Shown here: piece after piece, positions 1-64,000 of the stretch
How positions within the stretch are numbered: the first letter of the stretch is position 1
Layout: each line of letters starts with the position of its first letter
Assembly (NCBI GenBank): GCA_034226945.1
Contig: CP120455.1
Location: 248,001-312,000 of the forward strand
Length of the DNA: 64,000 bases
Direction of reading: 5' to 3'
Origin: Picochlorum sp. SENEW3
Taxonomy: Eukaryota
The notes under the pieces: generated by a model
What the model was told of the DNA's origin: nothing
Database searches by the model: none
The model's input: the letters and a program-made list of their open reading frames with translations, nothing else
Made by a program: the position numbers and the translations under genes

Positions 1-1207
1 CAAGTTGTATTCTTACATGTGGTTTGTCGCTGGATTCACAGTCGCCTTGGTCTGTCTTTCTTTAATGCGGGAACCAACACCTCCTTGGGGCGCAGCAGGT
101 GAACGATTATTGAATGTGATATATGGAATTGTCATCTCATGGGCTGTAGCTCTTGTTCTATTCCCAATTTCAGCGTGGAGGGTGGTGAGAGACAATTACT
201 CAAGGAGCTGCACTGCACTCAGCGCTGCGGTTGCATCGCTGCCAGATTTGTTTGAATCTGTTGAAGATGTCTCTAATATAGAACACATAAAGGAGCGGAT
301 CTTTGTCACCCCACTGAACAAGCTTGAAAATATCCATGGCATTGGTGCCCTGTACGAGCCCTTGAACAACCCAAAACTTGCCAATTCTCTCCACCTAACG
401 AATAGAGCCAGGAGACTTGTTAGCAACACTATGCCCTTTATTGGGCTGGCAGAAAAGGAAGTATTTTATTTCAGACGACCAAAACGGATTCCAAAGGGGA
501 GAATAGGACTTTCAGCACACACTAGCAACCTCTTTATCGATTATTTGATTCAGATTCTGTCTCTGAAGACGGAGTTTTTCCCACACAGTGATTGGAAGGT
601 TACCGAACCATTCCACCAAGCTCTCAGAGAGTCATTTAAAAGCTTGGCCCGGACGTTAGGGTATTTGGATGTTTCAATTCATAAACAGGGCAAGGGAATC
701 GATGCAGTCATCTCCTCACTGCAGGAATCTGCTACACACGTTGAAAACTTGTCAACTGTTGCAAAGACCATCCTCGACAACTTTCAGAAACTTTCGGAGA
801 AAAAGCAGGATGAACGAGCCCCTCTACAGAATGCAGAAATCCTTATAGTGTACCTGAGTTTTTCCATGTACCTTCAGACCAAGTGCATCATTCTAGCAGC
901 ATCCAAGGCCTTCATGTTCACGAATCCAGAGGCCATGGCACTGGTTGAAAAGCATGTGGGCGAAGAGGACTTCTTGTCCCTTGCCCATCGTGGCCCTGAA
1001 AACATCATCAGTGAGCTGATGGAAGGCAGTATGCTGTCGCCATTCATGGGCCAAAGCACACGCTCTGATGGCCTGTCAGATGACAGATACAATACAGTCT
1101 ATGGGAAATCAGATTCCAGTGGAAGCAGAAATGCAAGCATGGCTGTGCGACTCAAAGATGAGCTCGATAGAATGACTATGAGACTATCATCTGATGAGTC
1201 AGTTTAA
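1..1207 (+). CDS. ALMT/aromatic acid exporter (FUSC-like) family membrane protein, 5'-partial
   Basis: ORF open from the window edge; TM segments with 'RLLNVIYGIVISWAVALVLFPISAW' typical of the end of the ALMT TM domain, followed by a helical cytoplasmic domain containing 'EKE..YF'. Confidence 0.6.
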   Translation, partial: KLYSYMWFVAGFTVALVCLSLMREPTPPWGAAGERLLNVIYGIVISWAVALVLFPISAWRVVRDNYSRSCTALSAAVASLPDLFESVEDVSNIEHIKERIFVTPLNKLENIHGIGALYEPLNNPKLANSLHLTNRARRLVSNTMPFIGLAEKEVFYFRRPKRIPKGRIGLSAHTSNLFIDYLIQILSLKTEFFPHSDWKVTEPFHQALRESFKSLARTLGYLDVSIHKQGKGIDAVISSLQESATHVENLSTVAKTILDNFQKLSEKKQDERAPLQNAEILIVYLSFSMYLQTKCIILAASKAFMFTNPEAMALVEKHVGEEDFLSLAHRGPENIISELMEGSMLSPFMGQSTRSDGLSDDRYNTVYGKSDSSGSRNASMAVRLKDELDRMTMRLSSDESV

Positions 1208-1510
1208 ACAGTATATATCATGCATGGTATCAACAACTTGGAGCACACATGTGTGCACGTGCACTCTAGCCTAGAAAGTGGCGCCTTTTTTTCAAAATGA
1301 ATGATTGTCAGATATTGCCTCGAGCACTCGAGTGTGCAAAATAATTTAGTAATTGTATCAGCAAAATAATAAAGCAGATATTAACACAGTTGTATTGATC
1401 TAGTCGAGAGTGGCGACCATGTCAACATTCTCGTGCCGATGAAAAGGATTGTCATTTCCTGGGTATTCCCATCACTATTGACAGTGGAATTGTGAATATT
1501 TTATTTTAAG

Positions 1511-4500
1511 ATGGTTTCTGGAGGAGAATCATCGCATTTCCCCATGAACTGCGGTGAGCCTGTTGTTGGTAGTTCAGCGATGTTTCGGTTGGAAGCACTG
1601 CGGCGCGTGCGGGAGTGCCTTTTAGATACACAGGTGGAATATGAAGATATTATGGTATCTTTGAGAGAAATTTGTATGAGAAGGGCGGTAGTAGCGGGTG
1701 TGTTGGACAAGAATACTCGGAAAACGGCTCAGAATAGAGTCTGGGTTCCTCCTTCCTCGTCAGTCGGGGGGAGCAAGCATTCCAGGTTGGTCAAACGTGG
1801 CAGTCGAGAATCCGATATGGATGATATCAAGGTTGCGCAGGCGGAGTATAAACGATTGGGGGAGGAGCAGCGCAGGCTTGTGTTGAAGAGGTGTTTCTTC
1901 ATATGGAGGATGTCTTGCATTCTGTTTCGTGAGATGCAGAGTATGTTGGATAAGCTGAGGGATCAGGATGAAAAGAGTATTGTGAGGCACGCGTATGATG
2001 CATGGGTTGAAGTAAGTCAGCCCTGGATTTTTGACAATGGAGAGGTGTTTCAGAAGATGGCACAGTTTAGGTTGTTGCGGGATAGCAGGCTGTGCGTCCG
2101 TATGCTTGACGCATGGAGACGGTGGTCTCATCGACGAGTGGAGTTGCAGTCTCGAGAAATACTCTTGAAGGAGATGCGTGATCGCTCGTTGCTCAAGGCT
2201 GCTATGAACCAGTGGAGAGTGTACAGGGTGGTGCACCATTTGGATGGGATGCGAGCGTATCTAGCGAGCACGTATCGTGCCATGTCTCTTGTCAAGAAAT
2301 CATTAGCAGTGTGGAAGAGTGCCATGCTGAGGCGGCTTCTCTTGCAGGGTCGAATGCAGCAGGCTGCATTTTCTTCTGTCGAGGGTTGTAGATCCACTGG
2401 TCCCAAACAAACTGTCGATGATTTGCTCTTTGGTGCAGGTAGCACGTTGATGATTATGGGAAATGATGCATTAGAGACGAGGGAATCAATTCGAAGCTTG
2501 AAGTTGGCATGGAATCAGATGCAGCCATGCCTCAGGTGGGGAGATTTGACGCATGTGGATTTTGAAGAATATCAGGCTCGTATGAAATATGTCCCGGAGC
2601 AGTATATTGAAAACTCGATGTGGAGCGAGGATGACTTCATGGATCGAACATATCGTCTCGTGAAATGTGACGAGCGTTTGAATATGCTTGAGAAGGAAGA
2701 GCAGCATGTTTGTGATACTCTTGCATACATGGCACAATCCAAGATTCCTGCATTGCAGCAGCGCCATGAAAAATCACTTCAACGATTGATAGAATATGAG
2801 AAGATTATATCTGAGATGCAAGAGGTTAGGCAACAGTTGGAAGCGCAGGTGCATGCAGCTGTTTCTGTTGAGAAGAAGAGATGGCATGAATATGAGAATG
2901 CTCTTGACACAAGGAGTCATCTGGAATCACTCCATGCATCGATTTTGACCTCGCTGGAAACATCTCAGGCTGATTGGGAGTGTCACAGAGGTAGTTTAAG
3001 TCAAGTAAAGAAGGACATTGACGCGTGGACGAGCAAAAAAAGAGAGCATGCAAGGGTTGCTTCAAAGAAGGCCACAAGAGATTCTAAATTGACAGCTGCT
3101 GTCAAGTTGAAAGAGGCACAAAGTCGCTTGCAGCAAGCGCAAGAACGACAAGTAGAACTTAAAAGGTCGAAAGATGACGTGTGGAATACATATCAGGATG
3201 CTCTGATAGCAGAGAAGGAGATGTCTATTGAATTGGAAAGGGAGCACATGGCATGTGACCAAAGCAAACGTTCTCACGAGCAGGCAAGAGAGAATCTAGA
3301 AATGCTGCAAGAGGAACTTCTCTCTATTGATCGAGAATATAACGAGTTGGTACCTCGATTAGATTTCCTGTCTGCCGAGGTTGACAGTACAAATGAAGAG
3401 ATTGAGAAGAGACTGGCAGATGTTGGTGCTTTGAGAGCATCCCATGAGCAACTATTGGCCGAGGTGAAACACATGAAAGCGACAAAAATTTCTTTGGAAG
3501 CAGAATTGAAACAATGCCAAGCAGAGAAAATGTCTAGAATGGAGTACCAGAATACCCGAGTGGGTGGTGGAGAAGTCATCATCATTCAGAATTCGTCTCT
3601 GGCACGGGCAGAGTCACCAGAGACTGCCAGCCACTCTGAGATACATCGATCGATACGATCGCTTGGCAGATCTCACGGAGAAATGGTGCTTCTAGAATCT
3701 GCAAGATCTTATCATATACTGGCTCGAGCGAGAAGATGTCTATCCACTTGGAGGCTTTCTACATGCGAAGCAAGGTCAGCCAGGACGCTTGCACAGGAAA
3801 AGTATGCTGCCCGCTTCTTGCCTGTGGCCTTTGTGGCATGGAAACAAGCGATACTGAGTGACAAGAAATTTATAAAGGAACACAATGCGAGAAGGATCAA
3901 ATCTCTCTTTTTGCAAACGTGGAATACAACTGCATCAACATGTGCCAAGCAAGCTCACATTGTTTCATCACAGCAACAGGTGCTCCACAGGTGCGTTTTG
4001 CTCATCATATTATTCCTGCTTTGATTCAGACACCTTCTGCTGTACTCATCTACGAATATATATTTCATGCGAATGTAGGAGGCTTCTGCAAAGGTCCATG
4101 TTTGGTTGGAGAGACCATGTGCTGAACTTGCAAAAGGCATCAGACTTTGCCTGCCGAGGCAAAAACAAGTTGAAGTGCAAAATATTCCACTTCTGGAGAA
4201 TCAAAACAGCGATTAGTGCAGACTTAAACCTCAGGTACTTGGAATTCACAGAAAAGAAAGAAGCAAAGCTGCTCACTGCAGTATTTGCAGAGTGGAACAA
4301 GGCTACGCACCATCGCATTTTGTTAAGAAACGTGATTCAGCGCGCCTGTAACGCTTGGGAACTCAAACTGAAAGATGAAGAATACTATTCAGAACCGACA
4401 GTGAAGAGCAGATGCATTGCTGTGTGGTCATTGCATACACACCAAGAGCGAGAGACAAGGCGCCTCGAGCAAGCATGCAGTGGACTTTCTCTAGCCCGAA

Positions 4501-4913
4501 ACATGCGTACCCTGGGAGCTGTGCTGGCTGCATGGTCACAGACGACACAAAAGAGCAGAAAATCTCGACAGGAGGCATATACAAGGGTATACGAGTCACG
4601 CATCCGAAACCTCCAGTATCAGGCCTTTTCTCTCTGGCATTCAAGGTCAACAACTGTGTCCCTCACTCTGGCATCCCTCCACAGCGCTTGGACGTATGAC
4701 CACCCTCTCCAACATGCTCTCCAGGCATGGTTTGAATCCATATCAAAGATCAGACGAAGGAGGAAACTTGAGAGCATCTCAAAACAGCTGACCACACAGC
4801 CTCACAACAACAGGACGATTCCAGCATCACAATACGCATGGTGTTCACCCATCAAGAACCTCCATAAAGACGCAGTGTGCCATCAAGAGTCTCCAAACGC
4901 AATATCCGTATAA
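1511..4913 (+). CDS. Sfi1-like (centrin-binding Trp-repeat) coiled-coil protein; 2 exons (1511-3990, 4079-4913)
   Basis: Many periodic 'L/F..W' repeats (CFFIWR, AYDAWV, MLDAWR, AMNQWR, SLAVWK, AFVAWK, IFHFWR, VFAEWN, AFSLWH) flanking a long coiled coil; GT-AG intron 3991-4078 joins ORFs 1511 and 3885 in frame. Confidence 0.55.
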
Positions 4914-4926
4914 TAATGATGTATAT

Positions 4927-4939
4927 TTACATGATGTAA
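4927..4939. terminator. Back-to-back chlorophyte poly(A) signals (TGTAA on each strand) between convergent genes
   Basis: ttaca at 4927-4931 (TGTAA on minus) and tgtaa at 4935-4939, between the Sfi1-like stop and the NDUFB10 stop. Confidence 0.45.
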
Positions 4940-4988
4940 CACAACACAAATTCACACTATGGATTCTATAAAGAAAAATAAACAGCAA

Positions 4989-5288
4989 TCAGCTCTTCCA
5001 CGTCGCCCTGTCATCCGGCTTAATATTAGCTCGTGAAAACCCAATCCCCTTGATATGCTCCATATACTTTTCTGCCAGCTCTTTACAATCAGACACAAAA
5101 TTAACCCCAGAATCCTTGTAACACTTGGAAAGCTCCTGCTGCAGAAGTTTGGCTTCTGCAATCTTTACATACTCCTCAGACACAGCCGCTTCCTTATGTT
5201 TAAAATATAACACAGGATCTTTATATTTGTGATCGGGATCATACCCAGGAGGGTCCTTGGTAATAGGATGAACCCCGGTGAATGGCAT
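4989..5288 (-). CDS. NDUFB10: NADH:ubiquinone oxidoreductase subunit B10 (PDSW)
   Basis: 'DPVLYFKHKEAAVSEEYVKIAEAKLLQQELSKCYKDSGVNFVSDCKELAEKY' with the Cx11C pattern of plant NDUFB10; first ATG at 5288. Confidence 0.85.
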   Translation of the reverse strand: MPFTGVHPITKDPPGYDPDHKYKDPVLYFKHKEAAVSEEYVKIAEAKLLQQELSKCYKDSGVNFVSDCKELAEKYMEHIKGIGFSRANIKPDDRATWKS

Positions 5289-5680
5289 TGCAGAGACCAA
5301 GACGCTCCTTGCACTCACTCGGTTCAACGACGGTGGTCACACGTGTACTATAGCAGTAGTTAAGAAATAGTAGTGGCTAGGAAGGGGACTGGACCGACGT
5401 GATACGTCAGTGTGCTACTGTCGAGCGATGATTATGCCAGAGTAATTCAGGAATATTTATATATCTAATCAAGGAGTTTTGTAGCATTCTAAAGACTGCT
5501 GTGCCTTGCAGGCCTATGTTTACATTCTTTTCAAAATTATGCATAATAATAATTGGATTGTATTCTTGCATGCGTAGATGATGGGCTGAGGAGTGCGTCT
5601 TCTGTCTTTCTCTGTGCCTGGAGACTCTTTCCCTCGCTGTTCGCCTTCTCTTCTCTTCTTTTACAAAGAGATTCCTCACA

Positions 5681-6295
5681 ATGCCATCAAATATCAAGGA
5701 AAATGCCATCAAAATCAGTCTAAGTACGAAGAAGGCTTGGAGACGGGTGGCATCAACCCATTCCCTGGAGGACTTGCTTTCTGAAAACTGCTGTGATGAG
5801 AACACAAATACGCCTACTCCTGGGCAGAGACTCATGTTACTGTCCTTGGGGATATTTTTTATTGCAGCTGGGCTGCTAGGTCTTGCGCTCGGGTATCTTG
5901 TCGTACGCCATTGTGGGCCCTCCTCCATATCAGAGATATGGTCTCATCCGGCATCCTGTGATGCCATTGCGCAGAAGGCATACCATCGCGCTGTGGTAGA
6001 ATTCGGCGTCTTTACTATATTTGTTCCTATGCTCAGGTTTTGCATACAGCATCGCGTCTTTTCCAGATGGCTTGGTCTGCATGAGATGGATGATGTGGTT
6101 CTGAGGTTTGCATCTGTGGTAGAACGATATTACACGGAACAAGGAGACGCAGCATCTTCATCTGCCAATGTATTGTATCTATTAGCACTGATACCAATCG
6201 TCTGTGGACCCGTGACGGTATTGGCTATTGCTGTGAACTGGACCAGCATGAAGGTGTTCAAACATAATTCAGCAACGGGGTCAAACAATGCATGA
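5681..6295 (+). CDS. PIG-Y family GPI-GlcNAc transferase subunit-like membrane protein
   Basis: C-terminal 'YLLALIPIVCGPVTVLAIAVNWTSMKVFKHN' resembles the PIG-Y signature (L.IP...PV......NW.SMK.F.H). Confidence 0.65.
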   Translation: MPSNIKENAIKISLSTKKAWRRVASTHSLEDLLSENCCDENTNTPTPGQRLMLLSLGIFFIAAGLLGLALGYLVVRHCGPSSISEIWSHPASCDAIAQKAYHRAVVEFGVFTIFVPMLRFCIQHRVFSRWLGLHEMDDVVLRFASVVERYYTEQGDAASSSANVLYLLALIPIVCGPVTVLAIAVNWTSMKVFKHNSATGSNNA

Positions 6296-6683
6296 TGTCA
6301 TAGGCAAGCGTTTGAATGGGTTTAAAACATATGTAATTAGGGTTATATTAATGATAGTGTAATAGTACCGTGTTTAAGCAAGCTATCGTCGATTCAGTTT
6401 GATTCGAACGCAAGGATCTCAACAAACTCGGGTTTGATTCGATCTTTTTCCAAGTCGCACATATTCCCCTCCATTGCGTCAGAAAAATAGTGGGAAATAT
6501 ATATTAGTGCATATAAAATTGTTTCCCTTGAAGTGTGATTTGATTCGAAGCAGAAACAAGTTCGAAAAAGAGTCACGCAGTGTCGTCGTTGGCTGGTCGT
6601 TGGGTCGGTGAAGGCGCCCCTGAGATTGCAATCTATCCAACAACGGTTGGTTCCCTCCATCCATTCATCTAGGTGACACAACA

Positions 6684-7682
6684 ATGTCTTGGACAAGGAA
6701 TGGTCGACGTACTTCCAAGCGGTTGTCGGAGAGACACGAGCGGGAAAGGGGGGAGGCTCAGATTGGGGACTGTGTTGGAGTAGAGACACAAAGGGATGAT
6801 CCGAATGCAAGCGTGCAACATACGGATACTGATGCTTTGGTAGATCATTTTGTGATCAAATCGAAGCGGGAGGAAGATTACATCGATGAATGCAGTGATT
6901 TTTCACTGGATGTTCCCAGTAGAAGTAACCACAGGAGGAAGAGGAGGTCAAGCATCTCTGAAGTGTTTGAGACTGAACAGTTTGAAGAGATGGTGGAGAA
7001 TCTGATATTATCGTATCAGCAAGATATGAAAACTTTATCAGATGGTGGAGACTCGATGCCGTCGTGTGGACTTTTCCCAAGTGAGACGTATGATGCCATC
7101 CTCTGTGATGCCATCATGTATCGAGATGGTGATGCGAACAGTCAATTGAGCCAACAACAACATTTGTATGAGAATAATGATGTGTTGTGTCGGAGAAAGG
7201 CGCGGTACGGGAGAGGCGGATTTGGTACGCAGGAGAATGTGAGGCCAAATGCTCCAGGTTCAGATCTCTGGTGGCAGAGACCTCCAGAACGGAAAGGTCC
7301 CCATAAGGATGTAGGAACTCAGACGGTATCTCCAATGACTATAGAGAGGCAAGTAAATCATGTGATGGAGAGCGCGTCGCCATTTCGGGTGGTGGGCCCT
7401 GAGGATGCTGTGTATCTGAGAGGACAAGGGACACACGTGCCATTTGGCCATGCCTCCTCGACTCCTGGTACACCCGAAGACTGCGACGCTCAGGAGAAAA
7501 TATCACTACTTCAAGTGCTGTTTGAGACAATATGGGAGGAGGACATGCCGACGTTAAAGGATTTGAGGTCGAATGGCTTTGATAGAAGGCTCGTCAACAA
7601 ACTGGTTCAGCAACACATCTTGCAGAGGCATCGCGAGTATCGTCAGCCACAACGATTTTCCTGGATTGGAAAGGAAGAATAA
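6684..7682 (+). CDS. Hypothetical protein, low complexity, probable NLS (RRKRR)
   Basis: 332-aa uninterrupted ORF with ATG start; no motif recognised. Confidence 0.55.
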   Translation: MSWTRNGRRTSKRLSERHERERGEAQIGDCVGVETQRDDPNASVQHTDTDALVDHFVIKSKREEDYIDECSDFSLDVPSRSNHRRKRRSSISEVFETEQFEEMVENLILSYQQDMKTLSDGGDSMPSCGLFPSETYDAILCDAIMYRDGDANSQLSQQQHLYENNDVLCRRKARYGRGGFGTQENVRPNAPGSDLWWQRPPERKGPHKDVGTQTVSPMTIERQVNHVMESASPFRVVGPEDAVYLRGQGTHVPFGHASSTPGTPEDCDAQEKISLLQVLFETIWEEDMPTLKDLRSNGFDRRLVNKLVQQHILQRHREYRQPQRFSWIGKEE

Positions 7683-7749
7683 TCTTTATCGTTAAAGCAA
7701 ATGTATGCCCGGAATAATAATAACATAAGAAGGAAGAGTGGTGTACTGT

Positions 7750-8582
7750 CTATGCCCAGAATTTCTGCTTCCTCTTTGGTGTAAGATCTCCAATCTCAAT
7801 ATCATTGATCTTGGCAGCAAGAATGAAATCATTGATTGTCAATCCCCCCTTGACATGTGTGAACAGCTCTGCTCTGACGGTGAGGAGCACATCATCAAAC
7901 TCGAGCTTTGGATGGTGGTTCTCTGCATCAGCTACAGCCATGATTCTTTTCATCAGTTCCTCTCCGCTAGGTGCATCTTTGACTTTCCAGTCGCATTCTA
8001 TGCAATCCTTTCCGGACTCGCTCTTTGAGACTCTCCATCCGGCACACTGGGCACGCAGGATGTTGATATCTCTTTCTTCCAAGAGCTGGACTGCATCACT
8101 CTGAGATGGCAAGCATTTTTTGCTTGACAATCCCGTAAACTCACGAATCGCATCAGGAGGCTTGATGACATGCTCAGTATCGTAATTCCCGAGAGGTTTC
8201 TCACCAAAGCCACTCTCCAGTTCCCCTGCATATGGGTCACGAGCACCAAAATCTTCTCCAACCAAAGCTCTCTCAGCCCCTGGATCCAATCCAGCAACTA
8301 TCTGAAGAGATCCACGATCACAGCGGATTCTCAAGCGGCAAGATGAGGATTTCTACGAGCAAAAGAAGGACAATGAGAGGAGCCAACGCGACCTGGAAGG
8401 AGCAAGTCTACCACCAACACACGTACCGATACCACGTTACCGGACCAATTTGCGGCCTTTAATGTTCCTATAATCCAGGAGAAAAACAAAATAAAATTAG
8501 CATGAAATGTATACTTGCTATGATGCCGCACACAAGGCGAGGAGAACAAAAACGTACTCGCAACTGACATACAGGAGCGCAT
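7750..8582 (-). CDS. RAF2: Plastid pterin-4a-carbinolamine dehydratase-like protein, RAF2 (Rubisco accumulation factor 2) type; probably 3 exons
   Basis: 'DFGARDPYAGELESGFGEKPLGNYDTEH' plus the PCD fold 'AENHHPKL...LFTHVKGGLTINDFILAAKIND'; transit-peptide exons deduced from GT-AG introns ~8557-8470 and 8426-8353. Confidence 0.75.
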
Positions 8583-8880
8583 ATTTCCCTTTTGATTGAA
8601 TGATTTCCAACGGTATTGAAATAATTCGATTGTAACTGCAAAATGTACTACCTGGTGGTGGAGAGGGCGGATGTTTTCGACCTGTTCGGAATGACCACCC
8701 ACGAGACTGTCGAATTACTTTGGCTTCGACTGCGCAGCCTTCGGAGAGCCACAATTGAAAACTCCCATATGGGACGCACATTGTGGCCCCTGAGGTGTAA
8801 CAATTTCATATAAATTACTCACAGGATTGTGTAGCATCTGATCGTGTGAGATTGTGCGCAATTGAGAAGATAGTATAGAC

Positions 8881-9356
8881 ATGTCGATGCGTGTGCAGAC
8901 AGTGCGTTGTGGCTCCATGAGCGCTACACGCGTCACTATTCCAAGGACAAATACTATTAAAGCACCAATGCGTGTGTCCAGACCAGCCAAGTTGCAGTCT
9001 GAATTCCTGAGCACTGGTGCCGCCCTGAAGGGGCTGTGCGCTTCCCTTGCTGGTACGTTTAGTCAGCAGAATCGATGCCTCTGTAGATAGATTGGACTAA
9101 AAGTACTTATTATGTTGTAGGAATGGTGATCTCTCCATTAAGGAAGCTGGCCCGAGGAAATCGCGGTCCTTTGGTTGTGGAGGCAAACAGGAAGAAGGGA
9201 CTCGGAAGCACAACATTTGGAACCAGGCGCAAGAGAGCTCGCGTGTCTGGATTTAGAACTAGAATGGCATCTGTTGGAGGGCGCAAGGTTTTGAAAGCTA
9301 GGCGCAAGAAGGGAAGAAAGAACCTTGTGCCAGGTGGAAGACCTGTGAGAAAGTAA
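8881..9356 (+). CDS. PRPL34: Plastid 50S ribosomal protein L34 precursor; exons 8881-9052, 9121-9356
   Basis: '[36 protein letters not shown]' is the L34 motif; transit peptide; in-frame intron 9053-9120. Confidence 0.9.
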
Positions 9357-9433
9357 TCAGCTTTCTCTGGCTGTTAGACGTTTGTATACATTTCACTTAA
9401 TAATTCAATAGAGTGTTGTTTGTAATCGGTAGT

Positions 9434-11785
9434 TTACAGTTTCGAAGACATATATGCTGTGTTATCGCAATCAATTGAAATGGGTGGCGAGAAGGCATTT
9501 TCCAAAGCCTGCTCTACATGGCTAACAGGGATGATGGCCAGGTTTTGAATGTGTTCATCGTTGATGCATTTCATCGCTTCATTGTAGGTTTTAGAGGGTA
9601 ATATCACTCGAGCCATTCCTGCAGTGTGCGCGGCAATGACCTTCTCTTTGATGCCACCAACCGGGAGAACATGACCACGAAGAGAGATTTCTCCTGTCAA
9701 AGCAGTGTCACTCCGCACCTTGACACCACTGAATAATGATATCAAAGCCACTAAAATTGTTACACCTGCAGATGGGCCATCCTTACGAACCGCTCCGGAG
9801 GGGAGGTGGATATGGATTGATGCTGCTTGAATTTCTTGCTTATCCAGGATATCAATCTCGTCAGCATGGCCTAGGATCCAATTGAGGGCAATGTGCGCCG
9901 ACTCATTTAGAACCTCCCCCATCCTACCTGTGAGTGTCAAACGAGGATGTGGAGCGTCATCCTGGCTGCTTATTTTGAGACACTCGATATACTGTACACT
10001 GCCTCCGGTGACCTCCCAGACAAGTCCAGCTGCACAACCAGGATGCTGCACACGGTGGTCTCTGTCGTGCTTTTCGAATATTGGAGGTCCCAAAATATCC
10101 TCAATTGTAGATGTGTCTGATATTAAAATCTCGTTGGATCCAGTGCGACCTTCTTTCACAATTTTGACTGCATAATGCCGGCATAATGAGTCTAAACGCT
10201 TTGTCAAACCCCTCACACCTGCTTCCTTTGTGTATCCTGAAATCAAAAACAACAATATGTCATCCGACAGCGATAGTGGAAATTCTTGCATCGCATTCTT
10301 CTTGATGAGAGACGGGAGAAGATGATTTTTTGCGATGACCACCTTCTCCTGCATTGTATACCCTGGCAAATGAATGCATTCTAGCCTGTCCATCAGCGGA
10401 GGAGGAATATTTTCAAAATTGTTCGCCGTCGCAACGAATATAACCTTGGACATATCAAACGGCAGAGCAATATAATGATCCATAAAACCATTGTTCTGCT
10501 CCGGATCCAGCAGTTCCAACAACGCACTGGCTGGATCACCTCGACTGTCTCTGCCAGTCTTGTCCACCTCATCAAGCAGGAGAATGCAATCAGACACTTT
10601 GGCTCTTTTCATCGCCTGAATCACTCTCCCCGGCATTGACCCTATATACGTCCTACGATGACCACGGATCTCTGCTTCGTCCCTAACACCCCCAAGGCTT
10701 ATTCTTTGAAATGGCTTTCCCAAGGCTTCTGCAATGGAACGGGCAATGGATGTTTTCCCAGTCCCTGGTGGTCCTATCAAGCAGAGCACCGGCGCAGCAC
10801 TTGTCGACTTTGTATTATCTTGGAGCATCTGAATTGCTACAAATTCAATGATACGCTTCTTCACGTCCACCATCCCATGATGATTTCTATTCAGCACCTC
10901 CTCAACTCTGTCCAGCAGTGGAGAATCGTCTTCCCTACTATGAACAACATTCCATGGAAGATCACATAATGTTTCTATATAGTTCACTAGAGACGAATGA
11001 CCGGGATGCTGCTCTGACATCTTTTTCAACTTGGCCAACTCTTTCTCAACGGCTTCAATCACATCCTGAGATGCACCACGTTCTCTGATCTTGGCAAGCA
11101 CTGCTGCATCAAACCCATCCTCCCTGGAGGATCCATTCATTGCCACATGCAACGACGCAACGCTTTTTGCTAAAAGTTGCTGCACAATTTCCAGCCTCTT
11201 TTGTACGTCCAATGTCTCAAACAGCTTTTTACGAGTAGACTTTTTGGTTGTGAGCATACTTCCCAAAACATCAGACAACACACTTGGCGACGAGCTCCGC
11301 AGCATATCGAAAACCTTTGAAGCATCTTGTTTACCAAGTGGCATATACTTGAGAACAACTTCCATCTTCTGGAGTATATCAGAAATCAGACCAGTATCAA
11401 CAGCAGCAGTCTGTTCAACACAAGGAGCACACATGGCAACCCGAACACCATTCCGATCCACTCGTGTGTCATGTACAGTCACTCGATGCATACCCCTGAA
11501 GATCAGGCTACGGTCTCCATCATCTTGACACCGTACTTCGATAATCTTTGCCGCCAGACACATGGTTGGAACCTCGTCCTCAGGTCTCTCTGTCCAACAC
11601 AGTGCGACATCAGGTTTCGTCGATTTTTGACGCCGTAATACATCCGAGGATGTAAATTTATCCGATAAAATATTAATTATGGATGTTTCTGCACCATGAG
11701 ACACAGCTACCTTGACAATCGAGCCCGGTAAAGCGCATTGCACGGAACTCGGCAAGTTCAAAACTGGAAACTCTTCCGAAGACAT
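9434..11785 (-). CDS. LON2: Peroxisomal Lon protease
   Basis: Walker A GPPGTGKTS, 'DEAEIRGHRRTYIGSMPG', Walker B LLDEVDK, catalytic KDGPSAG, C-terminal PTS1 -SKL. Confidence 0.92.
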   Translation of the reverse strand: MSSEEFPVLNLPSSVQCALPGSIVKVAVSHGAETSIINILSDKFTSSDVLRRQKSTKPDVALCWTERPEDEVPTMCLAAKIIEVRCQDDGDRSLIFRGMHRVTVHDTRVDRNGVRVAMCAPCVEQTAAVDTGLISDILQKMEVVLKYMPLGKQDASKVFDMLRSSSPSVLSDVLGSMLTTKKSTRKKLFETLDVQKRLEIVQQLLAKSVASLHVAMNGSSREDGFDAAVLAKIRERGASQDVIEAVEKELAKLKKMSEQHPGHSSLVNYIETLCDLPWNVVHSREDDSPLLDRVEEVLNRNHHGMVDVKKRIIEFVAIQMLQDNTKSTSAAPVLCLIGPPGTGKTSIARSIAEALGKPFQRISLGGVRDEAEIRGHRRTYIGSMPGRVIQAMKRAKVSDCILLLDEVDKTGRDSRGDPASALLELLDPEQNNGFMDHYIALPFDMSKVIFVATANNFENIPPPLMDRLECIHLPGYTMQEKVVIAKNHLLPSLIKKNAMQEFPLSLSDDILLFLISGYTKEAGVRGLTKRLDSLCRHYAVKIVKEGRTGSNEILISDTSTIEDILGPPIFEKHDRDHRVQHPGCAAGLVWEVTGGSVQYIECLKISSQDDAPHPRLTLTGRMGEVLNESAHIALNWILGHADEIDILDKQEIQAASIHIHLPSGAVRKDGPSAGVTILVALISLFSGVKVRSDTALTGEISLRGHVLPVGGIKEKVIAAHTAGMARVILPSKTYNEAMKCINDEHIQNLAIIPVSHVEQALENAFSPPISIDCDNTAYMSSKL

Positions 11786-11988
11786 GCTTCCGTCTCACAT
11801 ATCCTTCTAGTTACCCTTGTAATTGACTACTATGTAATGCAATGTGAAATTGGATGAATATTGTAAAGCACATTGCCCTAGTAAAGACGGTCTTATGAAA
11901 TCAGTCTAAAAAAGGAATCGTGGACCACACATGGTCGACATTTAGTTGTCGATCGAATCCAATCGGCAGGGTATTGAAATCGCATACA

Positions 11989-13686
11989 ATGAATTTTGAG
12001 AGGTGGGTTTTGAACGACACTCAGGATCCGAACAATACTGGCAGCAATCAGGGAGCTGAGCATGGTGGTGCCTCTTTACAGCAAGAGAGGGACGACGACA
12101 GTGACGAAGAAGCACTCGAGCTCGAGCAACGCCATCGAGTAGCCAGAGAAAGACAAAGATTAATATCAGAGTCACTTGCAGATCGATTATCGAGATATAG
12201 AAAAGATAAGGAGGAAGAAGACGTGTGTCATGTGTGCAAACAAAAGGGGCATTTTTCAGGGTTTGTTGGTTCCAAATACGTCGATTGTATCAACAAGCCC
12301 TGCTATATCTGTTCAAACACGGGACATTCTACTGGTGCATGTCCTTTCAAGCTAGCGCCTCAATTGTACTGCACGAAGAGTGAGGATGCTTCTTTTGATG
12401 GGCGAGGAGGGGTGCTCAAGGCCTTGTATGATAGAGAGAGTGGGCGACGGCATTTGCGGAAGACAGTGCCCCCTCACGCAGGTCCATACACAATAGATGC
12501 GGCTGTAGTTAAGATTCATGCACGGCGGACAACATGCGTGACGTTTCATCCGGAAAAACCGAGCATTGTGCTCTCTGGAGACAAGCACGGGCAAGTTGCA
12601 GTGTGGGATATTGACAAATGCTTCGAACGCACAGTATATACGGAGATAAATAAGTGGCTGACAAACAATATAGTATATACAGGATCTGATAGATTTGCGA
12701 CATCGTCCTATGAAGGCACGGTGAAAATCTTTGATGCTGAGGTAGGAACAGTGCTGTCCACCCTATTGTCTGCAAATCCGAATGGGTGGCATAATGTCGA
12801 GGAGGAAGACAAGGCTGGTCGTTGGATAACCATGATTGGATTAGATTGTAGTACATCATCTGGAATCGTATACGCAGGGTCGAACAAGGGCCGTCTCTAT
12901 GTCCTCGATCAAAGAATGCATGAGCCTGCACATGAACTTCACGCTCACCAGAAAAAAAAACTCCAATGTGTGTCTGTTCACCCAACAGATGATTATCTTC
13001 TTCTAACAGCAGGGAATGATTATTATGCGAGAGTGCATGACGTGAGGAAATTCGGTGAGAATACATTGCAGCATGAGCTTGTTAGTTTTGAGCATCCTCG
13101 GGTCATCAACGCTGCATATTTCAGTCCACTTACAGGAAATAAAATCGTCACAACGTGCCAAGATAATCGAATACGTGTATGGGATCAATGGTCTCTCGCT
13201 GCTCTCTCCGATGATGGCGCACCATCACGAGAGATTGTCCACTCTCACACATTTAATCGGCACCTGACACCATTCAAAGCAGAACTGTGTCCACATGACC
13301 CAACAGAACGTCTCATGGTGATAGGACGATATATATCAGAGGACTATAATGGGACTAAATTGCACCCGATAGATGTGTTTGATCTGTCCACTGGTTGCCT
13401 TCTCACAGAAATGGTGGATCCCAACCTGACAACAATCAGTCCAGTGAACAAGTATCATCCAACCCGGGATATCATTGTCACTGGAAGCTCTAGATCGTTA
13501 TACGTGTGGAAGAAAGATGAATCATCGCATGAAGATGACGCAGTATATATACCTGAAGAGGGAGGACCGAGTACTAGCGCTCCACGCTCGGGTCGACGGT
13601 GCCCATCAGGCTCGAGGCATTTCATTCTATATGATGCAGACAATACCTCCTCTTCAAAAAAGTCATCCAAGAGAAAGAAACCATAA
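11989..13686 (+). CDS. DDB2: Damaged DNA-binding protein 2 (WD40) with N-terminal CCHC zinc knuckles
   Basis: CHVCKQKGH and CYICSNTGH knuckles; 'HARRTTCVTFHP', 'HPRVINAAYFSPLTGNKIVTTCQDNRIRVWD', 'HSHTFNRHLTPFKAE', 'GRYISEDYNG..LHPID'. Confidence 0.9.
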   Translation: MNFERWVLNDTQDPNNTGSNQGAEHGGASLQQERDDDSDEEALELEQRHRVARERQRLISESLADRLSRYRKDKEEEDVCHVCKQKGHFSGFVGSKYVDCINKPCYICSNTGHSTGACPFKLAPQLYCTKSEDASFDGRGGVLKALYDRESGRRHLRKTVPPHAGPYTIDAAVVKIHARRTTCVTFHPEKPSIVLSGDKHGQVAVWDIDKCFERTVYTEINKWLTNNIVYTGSDRFATSSYEGTVKIFDAEVGTVLSTLLSANPNGWHNVEEEDKAGRWITMIGLDCSTSSGIVYAGSNKGRLYVLDQRMHEPAHELHAHQKKKLQCVSVHPTDDYLLLTAGNDYYARVHDVRKFGENTLQHELVSFEHPRVINAAYFSPLTGNKIVTTCQDNRIRVWDQWSLAALSDDGAPSREIVHSHTFNRHLTPFKAELCPHDPTERLMVIGRYISEDYNGTKLHPIDVFDLSTGCLLTEMVDPNLTTISPVNKYHPTRDIIVTGSSRSLYVWKKDESSHEDDAVYIPEEGGPSTSAPRSGRRCPSGSRHFILYDADNTSSSKKSSKRKKP

Positions 13687-13902
13687 TTATTATTCACCCG
13701 TCTCTTTGATTCGATACACTCAATACATATATAAATATGTATACAGAAAATGATACATATGTTACATATACAAAAAAATATACAATGTCATGAAAGAGAC
13801 GAGAAAATCTCTCAAGGGCATCACGCCGTCACAAATACAATCCAACATCAGTCGAATATACGTAGATTCATTTTCATATTCCTTCCGACTCAAAATTATT
13901 CA

Positions 13903-15195
13903 TCATACCTTTTCCTGAACTGATGGAGATGTGTGTTGCTGCTGAACAACAGATGCAGAAGATTGCTCTTGCTGAAGATGAGATGATGACCTTTCCAGTC
14001 TCCCTCGACCCCTCCTATTCTGATACGCCGTGCCCGCGTGCATGTACCCTTGCGATGGGTACCGTCCAGGAGACCCCGCCATATATCCTGGAGGCATGTA
14101 CATGTAAGGCATCATCCCATTATGTGTCGCCTGCTGCTGATACATGGCACTATTGGCATACATCATGGCAGACTGCTGGTCTTGCATGCCTCTCCCTCCC
14201 ATCGGGTGTGGCGCATACATACCATATTGGGATCCATACGGTGCCTGATTTATACTATTATAAAACGAATTCAATTGCTGTGTGTATTCTGCACTACCAG
14301 CCCAGTCTGAAGAGGATCCATCCATGGAAGATCTGTTACTCCCACTCCCTTTGGGCGTCGCTGGCTTCACTTCAACGTGTTTCCCTCTAATAGTATGAAT
14401 CAATCCACGGGTGAACACCGCATACGCACTCTCCTCCTGATCAAATGTTACAAACCCAAAACCTCGCGACCGCCCACTCAAGTGATCCAGCATAATCTGG
14501 ACCTCTGACACACTTCCAAACTGCAAAAAATACTCTTTCATTTCATTTTCCGTCGTATCTGGGGCCAAACCCCCAACAAATATCTTCCCTGCCGTGTGTT
14601 TTGATTCCTGAGCCACAGACTTTTTGACATCCACCAGTTTCCCTTCAATACTATGGGTCCCTTCCAACGTCACAACATCCGCTACAGATGCGTCTCGAAA
14701 CGTCACAAACCCGAACCCACGAGGCTTATGAGTCACTCTATCTCGCATAACGACCTATACATGTACACAGAAGGAATAATATCAGCGTCAAAACCGCTAC
14801 AGCCCGGGGTGGAGAAACAACATCACACGCACCACCTCAATGATCTCTCCAAACTTTTCAAAATATTCTTTCAACATATCTGTAACAAAAACCAGGCAGG
14901 ATGTGTCAATATAGTGTAAAAATACAGACTATTTCAAAACCCTTGTCCACGAGGGCAAGTTTGGTAAGACCAGCACTCTGATACGCACCTTCCGTCATTT
15001 CCCACGACAACCCGCCTATAAAAATCTTAGACCCTACATCTCTGCATGTAAAAATTGATTCAGTAAAAACTCCAGCGATCAAGATGAACAACCACCCCGA
15101 CAGAAAGACACTTGTCTCACCGGACCACACCAGAATCGCCCGCAGACGAGGGTTTACTCCCTACATCACCAGAGCTCTCCGTGCCCATACTTCAT
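13903..15195 (-). CDS. Two-RRM RNA-binding protein (hnRNP A1/Musashi-like), multi-exon
   Basis: RNP2 'KIFIGGL'/'KIFVGGL' and RNP1 'RGFGFVTF' twice; G/Y/Q-rich tail; micro first exon ATG AA|gt at 15195. Confidence 0.85.
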
Positions 15196-15664
15196 ATCAT
15201 TTCTATCATGTAAAAAATTAAAAAATTTCACTTCTAGAGCCGATGGGAGCGAACGCGAGCAATGGCTGTGGTAGTAGTAGTTGTCGTCGCCCAGCATCAG
15301 ATTCGACACAGGGGATGAGTCCGTACGTACGGCATGGCCCATACTGCGCAGTATTCATCACGCGCATGCTTTGATGTATTCATCATCTCTACCAGCTTTC
15401 GATGGTATGCATTAGATTGCATACCAGGCGATGATCATAATAATGCTTGATGGGCACCCCTCTGTCCAGAGCCAGAGCCATATCTGGTCCGGACCAATTC
15501 ATTGGCAAGCATAGCCACACATCTCTCACTGAGAGATGAGAATGTGCCACGCATGCGGAGAGATCTCGGCATGGCCTATGATTGACGGTGCTATGCATCC
15601 CACTAACCCATTACAAACACATTATTTTATATCTTTATCAAGTAAGAAGTATGCAAGAGAGGCG

Positions 15665-16843
15665 ATGCGATTGGTATTGCAAGGAACTGGTGCGAGGACC
15701 CTCGGACATGCTGTCCGTGCTCAGTCTTGGTTGGACATAGCAGGGAAGGCGAGTACTGGATTCAGTGCATCATCTCATCTGCTGAAGAGTTGCTGTGACA
15801 CGGGCGTGGGGGGATTCCTGGGAATATCGGATGATAGTCGTTGTTGTGGTGGTAGAACAATACATGCAAGGAACGTGTGTGGTTTGCGGGTTTCCATGAG
15901 GGAAGAGGATACGACACAAGACAACCAGAGAGATGGTGGTGGTGCAGTTGACCACGGTATGGCTTTGATTGCGCATCCTGATGGGAGCTATGAGCGGTGC
16001 AAGGTGAGGAGTGGTGCATGGCTGGCGAGTATGAAGAGGGGGGCGTATACGACGGCCAGGACGGTTGGTGGGAACTGTGTGTTCGAGCTTTCTTTTCATT
16101 TACAGCGTATTATAGATTCTTTAGAGATTATGGAGGAGTCGTTGGGGGCAAAGGCGGGATTCGACGATGCTGCGGTGGAGCATGGGACTGCACTGGAGCT
16201 GAAGAATGTCGTCATGTCTTCCATGAGGGAGGCTGTGCTGGAGTTTTCAAAGACATGCAGTGGTGAGCTTAAGATTACGGTGTTGGTTGTTATGGAGGAA
16301 GGGCTTCCTCGGGTATGGACACATGTGACGTCGTTGGGTCCCCAAGCTGCGCATCCAATCAAGGTGATTATTCACGGTCATCCAAGGGATAATGCAGAAG
16401 CAAAGGATAGCGAATGGGTGAGAGAAAGGCGGTCATTGGAGAAGACGATGCCTTCTGATGTGAATGAAATTGTTCTGATAGGAGAGGATGGAGATTTGTT
16501 TGAGGGATTGTCGTCCAACTTTTTTGTGCTCCAGGGAGGGGTGTTGTATACTGCTGGGGAAGGGGTGCTCCTGGGGAGCGTGCGTGAGGCGGTGCTTCGC
16601 TCTGCAGAGCGTTTAGATATTCCAGTGGTACTAAAGCCTCCAAATGTAAAGGATATGGGGGTGTGGGATGCGGCCTTTGTGAGTAGTACGTCGAGGAAGT
16701 TGCTGCATATAGATGCGTTGACTCTGCGTGATGATGCTGGGGTGGAGACGACACGGGTGTTTGATAAGGCAGCGTTGGCACAGCGATTGGAACACGAAAC
16801 TGAAAAAGAAATTGTATCTTGCAGCGAATTGTTATTATTCTAA
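15665..16843 (+). CDS. Class IV aminotransferase-like (D-amino-acid aminotransferase-like) PLP-fold protein with organellar presequence
   Basis: 'GAYTTART', 'FHLQRI', 'AKDSEWVRER', 'EGLSSNFF', 'GVLLGSVRE', 'AFVSSTSR'. Confidence 0.75.
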   Translation: MRLVLQGTGARTLGHAVRAQSWLDIAGKASTGFSASSHLLKSCCDTGVGGFLGISDDSRCCGGRTIHARNVCGLRVSMREEDTTQDNQRDGGGAVDHGMALIAHPDGSYERCKVRSGAWLASMKRGAYTTARTVGGNCVFELSFHLQRIIDSLEIMEESLGAKAGFDDAAVEHGTALELKNVVMSSMREAVLEFSKTCSGELKITVLVVMEEGLPRVWTHVTSLGPQAAHPIKVIIHGHPRDNAEAKDSEWVRERRSLEKTMPSDVNEIVLIGEDGDLFEGLSSNFFVLQGGVLYTAGEGVLLGSVREAVLRSAERLDIPVVLKPPNVKDMGVWDAAFVSSTSRKLLHIDALTLRDDAGVETTRVFDKAALAQRLEHETEKEIVSCSELLLF

Positions 16844-16898
16844 TACAGCAGTTACATGATTAATGAATACATTGTCGAAACAGAAACGGTATTTTTTT

Positions 16899-17600
16899 TT
16901 ATGATGCATGCAACCTGGCCGAGACGGTTCGAAGCCTATTATATACCTTTCCTGCTGGCGATCCCATGATCAGGTTACATATGGCATCTCTTGCCACACG
17001 AATATTCTGGAATGATCCCAGAATATGAATTTTAGTGTCAGCAATCACAATACGGGTCCTTGATGAATTCTCAATGGTAAACTTTGTCTTTCCACTCTTA
17101 CCAGCCATACGGCCAATACCTCTGGCCAAATGCTCCCCTCGCAGGGTCTTCACATCCTTCACCTCGAACGATTCAATGTATAAATCATCCAAACGAAGCA
17201 ATGCAATCGCGTCATTGACCTCAAAACCCAAAATAAATGCATGAATAAAATCAGCAGCTTGCTGCAGGTTGCCTGCATCAACAGTCTTATCCGTCGTCTT
17301 TATCTCTACTTTTCTACTCTTCAAATTCATACGCATGTCTAATTTCAAATTCTCTGTCACAGGCTTGTACAACGCAAGCCAATTGTTTTTCAATGGTGTC
17401 ATTCTATGCTGCGGAACTGACACCCTGCGGAATTCAACCTTTTTCTGCTCACCATCCTTTGCTGCAGTATGAGGAGGAAATTTAGGCACTGCTGTCGCTC
17501 CGTTATTATGTAACACGAATTCTTCCCCGCTCTCGATGGCCATTGGCGCAGCCGCAACGAGAGGGCTCTCCTTTTGTTCTTTCTTTGACACTTTCGGCAT
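16899..17600 (-). CDS. PNO1: Pre-rRNA processing KH-domain protein PNO1/DIM2
   Basis: 'VPQHRMTPLKNNW', 'ALLRLDDLYIESFEVKDVKTLRGEHL', 'GKTKFTIEN', 'LIMGSPAGKVY'. Confidence 0.95.
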   Translation of the reverse strand: MPKVSKKEQKESPLVAAAPMAIESGEEFVLHNNGATAVPKFPPHTAAKDGEQKKVEFRRVSVPQHRMTPLKNNWLALYKPVTENLKLDMRMNLKSRKVEIKTTDKTVDAGNLQQAADFIHAFILGFEVNDAIALLRLDDLYIESFEVKDVKTLRGEHLARGIGRMAGKSGKTKFTIENSSRTRIVIADTKIHILGSFQNIRVARDAICNLIMGSPAGKVYNRLRTVSARLHAS

Positions 17601-18081
17601 GCTCACCAATGCTTTTTTTTTCCTCAACTAGATTCTACCAACAAAGAGGACAGCAGTCGTTACTGAAGAATATGATGTACAACAGTGGATCTAAGGCTCC
17701 TGATGATATATATTCTACGATAAAGTCGTCCTTGAAAATACGCCGAGGCAGAAAAAACCAGAATGGGTCGATGCCTCTCTCCAAGAGCGGTGAATGGACT
17801 GCTATAGCACAGAATAAGGGATCTGGACTGATATCATAAACTTTTGCGGATATTTAAAGTCTCTGTTCATGCATGCATTGCCTTGAATGGTAGTCTGCTG
17901 GCATGCATGCTGGACATGGGCGTCCCTAGAGAGATTACCCGTGCATTCCGGTCAAATACCATCAATGATGGGAACACAAGTGTATATGAAGCAATGTGTA
18001 TCCCGTCTTGTGTTGAGTATCTCTCTCCTCCTCGCTTGATGGACGGATGGAATTGGAATAATTTATATACTATTTTAGACC

Positions 18082-18435
18082 ATGTCTGACGGACCGAAAC
18101 TACGTTTCTGTCCAGAAAGTAACGATTTACTCTGTCCTTTGGAGGACAAGGAGCGAAAACAGCTCATTTATTTTTGTAGAGGATGTGGCTATAAAGAAGA
18201 CGCGGATCCATCGGATTGGTGTGTATTTAGAAATGAAGTTCATCATACGTCGAGGGAGAAGGCTATTGTGCTGCAGGACGTGCGGTCAGACCCAACGCTT
18301 CCAAGGACGAACGAAGTGAGGTGTCCTATCTGTGCTCACAATGAGGCTGTGTTTTTCTCGGCGAGTACGGAGGAAGGGATGACGCTGTTTTTCAACTGTA
18401 CAAATTGTGCTCATAGATGGAGGGATCATGTGTAA
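18082..18435 (+). CDS. RPB9: RNA polymerase II subunit RPB9
   Basis: 'RFCPESNDLL.P.EDK', 'DPTLPRT', C-terminal Zn ribbon CPIC...CTNCAHRW. Confidence 0.93.
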   Translation: MSDGPKLRFCPESNDLLCPLEDKERKQLIYFCRGCGYKEDADPSDWCVFRNEVHHTSREKAIVLQDVRSDPTLPRTNEVRCPICAHNEAVFFSASTEEGMTLFFNCTNCAHRWRDHV

Positions 18436-18447
18436 TTTATTGTCGTG

Positions 18448-20679
18448 TTACTTGCCTCTAAATTTGATGAGCATCTCGACAACATTTGGATCTGCAAGTG
18501 TGGATGTGTCTCCTAATTGTTCTTCCTCAAAGCTCGCAATTTTACGCAATACGCGTCTCATAATCTTTCCTGAGCGGGTTTTTGGCAATGATGGGGCCCA
18601 GTGGATGACATCTGGGGATGCAAAAGGTCCAATTTGACTTCGGACTTCCTTGATCAATTCCTTCTTAAGTTCATCATTGTGCTCCTGGCCTTCGACGAGG
18701 GTGACAAATGCCCAGATACCCTGACCTTTGACAGGGTGCTCGTATCCAACGACAGCAGCCTCTGCGCAGCTATCGTGTGACACAAGTGCAGATTCTACTT
18801 CTGCAGAACCAATGCGATGCCCAGAGACGTTGATGACATCATCAACTCGTCCAGTGATCCAAATATACCCATCTTCGTCCCGTCGAGCACCGTCACCAGA
18901 GAAATAGTAGCCTGGGAATGGGGCAAAGTAGGTTGTTTCAAAGCGGTTTTGGTCGCCATATACCGATCGAATTGCTGATGGCCAGGATGACTTGATGCAC
19001 AAGTATCCTTCGGTCGCACCCTCCAACTCCTGACCCTTTTCATTCACCAAGACTGGTTCGACACCGAAAAATGGTAGACTGGCTGATCCGGGCTTCTCTG
19101 GCCATGCGGTTGGAAGTGGGACAATCATGTGCCCACCAGTCTCAGTCTGCCACCAGGTATCTACAACTGGGCACCTGCCTTTTCCAACCATCTCGTGATA
19201 CCATTTCCAAGCCTCTGGATTTATAGGCTCTCCTACAGTACCTAAAATCTCAAGAGATGATAAATCAAACCCGCTGACGTGCTCATTACCTGTTCTCATC
19301 AGCGACCGAATTGCAGTAGGGGCTGTGTAAAACTGCTTCACCTTGAGTTGATCAATCACTTCCCAGCATCTCGATGGAGTCGGATACGTTGGTACACCTT
19401 CAAAAACAACGTTGGTTGCTCCGTTGAGCAATGGTCCATATGTGAGATACGAATGGCCAGTGATCCACCCGCAGTCTGCAGTGCACCAAAACACATCACC
19501 TGGTTTCATGGCGAAACTAAACTTGGATGTGGTGGCAGCATATACCATGTATCCAGCTGTTGTATGCAAGACGCCTTTTGGCTTTCCAGTAGAGCCAGAT
19601 GTATACAGCAAAAAGAGTGGGTCCTCTGCGTCCATCCATTCAACGCCACATATGGTGGGCTGTTGAGGAATGACATCTTGCCACACGACATCCCCTTCTG
19701 CTGGACCAATATCCAGTGATGGGTCTTGGTTATGATACATCAAGACATTTGGAACCGTATGTCCGCCTGCAGATGCGATACGAAGCGCTTCACGAGCAAT
19801 GTCGCTTAAACAAATGGACTTTTTTCCTCTCATCACTGCAGTTGCAGTCACCAGCACCTTGGCCTTGCAATCAACCATGCGGCTCGCCAGAGCATCCGCA
19901 GAGAAACCACCGAACACAACCGAGTGAATAGCCCCAAGACGAGCACATGCCAACATGGCAATAGGGAGTTCGCATATCATTGGCATGTAGAGGGCCACTG
20001 TATCCCCCTTGCCTACACCCACAGATTTCAACCATGATGCCACACGACACACCTCATCCAGCACCTCCGCATATGTCATGGTGTATGTCCGACCAACATC
20101 ATTCCCCTCAAATATAAAACATGTTCTATCGCCGTGGCCATCTTTCACGTGACGATCCAATGCATTGTAGCACAAATTTGTCCGCCCACCTCGAAACCAT
20201 GTCGAATGAATTGGGCCCTTCCTTATATCAAAATTGAACGACATGTGCTCCTCATCAGGAAGGGTTTCCCAATGGAACTTCTCCACTGCAATCTCCCTCC
20301 AGAATGCATTTGGATCCTGAATACTTCTCGAATACATGGCAGAATATTCTTCAAGGTTCTTCACAAAAGCATCCTCCGAGACTCTCCCATACCCAGCCTT
20401 GTCAAAATGTACTGGAGGAGACTGCAATTAAATACTACATGTTAGTGGTTGTACTATGCCAATGAGAGGCCACTGCCATCAAGCCGTCGTCCTAAAACCA
20501 ACCTTGGAAGCTTGAACGCTGAGACCACAAGATCTCCTAATTCTACCACTATTCTTGGCATACAGGCGCGATATTCGACCATGAATATTTCTCATATATG
20601 CACTATCCCTCCCCTGTGCCAATCGAGTGCTCATGTGAGCAGACCCGAGGGGCCTTGAATTAGCAACTGTCGAGATCAT
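18448..20679 (-). CDS. ACS: Acetyl-CoA synthetase with N-terminal targeting peptide; exons 20679-20503, 20421-18448
   Basis: 'YTSGSTGKPKG', 'VGEPIN', 'DTWWQTETGG', 'LPKTRSGKIMRR'; phase-0 intron 20502-20422. Confidence 0.95.
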
Positions 20680-20829
20680 GAATTTTCTCGCGTTATGCTC
20701 GCAGCATGACCAGAAACTTTACATATATATTTTATTACATGGATTTCTTTCGACTGTCACGGGTGAGAAATGTCGTTATGATCCAAAGTCCGCCATTTAA
20801 AAAAGTCATGGGGAGATCCATCAATGGGT

Positions 20830-21804
20830 TCACCAGCAGAGGCTGTCCCTGTGCTGCCAACACTGCACATATTCATGGAACGCCATGATTGAATCAACAG
20901 CATTATATACAACACCTTGACTGATCGTACCATGTTGTGGATTCAATCCAGCTGCCTGGATGACACCTATAGGAAACAGACAGGACATGTATGCTGTCTC
21001 CACAACCCAATCTGTCTTTGGCACAGCAATCATAGGGATTCCAAATCCCACAAAGTACATCCAATATTTCTTCAAACACAGTTTTTTCTCAGAAAAGGAC
21101 AATGACCGAAGCGTCCATTGATAATCAAAACAATAAAATGCATACAGCCAGGCAGATAGCATGGTGCCGAGAATGCGCCCTCCATACGGCATGTACCCGA
21201 GAGAGCTACACATACACAGTGTTGATACAAATACAAGCGTCCTATAGACATCTTCAGCAAGGTTCCCTGCGCTCCTCACGGTTAATAGGGAGGAAGGGGA
21301 TACCATCACAACATTGTGCAGTGTTGCCACATGTTGAGCAGACTCGAGCTGATGCAGTCGTGCTGTTGACACTGCTATAGTATGATACCATCCACTAGTC
21401 ACGGCGACAACAGCAATATACGCCGGCCATTGCCAAACAAGTCGAAAGAGCCACTCCAACACACGGGTATGAACTACAGTATCATGCACTGACTCTAGGT
21501 AATCAATCAGCTCCAAGAATGCTAGATGGCTTCCATAAAAGATGCCACCTGATACCACAAAGCATCCAAAAGATTTCACCTGCCGCAGAAGGAGAATATG
21601 AGACCTCTTTGAATGGAGCCAACGTGTAAAAACCAGCCAACTCGGTCAGTTGACGGTGCACACACGTACCAAGATGTCTGGATCCCGAAAAGCTCTCTGT
21701 GCTAATCGATCTATTCTAAAAAAGTCTAATACACCTCTCACTAGCAAATATACCGAGAAATACGCAGCAGATGCTACTTTTGAGTGTCTTTGAAATTCTC
21801 GCAT
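20830..21804 (-). CDS. EI24 (etoposide-induced protein 2.4)-like membrane protein, 2 exons
   Basis: 'W..P.Y......W Y..IA', 'WLYAFYCFDYQW', 'WMYFVGFG.P', 'LFP' motifs; intron ~21669-21580. Confidence 0.75.
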
Positions 21805-22082
21805 GTCCGTCACGAGACCCTCATAGCGACGATTTCTCTTTTCTTATTCTTTTCTTATTATTACACTGTTTCTGATACACTTTTCTCTTTTACAAATCGA
21901 TAATACCAAGGAGGTATTGGGATGGATTTCTTTCAAAAAAAATAAAAATGCATGGGGTCGTTGGCCTACCCAACAACAATCAACCCAGGCTGACTTACCT
22001 CGACGTGCTGGTTAAAAAAAAGAACCTCTCGAAAAATGCATTGCTATGAACGATATTACATCATGCTGCAACTGCAGCAAAA

Positions 22083-23001
22083 TTATCTATAACGTCTGAG
22101 AGATACACGGTTGTTACGCCTCCAGGTAGCTCTGCGACTAGGTCTAGCCTTGGTGTACAAGTGTCCCTTGCCTTGAAGACCGCGGTATTTCTTGCCGGCT
22201 GCAGTAAGTCCACGAAGCTCGCGGTGCTTATGAACTGGGTTGCAGATCCAGTTAATTCTAGGGTCGTTACGAATGACGGTGTGGGCTGGGTCTACAAGAA
22301 TCACCTCAAAGTACTTGTACACGGCATCCTCATTCACCCAGTAAGAGTTGAGCACGCGAAGTCCACCGCATTTACGTCCAACACGCTCCTCAGCCAAATT
22401 GCGAAGGTTTCTGACTGGCTTGAGCTCAGCGATACCCTGGTTGACTGGCTTTCCATACACAATACCCTGCACAACACATGGATAGTACGTCAGTCGATTG
22501 ATCAGCCAATGGCGGCACACGCGCGTCCAATAACGACACAAAATTATTATACACACGGATCAGACTGTCACTCAAAGGATCAGGCCTCGAGTAGACAAAA
22601 ACCGTCTCCGCCGCAAGTCGCTCCAAACATACCTTGTTGACTGGCTTTTTGCGGCCTCCACGGCGAACACGCACGCGATAAATCACATATCCTTGCTTTG
22701 CTTTATAACCAAGTCTGCGAGCCTTATCTGGTCTGCTTGGCTGCGTCAAACGGGTAATGCTTGGCAGCTGTCTGTACTCCCAGCATCGCACACGGGAGAG
22801 GAAACGGAGCACATCGCTCTGCTTCTTCTTCCAAAGCTCTTCAACGTACTGCATAATATCAATATATCATTAATTAGACACCATCGTATCGACTGTGGTG
22901 GGTTGAGAAGGCTCGGCACACGACAAGCAGCCATGGCGGTGAGGCCCCTCGAACACTCATCCTACTCTGCGCAGAAGAATACGTACTTTATAAGCCCCCA
23001 T
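22083..23001 (-). CDS. RPL15: 60S ribosomal protein L15 (eL15); exons 23001-22987, 22848-22633, 22466-22083
   Basis: Spliced product [18 protein letters not shown]...KPVNK|GIVYGKP...SLRRYR; both introns are phase 0. Confidence 0.97.
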
Positions 23002-23044
23002 AATTATCTTTCAGAAAATACTAGATGATGGTGAGAAATCCACG

Positions 23045-23181
23045 AGTATTTTGAGCGTCCATACCCATGCCGTCAGGCGGCCACGGATGCCCCTGTACTA
23101 TCTCCGGTCAAACGAATCCTTCAATAGGAAGCATTGATCTATTCGATGGCCTTCCTATCAAAGGTGTATGTTCACCGGAGA
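23045..23181 (-). ncRNA. Candidate structured RNA (H/ACA snoRNA-like) upstream of the RPL15 ATG
   Basis: Long hairpin with a 14-bp stem (23118-23131/23151-23164) that pairs fully only on the minus strand (2 G-U), followed by ATAGTA (H box) and a second hairpin; no canonical ACA. Confidence 0.35.
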
Positions 23182-23399
23182 TGATGACTATAATGATGTA
23201 GACTCTGGCGTAGAACCATGATCAATTTCAATACCCTCCTCCTTCTGCTGGTGTATGTGATGTTCAAAATCATTGAAAGAATTTTCAGAGTCAGAGACAT
23301 GATGAAATACGTGGTGGCTCAAATGAGATTGGTGTGATTTCTGTGAGTATCTAGGAGCATAGAACAACAGAAGACAAACAGGGCAGAGAGACGACGAGT

Positions 23400-24437
23400 A
23401 TGTTTTCCCGGGGAGGGCGATTTGAGAGTTTTATCCGACTCGGAGGACATATATACAACGCAGTGTATCAGCGATTGTTTTGGAGGAGACCTGTTGGAAG
23501 AAACTTGGGAGTATCAGTGCCCCTTGGGTTCAAACGAAGAAACCACCTACATAGCTCAAGACTGATCGATCAGAGGCGAGGTGTCTCTTTTACACGCGTG
23601 CGTACCACTTGTGAGTATACATCATCTCCCATTCCCACGGAAAAGAAGAAAAAGGTGAGCATGAAAAAGGTGGTTGAGAAACCTGTCTCCATCAATGTCA
23701 GGACACATGAGGCGACACTGCGGCCAAAAGCGTTAGAAATAGCAAAAAGGCTCAATGTATTGTATCCAAATCCACCCATACCATTACATCACGGGTCTGG
23801 CTTCCAGCTCCTGTGTGCTGTGGTGTTGTCAGCACAGACCACAGATATCAAGGTGAACGAGGTCACCCCAGCGCTATTTGCGATAGGACCAGACGCGGAG
23901 TCGATGTCGAAATGTGATGTCAAAGATATTCAAAATATTATTGCAACGCTTGGGCTTGCGCCCACAAAGGCAAAGAATCTCAAAGCTCTCTCCATCCAGC
24001 TCATGGAGGAACATGATGGCATTGTGCCCAAAACATACGAAGAATTGGAAGCATTGCCTGGAGTAGGACATAAAACTGCTAGTGTAGTCATGTCACAAGT
24101 ACATGGTGAGCCGGCATTCCCGGTCGATACACACATTCACAGACTGGCGCAGCGCTGGGGACTCACAGATGGATCTTCCGTGGAGCAGACAGAAGCCGAT
24201 CTCAAGTACTTGTTCCCCAAAGAGTCATGGAATAGCCTTCATCTACAAATCATTTATTTTGGAAGGGAGCTGTGCCCTGCGAGGAGTCATGATCCGAATA
24301 CATGCCCAATCTGTTCATGGGCTGCTGTGCATCCTTACAATAAAGTGTCATCATCGAATACAACCAATAGTGGAGGTAGGAAGAGAACCCAACAGAAACA
24401 GAAAGAACAAAACAATTCCAAGAAGAAAAAGAACTGA
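23400..24437 (+). CDS. NTH: Endonuclease III (HhH-GPD DNA glycosylase/AP lyase)
   Basis: 'LLCAVVLSAQTTD', HhH 'LPGVGHKTA', 'VDTHIHRL', Fe-S-like C-terminus with His at the second ligand position (C-x3-H-x4-C-x2-C). Confidence 0.9.
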   Translation: MFSRGGRFESFIRLGGHIYNAVYQRLFWRRPVGRNLGVSVPLGFKRRNHLHSSRLIDQRRGVSFTRVRTTCEYTSSPIPTEKKKKVSMKKVVEKPVSINVRTHEATLRPKALEIAKRLNVLYPNPPIPLHHGSGFQLLCAVVLSAQTTDIKVNEVTPALFAIGPDAESMSKCDVKDIQNIIATLGLAPTKAKNLKALSIQLMEEHDGIVPKTYEELEALPGVGHKTASVVMSQVHGEPAFPVDTHIHRLAQRWGLTDGSSVEQTEADLKYLFPKESWNSLHLQIIYFGRELCPARSHDPNTCPICSWAAVHPYNKVSSSNTTNSGGRKRTQQKQKEQNNSKKKKN

Positions 24438-24462
24438 TACGTGCTGTAGAATTCGTGTAATC

Positions 24463-25081
24463 ATGACGACATGTCATCCAATGTCTACGAAGTTGCACCT
24501 GGGCCACTCCAGGTTCCATCCTACTGTATACGCGCCACTAAGAAGGTGTAATTTAAAACCAGTACATAGAACAAGGGGTACGTGTATCGATTGAGGATGA
24601 AAAGGATCAAAGGATCGTTGACATTGACTGACATGTCCTACCACATGTAGCCAACCCTGAAGAGAGCCCTGAGGACGATCAGATTGGCGATTTGTTTAGA
24701 AAAGAATTAGAAAAGCGTAATATTTCAAGCTTGGAGGATATTAAAGACCCTCAGGCGACTGTCAGACCGAGTGTGTTGCCCCCACCTGCCTTTGCCTCAT
24801 CCAAGACTGAAGACGACCAATTGCAGCGATCTAGGAACTTGAACAGCGAAGGATTGGAAGGCCTTATACCACGAGCGAGCCAACTGCTCCAGTTGGGAGC
24901 ATCATTCGCCTTTGCGTTTGGCCCCTTTATTCTTTTTGTTTTGGTTGCCTTTGGTCTTGTCTACAGTGTGTTTGGTGATTTATTTGTGCACTCAGGATCT
25001 CCATCGGCCGGTGTACCCCAGTATATTGATCCTATGGAATTGCTTAGTGAACCCACGGTGGACCCTATGATTCCCATGTGA
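24463..25081 (+). CDS. Conserved green-lineage plastid/thylakoid membrane protein; exons 24463-24577, 24651-25081
   Basis: 'QRSRNLNSEGLEGLIPRA..LL..G..F...F.P...' and 'PQYIDP.ELL', which I recall from a plant thylakoid protein of unknown function; transit-peptide exon joins in frame through intron 24578-24650. Confidence 0.7.
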
Positions 25082-25231
25082 ATTGATCCATAGCATTGTG
25101 TATTCATCTAGGAGAGATGATTTCACTCTGGAGAGATGATCCAACAGATATTGGAAATCGACCCCAATGAAGCATTCAATTCATTTTAATTAATAGTAAT
25201 ACTGTATCATAGATATCACAGAATACGAAGG

Positions 25232-27657
25232 ATGGTGGAAACGACACAGGATGTGCCTTCTCATAAGGTGGATCACGTGCTTCACGATGCTCGGTTCCAA
25301 GGACCCTTTGATGCCACAGAATTTGCAAGTAAGGCTCTTTCAGATCGTAAGACATCACCTCAAGAGGAGATTGATCGACTGCAAGCTTCCATTGACGCTC
25401 TAGACCAACAAATCAAATCTCTTGCGCTGGACAACAAGGGTCTCTTATTAGAGCAAACGAATGCATTTAAAAGTTCAAGGCATGAATTTCAAAAGTTATT
25501 CTTGTCTGTTCGGTCGCTTCAGACAGTAGCAGCGAGGGTGAGGGCAGAAGTGTCCGAACCGTACGGCAAGCTGTCCTTGAAGACTGTTCAGTTGTCAAAT
25601 ATGTATCGTACGATTGATTTACTGAGAAAAACGACGACTCAGATCAAGTTGGTGCAGCGGATTCGTACTGAGATGGAGTCGGATACACTCGATTTGCTGG
25701 ATTTGTCGAAATTAGCAAGGCTGTTGTCTGAGGCACGGACGCTCCGTGAGGAGGTGGATTTGACCGGGATTCGTGTTTGCGAAGAGAATAATCAGTTTGT
25801 TGAAGAATCAAAACAGATAATACATCAGAAGTTGGTGTCATTGTTGCAATCTGGGGTGGATGCGAGGAGTCAGGTGGATATTGGAGGGGCATTGCAGGCA
25901 CTGTTTAACTTGCAAGAATTGAAGCCGTGTTTGGAGGAGCAGATAGAGAGGATGACTCAGAGAGTTAAAAAGTCGTTTATGAATGCTTTAGATGCGAAGA
26001 AATTGTCCAGTAAAGGAGTCCCGGCGTTTGGTCAGATGTCAACACAGGCAGGTCAGAAGGTCCTGTGGGAACAGGTGGGAAAGGCAATGGAGGATTTCAA
26101 AGAGTCGATTTTATCTGCATGGTATCTTCAGAAAGTGTTATTGATAAAGAAAGATCCTCTTTCGCACCAGAGATTCATTGATTTGGTTCAGGAGGATGGA
26201 GAGGCAGTGACTATGCCATTTGATACATTCTGGTACGTGTTTTCTTGTCTCATACTTATCTTTCATGATGTGGCGCCACGCTAATATGCATTGCATGTTG
26301 CAGGAATAGGTGTATTCAAGGCATACGAGATGTTATAGATGCAACCATGGGGTTGCGGAGTGGTATTGTGAAGGATGCTCTGTTGAGTGGATACCCTCGA
26401 CTGGCAGGCATGTTTGAGAGCACCCTTGGGGTTGTTCTGAAGGAGACGAATGAAGGACGAAGGACGACGTTATCCGAAGATAAAATTGAAAAGTATTACG
26501 ATGCGTTGTCAACGGTAGAGTCGGAGTATCTGCTTAATGTCCAGGCACGATTAGACAATATTGCCACAGCAGCCTTTCCTGGTGCAGGAAGCAGAGCATT
26601 GCCATCACAGGTGGACTTACAATCGCTTGCAGCGAGGTTCCATGAAGAAATTAAACAAGGCCAGCATGGGGGTGAAAGGCTGATGAATATGGCGACGGCG
26701 GTCATTGGGACAGTGCTGTTGACCATTTCATCTCAGGCAAGAGAAATGGGTGCAGACTCTGGGTTGTTGACGGCAAGCGGCCCGTGTAACGCAGGTCAAT
26801 CAAGAAATTTGGCAATAGGTAAATCTTTGGAGGATATATTCAAGACGATAGTGATTATCCAAGGGAGACTGCCCCCCAAAGCTGCAAAGGCATTGGAGGG
26901 TCCTGCAGATGTTGTACGGCAGTGTACACAAGAACTTTTGCAACCAATATTCAAATCACGAGCTGACCAATTTGAATCAGTGATAAAGAAGGTTCATTCA
27001 CTCAACTTTGGCGCTAAGGATGGATCGGAGTCCAATGTCGCAGAAGCATCATCCTACATTCAGGAACTTGACAGCAATTTGCATTCATTCCGCCAGGAAT
27101 TTCTATCGAAATGCTTGCTGACTCTAGGATCAACAGGAATACCGTCAGTGACTGAGTTGATGATTCACTCGCTCTGTGGCCGCCTGATATCCTGTTGGAT
27201 TGATCAAATTTGCCTTGTGAGACCAATAACCAATCCTGGGCGGTTGCAGATTGCCAAGGATGCAGCAGAGTTCGAGAGTGCTTTAGAGCATCACCTCATA
27301 TCGATCAGTAAGACAGGAAAAGGAGTTCTTTCGGGACCTATTTTGTCCCTCAAGGCGTTTAGAAGACTTTTGTTCATTGACGATATCACAACTCTGGAGT
27401 CCCAGCAAGCTTCCATCCTACAAGCACTCCCCAAGGTGGCCATTCTCCACCATCTCTTCTCCTCGTGTCCACCAACAATAGAGTCCCCGTATGCCAAAAA
27501 TAAGCTTACACCATTGCAATATTCCACGTGGGTTGAGGACCATTCTCAGCAGGAGGTGCTGCAGTGTATAGAATCCACACTAAGGGCTGGCAGTGCAAAA
27601 CTCGAGTCACAACCACCCGTTGTACAAATCATGTTGAACATATTATCATCGTTGTAA
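25232..27657 (+). CDS. COG5: Conserved oligomeric Golgi complex subunit 5; exons 25232-26232, 26304-27657
   Basis: 'FDATEFASKAL', 'WYLQKVL..KKDPLSH', 'GYPRL', 'LVRPITNPGRLQIAKDAAEFE', 'ESPY'; in-frame intron. Confidence 0.88.
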
Positions 27658-27735
27658 CATATGCCATATTACAAGAAAGAATCACAATATAGTGTAAAGA
27701 ATTCGTAACTTTCATTCATTGATTCACATCATCCG

Positions 27736-28235
27736 TTATGATTTTTGGAGCTGTTCCAACCTCTCAAACTCCTTTAGTATATCCTGCAATCTCATATACG
27801 CAGTACTCATACATCCACATATATATCTGCATCTCTCTGCATCGTTACTCTGACAAGCATCTCGAAATTCGATGCATATTTTTGTCATCTCAGAGGCTCC
27901 AAAACTAGCACTGCTACCTTTGAATTGATGCACGATCGCATCCAGGTGCTGAAAATCGATCCCATCCCCTTTCAGCATCTGCTGAATGCTGTTAATCTTA
28001 CTGGATGCATCCGAGTAATACAATCCAATAAGATCCTTTACAAAATCGGGATTGGAATCATCCTGCACACACACAGACATAAACCGTAACCCCACACGCC
28101 CAACCGCAGCGCTAAAACATCCTTTCATACCTGAAGATTGCGAAGCTGAATGAATTGATCGTCCAGAATCCCCTGTTCAACGGCGTGCTGTACCAAATTT
28201 TCAAGGTCTTGCCCAGCACGACCTGTATCCCCCAT
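27736..28235 (-). CDS. Histidine-containing phosphotransfer protein (AHP/HPt); exons 28235-28131, 28062-27736
   Basis: 'GILDDQFIQL..LQDDSNPDFV' and the phospho-acceptor motif 'VHQFKGSSASFGA'. Confidence 0.92.
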
Positions 28236-28611
28236 CCCTAGCGCGTATCAGTTTGTTTTAGAATATTAAATAGTTTATTAATTTTTTAAAGTTATATCTA
28301 CAGAAATCCAGGGCAGCTGCTGAGAGATACGACGCCTTTGTGTTATTTCCTGTCGTATCTAAACAGACTGTTACTCCCAGGCGATCTTGTATTCCAAGCA
28401 CTCTATCTATTTCAAATTATACGAGCTACTGGTTTAATGCCATAAAATACATACGCTAGAGGTCAGGACGATTGCGCGTTGTCATGAAGAGAGAAGAGCA
28501 GCCCGCCCAATGGGAAGATCTTCTCAAAAAAGATAAGATCGGATTCTTTTGATTCAAGTGGGGCTTGGTCAGGACTGTTGGCAAGTTACATGGCAAAACT
28601 CAATCACAAAA

Positions 28612-31587
28612 TTATGGTGCAATCTCTGCTGTATTAGGATATTCTTCAACCCTCTTACTTTCATCTCCGACACGTGAGATGACCAAGCATGAAGCATCAG
28701 CTCCACCCTCTGCAGACACTCTCACAGCATCACCTTCGCCAAAGTCACCCCGCAGGATTCCCTTGGCAAGGGCTGTCTCGAGTTCTTGCTGAACAACACG
28801 CTTCACAGGTCTAGCGCCAAATGCTGGATCATATCCACGTTCTGCAAGGTAATCCATGGCAGAGTCTTCAATGGTCATTGTCATCTTCTTCTCATTCAAT
28901 CGCTCTTGGACCCTGTTGGCCTGGAGGCGAACAATATTCTTGATCTGTTCCTTCTTGAGCCCTTGGAAGATGATGAACTCGTCGATTCTATTGATGAATT
29001 CTGGTCTAAAGTGCATGCGTACTTGGTCTGTGACCCTTTCTTTGACGGTGTCAGGGTTGGTTTCCATAGCCTCCAAGATGGATGCAGAGCCAATGTTTGA
29101 TGTGAGGATGATGACGGCGTTCTTAAAGTTCACGACTCGGCCCTGAGAATCTGTCACTCTTCCATCATCTAGAATCTGAAGCAAAATATTGAAAACGTCG
29201 CCATGCGCTTTTTCAATCTCATCAAAGAGGATGACAGCATAGGGTCTGCGGCGAACTGCTTCTGTAAGCTGACCACCCTCCTCATATCCTACATATCCAG
29301 GCGGTGCTCCGACAAGTCTACTAACAGTGTGTTTTTCCATATATTCCGACATATCAATTCTGATCATAGCTGCCTCAGTGTTGAACATATACTCTGCCAA
29401 TGTCTTGGCCAACTCTGTCTTACCCACACCAGTTGGGCCCAAGAACATGAAGGATGCAATGGGTCGATTAGGATCAGACAATCCTGCTCTTGATCTTTGA
29501 ATAGCATCTGACACTGCGTCAACGGCTTCGTCTTGTCCCACGACTCTTTGGTGAAGTTCATCGGCAAGATGCAACAGTTTCTCCCTATCAGATGCCATCA
29601 ATTTGGATACTGGGATTCCAGTCCATTTGGCAACAATCTCACCAATATCTGCTTCTGTCACTTCTGGATGAAGCATTCTCTTTTCTCCTCTCTCTGCACT
29701 GTTGAGCTCGCACTCGGCCTGCTCCAGTTCTTTCTGGAGCTCCAGCACAGTTCCATACTTTAATTCAGCAGCCCTGTTCAGATCATAATCCCTCTCTGCT
29801 TGCTGGATTTCGATATTCACGCGATCAATTTCTCCTCTTAATCGTTGCACTTTGGCCATATCCTCCCTTTCAGCTTCCCAACGTTCAGACAAGTCTGCCT
29901 GCTTTGCTTTTAATGACTCAATCTCAGAGTTGATGGAATCCAGCCTGCTAGCAGCCCCTCTATCAGTTGGAGCTGCCTTTTGAAGACTCAATTTTTCCAT
30001 TTCAAGCTGCACAACTCGCCTGTCAACTTCATCCAAAGCACTGGGCTTGGATGTCATCTCCATTTTAAGCTTTGCAGCAGCCTCATCCACCAAATCAATC
30101 GCCTTATCTGGCAGGAATCTGTCAGCAATATACCTATCACTAAGTGTTGCGGCTTCTACAAGAGCTGAATCAGTAATTTTGACACCATGATGCAGCTCAT
30201 ATCGCTCCCTCAATCCTCGAAGGATTGAAATTGTATCTGGAACAGACGGTTGATCGACAAACACCTGCTGGAAGCGCCTCTCCAATGCTGGATCTTTCTC
30301 AATATTTTCTCTAAACTCGTCCAGCGTTGTCGCTCCAATGCATCGAAGCTCGCCACGTGCAAGCATTGGTTTGAGCAAATTGCCTGCATCCATGGCTCCT
30401 TCTCCTTTACCAGCACCAACAATAGTGTGGATTTCATCAATAAAGAGCACCACCTGCCCTTGGCTGTCCTGAACTTCTTTAATAACCGATTTCAATCGTT
30501 CCTCAAATTCTCCACGATATTTCGCTCCGGCTATCAAGGCTCCAATATCCAAGGATACAAGGGACCGTCCTTGTAAAGAGGCTGGGACATCCCCTTGTAC
30601 AATACGCTGAGCCAGGCCCTCAGCAACAGCAGTTTTACCGACACCAGGCTCTCCAATAAGCACCGGGTTATTCTTTGTTCTTCTAGACAGAATTTGAATA
30701 CAGCGTCTGACTTCATCATCGCGGCCAATAACCGGATCTAGCTTACCATCCCGTGCAGCCTGAGTCAAATCACGACCATACTTGGACAGTGCCTCATACT
30801 TTCCCTCAGGATCTTGGTCCTGAACATTACGCCCACCACGAATCTCCATAATAACCTCCTCTAATTTACTCGCCGTCACCCCTTCCTCCTTGAACAAAGC
30901 ATCACCAAACCTAGCATCTTCCACCATGGCCATCACCAACTCTTCCACACTCACATACTCATCATTCCACTTTTTCTTCAACCGTTCAGCCTCTGTAATC
31001 AAATTTTCTAAACTCCGTCCTAAGACTTGTTCATAATTTCCGCTCACCTTTGGCTGCTTCTTCACAAATGCTTCCGTCTTGTCCAAAACACGCGTGGGAT
31101 TCAAACCAGCTTTTGACAAGATCCGGCGAGCCAAACCATTCGGCTGCTCCAACAACGCCTTGAACAAATGCTCTGTTTCAACAATCTGCTGACTGTTCGA
31201 TCGCGCAATCTCTGGCGCAGACACGATCGCCTCCCACGCTTTTTCTGTATAGTCATTCTGAGTAATCCTCTTTCCACTATTATTCCCACCCGACGCATAC
31301 GTTCGAAGCACCGTTCTACCTGGCAATGGCCTGATATCATATACCTTTGGCAATGCAAGACCCGCTCCATAAAGCTCATGCACAGGCCTCCTGCCAAAAT
31401 CACACAACCCCGCTGCTTGTGGAGCAAGCACTCGACACGTAGACAAATGCCGTGGCTTGCCCACAACCCCCCGAGATGCCCCTGCCGATACTACATTGTG
31501 ATTTTTAACTACATTTCTCACCATTAGAGACAGCCTGGATGAGGCTTGGCGTCCAATGGTGTTCATACTGCCACGTTGTAATTCCAT
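28612..31587 (-). CDS. CLPB3: Organellar (plastid-type) ClpB/Hsp100 disaggregase
   Basis: Transit peptide, N-domain, NBD1 ([14 protein letters not shown]), full M-domain coiled coil (RAAELKYG), NBD2 ([15 protein letters not shown]), GARP. Confidence 0.93.
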
Positions 31588-31877
31588 ACCCACTTCCGTG
31601 AGCGTCACTCTTGGTATCCGAATGCGGTCTATTCGTTCGTAAAATTATATAATTATAGTACTAAAATACCATAAAGAACGTCGTATAAAATAATAATTAT
31701 GTTTGGGTGCAAGATGAGATGGCCATTTTATACTTGCACGACACTCACCCACCTATCGAAGGTTCCAGAACAAGGTTCCAGAAGGTTCTCTCTCGACATC
31801 TCCTCCCTCCGTATCATACGACATGCCCCAGTTTCATTCATTCATTCATTCACGCCATCATCCTTCTACACGACGCA

Positions 31878-32726
31878 TCATGTCGATGGCCTTCTTCTCG
31901 TTCGAGGTTCCAAATCTGCCATGACTTCATCAAACGCTGTGACGATTCCCCCATCACCAGATCCCCGAGGACCATCATCATGATCTCCCACAGATATTTC
32001 CATATCATAATCTTCATTTGACTCATTGTGATATTCAACATACGCTCCTGGCTCAATCTCAATCCTAGGAACATGCTTTCTGGTTGTCAGCACCTGAGGT
32101 GCATGTGTACACCTCTCTTGACACCAGGCGAGCAGATGAATCAGTCTGGGAAGTCGAGACGTCCCCTGATCGGTCTCTGACGATAAAATTGCATCATTCA
32201 CCTGATCAGCTGTTTCTTTCCTGTACTCTTCGCCCGAAAGATATGACAGAGGGCCCTTCCTGGGATTGTCAAACAACAAGAGTGCCATTGCCGTCTCCAA
32301 CTCTTTCAGTAAGAATTCATTATCTTCCACTCTACCAGCGAGCTCTTGCTCAGCAAATTCTAATGCTTCTTCCGTCTTTCCTTGGACAACGAGCTCGATA
32401 AATTCTTGCTTTTTCAAGCGAAACAGCAGCGCTGGATTATCCTCTAACAATTCTGGATTCAGATCCACTACTTTATCAATTGCCTCGTCTGGACGCCCAT
32501 TTTCAATTGATTGTCGAATATTCGTCCTTATACGAGTCCCCTCTGGATTCAGCGTCATCGGAGTCCCAGTTTCGATATGAAATTGCTCTGCTGCCCTTGC
32601 ATGTCCCTGGGTGGTCAGGTAGTTCATGACCAAGGCATTCATCCAATCAGTGGGCGGCTTGACTGATTTCAAAGAAGAACTCCATGATTCTTTTGATAAA
32701 AGCTCGGATACCCGTTTGAGCTCCAT
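31878..32726 (-). CDS. GID8: GID8/TWA1 (LisH-CTLH-CRA) subunit of the GID/CTLH E3 ligase
   Basis: 'MNALVMNYL...G...AAE.F..ETG', 'LLFRLKKQEFIELV', 'ELETAMALLLF', 'ADQVNDAIL'. Confidence 0.88.
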   Translation of the reverse strand: MELKRVSELLSKESWSSSLKSVKPPTDWMNALVMNYLTTQGHARAAEQFHIETGTPMTLNPEGTRIRTNIRQSIENGRPDEAIDKVVDLNPELLEDNPALLFRLKKQEFIELVVQGKTEEALEFAEQELAGRVEDNEFLLKELETAMALLLFDNPRKGPLSYLSGEEYRKETADQVNDAILSSETDQGTSRLPRLIHLLAWCQERCTHAPQVLTTRKHVPRIEIEPGAYVEYHNESNEDYDMEISVGDHDDGPRGSGDGGIVTAFDEVMADLEPRTRRRPST

Positions 32727-33057
32727 CAGCGAGAACTATGCTTTGTTTGTAACTACTAGAAAGAATGAGCAATACCACCTGGTCTCTACTGAATACGGTT
32801 CTCGACCATGGGCCACAGAAGCTATTTCGTTGTCTATGGTGTACCTCTCAGTGTCCGCTTTTTTTTTTCCTAGAAGAGTACGTTCGAGAGAAGGCACGGG
32901 ATATGTCAATTCGATATTTGTAATGTTGCTTTTAAGGAAAGCGGACACTGGCAAGAATCCTACGTGTGTGCTCAACCCCCATGTTGTTGGCGTTTCCGCC
33001 GTTTATTCTTCAATTCTGAATAAATTGAAACGTTGTGAGACTGTTAAAGACGCCGCC

Positions 33058-33783
33058 ATGATTGGTGACGCAGGGTGTAGAGTCCTATTGCAGGTGTGTG
33101 CGGTTTAAAAGAAAACTGCTGCGTTTCTGTCATGAGATGAATCAGATGCGAGTGCCTGTTTATGAAACCATATATTTGACATAATGCAGGTGCTTGGGTA
33201 TGTGTATCCAGCATATCTGTGTTTCAAAGACGTCGAGGGTGGAGGGAAACCTGACAAGCTCAAGCTTTGGTGCAAGTACTGGTGCGTGTCATGTTTTTGT
33301 CATTCGCAAAGGATAGATGATGTGAGGTTATGTATATGTATGAATCGATGCAGGGTGATCATTGCGGCGTTTACTGCTGTGCAACCGATTGCTGACATGT
33401 TTCTCTTTTTTATTCCATTTTATTATTCCCTCAAACTGGCATTTGCGTGCTACTTGTGGGCAAATGATTTGGAGGGCACCAAATATGTGTATGAAAAATA
33501 TGCCAAGCCATATATTCATCTTTATGAGCCAACGGTGGATTCGAAAATTTCTCATTTCAAGCAGATTGTGTCAGATGTGGTGACGTCCAATGCATCCAGA
33601 GTTGTTCGATATGTGCAAGGGTTGCTCTTGAAGTCTCTGAGTCAGAATATGGATGGTCAGGGGCTGCGAGCTGAGACACAGGGGCAGGCTGCGCCTGCGG
33701 CTGGGTATGCAAACTCGGATAGCTTCAAGTCTGCATCCAGTGGGTCATCCTTCCTTCGTTCGTTTTCTGTAAAGGATGAGTAG
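33058..33783 (+). CDS. HVA22/REEP (TB2/DP1) family protein, 3 exons
   Basis: 'MIGD...RVLLQ|VLGYVYPAYLCFK', 'WCKYW', 'PFYYSLKLAFACYLW...GTKYVY'. Confidence 0.88.
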
Positions 33784-33897
33784 TAAACAGAGGACTGCCC
33801 AAATTGTGTTTGAACGTGATCCATTTTATTTTCTTGTTTAGTTCTTCATGTCAATGTATATAAATGTCAAAATAATAATAATAATGTGGGTTGCACG

Positions 33898-35790
33898 CTA
33901 TAATGCACAGTCATCATCGTAGGATCCCAGTATGGTGGGTCCTTGTTGGTTGCCTCCGACAATGCCTGGGGAGATTGTCGACATCACGGCGTTTGATCCC
34001 GTCTCGGAATTCGATATTGCCTTGACGACAGCCTCAGGGCTTGCGGCCTTGGCGCCTGCTTGCTGAGAGTTTTTCTGTGAGGCTGCCTTCTTTCCTGGTG
34101 TAGATGCAGAGGACGAGTTCCCATTTCTGTCTGGCTGTGATGACGACACCACCGATGCATTCACGTCGTCATTGACTTTCTTTGAAGACGTTCCTTCACC
34201 TGAGGAAGGTGGTTGTGAATCTCCTCCGTCCCCGGGAGGAGTAATATCCACTGCCTGTGGAAGGATTGGCACATCCACAATGGGTAAATCCACTTCCTGT
34301 GGAGACGCTTGAAGCATTTCCAGCTGCAGTCTATTTCGAGCTAATTGTGCACCATTCCTCTGAACGCAGTCAATAAAAGCAAGCAGCAAGTCTTGCTTGA
34401 CTGACATGAATGCATCTCTGTTTGCTGCTTCTACATAAAAGGAAATGTACATTCTACAGTGCTCCTTAGTCACACTATCAATGAAGACTCGACGGTGAAG
34501 TTTTTGAATAATCCTGTTATCCTGCCGTAAAATTTTCCTCGCATCTGACACGATATCCACCACGCGAGGTAAATCCTCCAACCTCAAATATAAAAACTCA
34601 TAAAATCTCCACTCTTTATTCTTTCTCGTGATGTTTAACACAACATTCCTCGTGAAAACTGAATTTGGAATGGTGAAAATTTCTCTCTCAAATGATCGAA
34701 TCGTCGTCCTATACCATCCAACGTCCAACACAATACCTTCCACCACCTGTGCACTGGTGGGTTTGAAGAGCACCTCATCACCAACCTCAAATGGGTTTGA
34801 TGTGAGTATAATCAGGCCTGTGAACAAGTTTTCCAGAATTTCTCGACCAGCCAAACCAAGAGCAACACCTCCAACTCCTCCAATCGCTAATACAGAGTTT
34901 ACATCCATACCCAGAGCTCTCACACCAAAAAATGATGCCACAACAAGAGTTGCAAGACTCATCAGTTTATCAATCGCCTCCAATCGACGTTGTCGAGTCA
35001 AATCCCCTTTCAATTCCAATTGCCACGAGCTCTCGCGCACGATTCGGCCTTTGATATTGAACACGACCCGCGCCGCAGCAGCCACAAACGTCAAGCAATT
35101 GGTTGACCTCACAAGTGTCTGCACAATACTCTTTGGAATATTAATCACCTGAGGCAACATATTCTCTGCCAACGTCGTCACCGCTGCAACCAAGAATAAA
35201 AACTCCAAAGGCTTGTACACCTCTTTCAGTACATAGTACTCTGGACTCTTCTCCCACGGCCCATCAGCATTGGTAGCACTCCTGACAAACTTGATTGCAG
35301 GTTCCAACCCATACTTGATGAACACAATGGCGGAAACAATGGTTCCCAGCTGGCGAATCGCAACCGTGCGCATCAACCTACTCACTGATTTGAACACAGC
35401 TCGCTGAAACTCGATATCTCCGGTGAAGTACAGCAACAGAGACACAAACAGTAGACCACCACACAAGACAACCAAAAAGGCAACGTAGTGGTGGGGTTGT
35501 AGCTGCTCCTCCAGGTTCTTCTGCTCCATATCTTCCTCAATTTCATTCCTTTCATTATTATTTCCAAGTGGATAGCCCGAAGCCGCCGTCGACTTCGACA
35601 CATGGCGTGTTCTGTTCGATCCACACGGTTGGGTCTCCCGAAACCTACAAACCGTTTCTGTATGGCCCCTCACCCGCCCAAAAAGTATTCTAGTATTTTT
35701 TAAAGGATTACTATAGCATCTATGACCAGGTTGTGGAGGTCCTACCGGGCAGGACACTGTACCCACACAAGAACGCCGAGCGACGTCCAT
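33898..35790 (-). CDS. Plastid MscS-like mechanosensitive channel (MSL2/3 type)
   Basis: 'LAIGGVGGVALGLAGREILENLFTGL...PFEVGD', 'GIVLDVGWYRT', 'IPNSVF...VLNITR'. Confidence 0.88.
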   Translation of the reverse strand: MDVARRSCVGTVSCPVGPPQPGHRCYSNPLKNTRILFGRVRGHTETVCRFRETQPCGSNRTRHVSKSTAASGYPLGNNNERNEIEEDMEQKNLEEQLQPHHYVAFLVVLCGGLLFVSLLLYFTGDIEFQRAVFKSVSRLMRTVAIRQLGTIVSAIVFIKYGLEPAIKFVRSATNADGPWEKSPEYYVLKEVYKPLEFLFLVAAVTTLAENMLPQVINIPKSIVQTLVRSTNCLTFVAAAARVVFNIKGRIVRESSWQLELKGDLTRQRRLEAIDKLMSLATLVVASFFGVRALGMDVNSVLAIGGVGGVALGLAGREILENLFTGLIILTSNPFEVGDEVLFKPTSAQVVEGIVLDVGWYRTTIRSFEREIFTIPNSVFTRNVVLNITRKNKEWRFYEFLYLRLEDLPRVVDIVSDARKILRQDNRIIQKLHRRVFIDSVTKEHCRMYISFYVEAANRDAFMSVKQDLLLAFIDCVQRNGAQLARNRLQLEMLQASPQEVDLPIVDVPILPQAVDITPPGDGGDSQPPSSGEGTSSKKVNDDVNASVVSSSQPDRNGNSSSASTPGKKAASQKNSQQAGAKAASPEAVVKAISNSETGSNAVMSTISPGIVGGNQQGPTILGSYDDDCAL

Positions 35791-36309
35791 AACGCCGTTG
35801 TTCTACAGTAGTATGAATCTCAGAGTCCTAAAAATATATCATAAACAAATACCTCGAGTGTATTACTTTTTTTACAACGGTGATGCGTTGTCTTTCGTGA
35901 TATTATGGAAGGATCCGGCGGGTGGATTTTTTTTACAACCACTGGCAGTGGTTCGAACCAAGACGAATTCTTCTGGCAGAAGACGAGACATGATTTCTCC
36001 CCTTCACACAAGGGTAATGCCTAGCAATGCAAGGGATTTTACACCTTGATTACAAGATTGATTGGTTGAAAATATGATCAGACGTGCATGCTGAAGAAAA
36101 ACAGAGAATGTATCATGCGAGAATAAAGAAAAGACCACTTGGTAACATTCAATGATTGACAGTGTGCTAGAAGTACCCGAGCAAGTGCACACATGTGTCG
36201 GGGAAATAACAATAAACCGTGCAGAGACACGCACTGGTGATAGTAGGGCGCATGCATAGAAATTTGCATATGTTGATCGAAATCCTTAGGCTTGATGGGG
36301 TTGGTAGCT

Positions 36310-38276
36310 TTAGGGATTGGCATCTTTTGGCGGTTTGTTGCCATCAGTTGCAGTCTCAGGATCAGGCAGGTTCATCTCGATGGAACGCATTGTATAGAGT
36401 CCACTTAGTCTTCTCTCTGAACCTACAGTAATACCATCATAGCCTTGGTTCGTGTTAAGCGCTAAATCCAATGACATGCGAGCATGAGCATGCTTATCAG
36501 TCTGTGAATGCTCCTGACTGCCCTGATATAGCGCCGTGCAATGCCTGATATCTCTAGAGTGTACACTAGGAAAGTTGTCCAGCGATGGCTGTCCAAGCCA
36601 GTCAAGATAGTTTCCTAAATCATCTGAATTTGATTGAATACCATTCAAGGCTCCTCCTTTGGGATACTTGTCAGTGACCCGGGCATTCTGCAGGGCCTCT
36701 GCAGCAACAGGTGCAGCTTCGTTTGCAAAGGCGGTCGCCAACTCAACGTCATCAGGCGACTTTGATGCTGATGCAATTGCCACATGCGAATCATCTGACC
36801 CTACAAGAACAATTGGCCCTTTGCAAGATGCAAGGTAGTCTGTTTCGAGTCCATGGATTGACCACCCTGGGTGACCAGTACTTTGCCATGCCTGCATCCA
36901 TGCACCTCTCTGTGACCTGATCAGGTCCTGCTGCTGACGAGAAAGACGTTCAAACTTTACTACAGTATCACTATTAATACTTTCGGTCGAGAAATATGAA
37001 ATTGCAATGGGTAGAGTCATGTCGACATTGGCCCAACGACACGCAAACAAGAGACGGTAGTCCTGCAATACATTTGGATCAGGTTGCCAAGCCCTCAGCA
37101 TATTGTCAGGTATGATGCTCTTCAGAGCATGCGAACTCGTTTCAGCCCACTTATCGTCATTTAATTTCAGCATGTATTGTAATTTACTACGCAGTGCTGA
37201 ATCTTTGTTTGCCAACAGGACAAGCTCACAAAACTCCCCCACAGTCTGAATGCTTGTGTAGGGCACATCCAGGGATACCTTGAATGTCTTTTCACTTGCT
37301 TTCAAGTCCGCAAGCTTTTTCACAGTTTCCCGTCCCATATGCTTCAACTTACTCACGTTGTCACTGTAGAAAGGGAATTCAGCTTTTTCAGATGTTTTTG
37401 CTCTTCGAGTTGCTACACAAAAAGGTTCTGACACCGCAGGGACGATGCTGTATTTGGTGTTATCAGTCGTAGCAAATGCATACAGTCGTAAGGGTGGTTT
37501 TCGGCCGGACAAAAGAGCCTCGGAAGAGTCAGTCCACACAGCATCAGGCAGGTTTGAGGAGCCTTCATTTAACTGCATCGTGATCAAATCAGGAGAAGCT
37601 TCCCGCGATCTGTTCGCCGGAGCCAATAAAGATTCTCCTTTATTATTAGATAACAAGAAACAACCTTCTATCTGATCATGAGAAATACCCTGGTGCTCAT
37701 ACACCATCATGTCAAATGCATGACCGTCTATCCCACAGAAGTGAACCTTCAGGCCTGGGATGTTCGATGTGAACACCGATCCTGATCGTGCATCCACCAA
37801 TTCTACTTTAATTGGAGCACCGCATTTTGCTCGTAGCGTGTCATTGACAAAGTATCTCTGACAGAAGTTTGACAAGCATCTTCTCTTGGGGTTATTCCTA
37901 CATAAGGAGCAGCCCTCGTCCAGACAGCCTTGATACATGCACTCGTGGCGAAAGCGAAGGTGTAATTGCCTTGGAGTATTTAAGTTTGTATCCAGGCGTT
38001 GCGTTGAAAGACGACTCTCACAGTCCAAAATAGCGTCATGGAGGGAGACAACCTCCTCTTGGCTCAAATGAGGAGCCACCCTTTGCGAAAACTCTTGCGC
38101 AAACCGCATGGTTCTGCTCCTCAAACACTCCTGGAAAAAAATATGCATCGAGTGAGAGTTAATCCACGGGTATTTTGTGATTTAAAAAGGGGAAAAGGTC
38201 GTACTTCTATGTCTGTACCAGTGGCAGTGGTACTACAACGTTGCCCCACCCCGTCCTGAGGAACCGCACCAAACAT
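36310..38276 (-). CDS. CBP60/SARD1-like (calmodulin-binding protein 60 family) putative transcription factor; exons 38276-38205, 38130-36310
   Basis: Collinear CBP60 motifs: 'APIKVELVDA.SG', 'L..G...L.D..WTDSS', 'I.PAVSEPF.V...R', 'P...DNVSKLKHM', 'IQTVGEF..L', 'KW.....HA'. Confidence 0.65.
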
Positions 38277-38633
38277 TCCTCGAATCACTCGAATATAATT
38301 GTTTATATGTAACCAAACATTTAATGCTGCCGTACGGTTGCGTACAAAAGATGGCTTCGGAGTCTTGCGTTTGCGAGCCCGTCTGAGTCACAAGTCCGAC
38401 GTGGCGATTTATTTGGGCCTTATATAGAGCCTACTAGGCTGAGAAGCCAATAATTACCAATGTAAAAATCATCTGAAATCAAAGAATGTTTTCATCGAGA
38501 CGTAGTATTGTTAAAAATTGTGCTGTGTCAGGGTGCGTCGCGTCATCAATATGTAAGGCAATAACGCAGATGGATTTCCAATCGGCTCATCTCAACGATG
38601 GGAGTGTATCATCAATGTCAAATTTGTCTGACG

Positions 38634-39950
38634 TCAGATTGCGGCAGATTCCTCTCGCCCTGTCAAAAGTTCCAGACTTGTGTGGATATTCTTTTTCTTT
38701 GCACTTCTTGGCGCCTGAAAACCCCTCGAATCGCGCCTCTCCGTCAAAGGCCACCGTGGTTTCAAATCGAGCCAGTCATCAGGTTTGGGGGAGCCATCTG
38801 GCAAAAGACCATCTTTTTCTGCTTGTATCGGCAGGTTGGCCCGTGTGCGTTCAATAGCTGCCCACGCAACCATAACACCATTGTCTGTACATAGAGAAGG
38901 AGGCGGGCAGACCAAGGTGGCATCGTTGTCATGGCACACATCCTGCAGGCAGGAGCGCAGGTACTGGTTTGATGCAACGCCTCCTGCAACAACCAAATGG
39001 CGGATGTCCGGTTGCGTTTCACGAGCCCATTCAAATGCCCTTCGAACTCTTTCATCCAGATGTTTCACAGCCACCGATTGAAACGAAGCTGCAATGTTTG
39101 CCTTTGTGGCCTCTGGAAGATTTCCACATGCATCTTGCTCCTTTTCGATTGCAAGTCGAACCGATGTTTTCAGCCCAGCGAAAGAAAAGTCGCACGTCCT
39201 TCTCTTTTTTAGAGGAACAGGAAAACTATATGCGCTCTGATCCCCACTCTTTGCTATTTTTTCTACTGATGCACCACCTGATGGGATGAGGTCTATATCC
39301 AAAAGTCTGGCAATTTTGTCATACGCCTCGCCTAATGCATCGTCTAAAGTTGTTCCAAGCTGAACATACCTACCCAGTCCTTCCACGACCAGGAGCAGAT
39401 TGTGTCCTCCAGAAACCAGCAAACAGAGGAATGGAAACTGTACATTCTCTTCCTGGTTGGTCAGACGAGCAACAAGTGCATGGGCTTCCATGTGATGCAC
39501 TGGGATCATGTCGATCTTGTAATTACTACAAATTTCTTTTGCTTTCGTCACGCCCACACGTAGACAGAGGCTCAGACCAGGCCCAACAGTGACCCCTACT
39601 GCAGTGAGCTCTTGAGGTGACACCCCTGCCTCTTCCAATGCTCGTTCAACACAGCCATCAATGGCCTTCATATGGGCTTCTTGTGCTAGCTTTGGCACAA
39701 CGCCTCCCCATGCTGCGTGTATATCAGCCTGAGAACACACTATATTAGATAAAATAGCCCCATCCGTTGAAACTATGGCGACTCCAGTGTCGTCACAACT
39801 GCTCTCTATACCCATAATATAGGATTCTGACCTATTTGAGGACCTACATTGTATACTATGCACTCGATTGCAAGCTGAATACTGCCGCTGGGAAGAATGC
39901 AGCACAGAGAGTTGCCGTGCAAGGATTCGTGGCAAAGCTCTTCCAGCCAT
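38634..39950 (-). CDS. GCP1: Organellar tRNA N6-threonylcarbamoyltransferase (TsaD/Qri7/OSGEPL1)
   Basis: 'GIESSCDDTG', 'GGVVP', 'HHMEAH', 'LLVSGGH', 'DDALGEAYDK', 'FSFAGLKT', 'CTDNGVMVAW'. Confidence 0.93.
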   Translation of the reverse strand: MAGRALPRILARQLSVLHSSQRQYSACNRVHSIQCRSSNRSESYIMGIESSCDDTGVAIVSTDGAILSNIVCSQADIHAAWGGVVPKLAQEAHMKAIDGCVERALEEAGVSPQELTAVGVTVGPGLSLCLRVGVTKAKEICSNYKIDMIPVHHMEAHALVARLTNQEENVQFPFLCLLVSGGHNLLLVVEGLGRYVQLGTTLDDALGEAYDKIARLLDIDLIPSGGASVEKIAKSGDQSAYSFPVPLKKRRTCDFSFAGLKTSVRLAIEKEQDACGNLPEATKANIAASFQSVAVKHLDERVRRAFEWARETQPDIRHLVVAGGVASNQYLRSCLQDVCHDNDATLVCPPPSLCTDNGVMVAWAAIERTRANLPIQAEKDGLLPDGSPKPDDWLDLKPRWPLTERRDSRGFQAPRSAKKKNIHTSLELLTGREESAAI

Positions 39951-40125
39951 GCACGCGACTTCCAAGGACAGATATCGAGCAAATATCAATAACTTGATAT
40001 GAAACTATAAATTTAATGATCAAATATGGAGTTACATGTGATATTTTTGGTTCTGTTCGAGTCAAAGGGCGTTACATGTTTCAAGGGTGCCCAGATATAT
40101 ATACTGTTCGAAAACTCATACGAAT

Positions 40126-43100
40126 CTACTTCTTCAACCGAGACACTGGGACATATTTGATACCAGGAGGTAGTTTCCTATTGAGCTCTTCTGCCTCTGA
40201 TGAGTTCAGTATCAACTGCTGCTCAATTGTTGAGGGAACTCGCCTTGACGGCCTCCCTGTGTTTGTCCTTGTATCGTCAAGTGTGTACAGTGTTCCCTGT
40301 GCTGCTGCTGGCTTGGCATTAGCGGATGGCGCAGAAAAAGGTCCCAAACGTGATTTAGGGGTTTGCTGTTGCCTCTCTTCCATTCTACTCTGCCCGTGTT
40401 CACTAGGCCACACATCAGCTGCAATTTGATCAGGTGTGTATCCTTTGTCAGCCAAGGAGTTGATCCTCTCCACAAATTGCATCGCTTTTACGGGGTCCTG
40501 AAGTCGTTCTTTGAAGGTATCGGCCTGCAGTTGCAGGGACATTCTTTTCAGCTTTTCTCTGCGCTTGCATTGATCCAACAACACTCGGAGAGCTTCAAAG
40601 TTGACCCTCATGGATTCCATTTTGGCAAAGTCAAGTTCAAGCATTGAGAAATCCTGTAGCTCTTTTCTGCGTTGCTCTTCTTGCATTTTACGCTTATTGA
40701 CCCTTGTCTGTGCGCTCGATTTTCCTGCCAGAGCTTTGGCAAGTGCAACAGAATCCTTTTCTTGCTGCGCCTTGCTGTGTTTGGAACAGTAAATTCGATG
40801 ATGTTGGCCACCTTCTTCGTCTCGCTGAACGGTAAGGTATAGTCCACAGTTTCGTGCGCATAAAACATGGAATGTCGCAAGACATCCTGGTTCTGGGCAG
40901 TGGACAACTGCACCATCTTTCAGTCCACAAAGTACACAAGGAGTGGACAAGCGCTCCTCTGGGATATCCCATAAGCCTTCCACCACATTTGGCCCCATAC
41001 CATGCGATAGATATGTTTCTGGGTGCCACATGGCGCATGTTTGGTGGACCCATGTGGATCCATCTGATGACCTCCTGAATGCACCATATTTGATGGGACA
41101 GAGGAAGCACTTTACATCTTTAGATCCACCTGGAAGTCTACTTCGCTGCTCTGGCAGAGCATGTGGTGGCCTGATCTCTTCCTGTGTTTTGCCACTGGCT
41201 CTCAAACTGTCCTCATACTCTTTACATGGCCAGCAAAGCCATTCATGAGGAGGCACATCTGGAATGTCATAACATTTTTGATGGACTGCAACATCGCACC
41301 TGTCACAAAACAGAATGACGTTGGGCTCTGCAGAGAAACCATCACCACACACGGCACAGAAGGCTTCATCCTCTTCCTTTCGTCGTGCCAAAACATCATA
41401 GAGCTCATCTTCTTGCAAATGTGGGATTCTAAGACCCTCCATGCCGCTTTGATGCCTACCGAGAATTGGTCTATTTGAATTTGGCGAGGTGCTTGTCAAC
41501 GGATGGGTCCCAGCAGCACTCCGAGTGATCATATCCTTCTTATGTCTCGTCTCAGTCACCTTGGGGTGGTTGATTTTCTGCAGGTACAGACATATTTCTC
41601 ATTGAACAATCAGGCCATATCAATACCCAACTACCTGCAAAAGGTATACATCACAACGTACATCAAAGTATCTCTTTGCAAAGGCATAGTCACCCTCCTG
41701 CATCATTTTCTTTTCCTTTTGGCGAGGCAGGTCTTCCAGCATAGCCTCTAGACCTGGAGCCAATCGAGCCCTATTTGCACACATCACAGATATCAGTTCT
41801 GCCTGCAATGCTAATGTTTCAGCCGCAATTTCATCTTGGGGAGCTGCTCTAAGAACCTCAAGGTCTTTCACAGCACTCTTGTACAGTTTTCGTGGAGGTG
41901 CATTATCAAACTCACTATCAGGGACACCTTGGTTGATGGATCTCATCACATCGACTGACACCCTTTCTACATGCGTTACTCTACCATCTTCTATCTGATC
42001 TCCAGTTTCCTGAGCCGAAAAATCTGGCTCAGCTTTTACACCATTCACAATCTCATCCTGTGCGAGTTCTAGAACATTCACATTCCCTGCACATCGTTGC
42101 GCGAGGGAACCAGGAGGGTCGAGATAATATGCCTCTGATACAACTTCTTTGACATGCTGAGGCACTTTTGATTTGAGAAGCATGCTTGTCCAAGGGTGAA
42201 CAAATCGCGGATCTGGAACAGACGGAGGAGCTTTGGAGAGATCAATGGACGCTGGAAAACCAAGCTGTTCTGAAATGTTGGCAACTTGGTCCTTCAAGTG
42301 TTTCCTCAATGCAGGTCCATCCATAGATTCTAAATCGGCAACATCGACTCCATTATCCACGTGTACCAAACGTTTCAAACTCTTCATAGCCTTGGCCAAC
42401 TCGACAATTTTGGACCTTTCCAAAACATCCAGTGGAATCGTTGCTGGATGTCCCTCTGGTGTTAAAGAGACAGACATTTGAGCAGCAGGCCTCGGCGTAC
42501 CATCTTCAGCACCACTATCTATTCCTACCAATGATCCAGCAGTGCTCGATGGTGTCATGGCCTCCTGTCCGGAAAATCTACTCCTAGAGCCCGTGCCTGC
42601 AGAAAAGGGCTCATCCATCTTCAATGACCGCGGCCTTCTACTCCGTCTACCCGTGTATCCATCTTGAAGCATACTACCACCATCAAGCTGCTCTCCCCCT
42701 CCAGGGGTTGAAAACCCTGGGCGATCCGCATCCCCTTTTGCAGCCTCATGTATCACATCAACACCTGCCTTCCTACCAACATGCTCCAGCCAGAACGATT
42801 CATCATCTGCCAACGGCTGAAGGAACGATAACAATTCATGTACATCCTCCACTGTTATATTTCTAAAATAATCTTCCGTGTACAGCCAAAAGGCAGCAGC
42901 CTCCCCTGCCCCTTCCAGCACCCCCGGATACGGCCCTGACTTTTGAGCTGACACAGACACAACATCACCACCCAACGTGGCCACGCCCTGTTTCTTTTTC
43001 GAATCTTCTCGTGCATTCACATAGGATAGGGCTTCTGATAGTGTAGAAGGAAGATATAGCCTGCTCTTACGTTGGGGCAACGACCCAGCAACCTCTTGCA

Positions 43101-43314
43101 GTTTTCTTCGAACGTCTTCAGTCACACACCCGGCCTCTTCAAATGTAATCCCATCCACATCAATTGGATTTCTAATATCGTTCATTGCATTTTTATCCCA
43201 TATGGCCACCTCATGGACGCCGTAGTGAGTCGGAGCGGCCTTTTGTTGTTGTTGCCCAGAACTCCCCACCGCATTCACTGCCTCAGCGTTCCCTGTCATG
43301 CTAAATACATTCAA
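40126..43314 (-). CDS. PZP (PHD-Zn knuckle-PHD) chromatin protein with ADA3-like N-terminal segments, ~1034 aa; exons 43314-41662, 41577-40126
   Basis: PHD 'CAVC...CDRCDVAVHQKCY...WLCWPC', zf-HC5HC2H 'CFLC...WVHQTCA...CVLC...C...C..FHVLCA...YCSKH', BRPF/JADE-like 'RVLLDQCKRREKLKR'; phase-0 intron 41661-41578 fuses the two ORFs in frame. Confidence 0.75.
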
Positions 43315-44265
43315 TATAGTACTCTTCTATTTGATATGTCTTTAACTACACCAAGATGATGGGAAATTCGTGCATCTATTGAGCAGGACTGACTTGCAAT
43401 TGGTACATACGAATCGCAACCTTTCCTGCATATATCTGCCGATAAAGGGCAGTCCGCTGTGATTCTATTGAATTTTAATTTAATTAGGAAGATTATTGAG
43501 GCAGGTATTCTGGTTTCATGGACCATCGGCTTGTTTCGATGACTTCAGGCTGGACCGCTTGTGTTTACTGCAGGAAGCAAGAAGAACTCTGGGACTCTCT
43601 CATTCTATGCCGTGCATGTGGGCCCAGAATCAGAGAGCATGGTGATTGATTGATTTGTGCTTATATTTGATCACACGCGCGCGTGTGTGTGCCATATTGT
43701 ATGGATCTGTGATTGTGCATCTTGGCAGCTTGCCCAAGGATGAGACTACATCATTAGGATGATGAGCATTACTACTGGTTGACTTCTAGAATAGCTGCAT
43801 ACCTGGTTATAGGTTGTTCAAATACAGTAGAACGGTGTGGTCACGTTCGAACATGCCCCGCGGCGTGTGAAATGCCCAAAAGGAGCAGCCAGCATGTTGA
43901 TACTGCCTCATATTGCCAGTGTTGGACCAGGCGATGATTTGTCACATCATTCTCTTCCTGCTCTCTTTGAGTCATTTTCTAACAGTAGTGGTTGTGGAGC
44001 GCTCGATTTTTGGGGCGGAGATGACGGCGTATCAACGAGTGTCAATTCAGTAGTGGATTCGAATGTGCCCACGTAATCAAGGCCTTGCAAGGCACGGTGA
44101 AGCGCGGCATATGTCGCAGCGCCCTACATAATCCCGGATTATGGAGTCCATTCAGCATGTATTTTTTTCTACTACACAGATGCAATATTGATTTAAAATC
44201 GCATACGATAAAGAATTAATCTTTACAGATTTTGCAAAATCCCGGGAAATTTGTGAAACCGAATC

Positions 44266-45195
44266 ATGTCACTCTTAAGAGTGCCCAGAAGCTTCTGGGC
44301 GCTCGGACTAGTACTGTCGTTGACACCATTCGTTCGTTCTGAATGCTGCCTGGATAAAGATGTTGCTTTCTCTGGAACGAAAGTCATTCAAATGATTCAG
44401 GATGGTGACAGCTACTGGCGTCCTTTGTACGATAGAATGTGTCAAGGCTATCAAGTTTGTCCAGCGTCAGACTTTCCAAAGGGTTGTCAAAGGTATGACT
44501 CCGGGGAGGTGGAGAAAGATGGAATATCATACTGTAAAGGATTTTGTGATTCCATAACACCAGCAGATAATCCAGCTGAACTACTAACAACAGATGAAAT
44601 ACTAATTCTCTGCAAACCCTATATCTGTCTGCTGCCAGGGGAAACATCTGCGACCCAACCAGTAAATACAGCTTTCTGTCCTTCTAAATTTTTCTCTGGG
44701 GTCTACTGTAACAATCTTGAGGAGAGAGTCGGAAGTTATTGCTCTAGGGGCGAGTGCAATATGTTTGGGTGTAATTGCGACGGTGGTTGCATTGAGAGAT
44801 CCGGGAGAAAATTATCAGAGGTCACTGGTAATAAAACAACGAGTGAGGAAGGCGGCGTCGTCGGGAAATGTCAGCAAGCTATGATCGATAAATTCAATAC
44901 CTACTCGTTGACAGGGAGTCAGATCCGTGAGTATTTTGATTGTTTGGACTCTAACACCAACAATCGCCTGGATGCAGCCGATGAGGCACACAACTATGTG
45001 TTGAATCTTACCGGTGGATCGGAGAGATTGGCGGCTATGGATAGTGACGGAAGCGGTATGATAGATGCTTCTGAATTCGATTCTGATTTATCCGATGGTG
45101 TCCCAATGGAGACGGGCGCAGCATTGATCAGCACGTGCACCATGTTCCATCTCGTGCTCCTTGGTCTTGTGATTGCTGTTGTTCTCCCTTTCTGA
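44266..45195 (+). CDS. Secreted Cys-rich Diedel-like protein with EF-hand(s) and a C-terminal hydrophobic (GPI/TM) tail
   Basis: Signal peptide then 'ECC'; 'YCSRGECNMFGCNCDGGC'; EF loop DSDGSGMIDASE; hydrophobic C-terminus; intronless. Confidence 0.7.
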   Translation: MSLLRVPRSFWALGLVLSLTPFVRSECCLDKDVAFSGTKVIQMIQDGDSYWRPLYDRMCQGYQVCPASDFPKGCQRYDSGEVEKDGISYCKGFCDSITPADNPAELLTTDEILILCKPYICLLPGETSATQPVNTAFCPSKFFSGVYCNNLEERVGSYCSRGECNMFGCNCDGGCIERSGRKLSEVTGNKTTSEEGGVVGKCQQAMIDKFNTYSLTGSQIREYFDCLDSNTNNRLDAADEAHNYVLNLTGGSERLAAMDSDGSGMIDASEFDSDLSDGVPMETGAALISTCTMFHLVLLGLVIAVVLPF

Positions 45196-46042
45196 TGTTT
45201 CAGGGGAGCGTCTGCTTAGCGTACTTGATTTGAATTCTTTTACTGGATGAAGTATTATTATTATTATTGTTCTCCTTGGCGCACTGAAAGACGCGGAGTG
45301 TTTGCTTGCCCAAGGAAAAAAGAGTCATACGTACTCGTGCATCAGGCCCATGGCAATGCCAGAGGTCACATGTCTGTATTCATTCAACAGCGAACATATC
45401 TTGTCATACGAACCTATTGTAACAGTCTACCATAGTGCTTATTAAAAAGTAAACTTACAGAAGTCTTACATGCTGGTATTCGTTTGATTCAGGAACTTAT
45501 CTCTCTTCTTCATCCCCTTGCTGCTCTACTCACATACACCAAAGCCACCAATCTTTCGGATGGCCACATGTCATTTTGCAGGTATATCGCAGCCCTTCTA
45601 TGGGTGTAGATCTTCTACTGCTCGACTCCCTAGATCCATCAAGGGATCTCTTCCACAACTTGTGGACCACATCAAGGGAAATTAAATCTACCTTCCCTCT
45701 GTCTACTGCAAGGGGGGATGTATATGTGATACTGCTAAGATACGGGGACAACTTTTCTTTAATGAGGATCTATCAGCTCTTGTAGATGTTTTAGTTCAGG
45801 CGTTGCACCTCAATTCAGGCGGCATTGGTGGAACAAGACTGGAGTTGACTGTGGTCACATCTGTCTTTTGTAAAATTGGCTCATCGCTCGACTGCCGAAT
45901 CAGAGGATAATTATAATACATCATAACATTTTATATGGTAGATAAGGCATGGGATTCCCCGGTATGGTGAAAAATTAGTAGAAACACGTTCGATTGGACC
46001 GAGAAAGAAGGGCTGCTTCGGTGTGGTTGGTCAACGTATGCC

Positions 46043-47636
46043 ATGCTGTACATTACATATGACGATTCGCCGCAATGCTTTGGCAGAGCATGGTGGTGGT
46101 TCAATGTGCCAAAACGAGTTGCACCATGGATATACTTTGCGCTCTTTTCTGCTCTGGCCATTGTATCCTATGTTGTGCGTGACTACTCATCGCAAGGGGC
46201 TCTGGCAGTGCTTCGAATTTCCATGGGTAATGTTCTCTTTTTCTCTCTCATGACTCTAATTTGCTTGGGTGTGTCTCGAGAAGATGACGATCATTACTAT
46301 GGTCTCAATTTTGATAGAAGGGTCTTCCATACTGGCATGTGGCCCTATAAACTAGGCATCTGGGCACTCTTGGTTGGGACTGCATTCTTGTATCCAGAAA
46401 ACGTCTTTATTGTGTATCAATACATAGCATGGGCTTTAGCTATATTATTTGTAGTCGCGCAGACTGTGATATTTATCGATTTCGTGTACGGAGTGAATGA
46501 ATACATGTTGGAGAAGGATTCATGTGTCTGGAATGCTCTTCTTGTTGCAATCACTGCCTTGTTCATTGCTGTCGCTCTGGGAGGATTGCTGGCATTGTAT
46601 TACTTTTTCGTACCAGAGTCGTCGTGTTCCATGAATATTGCATTCATCACATCAACGATTGGACTGTTTTTGGTGTACAGCTTGTTGTCCATCTCTGATA
46701 TTCGGCCAGACTATGCTGGATTGTTGGCGTCTTCCATCGTTTTTGCTCTCTGTGCATTCTACACGTGGGGCGCATTGAATAGGTATGTTATTGAGTTTTG
46801 AAACGGCGTGGGAGGGTGCCATGCACAATGCCAGGAGGAGTGAATGCCTAGCGCTATGCTTGTGGGGGCCCAGAGTAAACCCTGGGAGTGCACCCCACTG
46901 GCCTCTAAAGATTGGATTAATAGCAAGTCCCCCGATGGGGGACCTGAAGCTATTAAACTTCAGAGAACAGAAACTACACTTGATCTTAGCCAAAAGGCCG
47001 AGAAAGGTATGCTTGTAGGAGGGGTGCCGATCAGATTTTATACGACACCATGGGCTTTTGGAGTCTGTGATTATTATGGGCCACCACTCTTAAAGGCATT
47101 CTGCATGCTCCTCCAGGAGGAGTCCTCCTCTCGCTCGCCCGTGATTATACACATCGCCTTCTATCCCTCTACATATCATCAACTAACTATACATGTGATG
47201 TACATGCAGTCAACCAAGTAGCGAATGCACCAGAGATGATGGCAATGAAGAGGACACATCAGCAGCTGAGAAAGCACTTAGGATTCTCTCCTTCATCGTT
47301 GCCATGATTTCCATGATGATTGGTGCCCTAAATACAGCTCGGTCGAGTGAAAGTTTTAGCTTGAATAGCGACTCTTTATTCTTTGACGCAAAGAATGGCG
47401 CATTTTACAGCATTGGGTTTTTCTACACAATCTATGTGCTCGCTTCAGCCTATGTGCCCATGATTTTAATAGGATGGGATGTAGGCACTACAACGTCTGG
47501 TAATGAAGAGTTCACTCTAGGGAAGAGTTACGCAGCAGCTTGGGCCAGAATGGCAGCCAGCTGGTTCTGTGGGCTCTTGTATTGTTGGAGCCTTGTTGCA
47601 CACAAAGTCCTTGCTCGATGGCGACAGTTTGAGTGA
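46043..47636 (+). CDS. Serinc/TDE (serine incorporator) family membrane protein; intron 46783-47209; true start uncertain
   Basis: 'VLRISMG...FF', 'FHTGMWPYK', 'Q.VIFIDF', 'GLLASS', 'LASAYVPMILIGW', 'W.RMAASW....LY.WSLVA'; the intron restores the frame (AG|T CAA CCA). Confidence 0.85.
46822..47010 (-). ncRNA. U2: U2 spliceosomal snRNA (variant), nested antisense in the Serinc intron
   Basis: Minus strand begins ATACCTTTCTCGGCCTTTTGGCTAAGATCAAGTGTAGTTTCTGTTC (U2 5' end); stems IIa (CTGAAG/CTTCAG), IIb (GTCCCC/GGGGAC), IIc complement (TTAATAGC/GCTATTAA), III and IV all fold; ~189 nt. Confidence 0.95.
47036..47082 (-). promoter_or_regulatory. snRNA promoter: TATA box plus USE-like element for U2
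   Basis: TATAAAA at 47042-47036 (about -30) and GGCCCATAAT at 47082-47073 (about -70) upstream of the U2 5' end. Confidence 0.6.
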
Positions 47637-47729
47637 TTCTCGCACAATTATATTACTATATATATGAGTATTATTGTCACACAAATATACTCCTACTCGT
47701 TTATTATTGTTCGCCATACCGTGGCACTC

Positions 47730-48460
47730 TCAAGCGGGCAACTGCAGCCTCTTGTTGCTCTTCCAACAATCTATATAATAATAGAAAAAGTCCGCGTATA
47801 ACGCTGTCTGGACAATCCCACTAATCCATACAAGCCACTGTCTATAATTTGGCTCTGTATAGTACCTATAAATCCAATTCAAAATGTACAAACCCCTGTA
47901 CAACCCCAGCAGAAAGACATAATTCCCTGTCAGATTGTCAATATTTTGCGTTCTCTGCATTAACACAAGTTGTGGGAATATCGCGACTGACTCCAAGTAT
48001 ATCGAAAATGTCCACAGAATCTCCGTAAACGAGGACGAATAATGGATCAAAAAGGCCAAGATCAAGCATGGTCCTATCAAGAAGACATAACGGAATGTGT
48101 CCATGTCCTTGTCGTACGTCTGCTTTACTACCATGTCCATCCTCATCAAGTACAGTATCCAAAATGCTGTCACCAGGTAGATAATCTTCATGACCGTATT
48201 GTACAATGAAATGTACGAGTAGAACAAGTCAAGGTATCTGCACACAAAGACCAGAGCGTACAGCTCTTGCGTCTTGAGCGAAATTCCTGCGAGAACATGG
48301 CATTACATTGGTCAACAACTCCATTCTAAGCAATAAAATAAGGAGAACAAGGGTTGTCAACGTGCATACCTCGACAGGATCGTGTTGCTCTAATTTTCAA
48401 CAGCAGGACAACGATGCTGAGAAGGTGACTCATGTCACCTGCAAACCTAAAAATATTCAT
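47730..48460 (-). CDS. ERD2: ER lumen protein-retaining (KDEL/HDEL) receptor; 2 exons
   Basis: 'MNIFRFAGDMSHL', 'GISLKTQELY...F.CRYLDLF', 'WTFSIYLESVAIFPQL', 'LYADFFYYY'. Confidence 0.96.
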
Positions 48461-48598
48461 GATTTCAATCAAGTTCTTCTACTAAGGAAATGAGGATGCA
48501 GCTCCGACTCGTCGTGTTTCTCTTTGTTGCAGGTACTGAGACCAACCGTTGATACCAACGACTGTTGCGATGAAGGCTTTTTCTACCCTTGCAATGGA

Positions 48599-48730
48599 CC
48601 TGAGTTTCCAGAATATACTTTCATTTTCGACTGGAACTGGGATCAGGGGATAGCATGGACCAAAGGCGCGTGCTGAGAGTCCGCATGGCGTTGGGGGGTG
48701 GATTCTCCATCAGTCAGGGATTGGACACCA
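48599..48730 (+). ncRNA. Candidate H/ACA snoRNA
   Basis: Hairpin (CCTGA/TCAGG, TTCCAG/CTGGAA), ATAGCA H box at 48650, hairpin (CCAA/TTGG, CTGA/TCAG, GAGTCCGC/GTGGATTC), then ACA at 48725. Confidence 0.4.
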
Positions 48731-48919
48731 TGTTGTGTGCACACGAATACGATTTGACGGCAGCAAAGACGTTTCCATAGTATCTAATACGTTTTAAAAT
48801 ATACACTTGATGGGTATTCGATGCGATTACATGGCGCAATTCTAGTTTTTTTGGACATGCACATGCCACAAGTCCAGAGAGTTGTTCTATTCATGTGAAG
48901 ATAGATCGGCATTTCATTG

Positions 48920-50098
48920 ATGGAAATGGATGATACTAAGACTACAGAAAACAAGGCAATGCGCAGTAATAATGGAGGTGAGCCTCCTTCTCCGCGGTTG
49001 TGTGCGAAATGCAAAGAGCAAGTGGGAGTGTACACTCTGAGGCGGAACAATTCCTACTGCCGGGATTGCTTGGAAGAGTATCTTTCTCAAAAGGTTCGAG
49101 GGGCATTATGCAAGCGTGGAGGTTTGATCGGGGGAGAAAAGGTGGGGCTTTGCTTCTCTGGAGGAATGAGCTCTCTGTGTGCTACATACTTGATAGAAGC
49201 ACACAGTAGGATTCCATCTGGGGAGAGGAGACAGAGGAAAAAGGTTCCATTCGACATGACAGTTTTTCATGTAGATCTCCTGGGCGAGAGTTTGTATCAG
49301 GATGCGCGTGTGGAGAGAATTATGGAACAAGACCCACCATGGTGCCAAGAGATTGAAATTGTCAAGGCTGAGGATGTGCTTTTTCAGGAGCAAAAAGCCC
49401 CTAGTGAGCACATTAAAAACTTGATAGATTCTATTTCAGACTCAACGGGAAGAGAAGACTTGAAAATGATACTTATCCGAGAGACAATGCTGGAAAAAGC
49501 CATGAAGGAGGGATGGTCCTATATCCTAATGGCCAACACAGCGGATGCAAGAGCGAGAGAAGCCGTTGCTGCCACAGCAAAGGGACAGGGGTTTGCACTA
49601 TCTTCATTTTCGTGCGCAATAGATTCGAGATATGGAGAGGGCCGTCCGCGAGTAGTATATTGCATGAAAGATGTTACTCAAGAAGAAGTTGACTGCCTCT
49701 CATCAGCCCTGCTCGGGGAGAATGTGGTACAACAACAGGGCGATGCAGTCGTTGCAGATAAAAAGAATATACACAACTTAGCAGATATCTTCACCAAACA
49801 ATTGCAAATGAGCAACCCAGGAGGAGTCTCTAATATTATGAGTTCTGTAGCAAAACTTACAGAATTTGATTGGGAGACAGACAATCCTGCATGTTGTCCT
49901 CTGTGCTGGGCACCTATGCACGAAGATGAGATGCTGGGAGCACTTGCATCAGAAACGCCGCTTGCAATCGTTTGCGAGTCTTGCAAGGTTGGAGTATTTG
50001 GATGTCTCACAAATGAAGAGTTGGCCAAGAGTGAGCATGCGTCTCAGATTTTTAATAAATTGCCCGACGTTATCCGGAATAGAATTCTGAATAAATAA
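48920..50098 (+). CDS. CTU2: Cytoplasmic tRNA 2-thiolation protein 2 (CTU2/Ncs2)
   Basis: N-terminal CAKC...YCRDC, degenerate PP-loop 'FSGGMSS', 'TGREDL', 'A.TAKGQGF', C-terminal CPLC...CESC. Confidence 0.85.
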   Translation: MEMDDTKTTENKAMRSNNGGEPPSPRLCAKCKEQVGVYTLRRNNSYCRDCLEEYLSQKVRGALCKRGGLIGGEKVGLCFSGGMSSLCATYLIEAHSRIPSGERRQRKKVPFDMTVFHVDLLGESLYQDARVERIMEQDPPWCQEIEIVKAEDVLFQEQKAPSEHIKNLIDSISDSTGREDLKMILIRETMLEKAMKEGWSYILMANTADARAREAVAATAKGQGFALSSFSCAIDSRYGEGRPRVVYCMKDVTQEEVDCLSSALLGENVVQQQGDAVVADKKNIHNLADIFTKQLQMSNPGGVSNIMSSVAKLTEFDWETDNPACCPLCWAPMHEDEMLGALASETPLAIVCESCKVGVFGCLTNEELAKSEHASQIFNKLPDVIRNRILNK

Positions 50099-50118
50099 AT
50101 CAATAGTACTGTGAATGA

Positions 50119-52602
50119 ATGTTGCGATTTGCCTCTCGACACGAAAAGAGACTGGTGGGTGGTTACCATGTCATTCGAGTTGACTACTACTTTTGCATGC
50201 CGTCTGACGCATTAATTTTGATACAGGCCAGATGTCTTGAACATCAAGTACGGCTGTGGTCAACATCCGCTGAAAATACGCTGCGAGTGGCCCAGTTGCC
50301 CAGTGAGGACGAGGGGAAACCGACACCACCAGGTGGCCAGGAGGGTCCTTCTCGGCGTGCGGCAGATGCTGCGAGTAAGCGTACAGATTTTCGACAGCCT
50401 ATCGGTGGCAATTTGCAGGCGTATGGTCGTGATCTGACGGAAGATGCAGAGAAGGGCATTCTTGATCCATTGATTGGGAGAGAGGATGTACTAGAGCGAA
50501 CTTTGCAGGTTCTCCTGCGGCGAACCAAGAACAATCCTGTGCTTGTTGGGGATCCTGGGGTGGGGAAAACAGCAGTAGCAGAGGGAATCGCTCAATTGAT
50601 GGTGTCAGATGCGTGTCCGAGAGCTCTCAAAGGGTGTTCACTGGTGGCATTGGATATTGGATCATTGGTGTCAGGGACCCAGTACCGTGGAACATTTGAG
50701 GAGCGATTGCAAGGGATTTTAAAGGATGTTCGGCGATCTCAGGGTAGAATATTGTTGTTTGTAGATGAGATACATATGCTGATGGACACAGGGAAAACTG
50801 ACGGTGGGTTGAATGCTGCCAATCTGTTGAAGCCTCCTCTCGCTCGAGGAGAACTTCATTTAATTGGGGCTACCACTATCGATGAACATAGAAAATATGT
50901 TGAATCGGACGCAGCGTTTTCAAGACGACTGCAGCCAGTGTTTGTAGAGGAACCTACTCCAATTGAATGTCTGGCTTGGTTGCAAGGTCTTCGTCCAAAG
51001 TACGAAGAACATCATTTTGTTCGATATACAGATGAGGCCTTATCTACGGCAGTGACGGCTGCTCAGAGATTTGTGTCCAATAGAAAACTTCCTGATAGTG
51101 CTATTGACCTGCTGGATGAGGCTGCATCGCGTGTGCAGTTGAAGATTGGTGCATCACAGCAGGCTTTGACAAGTTCCCTGATACCATCACAGACAGAGAA
51201 GAAGAAAGTTGTTGTGGGTGGCGCTGTTGTACAGTCTTCCAAGGGCAATGCATTGTCATGTCCACACTGTGGCACGGTTGCTCCTTCACAGACCCATGAT
51301 TTACTTCAGATAACGTGTCAGAATTGTGGCCATGTGTACTTGAATATAGCACCAGAGAAACTGATGATGGGATCCTCCTTGTTTCTAAAGAAACAGCGGA
51401 GTAAGGTTGAATTGAATGTAGAAAATAAGAAGAAAAGCAACGTGCAGAGTGATGAGAGCAAGACACAATCGACCATGACTGACGTGTACCAACAAGTGAC
51501 CAAAGAGGACATCCTCCACGTTGCTGCGACAGCCTCTGGTCTGCCTGTTGATAGATTGATGACTGTACTATCGGAAGGTAGAGCTTTGCAAACATTAGAA
51601 AATGATTTGAAACGATCTCTTGTGGGCCAGCCACAAGTAATCACAGGGATACTGAACAATATTCGCATGGGAACCATGCTAGCTGCACCAGGCAAAAGGA
51701 AAAGACCAGTTTCAATATTGCTCTTTCGAGGGAACCAGGGTGTTGGGAAGAAGACAGCATCCAGGACAATATCAGAAAGTCTTTTTGGGTCTGAAAATGC
51801 ATTCATATCGTATGATATGTCAATGTACAGCGATCGGACAGCAACGAACAAGTTGATTGGTGCAGCTGCTGGATTCATCGGATATGGAGATGGAGGTACC
51901 CTCACAGAGGCTGTGCGGAAGCATCCTCACTCCGTTATTCTTCTTGAGAATATTGAGCGTTGTCATCAGGACATTGTTGCTCTTGTGAGGCAGATTGCAC
52001 GCGAAGGATATATTACAGATGGCAGTGGGAGAAAAATAGACTTTCGTAATACAGTCGTGGTATTGACAACAGCGACAATGCCAGGAACGTCGTCGTCGAC
52101 TGCGACAAAGAAATCCGCAAACTCTGAGATTAAGGAAGAGGCGAGTGAGACCAGCTCGTATGGCCATGCATCCTCCAGTGCATTGGAGATGTCACCCAGC
52201 ACTGCTCGCTCATCTCTACATCAATCCTCAAATCCAGTAGATGAGTTGCGGGACTACATTGATGCTACCCTGGCGTTTGAGAATCTATCCAGGGAATTTC
52301 TGATATCTATATCGCAAATAGAAGTAGAATCAAGTAAGGCAGTCTTGGCATTGTGTGGTCTTGTATCAGTCGACATAGACCCTCATGTCTATGAGGCTCT
52401 CTTCCCAGCTTCACTATCACCTGGATCCTTGAATGGACACGATGCCCAGATTTTGACAGGAACACATATTATTGAGCCTATACTCAAGAAATACAATGAC
52501 AGCACATTGAAAGACCCCAATGGAACAGAGCAGCAGCGTGGAGTACGGGTAACATGTCCTAGTTACCCATCAATGCATGACATTGTTATCGACCTACAAT
52601 AA
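50119..52602 (+). CDS. Atypical Hsp100/Clp AAA+ protein (no N-domain, Zn-ribbon insert, degenerate NBD2); probable 72-nt in-frame intron 50155-50226
   Basis: NBD1 canonical (RRTKNNP, GDPGVGKT, FVDEIH, GATT, LPDSAIDLLDEA); NBD2 Walker A GNQGVGKK and Walker B ILLENIE. Confidence 0.8.
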   Translation: MLRFASRHEKRLVGGYHVIRVDYYFCMPSDALILIQARCLEHQVRLWSTSAENTLRVAQLPSEDEGKPTPPGGQEGPSRRAADAASKRTDFRQPIGGNLQAYGRDLTEDAEKGILDPLIGREDVLERTLQVLLRRTKNNPVLVGDPGVGKTAVAEGIAQLMVSDACPRALKGCSLVALDIGSLVSGTQYRGTFEERLQGILKDVRRSQGRILLFVDEIHMLMDTGKTDGGLNAANLLKPPLARGELHLIGATTIDEHRKYVESDAAFSRRLQPVFVEEPTPIECLAWLQGLRPKYEEHHFVRYTDEALSTAVTAAQRFVSNRKLPDSAIDLLDEAASRVQLKIGASQQALTSSLIPSQTEKKKVVVGGAVVQSSKGNALSCPHCGTVAPSQTHDLLQITCQNCGHVYLNIAPEKLMMGSSLFLKKQRSKVELNVENKKKSNVQSDESKTQSTMTDVYQQVTKEDILHVAATASGLPVDRLMTVLSEGRALQTLENDLKRSLVGQPQVITGILNNIRMGTMLAAPGKRKRPVSILLFRGNQGVGKKTASRTISESLFGSENAFISYDMSMYSDRTATNKLIGAAAGFIGYGDGGTLTEAVRKHPHSVILLENIERCHQDIVALVRQIAREGYITDGSGRKIDFRNTVVVLTTATMPGTSSSTATKKSANSEIKEEASETSSYGHASSSALEMSPSTARSSLHQSSNPVDELRDYIDATLAFENLSREFLISISQIEVESSKAVLALCGLVSVDIDPHVYEALFPASLSPGSLNGHDAQILTGTHIIEPILKKYNDSTLKDPNGTEQQRGVRVTCPSYPSMHDIVIDLQ

Positions 52603-52606
52603 ATAT

Positions 52607-53689
52607 TCATGAACTTTCTGTATTCTCTAGTTCATCTATTTCTTTTTTTATCGAACCAATCATAGCTTCTAACTCTTTGACCGTGCTCAATTGGACTTGC
52701 AGTTCGTCCTCCATGGCTTTCAACCGAACCTTCTTTACTGCAATCGATTCTTGCATTGCGCGATTTCGAACCCCTCTGCCCTCCCGCACATCACCTCTTT
52801 TCAGAGCCAACCGCTTTTCTAATGATCCACTCCGCAGTTCAAAGCCACAACATCCTGCTCCTACCCACATTGACTCACCCTGTGTCACATGACCATTGTT
52901 CCGATACACAACAGACTGATGGTGTTGTTTCACACGAGAAGAACCACACTGCCTGGTATCATCATTCTCACCATTGTCTTCATAGAACGACACAAAAAGC
53001 ATTCTCTCCACACGCCGCAAACGACGTGTGCAATCCTGAGAATTATGACGATCATTCCTGTGTGTCAATCCTCCAGATGGGCAGACTGTACCATTGCCAA
53101 CTGCTTCATTCTTTTGCTGCTTCTGCCGTCCCATCAAACTGACGTTTTTATTACTTTTCATTCTTTTTACAGCCTTGTGGCTCTTCTCAGAGCCACTCCG
53201 TGCCAATAAAGATGCCCTCAGTGGCAGCCTACCATGGAGAGCATAGTGCTCGAGCGCCAGCTCAAGCTTCTTCCTGCCACCAACGATGCTTTGGAGTCGT
53301 CCCAGGTCATGACTGCCCATACCACGCACATGAGCAAGATCCTTTACAATATTACCTGTAATAAACTTTTCGTAGTACTCAAGACACCCATGATATTCCA
53401 AAAACAATTTCAAAGCCCTTGACCCAGACACCATTTTCTTCTCGGACACCTTTTCAGATCCATACAATCGACAGCATTCCTTGACGTGTTTCATCCGCAG
53501 CAAAAAGTTGAGCTCCTCAAGATTCTGCAAACAAACGCCACAGAAAACCAGGTTTGAGCACTCTGCGTCTTTTCCCTCTTTGTTCTTTGCAACAAGGACA
53601 GGCTTGTCTTCCCCAGTCATATCGATAACAACCGCATGCTCCGTCCCATTCCTTGGAGCACGATTCTCATCATCGTCGATATGTATCAT
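52607..53689 (-). CDS. Hypothetical protein with a UBZ-like Zn finger, SAM-like domain and C-terminal coiled coil
   Basis: 'CGVCLQNL...RMKHVKEC'; 'FLEYHGCLEYYEKF...DL..L...GGRKKLELAL'. Confidence 0.5.
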   Translation of the reverse strand: MIHIDDDENRAPRNGTEHAVVIDMTGEDKPVLVAKNKEGKDAECSNLVFCGVCLQNLEELNFLLRMKHVKECCRLYGSEKVSEKKMVSGSRALKLFLEYHGCLEYYEKFITGNIVKDLAHVRGMGSHDLGRLQSIVGGRKKLELALEHYALHGRLPLRASLLARSGSEKSHKAVKRMKSNKNVSLMGRQKQQKNEAVGNGTVCPSGGLTHRNDRHNSQDCTRRLRRVERMLFVSFYEDNGENDDTRQCGSSRVKQHHQSVVYRNNGHVTQGESMWVGAGCCGFELRSGSLEKRLALKRGDVREGRGVRNRAMQESIAVKKVRLKAMEDELQVQLSTVKELEAMIGSIKKEIDELENTESS

Positions 53690-54161
53690 TTTTTAATTGT
53701 TTTAACAAATGCACCGCACTGTGCCACGGTTGTCGGAGAATTTAATGAGCCACTCTTCTGCAACCACCACTTTCCAACGTCCACGCTTCTTCTTCTTGTT
53801 CAATTATTGCAAGACCCATGCCTCTCTCTTCTTCCTCCCTCTCCCTCGATAAAAAAATGAATGATCCCATATTCATATGTGTCGATTGTATGTGTCATTG
53901 ATTGACCAGATCGGTGGCCCCTAGCGATCTTAAATAAGATCTGCGAGAGGAAGATACAGCGGCTGTAACCAAGTCTGCACCTAGAACCTTGGTTGATTAA
54001 TGATGCTTTGGCCCTTGCTTGACGTTCGAGTCCTCAGCACTCTTTGATTCGGTACATCAATGAAATAAAAACAGAAAACACTATCAAAGAAGTACAACAA
54101 TCTGCCCATCTGACTCGATACATACGAAAATTAAGAAAACAAATTGTACAAAAAACAAGAC

Positions 54162-54623
54162 ATGTCACAATTCTTCACAATTCGTCAGGGATGCCCTGAT
54201 GATGTAGATACATTGGCACGATATAACATACATATGGCAAAAGAGACTGAAGATCTGGATCTGGATCCAGAAACAATCCATATGGGGTGTGCTGCTATAG
54301 TAGGGGATGCTTCAAAGGGAAAGTATTACGTTGCTGTGACTGATTCTGGGGGTATTATTGGGCAGCTGATGATCACATATGAATGGTCGGATTGGAGGAA
54401 TGCACAAATATGGTGGATCCAGAGTGTGTATGTTGTGGAAGAGCATCGTCGTAAAGGAGTCTTCAAAGCACTGTATAGTCGAGTCAAGGATGACTGTCGA
54501 AAAGAGAATGGGTGCGGGGTGCGTCTGTATGCAGACAATAGCAATATAAATGCTCAGGAGACGTATAAGAATTTGGGAATGACGACGCATTATGCTGTGT
54601 TTGAAGACATGTTTGATGATTGA
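54162..54623 (+). CDS. GNAT family N-acetyltransferase
   Basis: 'TYEWSDWRN..IWWIQSVYV...HRRKGVFKALY', 'RLY....N..AQ..Y..LGM'. Confidence 0.88.
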   Translation: MSQFFTIRQGCPDDVDTLARYNIHMAKETEDLDLDPETIHMGCAAIVGDASKGKYYVAVTDSGGIIGQLMITYEWSDWRNAQIWWIQSVYVVEEHRRKGVFKALYSRVKDDCRKENGCGVRLYADNSNINAQETYKNLGMTTHYAVFEDMFDD

Positions 54624-54786
54624 TTGAGCCATGTCCTTGTGCCATGTATTGATTGATCAAGTAATCGCCCCACCTCTCCAGCATATATATACGATTAGAG
54701 TCATTAATTTTTTATATTGATGCATAGTGCATGAAATACAAGTCCCAGATATGCGACATATTTAGGGTTTCAGCGGAACAGAAAGA

Positions 54787-56001
54787 ATGACAATGTCGTT
54801 GTGGACGGCAACGCTGGTGCCACACAGAGCACACCACAGGGTAGCATCATCATCTGGAAGATGGCATATGAAAAAGAGGGTCGGTTTGGCATCGCCACAC
54901 ACCGTGCGATCTCCATTTATTAATAATAAGGAGCTCAAACCTCCGAGCGTTGCATTCCATGACAGGACGACAGTTATCGTGCCCTCTGATGATGGCCCCA
55001 TACCAGAACTACTCTCATCAGCTCTAGAGACTACAAATAAATACATTCGCGCAGTGGTATGCACCATCCAAGCTCTGGTGTGCAACCTTGTGTGGAGAGG
55101 GCTTCCCTTTTGGTTCAGAAAAATAATTCAGCAGTCTTTTGGAACAGCGTCGTGGCCACCAAGTATCTCGAGACGGCATGTTGTGGAGCCATTATCGCGT
55201 TTTCTGACACATGGAAAGACTACATCGGGGCCAAGTCGAGAGGCTGTTGGGGTTGACAAGCGAGGCCTGTGTCTCAAGGCTCTGGACAATGTGGAAGCAT
55301 GGATGATAGAGGATCTGATCGGCATGGGCATTCGTCCACATAAATTACAATTATATAAATCTGCCTTGACTCACAGATCTGCTGTTGATGAAGACAGGAG
55401 AGATTTATCGTATGAGAGGTTTGAGTACCTGGGAGACGCTGTGCTTGAACTGGTCGTCAGAGACATGCTCTTTGAGCGAATACCAACTGCAGATGAAGGG
55501 ATTTTAACATTCCAAGCACAAAGTCTAGTACGGGGGGACTCTCTCAGTGCGTATGCTGCGTGGATGGGGCTAGACAAGTATGTCATGACGAATGCATACT
55601 CGCTCAGAAGGAGTCTCCTGCACAGCCCATCAATTCTCTGTGATGCATTTGAAGCACTCGTCGGCGCAATCTATACCGATAAAGGCTTACACGCTGCAAA
55701 GACATTCTTACATAGAGTATTTATAAACTGCCCGTTTGTGGAATACGAATCCCTCACGTTGGATTCGAATTTTGTCACCGACTTGAGCAGATTGAGCCAT
55801 AAACGTGGCTACTCACATCCACGTTACATTAACATGAACACTCAGGATTGCTATTCTTTCCTAAACGGAAGCACCATCAGATATTACACAGAGCAAGTGT
55901 ATATGAATGGAAAGCTCCACGGGATTGGCCAATCATATGATAAACGGATAGCACAGCAATTTGCAGCCAAGGCAACCCTCCGCCACATGTCCAATCAATG
56001 A
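54787..56001 (+). CDS. Ribonuclease III (single RNase III domain plus dsRBD) with N-terminal extension
   Basis: 'ALTHRS', signature 'ERFEYLGDAVLEL', 'DAFEALVGAIYTD', dsRBD end 'GIGQSYDKRIAQQFAAKATL'. Confidence 0.88.
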   Translation: MTMSLWTATLVPHRAHHRVASSSGRWHMKKRVGLASPHTVRSPFINNKELKPPSVAFHDRTTVIVPSDDGPIPELLSSALETTNKYIRAVVCTIQALVCNLVWRGLPFWFRKIIQQSFGTASWPPSISRRHVVEPLSRFLTHGKTTSGPSREAVGVDKRGLCLKALDNVEAWMIEDLIGMGIRPHKLQLYKSALTHRSAVDEDRRDLSYERFEYLGDAVLELVVRDMLFERIPTADEGILTFQAQSLVRGDSLSAYAAWMGLDKYVMTNAYSLRRSLLHSPSILCDAFEALVGAIYTDKGLHAAKTFLHRVFINCPFVEYESLTLDSNFVTDLSRLSHKRGYSHPRYINMNTQDCYSFLNGSTIRYYTEQVYMNGKLHGIGQSYDKRIAQQFAAKATLRHMSNQ

Positions 56002-56177
56002 TTACAACATTCATTACTATAATTATTTATTGATACATTTTTTTGATATACATACATGGTCTTGTGTACATGATCAAATCAAGAGAAGCAAAATTGATTC
56101 GATCCTTGTCTCTCGAAGAAGAAACAAAATTGCATGGTTGATGATGATTTTGAGGAAAAAACAAAACTCTGCTGCTG

Positions 56178-56647
56178 TTATTGCTGCTTATTCTCAAGTT
56201 CAGCCTCGAGATCTTCCAGCTCCTCCGCCGTCAAACCACACGCCAACAAGTTTGGAAACGTCACCCTTGCCCCAACCTCACTGACCATCAAAGGCGTCGA
56301 CACACGCTCCTGTTCCACATGCACCGCATCTCCTAGAACAATGCCCTTGTCCTCCTGGGTCACAACAAGGGAGCCAATCACACCACTCTTCCCCTCAATC
56401 CCTGCATATCAATAGTAGTATACAATTGTTAGGAAACCGTATATGACACAGGACTCTGACAGATATCTGCGCAGACGCGTGCGTCTCTAGATCTCTTCTA
56501 GATTCGCCGCAGATACTGTACTCGTGAAAGGGACACGTCACAAAAACGATACCGGATGCGTGCAACCTACAACCCCAACCTAATACGCTGTCCTTTAATG
56601 CAAAATAACGTACCAGTATCTGATAAATCGTCACCAATCGTTGCCAT
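56178..56647 (-). CDS. Small hypothetical protein (~85 aa); exons about 56647-56614 and 56401-56178
   Basis: ATG...ACTG|gtacgt donor and tatgcag| acceptor give MATIGDDLSDTGIEGKSGVIGSLVVTQED...; weak Roadblock-like N-terminus. Confidence 0.4.
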
Positions 56648-57059
56648 AGTGCCCAAGGAGTGGTAGACCAGAGTTGTGTAAATGCAACCGTCGAAATCAA
56701 TGTCTTTTCACAACGGGGTTATTATTCTCTCTTTACGAGTCTCTATATAAATACTAGTAGATATATATCATAAAATCGCTGTTACACGGTAATCGTATTT
56801 GAATGAATGAAATTCGCGTTTTTCTATTGGGGTTTCCATTAGGTCCAGTCTCTAGAAGTCTTTTCCTTGCTCGAGCTCGAGCTCGCTGAAAAAAGGCGCC
56901 ACCCAAGGGAGGAGGAGCGATCCTCAAGGGATCCCATCAAATGCCATCGTCAATGGGATACAGGTGAACAAGCCCAACTGTTCGACTCTTCAAGAAGACC
57001 TCGTCAGCCATGAAAGGTACCACACATAATTCCATCTCCATATTTAAATAGAAACTGTC

Positions 57060-58565
57060 ATGGTTGATCATTCAACAGCCGAGCAGGACCTCGCGTCTGA
57101 AATACTGCACTTGTCCTCGAGTCTCAAGCTGCCACAGATTGAAACGCGAAGCAGTCTGACAGAGTCCGGGTCGCAGGTGGGAGAGAGTCCTAGGAGTCCA
57201 GTGTTAAATATGAGTGAAGAAGACTTTGAAGTGCGCGCCAAGTTGGTCGGCGCATCGCCCAGAAGGGGGAATGGGTTGGCGCCATACCAAGCGTTGCCAG
57301 TGACCAAGGAAGACATGTGTACCATCACGCAACATCTGACTCCTGCGCTTCCTGTTCTTGAGCCATCTGACTCTACTCCTGAAGAAGTGGAGGAGCGGGT
57401 GAGTAGGGTGATTTTAGAGTACAAGAAAAAGTTGGAGGAGCGGACACAGATGCACATGGGGTACCCGTACAATTTGGACTTTGATTACGGGCCTTTGGAG
57501 TGTCTTCAAAAGTTCATGATCAACAACTTGGGGGATCCTTTTATTGAAAGTAATTATGGTGTGCATTCCAGAGAATTTGAGATTGGTGTGCTGAATTGGT
57601 TTGCCAAGCTGTGGGAGATTGAGGTGGAGGATTTCTGGGGCTATGTGACAAACTGTGGCACAGAGGGCAACCTGCACGGTATTTTGGTTGGGCGAGAGAC
57701 ATTGCCTGACGGTATTTTATATTCGAGTGTCGAAACGCATTATTCTGTATTCAAAGCTGCTCGCATGTATCGCATGGATGCGGTCAAAATTGACACGCTC
57801 GCATCTGGGGAAATGGATTATGATCACTTCAGGGCCATGTTGCTGAAAAATCATGATCGACCTGCCATCGTGAATGTCAACATTGGAACGACTGTGCGCG
57901 GTGCTGTGGATGATTTGGACAAGGTGATTGATATTTTGAAAGAATGTGGGTTTGATGAGGACAACTTTTATATTCATTGTGATGGCGCATTGTTTGGCAT
58001 GATGATTCCTTTCGTCAAGTTAGCACCGAAAGTGTCGTTTATAAAACCAATTGGGAGTGTATCAGTGTCAGGGCATAAGTTTGTTGGGGCTCCAGTGCCA
58101 TGCGGTGTTGTCATGACACGGCTGAAATTGATCCAATCAGTCTCCAGTGATGTAGAGTATCTGAACAGCAGGGATGCCACCATCATGGGATCTCGTAATG
58201 GACATGCACCAATATACCTGTGGTATACGTTGAATCGTAAAGGATACGATGGTATTCGCAAGGATGTGGAGAAATGCCTGATGAATGCGCATGTGCTGAG
58301 AAAGATGCTGCATGAAGCTGGCATTAGCACCATGCTCAATGAACTCTCATCCACCGTGGTATTCGAGCGGCCTGAAGAGGAAGAATTCGTTCGTAAGTGG
58401 CAACTTGCGTGTGAAAGCGACATTGCACATGTGGTTGTCATGCCAAACATTTCTATTGAAAAACTGGAAGTATTTGTACACGAGCTTATTGAATCCAGAG
58501 CACGCATGGCTGCACAGAAAGCCATGAGTGTGGCAAAGCAAGCATTACTCGCACAAGACTCATGA
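57060..58565 (+). CDS. SDC1: Serine decarboxylase (group II PLP decarboxylase)
   Basis: '[13 protein letters not shown]', '[19 protein letters not shown]', '[15 protein letters not shown]', 'HCDGALFG', PLP lysine in 'SVSGHK'. Confidence 0.95.
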
Positions 58566-58834
58566 TATATCTTCATTATTTTTTTTATACATGCTATTCT
58601 TCTTGCACTCTCTCTGTGTATACTGAAATGTAGCGTTGATCAATCGCTGTCATGTCAAGAAAGACAAATCATCATCATCACATGCCAAAGTACACAATGC
58701 ATCATGATATCATATTTTGACGTCTTCTTCTTTCTCCACGGTCTATTGCATTCAAAAATACATATACATCGCATGCTATATATATATATATATACGGATC
58801 AAACCAAGCAAAGCTCGGTACACCTTCTTCTTGA

Positions 58835-59838
58835 TTACAGACTAACAAGGACGGCATCTTCAGTACCATCACTCACACTGCGTTTTGAATGATAACTCGG
58901 GTCACCATCATCCCACGCATCATCTAAAGCATCATTATACTCCCTTTCCGTAAGCTGTGCTGGCGTCAAAGCAAACTGATGAACCTTGACAGGCTTGCCA
59001 GACAAATAGTGCCCAGGAAGCAATTCCTCCCATGCCACCAGCCCAATCCCATCGGACGAATTCACCCGTAACCGCTCATTACTAATCGTTAATCCACCAT
59101 CCTCATCAATCTCAAAATACATGTGTTCTTTACCACTGCTATCTCGTGCTGCAAAAACCTGCTTCCGATCCCCATCCACCAGTGCAAAGGCATACTGCCC
59201 TTGCAGCTCGGACAGCAACACCAACGGATCATCCACCTGCTGAAACATCGTATACACCAGCTCCGCAGCCTTCTCTCCCGGCGTCTTTTTAGGCATGACC
59301 ACCGCTGTAGGACTCGAACTCCTTGAATCAGGCGAGATTTCAAAATACCGATCAATCAGCTCCTCAAGATTGCTCAAATACCCCTGAAACACGCAAAACA
59401 CATTCTCCCCCTCATCATAAAATACACTCGGCTGCACCCTGTGAATCCCTCCCACCACCTCGAACAATCCAAAATGAACGACAGCAGCAGACGCGTGCCC
59501 AAAATGCCATGTATGGGGACTGGAATTCCAAGACCCAACCCCCAGTTGACCGCCAGTATCCACTAATCTATCATCACCGACTCCATGATTCGTTTCTTTT
59601 GCTGTAGAAGGAGATACCGTGGATGCAGATCTGCACGCATACCAAAAGAAGAATCAGAATCAAATGAATTACCACACCTTGCTCGTGCTCGCCATGTCAC
59701 AAAAAAAAAAACACGCTGCGTCCACCACATACACCCAACGCACTTTATAAGACCATCGATCCTCTGTTGTGTTGATTTCGTTGAATTACTACCCCGTCCA
59801 AAGCTCACACCAAGACTTCCAAACAAAGCCGTGATCCC
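58835..59838 (-). CDS. Wali7/TSJT1-like (DUF3700, Ntn-hydrolase fold) protein, multi-exon; start not resolved
   Basis: 'FCVFQGYLSNL..L...Y', 'LSELQGQYAF..VD.....VFAARDSSG...MYF', 'LLPGHY'. Confidence 0.7.
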
Positions 59839-60504
59839 TGCACCTCCCCTTGGACACAGCACACAATATCTGCCAGCTGATAAATGTTCTGACATATATC
59901 TATGACACAATCGTCAGATACGTATCCTAGTATAGCGATTTTTTAATAAAATACCTGAGAGAGACCCTTTTCTTGAGGTACTTCAAGTCACCACCCCTAC
60001 TTGTTTTTTTTCCTTGTTTAGATGCTTCACATGTGATTCCTTCAGGAACAAGGATGAACCATGAACACAATCAGCAGAGAGAGAAGGAGAGAGAAGGAGA
60101 GATCGACAGCATGATGGCACCATGTTGGAGAGGAAGAATCATCAGCACCTGTCTCTTACTGGCTTGACAGGCCTTGTATGGATCCACCAGTGACTACACT
60201 ACCATGCCGGGTAGTAGTAGGGTCCAGCAGGTGAGTGGGTGGATGGATCAGCATGACCAGTGCAATGCTCCTCATGCCCCACACGTGCATTGCCTGAGGA
60301 TGATGGAGAAGATGATGAAGATCGAACGATGAGCTGATGGTGTGGGTTCATCATCGGCGAGTCGATGGTGACCTTTCAGCAATGATGTTGTTGGTGGAGA
60401 TTGGTGGTCCTGAGATTGGGTTTTATCCCCGTACTACTACACAGATCTGCCCAGTATATCACACATTTTCATTCACAGAGATTTGTATTTGACTATACAC
60501 GACA

Positions 60505-61350
60505 ATGGCTCTTAGAAAACTCGCATCTGAAGCTGCTACTGGTCTTGGGGTTCGCTGGGCTGCAGCACCTGTGGCGTCCTCCAGTTCCACCAAGACTGCC
60601 ATCGCATCCGTCTTTTCCCGTGGATTTGCAACCGGTATGTATTTATTTGGTATATTTATGGGGAGATCAGGGTATCCATCGGGGTGGAGCCGGTCGTTGA
60701 TGATGTGACATGTGTGGATGATTTCATCACCTGGCTCTAATTGAATGTGCAGTGATGGATGGATTCAAGTATGCCAAGAGTCACGAATATGTCAATATGG
60801 ATGGGGATGTTGCAACAATTGGTATCAGCGATTTCGCTCAGGTGCGGCATTATCTTTATTTGACTGTAAACGTGTCACTGGGAGTAGTACCATGTGTACT
60901 ACTACTCTTCTTGTCGTGTGTCTTTCTTCATTCATTCTTGTATGGCAGTGTCTTTAGAATATCTATGTATGTCTGTGTAGAGTGAATTGGGTGATGTGGT
61001 GTACGTGGAGCTTCCAGAGGTTGGAAGTGAGCTGACCAAGGGGGAGACATTTGGGGTTGTTGAGTCTGTCAAGGTGCGTGTGATTCAAGTGCGTATGATG
61101 CTCGTGTATTTCATGTGTGGTCAACTATATGTATATGGGTTGAATACAGGCTGCCTCTGATGTGTATGCTCCAGTGTCTGGAGAGGTTGTGGAGGTGAAT
61201 GAGTCGCTTTCTGATGATCCATCAAAGGTCAACTCTGAGCCATTTGAAGGGGGATGGATGATGAAGGTCAAGGTGTCCGATGCAAGTGATGCTGATGCTC
61301 TTTTGGATGCAAAGGCGTATGAGGCACACTGTGAGTCTGGAGGTCACTAA
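60505..61350 (+). CDS. GDCH: Mitochondrial glycine cleavage system H protein, 4 exons
   Basis: Presequence; 'KYAKSHEYV', '[22 protein letters not shown]', lipoyl site '[18 protein letters not shown]', 'GGWMMKV'. Confidence 0.96.
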
Positions 61351-61715
61351 GGTGGCAAGATTTGTTGTTTTGATGAAAGAATAGATTTCTTTTTGTCATC
61401 CCTTGAATGTAACACATTCTCACAAATAATAGTACAATCGTGCGTATTGTTGTTCAATTGTCAATATTACTGTTTTTCTATCATTATAATCGAAGCAGAA
61501 GAGGTGCCAAATGTGAGGCTGGTGCCTCGATGTCTGCGTATGTCTGTGGTTCAATGATGGTTGACTTTTGGTTCCTAGATGTTGGTTCTCGTGTATCATG
61601 TGGGCATAGACATGTCGTGTCCATAGACTGGAAAAGGAACAAAATATATAGAGTTGGCTGATACAGCTGAGATTGAGTCCACCAGGAGAGGATGCAGCAC
61701 GAAGAGAGAGGGAAT

Positions 61716-63602
61716 ATGATGGCTGGGTGTCCCAAACTTCCTGGATATACCTTTGAGCACCATGTATGTGTGGAATTGGTATCATGATCGATAATAATAA
61801 TCATGTTTATGATTCAATGTATATTGTTATGTGTGCTGTGTAGCATGTTCAAGAAGAGGTGGCACGGGAGCCTGCGTTTAAGAGGCAGACATTGGTACAG
61901 GGGGGAGACCATATGGTGGTTCGCGCTGTTGCCCAGAAAGCGAGACAGAATCGAAAACGTATAGATGTTCAAGAGTATTTGTATGATTATAATAGTGGCA
62001 GAATGCCGTCATATGAACCTTTTGTGCCGGCCTGGATCAAATATCAAGATGTGGTATTGTGTTTCCATGCCACATGTGGTAGGGGAAAGGGTGATGATGC
62101 ATCGATCTTTGCTGTACGGATAGTATATCATCTGTATGACTCGACGTTTGAGGTTTTATATGATGATGGGGATTGGAAAGGGAGGGTGTTTATAAAGCGT
62201 TACACGAATCAGTCTGATGTGGAGCAGTCCTGTGTCAAGGGTAGCTTTGATCCCTTCAAAATTCAGATTGGTGATTGCGTAGAGATATGTGGGCGCCCAT
62301 TTACTATCAGAGATGCCGATCAACGGACGAGAGAATTCCGGGGAGATCATGGCTGTCCAATTGGGGCACCACTGCAATCTGTTAAGGATTTGGCCCAGGA
62401 GAAGGACCCCACGTTGGTCCGACAGCCATGCGGTGAAAAGATTACATCCTACCTCACATGCACGAGACAGATATCTCATAGAGTTCCTCTTGATTGGAAA
62501 GGCGTTGTTCTTAGATTCTGGGCCACTTGCGAGGAGGAGGAGGTGGAGGAAGGCAGATATCTGATTCAGTACTATCCTGAAGACTCGTCCATTGAGCTTC
62601 GAAAATTTGTGGATCCTGGCCGATCAAAGACCTGTCGGTACTTATCTCGTACGACATTGGTTGATCCGGTCGCATCCATGATGCATGACAGTGATACAAT
62701 GGTGGGCGGACCACTGCAACTGCAGGATGTCCTGGTGGGGCGGAGAGTGACAATTTGTGGCAAGCAATATTTTGTTTTCAAGACGGACGAGCCATCACTG
62801 CAGTGGCTGAGAGAGAACGTTCCCAATTTGGCAGAGGATATGCATGAAGCAATCTCCATGAATGATGACCATGCTGTGGGTGATACTCGCCAGGGCAAGC
62901 AACAGAAGAAGAGCTGCCAGCAGCAGGAGGAGGAGGACAATGACAATCAAGATCAGATCTCGCGCCCAGCACCACCAGGTGTCAACGAGATGCAGTTTCT
63001 GGCTCAATTCAGTACAGAAAAAGCTTCCAAGCGAGTATCACGGATTGACAAAGAGAGAAAATTTGTCATCACAGTGCATTGTGCTGATGAGACAATCTCC
63101 ATTCGGGAGATGCATCGACCAAATTCAGGAACTCTTGCTGGAAAATTCCTGGAAAGGCAAAAAGCATTTAGCACCTATACAGATAGATCGGTATGTTATT
63201 GTTGGATATGTTCCATCTTTGCTATTGCATTGTCTTCACACGTGGGTTACGATGCAATGATTGCAGAATCCAGTGAGACCTTTTGATTTCCACATTGGGG
63301 TGCATATTCAAATTTATGGCCACTGGTTTGAAGTACTTGATGCAGACGTCGCCACAATGCAATACATCGCAATAAACCCCGAGTACTTTGCGTCTATCGA
63401 TGGGTCGAAAGCTCTCGTCGATGTTGGGAACACTCTCGCATCTACCAACGTTGATGCACTGTGTCACCATCCTCCAAGGAAGCATGATCTAGATCCAATT
63501 TGGAATGGACACAGTGCACTTCTCCAAAGTCTCAAACAATCTCTTCCCCAGTATTCCATGCAACAGTTGATCAATGCTTGTATATTGTTGACTCATGAAT
63601 GA
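61716..63602 (+). CDS. RIB72/EFHC1-like DM10-domain axonemal protein; exons 61716-61763, 61844-63190, 63267-63602
   Basis: N-terminal 'PKLPGYT' and 'FKRQTL', 'PAWIKYQDVVLCF', three DM10 repeats (Y...D.T/S.E; G.F..R; IG..V.I.GR.F.I.DAD..T); both introns phase 0 and in frame. Confidence 0.8.
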
Positions 63603-63716
63603 TGCATTTGTGGACTCGTCCCTTGACATGATTTTTCATGCAAACAGGTGAAAAACAAATTCACATTGCAATCAAATTACAAAATCAAACCTAAACCATC
63701 ATGGAGATCATTCATT

Positions 63717-64000
63717 TCAAGTTCTGTTCTGTAATGCTTCGCGAAGCTTTGTATTTTCAGCCTTCTCAATCTCGCACTTTTCCTTGAGTGATGCAATCTC
63801 CTCCATAAGACTCTTCTTCTTACTCTCGAGTGCCTGCATCTTTGCCTTTAGGTTCTCAATTGCACTCTTCTGCCTCATTTTACTTTTTGCTGCACTCAGT
63901 CTATTGGCTAGAATCCGCCGAGCCTTTTTAGGGTCGATATTTGGGTCCATCCGAGGGTCCATGGCTGGCTGCCTTCCACCTTTTCCTTTTCTCAGATGTG
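63717..64000 (-). CDS. bZIP transcription factor, C-terminal part (5'-partial)
   Basis: Basic region 'DPKKARRILANRLSAAKSKMRQK' followed by a leucine zipper. Confidence 0.8.
   Translation of the reverse strand, partial: HLRKGKGGRQPAMDPRMDPNIDPKKARRILANRLSAAKSKMRQKSAIENLKAKMQALESKKKSLMEEIASLKEKCEIEKAENTKLREALQNRT

Follow-up and report, generated by a model that had tools for sequence, protein, structure and literature searches.

The branch-point recognition sequence of U2 snRNA, GUAGUA, is treated as invariant, and natural departures from it have been described in very few organisms. According to a survey from 2026, GUAGUA is strictly retained in all of the eukaryotes examined there except two sponges (PMC13685798). 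The sponge cases, Amphimedon and Geodia, are infrequent examples of a naturally altered box in eukaryotes that are normal in other respects. A further case is provided by Giardia lamblia, in which the U2 snRNA contains GUGUAGUU and pairs with the AACUAACAC of the introns (Hudson et al. 2012, PMC3510501). The last position of the Giardia box is U, giving GUAGUU; the organism is described as having few introns, a strictly conserved AACUAACAC, and an snRNA that is otherwise highly divergent (PMC3510501). Here, we describe a GUAGUU box in a U2 gene of the green alga Picochlorum, which belongs to another kingdom than the sponges. We found no report in the literature of a GUAGUU variant of U2 in green algae, and Giardia is the sole published case that we found.

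The box also takes part in an internal structure of U2, the branchpoint-interacting stem-loop, whose register has been worked out for the human RNA: G25 opens the stem, pairs or apposed bases include 25/45, U27/U43, and A30/C40, and G31 and U32 pair beside the loop (PMC13019295). In the same account, three flipped-out bases of the loop act as a toehold that pairs with intron positions -2 to -4, and splicing is boosted by a Watson-Crick first invading pair. When the loop-proximal pairs are missing, branch sites with poor complementarity lose their handicap (PMC13019295). A review adds that the ATPase activity of Prp5 is less needed when the stem-loop carries destabilizing mutations (PMC11482624).

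The Picochlorum gene lies within a 64-kb stretch of DNA (the window, here the whole stretch that was analyzed), which has a G+C content of 45.9%, long open frames, and few introns. The gene occupies 46816..47010 on the minus strand, as supported by the Rfam match, the predicted fold, and identity to a relative described below, and would yield a full-length U2 of 195 nt. A cmscan search aligned it to the entire RF00004 model (positions 1-192 of 192) at 138.6 bits, far above the gathering score of 46, with an E value of 3.5e-28. The predicted fold stands well apart from that of shuffled sequences (z = -5.5), and stem-loops I, IIa, IIb, III, and IV all align to the model along with the Sm-site region, with two non-standard pairs flagged. 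The likeness to canonical U2 extends to the U6-pairing 5' end and to a promoter of the snRNA type, while the differences consist of the GUAGUU box, a C inside the U run of the Sm site, and an antisense position within an intron of a protein gene. The Sm-site-like stretch, AUCUUUAG (nt 99-106; 46905..46912, minus strand), falls in the part of the Rfam alignment that holds the Sm site; besides the C within its U run it has an A before the G, and it is identical in the relative.

The box itself is at nt 34-39 of the RNA (46972..46977, minus strand; AACTAC on the plus strand), in a region that reads ...AAGUGUAGUUUCUGUUC.... Five of its letters agree with the six of GUAGUA and the last is U. In the cmscan alignment, this A-to-U change at nt 39 (window position 46972) is the sole mismatch to the upper-case, highly conserved consensus letters across model positions 1-47. 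The original prediction, which had read the box as GUAGUU with the change at 46972, was correct in both letters and coordinates. Membership in RF00004 stands by score, GUAGUA being a near-invariant feature that lies outside the Rfam threshold. From the evidence considered below, we would assign a probability of about 0.6 to the reading that this is a working Picochlorum U2 gene, probably the principal or sole one, with its own promoter, in which GUAGUU has become fixed at the level of the genus and is tolerated, and that the match of the box to an AACTAAC in the surrounding intron is coincidental.

The intron in question belongs to a SERINC/TMS1 gene on the plus strand. It spans 46783..47209 (427 nt, GT-AG, GTATGT...CAG) and interrupts the gene in phase 2, as deduced from the open reading frames and from P0001, a transcriptome-derived protein. 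P0001 is labelled as coming from the trebouxiophyte Picochlorum oklahomense (taxid 249345), a green alga, and its match to the host gene identifies the organism as Picochlorum. The exon 5' of the intron (46043..46782, plus strand) is 100% identical to P0001 over 246 aa and matches PF03348, and an Atlas search with this upstream exon likewise returned Serinc; the last exon (47210..47636, plus strand) matches Pfam Serinc with an E value of 8.5e-16. P0001 spans the splice join exactly (...YTWGALN-S-QPSSE..., reading ...YTWGALNSQPSSE...), and since it reproduces the predicted join, the intron at 46783-47209 is real. U2 had been placed within this host intron from the start, and the location is right, but the strand is opposite to that of the host gene, so that the gene is nested in the intron rather than processed from it. 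The 3' end of U2 comes within just 33 nt of the host 5' splice site, and U2 and its promoter are together nested antisense in this last SERINC intron.

The promoter has a recognizable architecture. A TATA box, TATAAAA, is found at -32..-26 from the U2 start (47036..47042, minus strand), and an upstream sequence element (USE), GGTGGCCCATAA, lies at about -76..-64 (47074..47086, minus strand), with the core CCCATAA at -70..-64. This core agrees with the published green-algal USE consensus, which is given as ACCCATAA for Auxenochlorella and CCCRTAA for Ostreococcus (Fajkus et al. 2021, Table 1, PMC8287931). The gene thus has the layout of an snRNA-type promoter, with a USE near -70 and a TATA box near -30, and this arrangement is the one expected of an independently transcribed snRNA gene rather than of an intron-processed RNA.

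Could the variant base be an error, or the gene a relic? A metagenome contig of 1286 nt (L001), found with a 22-base pattern taken from the 3' domain of U2, which is lineage-specific, carries the same locus in synteny and stems from a related species; over 921 nt, in an alignment that reaches into the downstream sequence, its SERINC exon has 86.5% identity. The U2 on this contig shares 192 of 195 positions (98.5%), scores 138.5 bits with RF00004, and again carries GUAGUU. All three differences fall at unpaired positions, namely nt 77 in the loop of IIb and nt 150 and 151 in the linker before stem-loop IV. Outside of U2 the two sequences have drifted apart, so that in the 80 nt upstream of the gene 50 of the 74 positions that align are matches, and in the remaining intron 51 of 107. 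The USE block matches in full (12 of 12 positions), in an intron that is otherwise barely alignable around it, and the contig has a TATA-like TATATTA at the TATA position, within a conserved block.

A third sequence comes from another source. P0002, with 88% protein identity, was called as a gene whose frame continues through the intron and over the U2 on the opposite strand. In its peptide ...REQKLHL..., the K codon falls over 46971-46973, where a canonical box would encode I, and the K in place of I implies that the variant U recurs at the central base of this codon. The P0002 peptide in the U2 3' domain differs from the window and also from the metagenome contig. A sequencing error or a private allele at 46972 is thus rejected, the U being present in the contig and implied in P0002. 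More broadly, an artifact of sequencing or assembly, or a dead U2 pseudogene, is extremely improbable: the same base recurs in two further sequences that differ from one another and come from other sources, the gene is 98.5% conserved although its flanks are not, the promoter blocks are conserved, and all of the stems are intact, with just the two non-standard pairs noted above. These comparisons support fixation of GUAGUU across the genus, at that scale, with the window, the contig, and P0002 being close kin of shared ancestry that should be counted as a single evolutionary event or a few.

The antisense nesting of U2 in the SERINC intron is likewise kept in the contig (positions 1-400) and in P0002, and there are hints in the sequences that it is older than the genus. 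The tails of more distant SERINC gene calls, at 62% identity, bear a weak likeness to the 3' end of the antisense U2, as in the read-through tail of P0005 (GCRAQC..SESLAPCM); these calls end before the box.

A conserved gene can still be a minor one. Many eukaryotes are reported to have several U2 genes with sequence variants (PMC8457000), and the variant gene might be a specialized paralog that is kept beside one or more canonical GUAGUA genes elsewhere in the Picochlorum genome. The metagenome scan returned one contig alone and is therefore silent on other loci. Against such a paralog, this copy has a promoter that is intact and conserved, purifying selection on it is strong, and it is the sole U2 within 64 kb: a scan of the window with RF00004 detected no second U2, even at E values up to 0.5. 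The genome is also compact, with 11-14 million letters of contigs in its sequencing runs. Of 24 runs listed, 20 contain part of the stretch and 14 at least half of its words; six are RNA runs with shares of 0.14-0.29, which could stem from the exons as well as from U2 and are not counted as evidence. Searches beyond the window, which count as weak negatives, revealed no second Picochlorum-like locus in the gene calls or in other contig collections. When the antisense peptide of the 3' domain was compared with gene calls, no further locus of this kind appeared at similar length, and among longer calls only P0002 did (one of seven candidates). The 22-nt pattern from the 3' domain matched one metagenome contig, the one described above, and none in the genome_contigs and viral_contigs collections. 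We consider a specialized paralog possible but doubtful.

If the gene is indeed the main or only U2, the next question is whether the introns have changed with it. The last base of the box pairs with the first position of the branch-site heptamer, intron position -5, as in Giardia (PMC3510501); this geometry, which was assumed when the variant was first noticed, is right. In Giardia, GUGUAGUU of U2 pairs with a conserved intron sequence (PMC3510501), and a comparable history in Picochlorum would involve a lineage shift to A (or to a purine) at -5, with GUAGUU restoring full pairing. The host intron does carry AACTAAC at 47181..47187 (plus strand), a candidate branch site whose branch A and the 3' splice site are 23 nt apart; from the end of the heptamer to the final base of the intron is 22 nt, just as the original prediction had it. 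The orthologous region of the metagenome contig, CAACTTAC, keeps six of the seven heptamer letters at the aligned place, including the first A. This similarity would fit the idea of co-evolution, but by itself it shows positional conservation and not co-variation, to judge from the aligned letters.

The other introns of the window argue otherwise. Introns were predicted by joining open frames, with codon-usage log-odds on both sides, a G at +5, and a YAG acceptor preceded at 8-48 nt by a CTRAY motif as the requirements. A strict setting gave 31 candidates and 16 distinct branch motifs; under a relaxed one the numbers rose to 84 and 29. The predictions are heuristic, with the host intron as the one that is verified by a transcript, and a sample of 16 is compatible with a modest bias. 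In the strict set, position -5 is G in five motifs, C in five, A in four, and T in two; in the relaxed set, A occurs eight times and T, G, and C seven times each. For comparison, the base at -5 across all 385 occurrences of NNCTRAY in the window is A in 103, T in 105, G in 89, and C in 88. The branch-point logo proposed in the original prediction, when built on the window introns, therefore has no enrichment of A at the first heptamer position (4/16 strict and 8/29 relaxed, against 103/385 in the background). Position -4 is as degenerate as -5 (A in four motifs of the strict set, G in four, T in five, and C in three), and the branch sites of the window are simply CTRAY with free flanks. Most of the strict-set motifs are CTGAY (12 of 16). 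Over both strands of the window, CTGAC occurs 110 times, CTAAC 22 times, and ACTAAC seven times.

The purines taken together give a superficially better case for co-evolution, as A or G stands at -5 in nine of the 16 predicted sites and T in two, but nine of 16 is again the background share (192/385). The longer motif fares no better: the seven copies of ACTAAC, rare in 128 kb of sequence counting both strands, are preceded by A in only two, with C in two, T in two, and G in one. The predicted introns of the window do not share a branch site with A at -5, as they would in a system of the Giardia type, and the Picochlorum case differs from Giardia in that U2 is otherwise orthodox, the branch sites are degenerate, and there is no preference for A. 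Co-evolution of U2 and the branch sites accordingly appears quite unlikely. The idea of a lineage-wide change survives in part, since U is found at nt 39 in three related sequences, on the scale of the genus, while the predicted branch sites of the window show no shift to A. Given the absence of A enrichment at -5 among the 16 predicted sites, the correspondence between GUAGUU and AACTAAC in the host intron is probably due to chance. That caveat had been attached to the match when it was first proposed, and with A before ACTAAC in two of seven cases it has become the better reading.

We return to a working U2 gene in which GUAGUU is tolerated, and to how a U at this position might be accommodated. 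On the intron side, nt 39 would pair with -5, a position that seems to be unconstrained in Picochlorum, where CTRAY is all that the sites have in common; GUAGUU may be tolerated because its partner is free in this way. A U at nt 39 should pair with an A, or wobble with a G, at -5, in place of the U that a canonical A would favor. Among the 16 predicted sites, nine have a base at -5 that U39 can pair with, and a canonical A39 could pair with two; both counts equal the background composition, and show permissiveness and not selection. Tolerance alone is not the full explanation, however, because GUAGUA is kept in organisms with degenerate branch sites, at least as these are described in the 2026 survey (PMC13685798).

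On the snRNA side, shifting the human register by +1 would place the stem-loop, as known from other eukaryotes, at nt 26-46 (46965..46985, minus strand). The pairing of U32 with A38 that follows from the human register (PMC13019295) would then correspond to U33 and nt 39 of the Picochlorum RNA. The original prediction had stated that the changed A also pairs in the branchpoint-interacting stem-loop; the human register agrees, with U33 as the partner (PMC13019295). U33 itself is unchanged in the Picochlorum U2, and there is no compensating change for A39U. The substitution would thus put a U33/U39 apposition where the closing U33-A39 pair is expected, leaving the loop wider. By analogy with human and yeast work, we infer that losing the closing pair in the free snRNP should ease opening of the stem and lessen the dependence of branch-site choice on complementarity. 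Computed folding is marginal for the stem-loop: nt 21-49 have a local folding energy of -0.4 kcal/mol, and 184 of 200 shuffled sequences fold at least as well.

The closest experimental parallels are the human U2 mutants M6 (G31U) and M7 (U32A), in which loop-proximal pairs are broken (PMC13019295). A39U would break the same closing pair from the opposite strand of the stem. The human mutants are laboratory constructs, described as acting in an orthogonal reporter and with lowered U2 levels, while the Picochlorum allele is natural and conserved. Unlike M6 and M7, A39U would also alter the base that is the first to invade the intron by pairing (PMC13019295). It is about an even bet that the GUAGUU box is that of the only functional U2 of Picochlorum, altered without any matching change in the introns, with the closing pair absent and a promiscuous U as the first invading base.

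The interest of this natural variant of a known RNA is moderate, and lies mainly in its use as a test of the reasons for the conservation of GUAGUA. An alga that can be cultured, has a compact genome, and has fixed the U would amount to a natural experiment, one that could separate pairing with introns from snRNP structure and proofreading as causes of that conservation. Should the GUAGUU gene be the sole functional copy, Picochlorum would join Giardia and the two sponges among the very few eukaryotes with a changed box. Branch-site proofreading, which involves Prp5/DDX46, HTATSF1, and SF3B1, would then be relaxed or rewired in a streamlined genome, and the toehold model could be tested on the alga in a natural setting. 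Should there be canonical copies at other places in the genome, the gene is an ordinary variant snRNA gene of little consequence.

Several minor features of the window deserve mention. At 53174-53218 on the plus strand, the histone 3' UTR stem-loop model (RF00032) matches below its threshold, with 21.3 bits where 34 are required and an E value of 0.26. SERINC is followed by an ER-retention-receptor gene on the minus strand. Just upstream of SERINC, an open reading frame at 44257-45195 (plus strand) matches the Pfam family Diedel with an E value of 1.6e-9 and 38.6 bits against a cutoff of 21.3. This domain is named for an insect cytokine and is unexpected in a green alga; the same frame also has weak matches to EF-hands.
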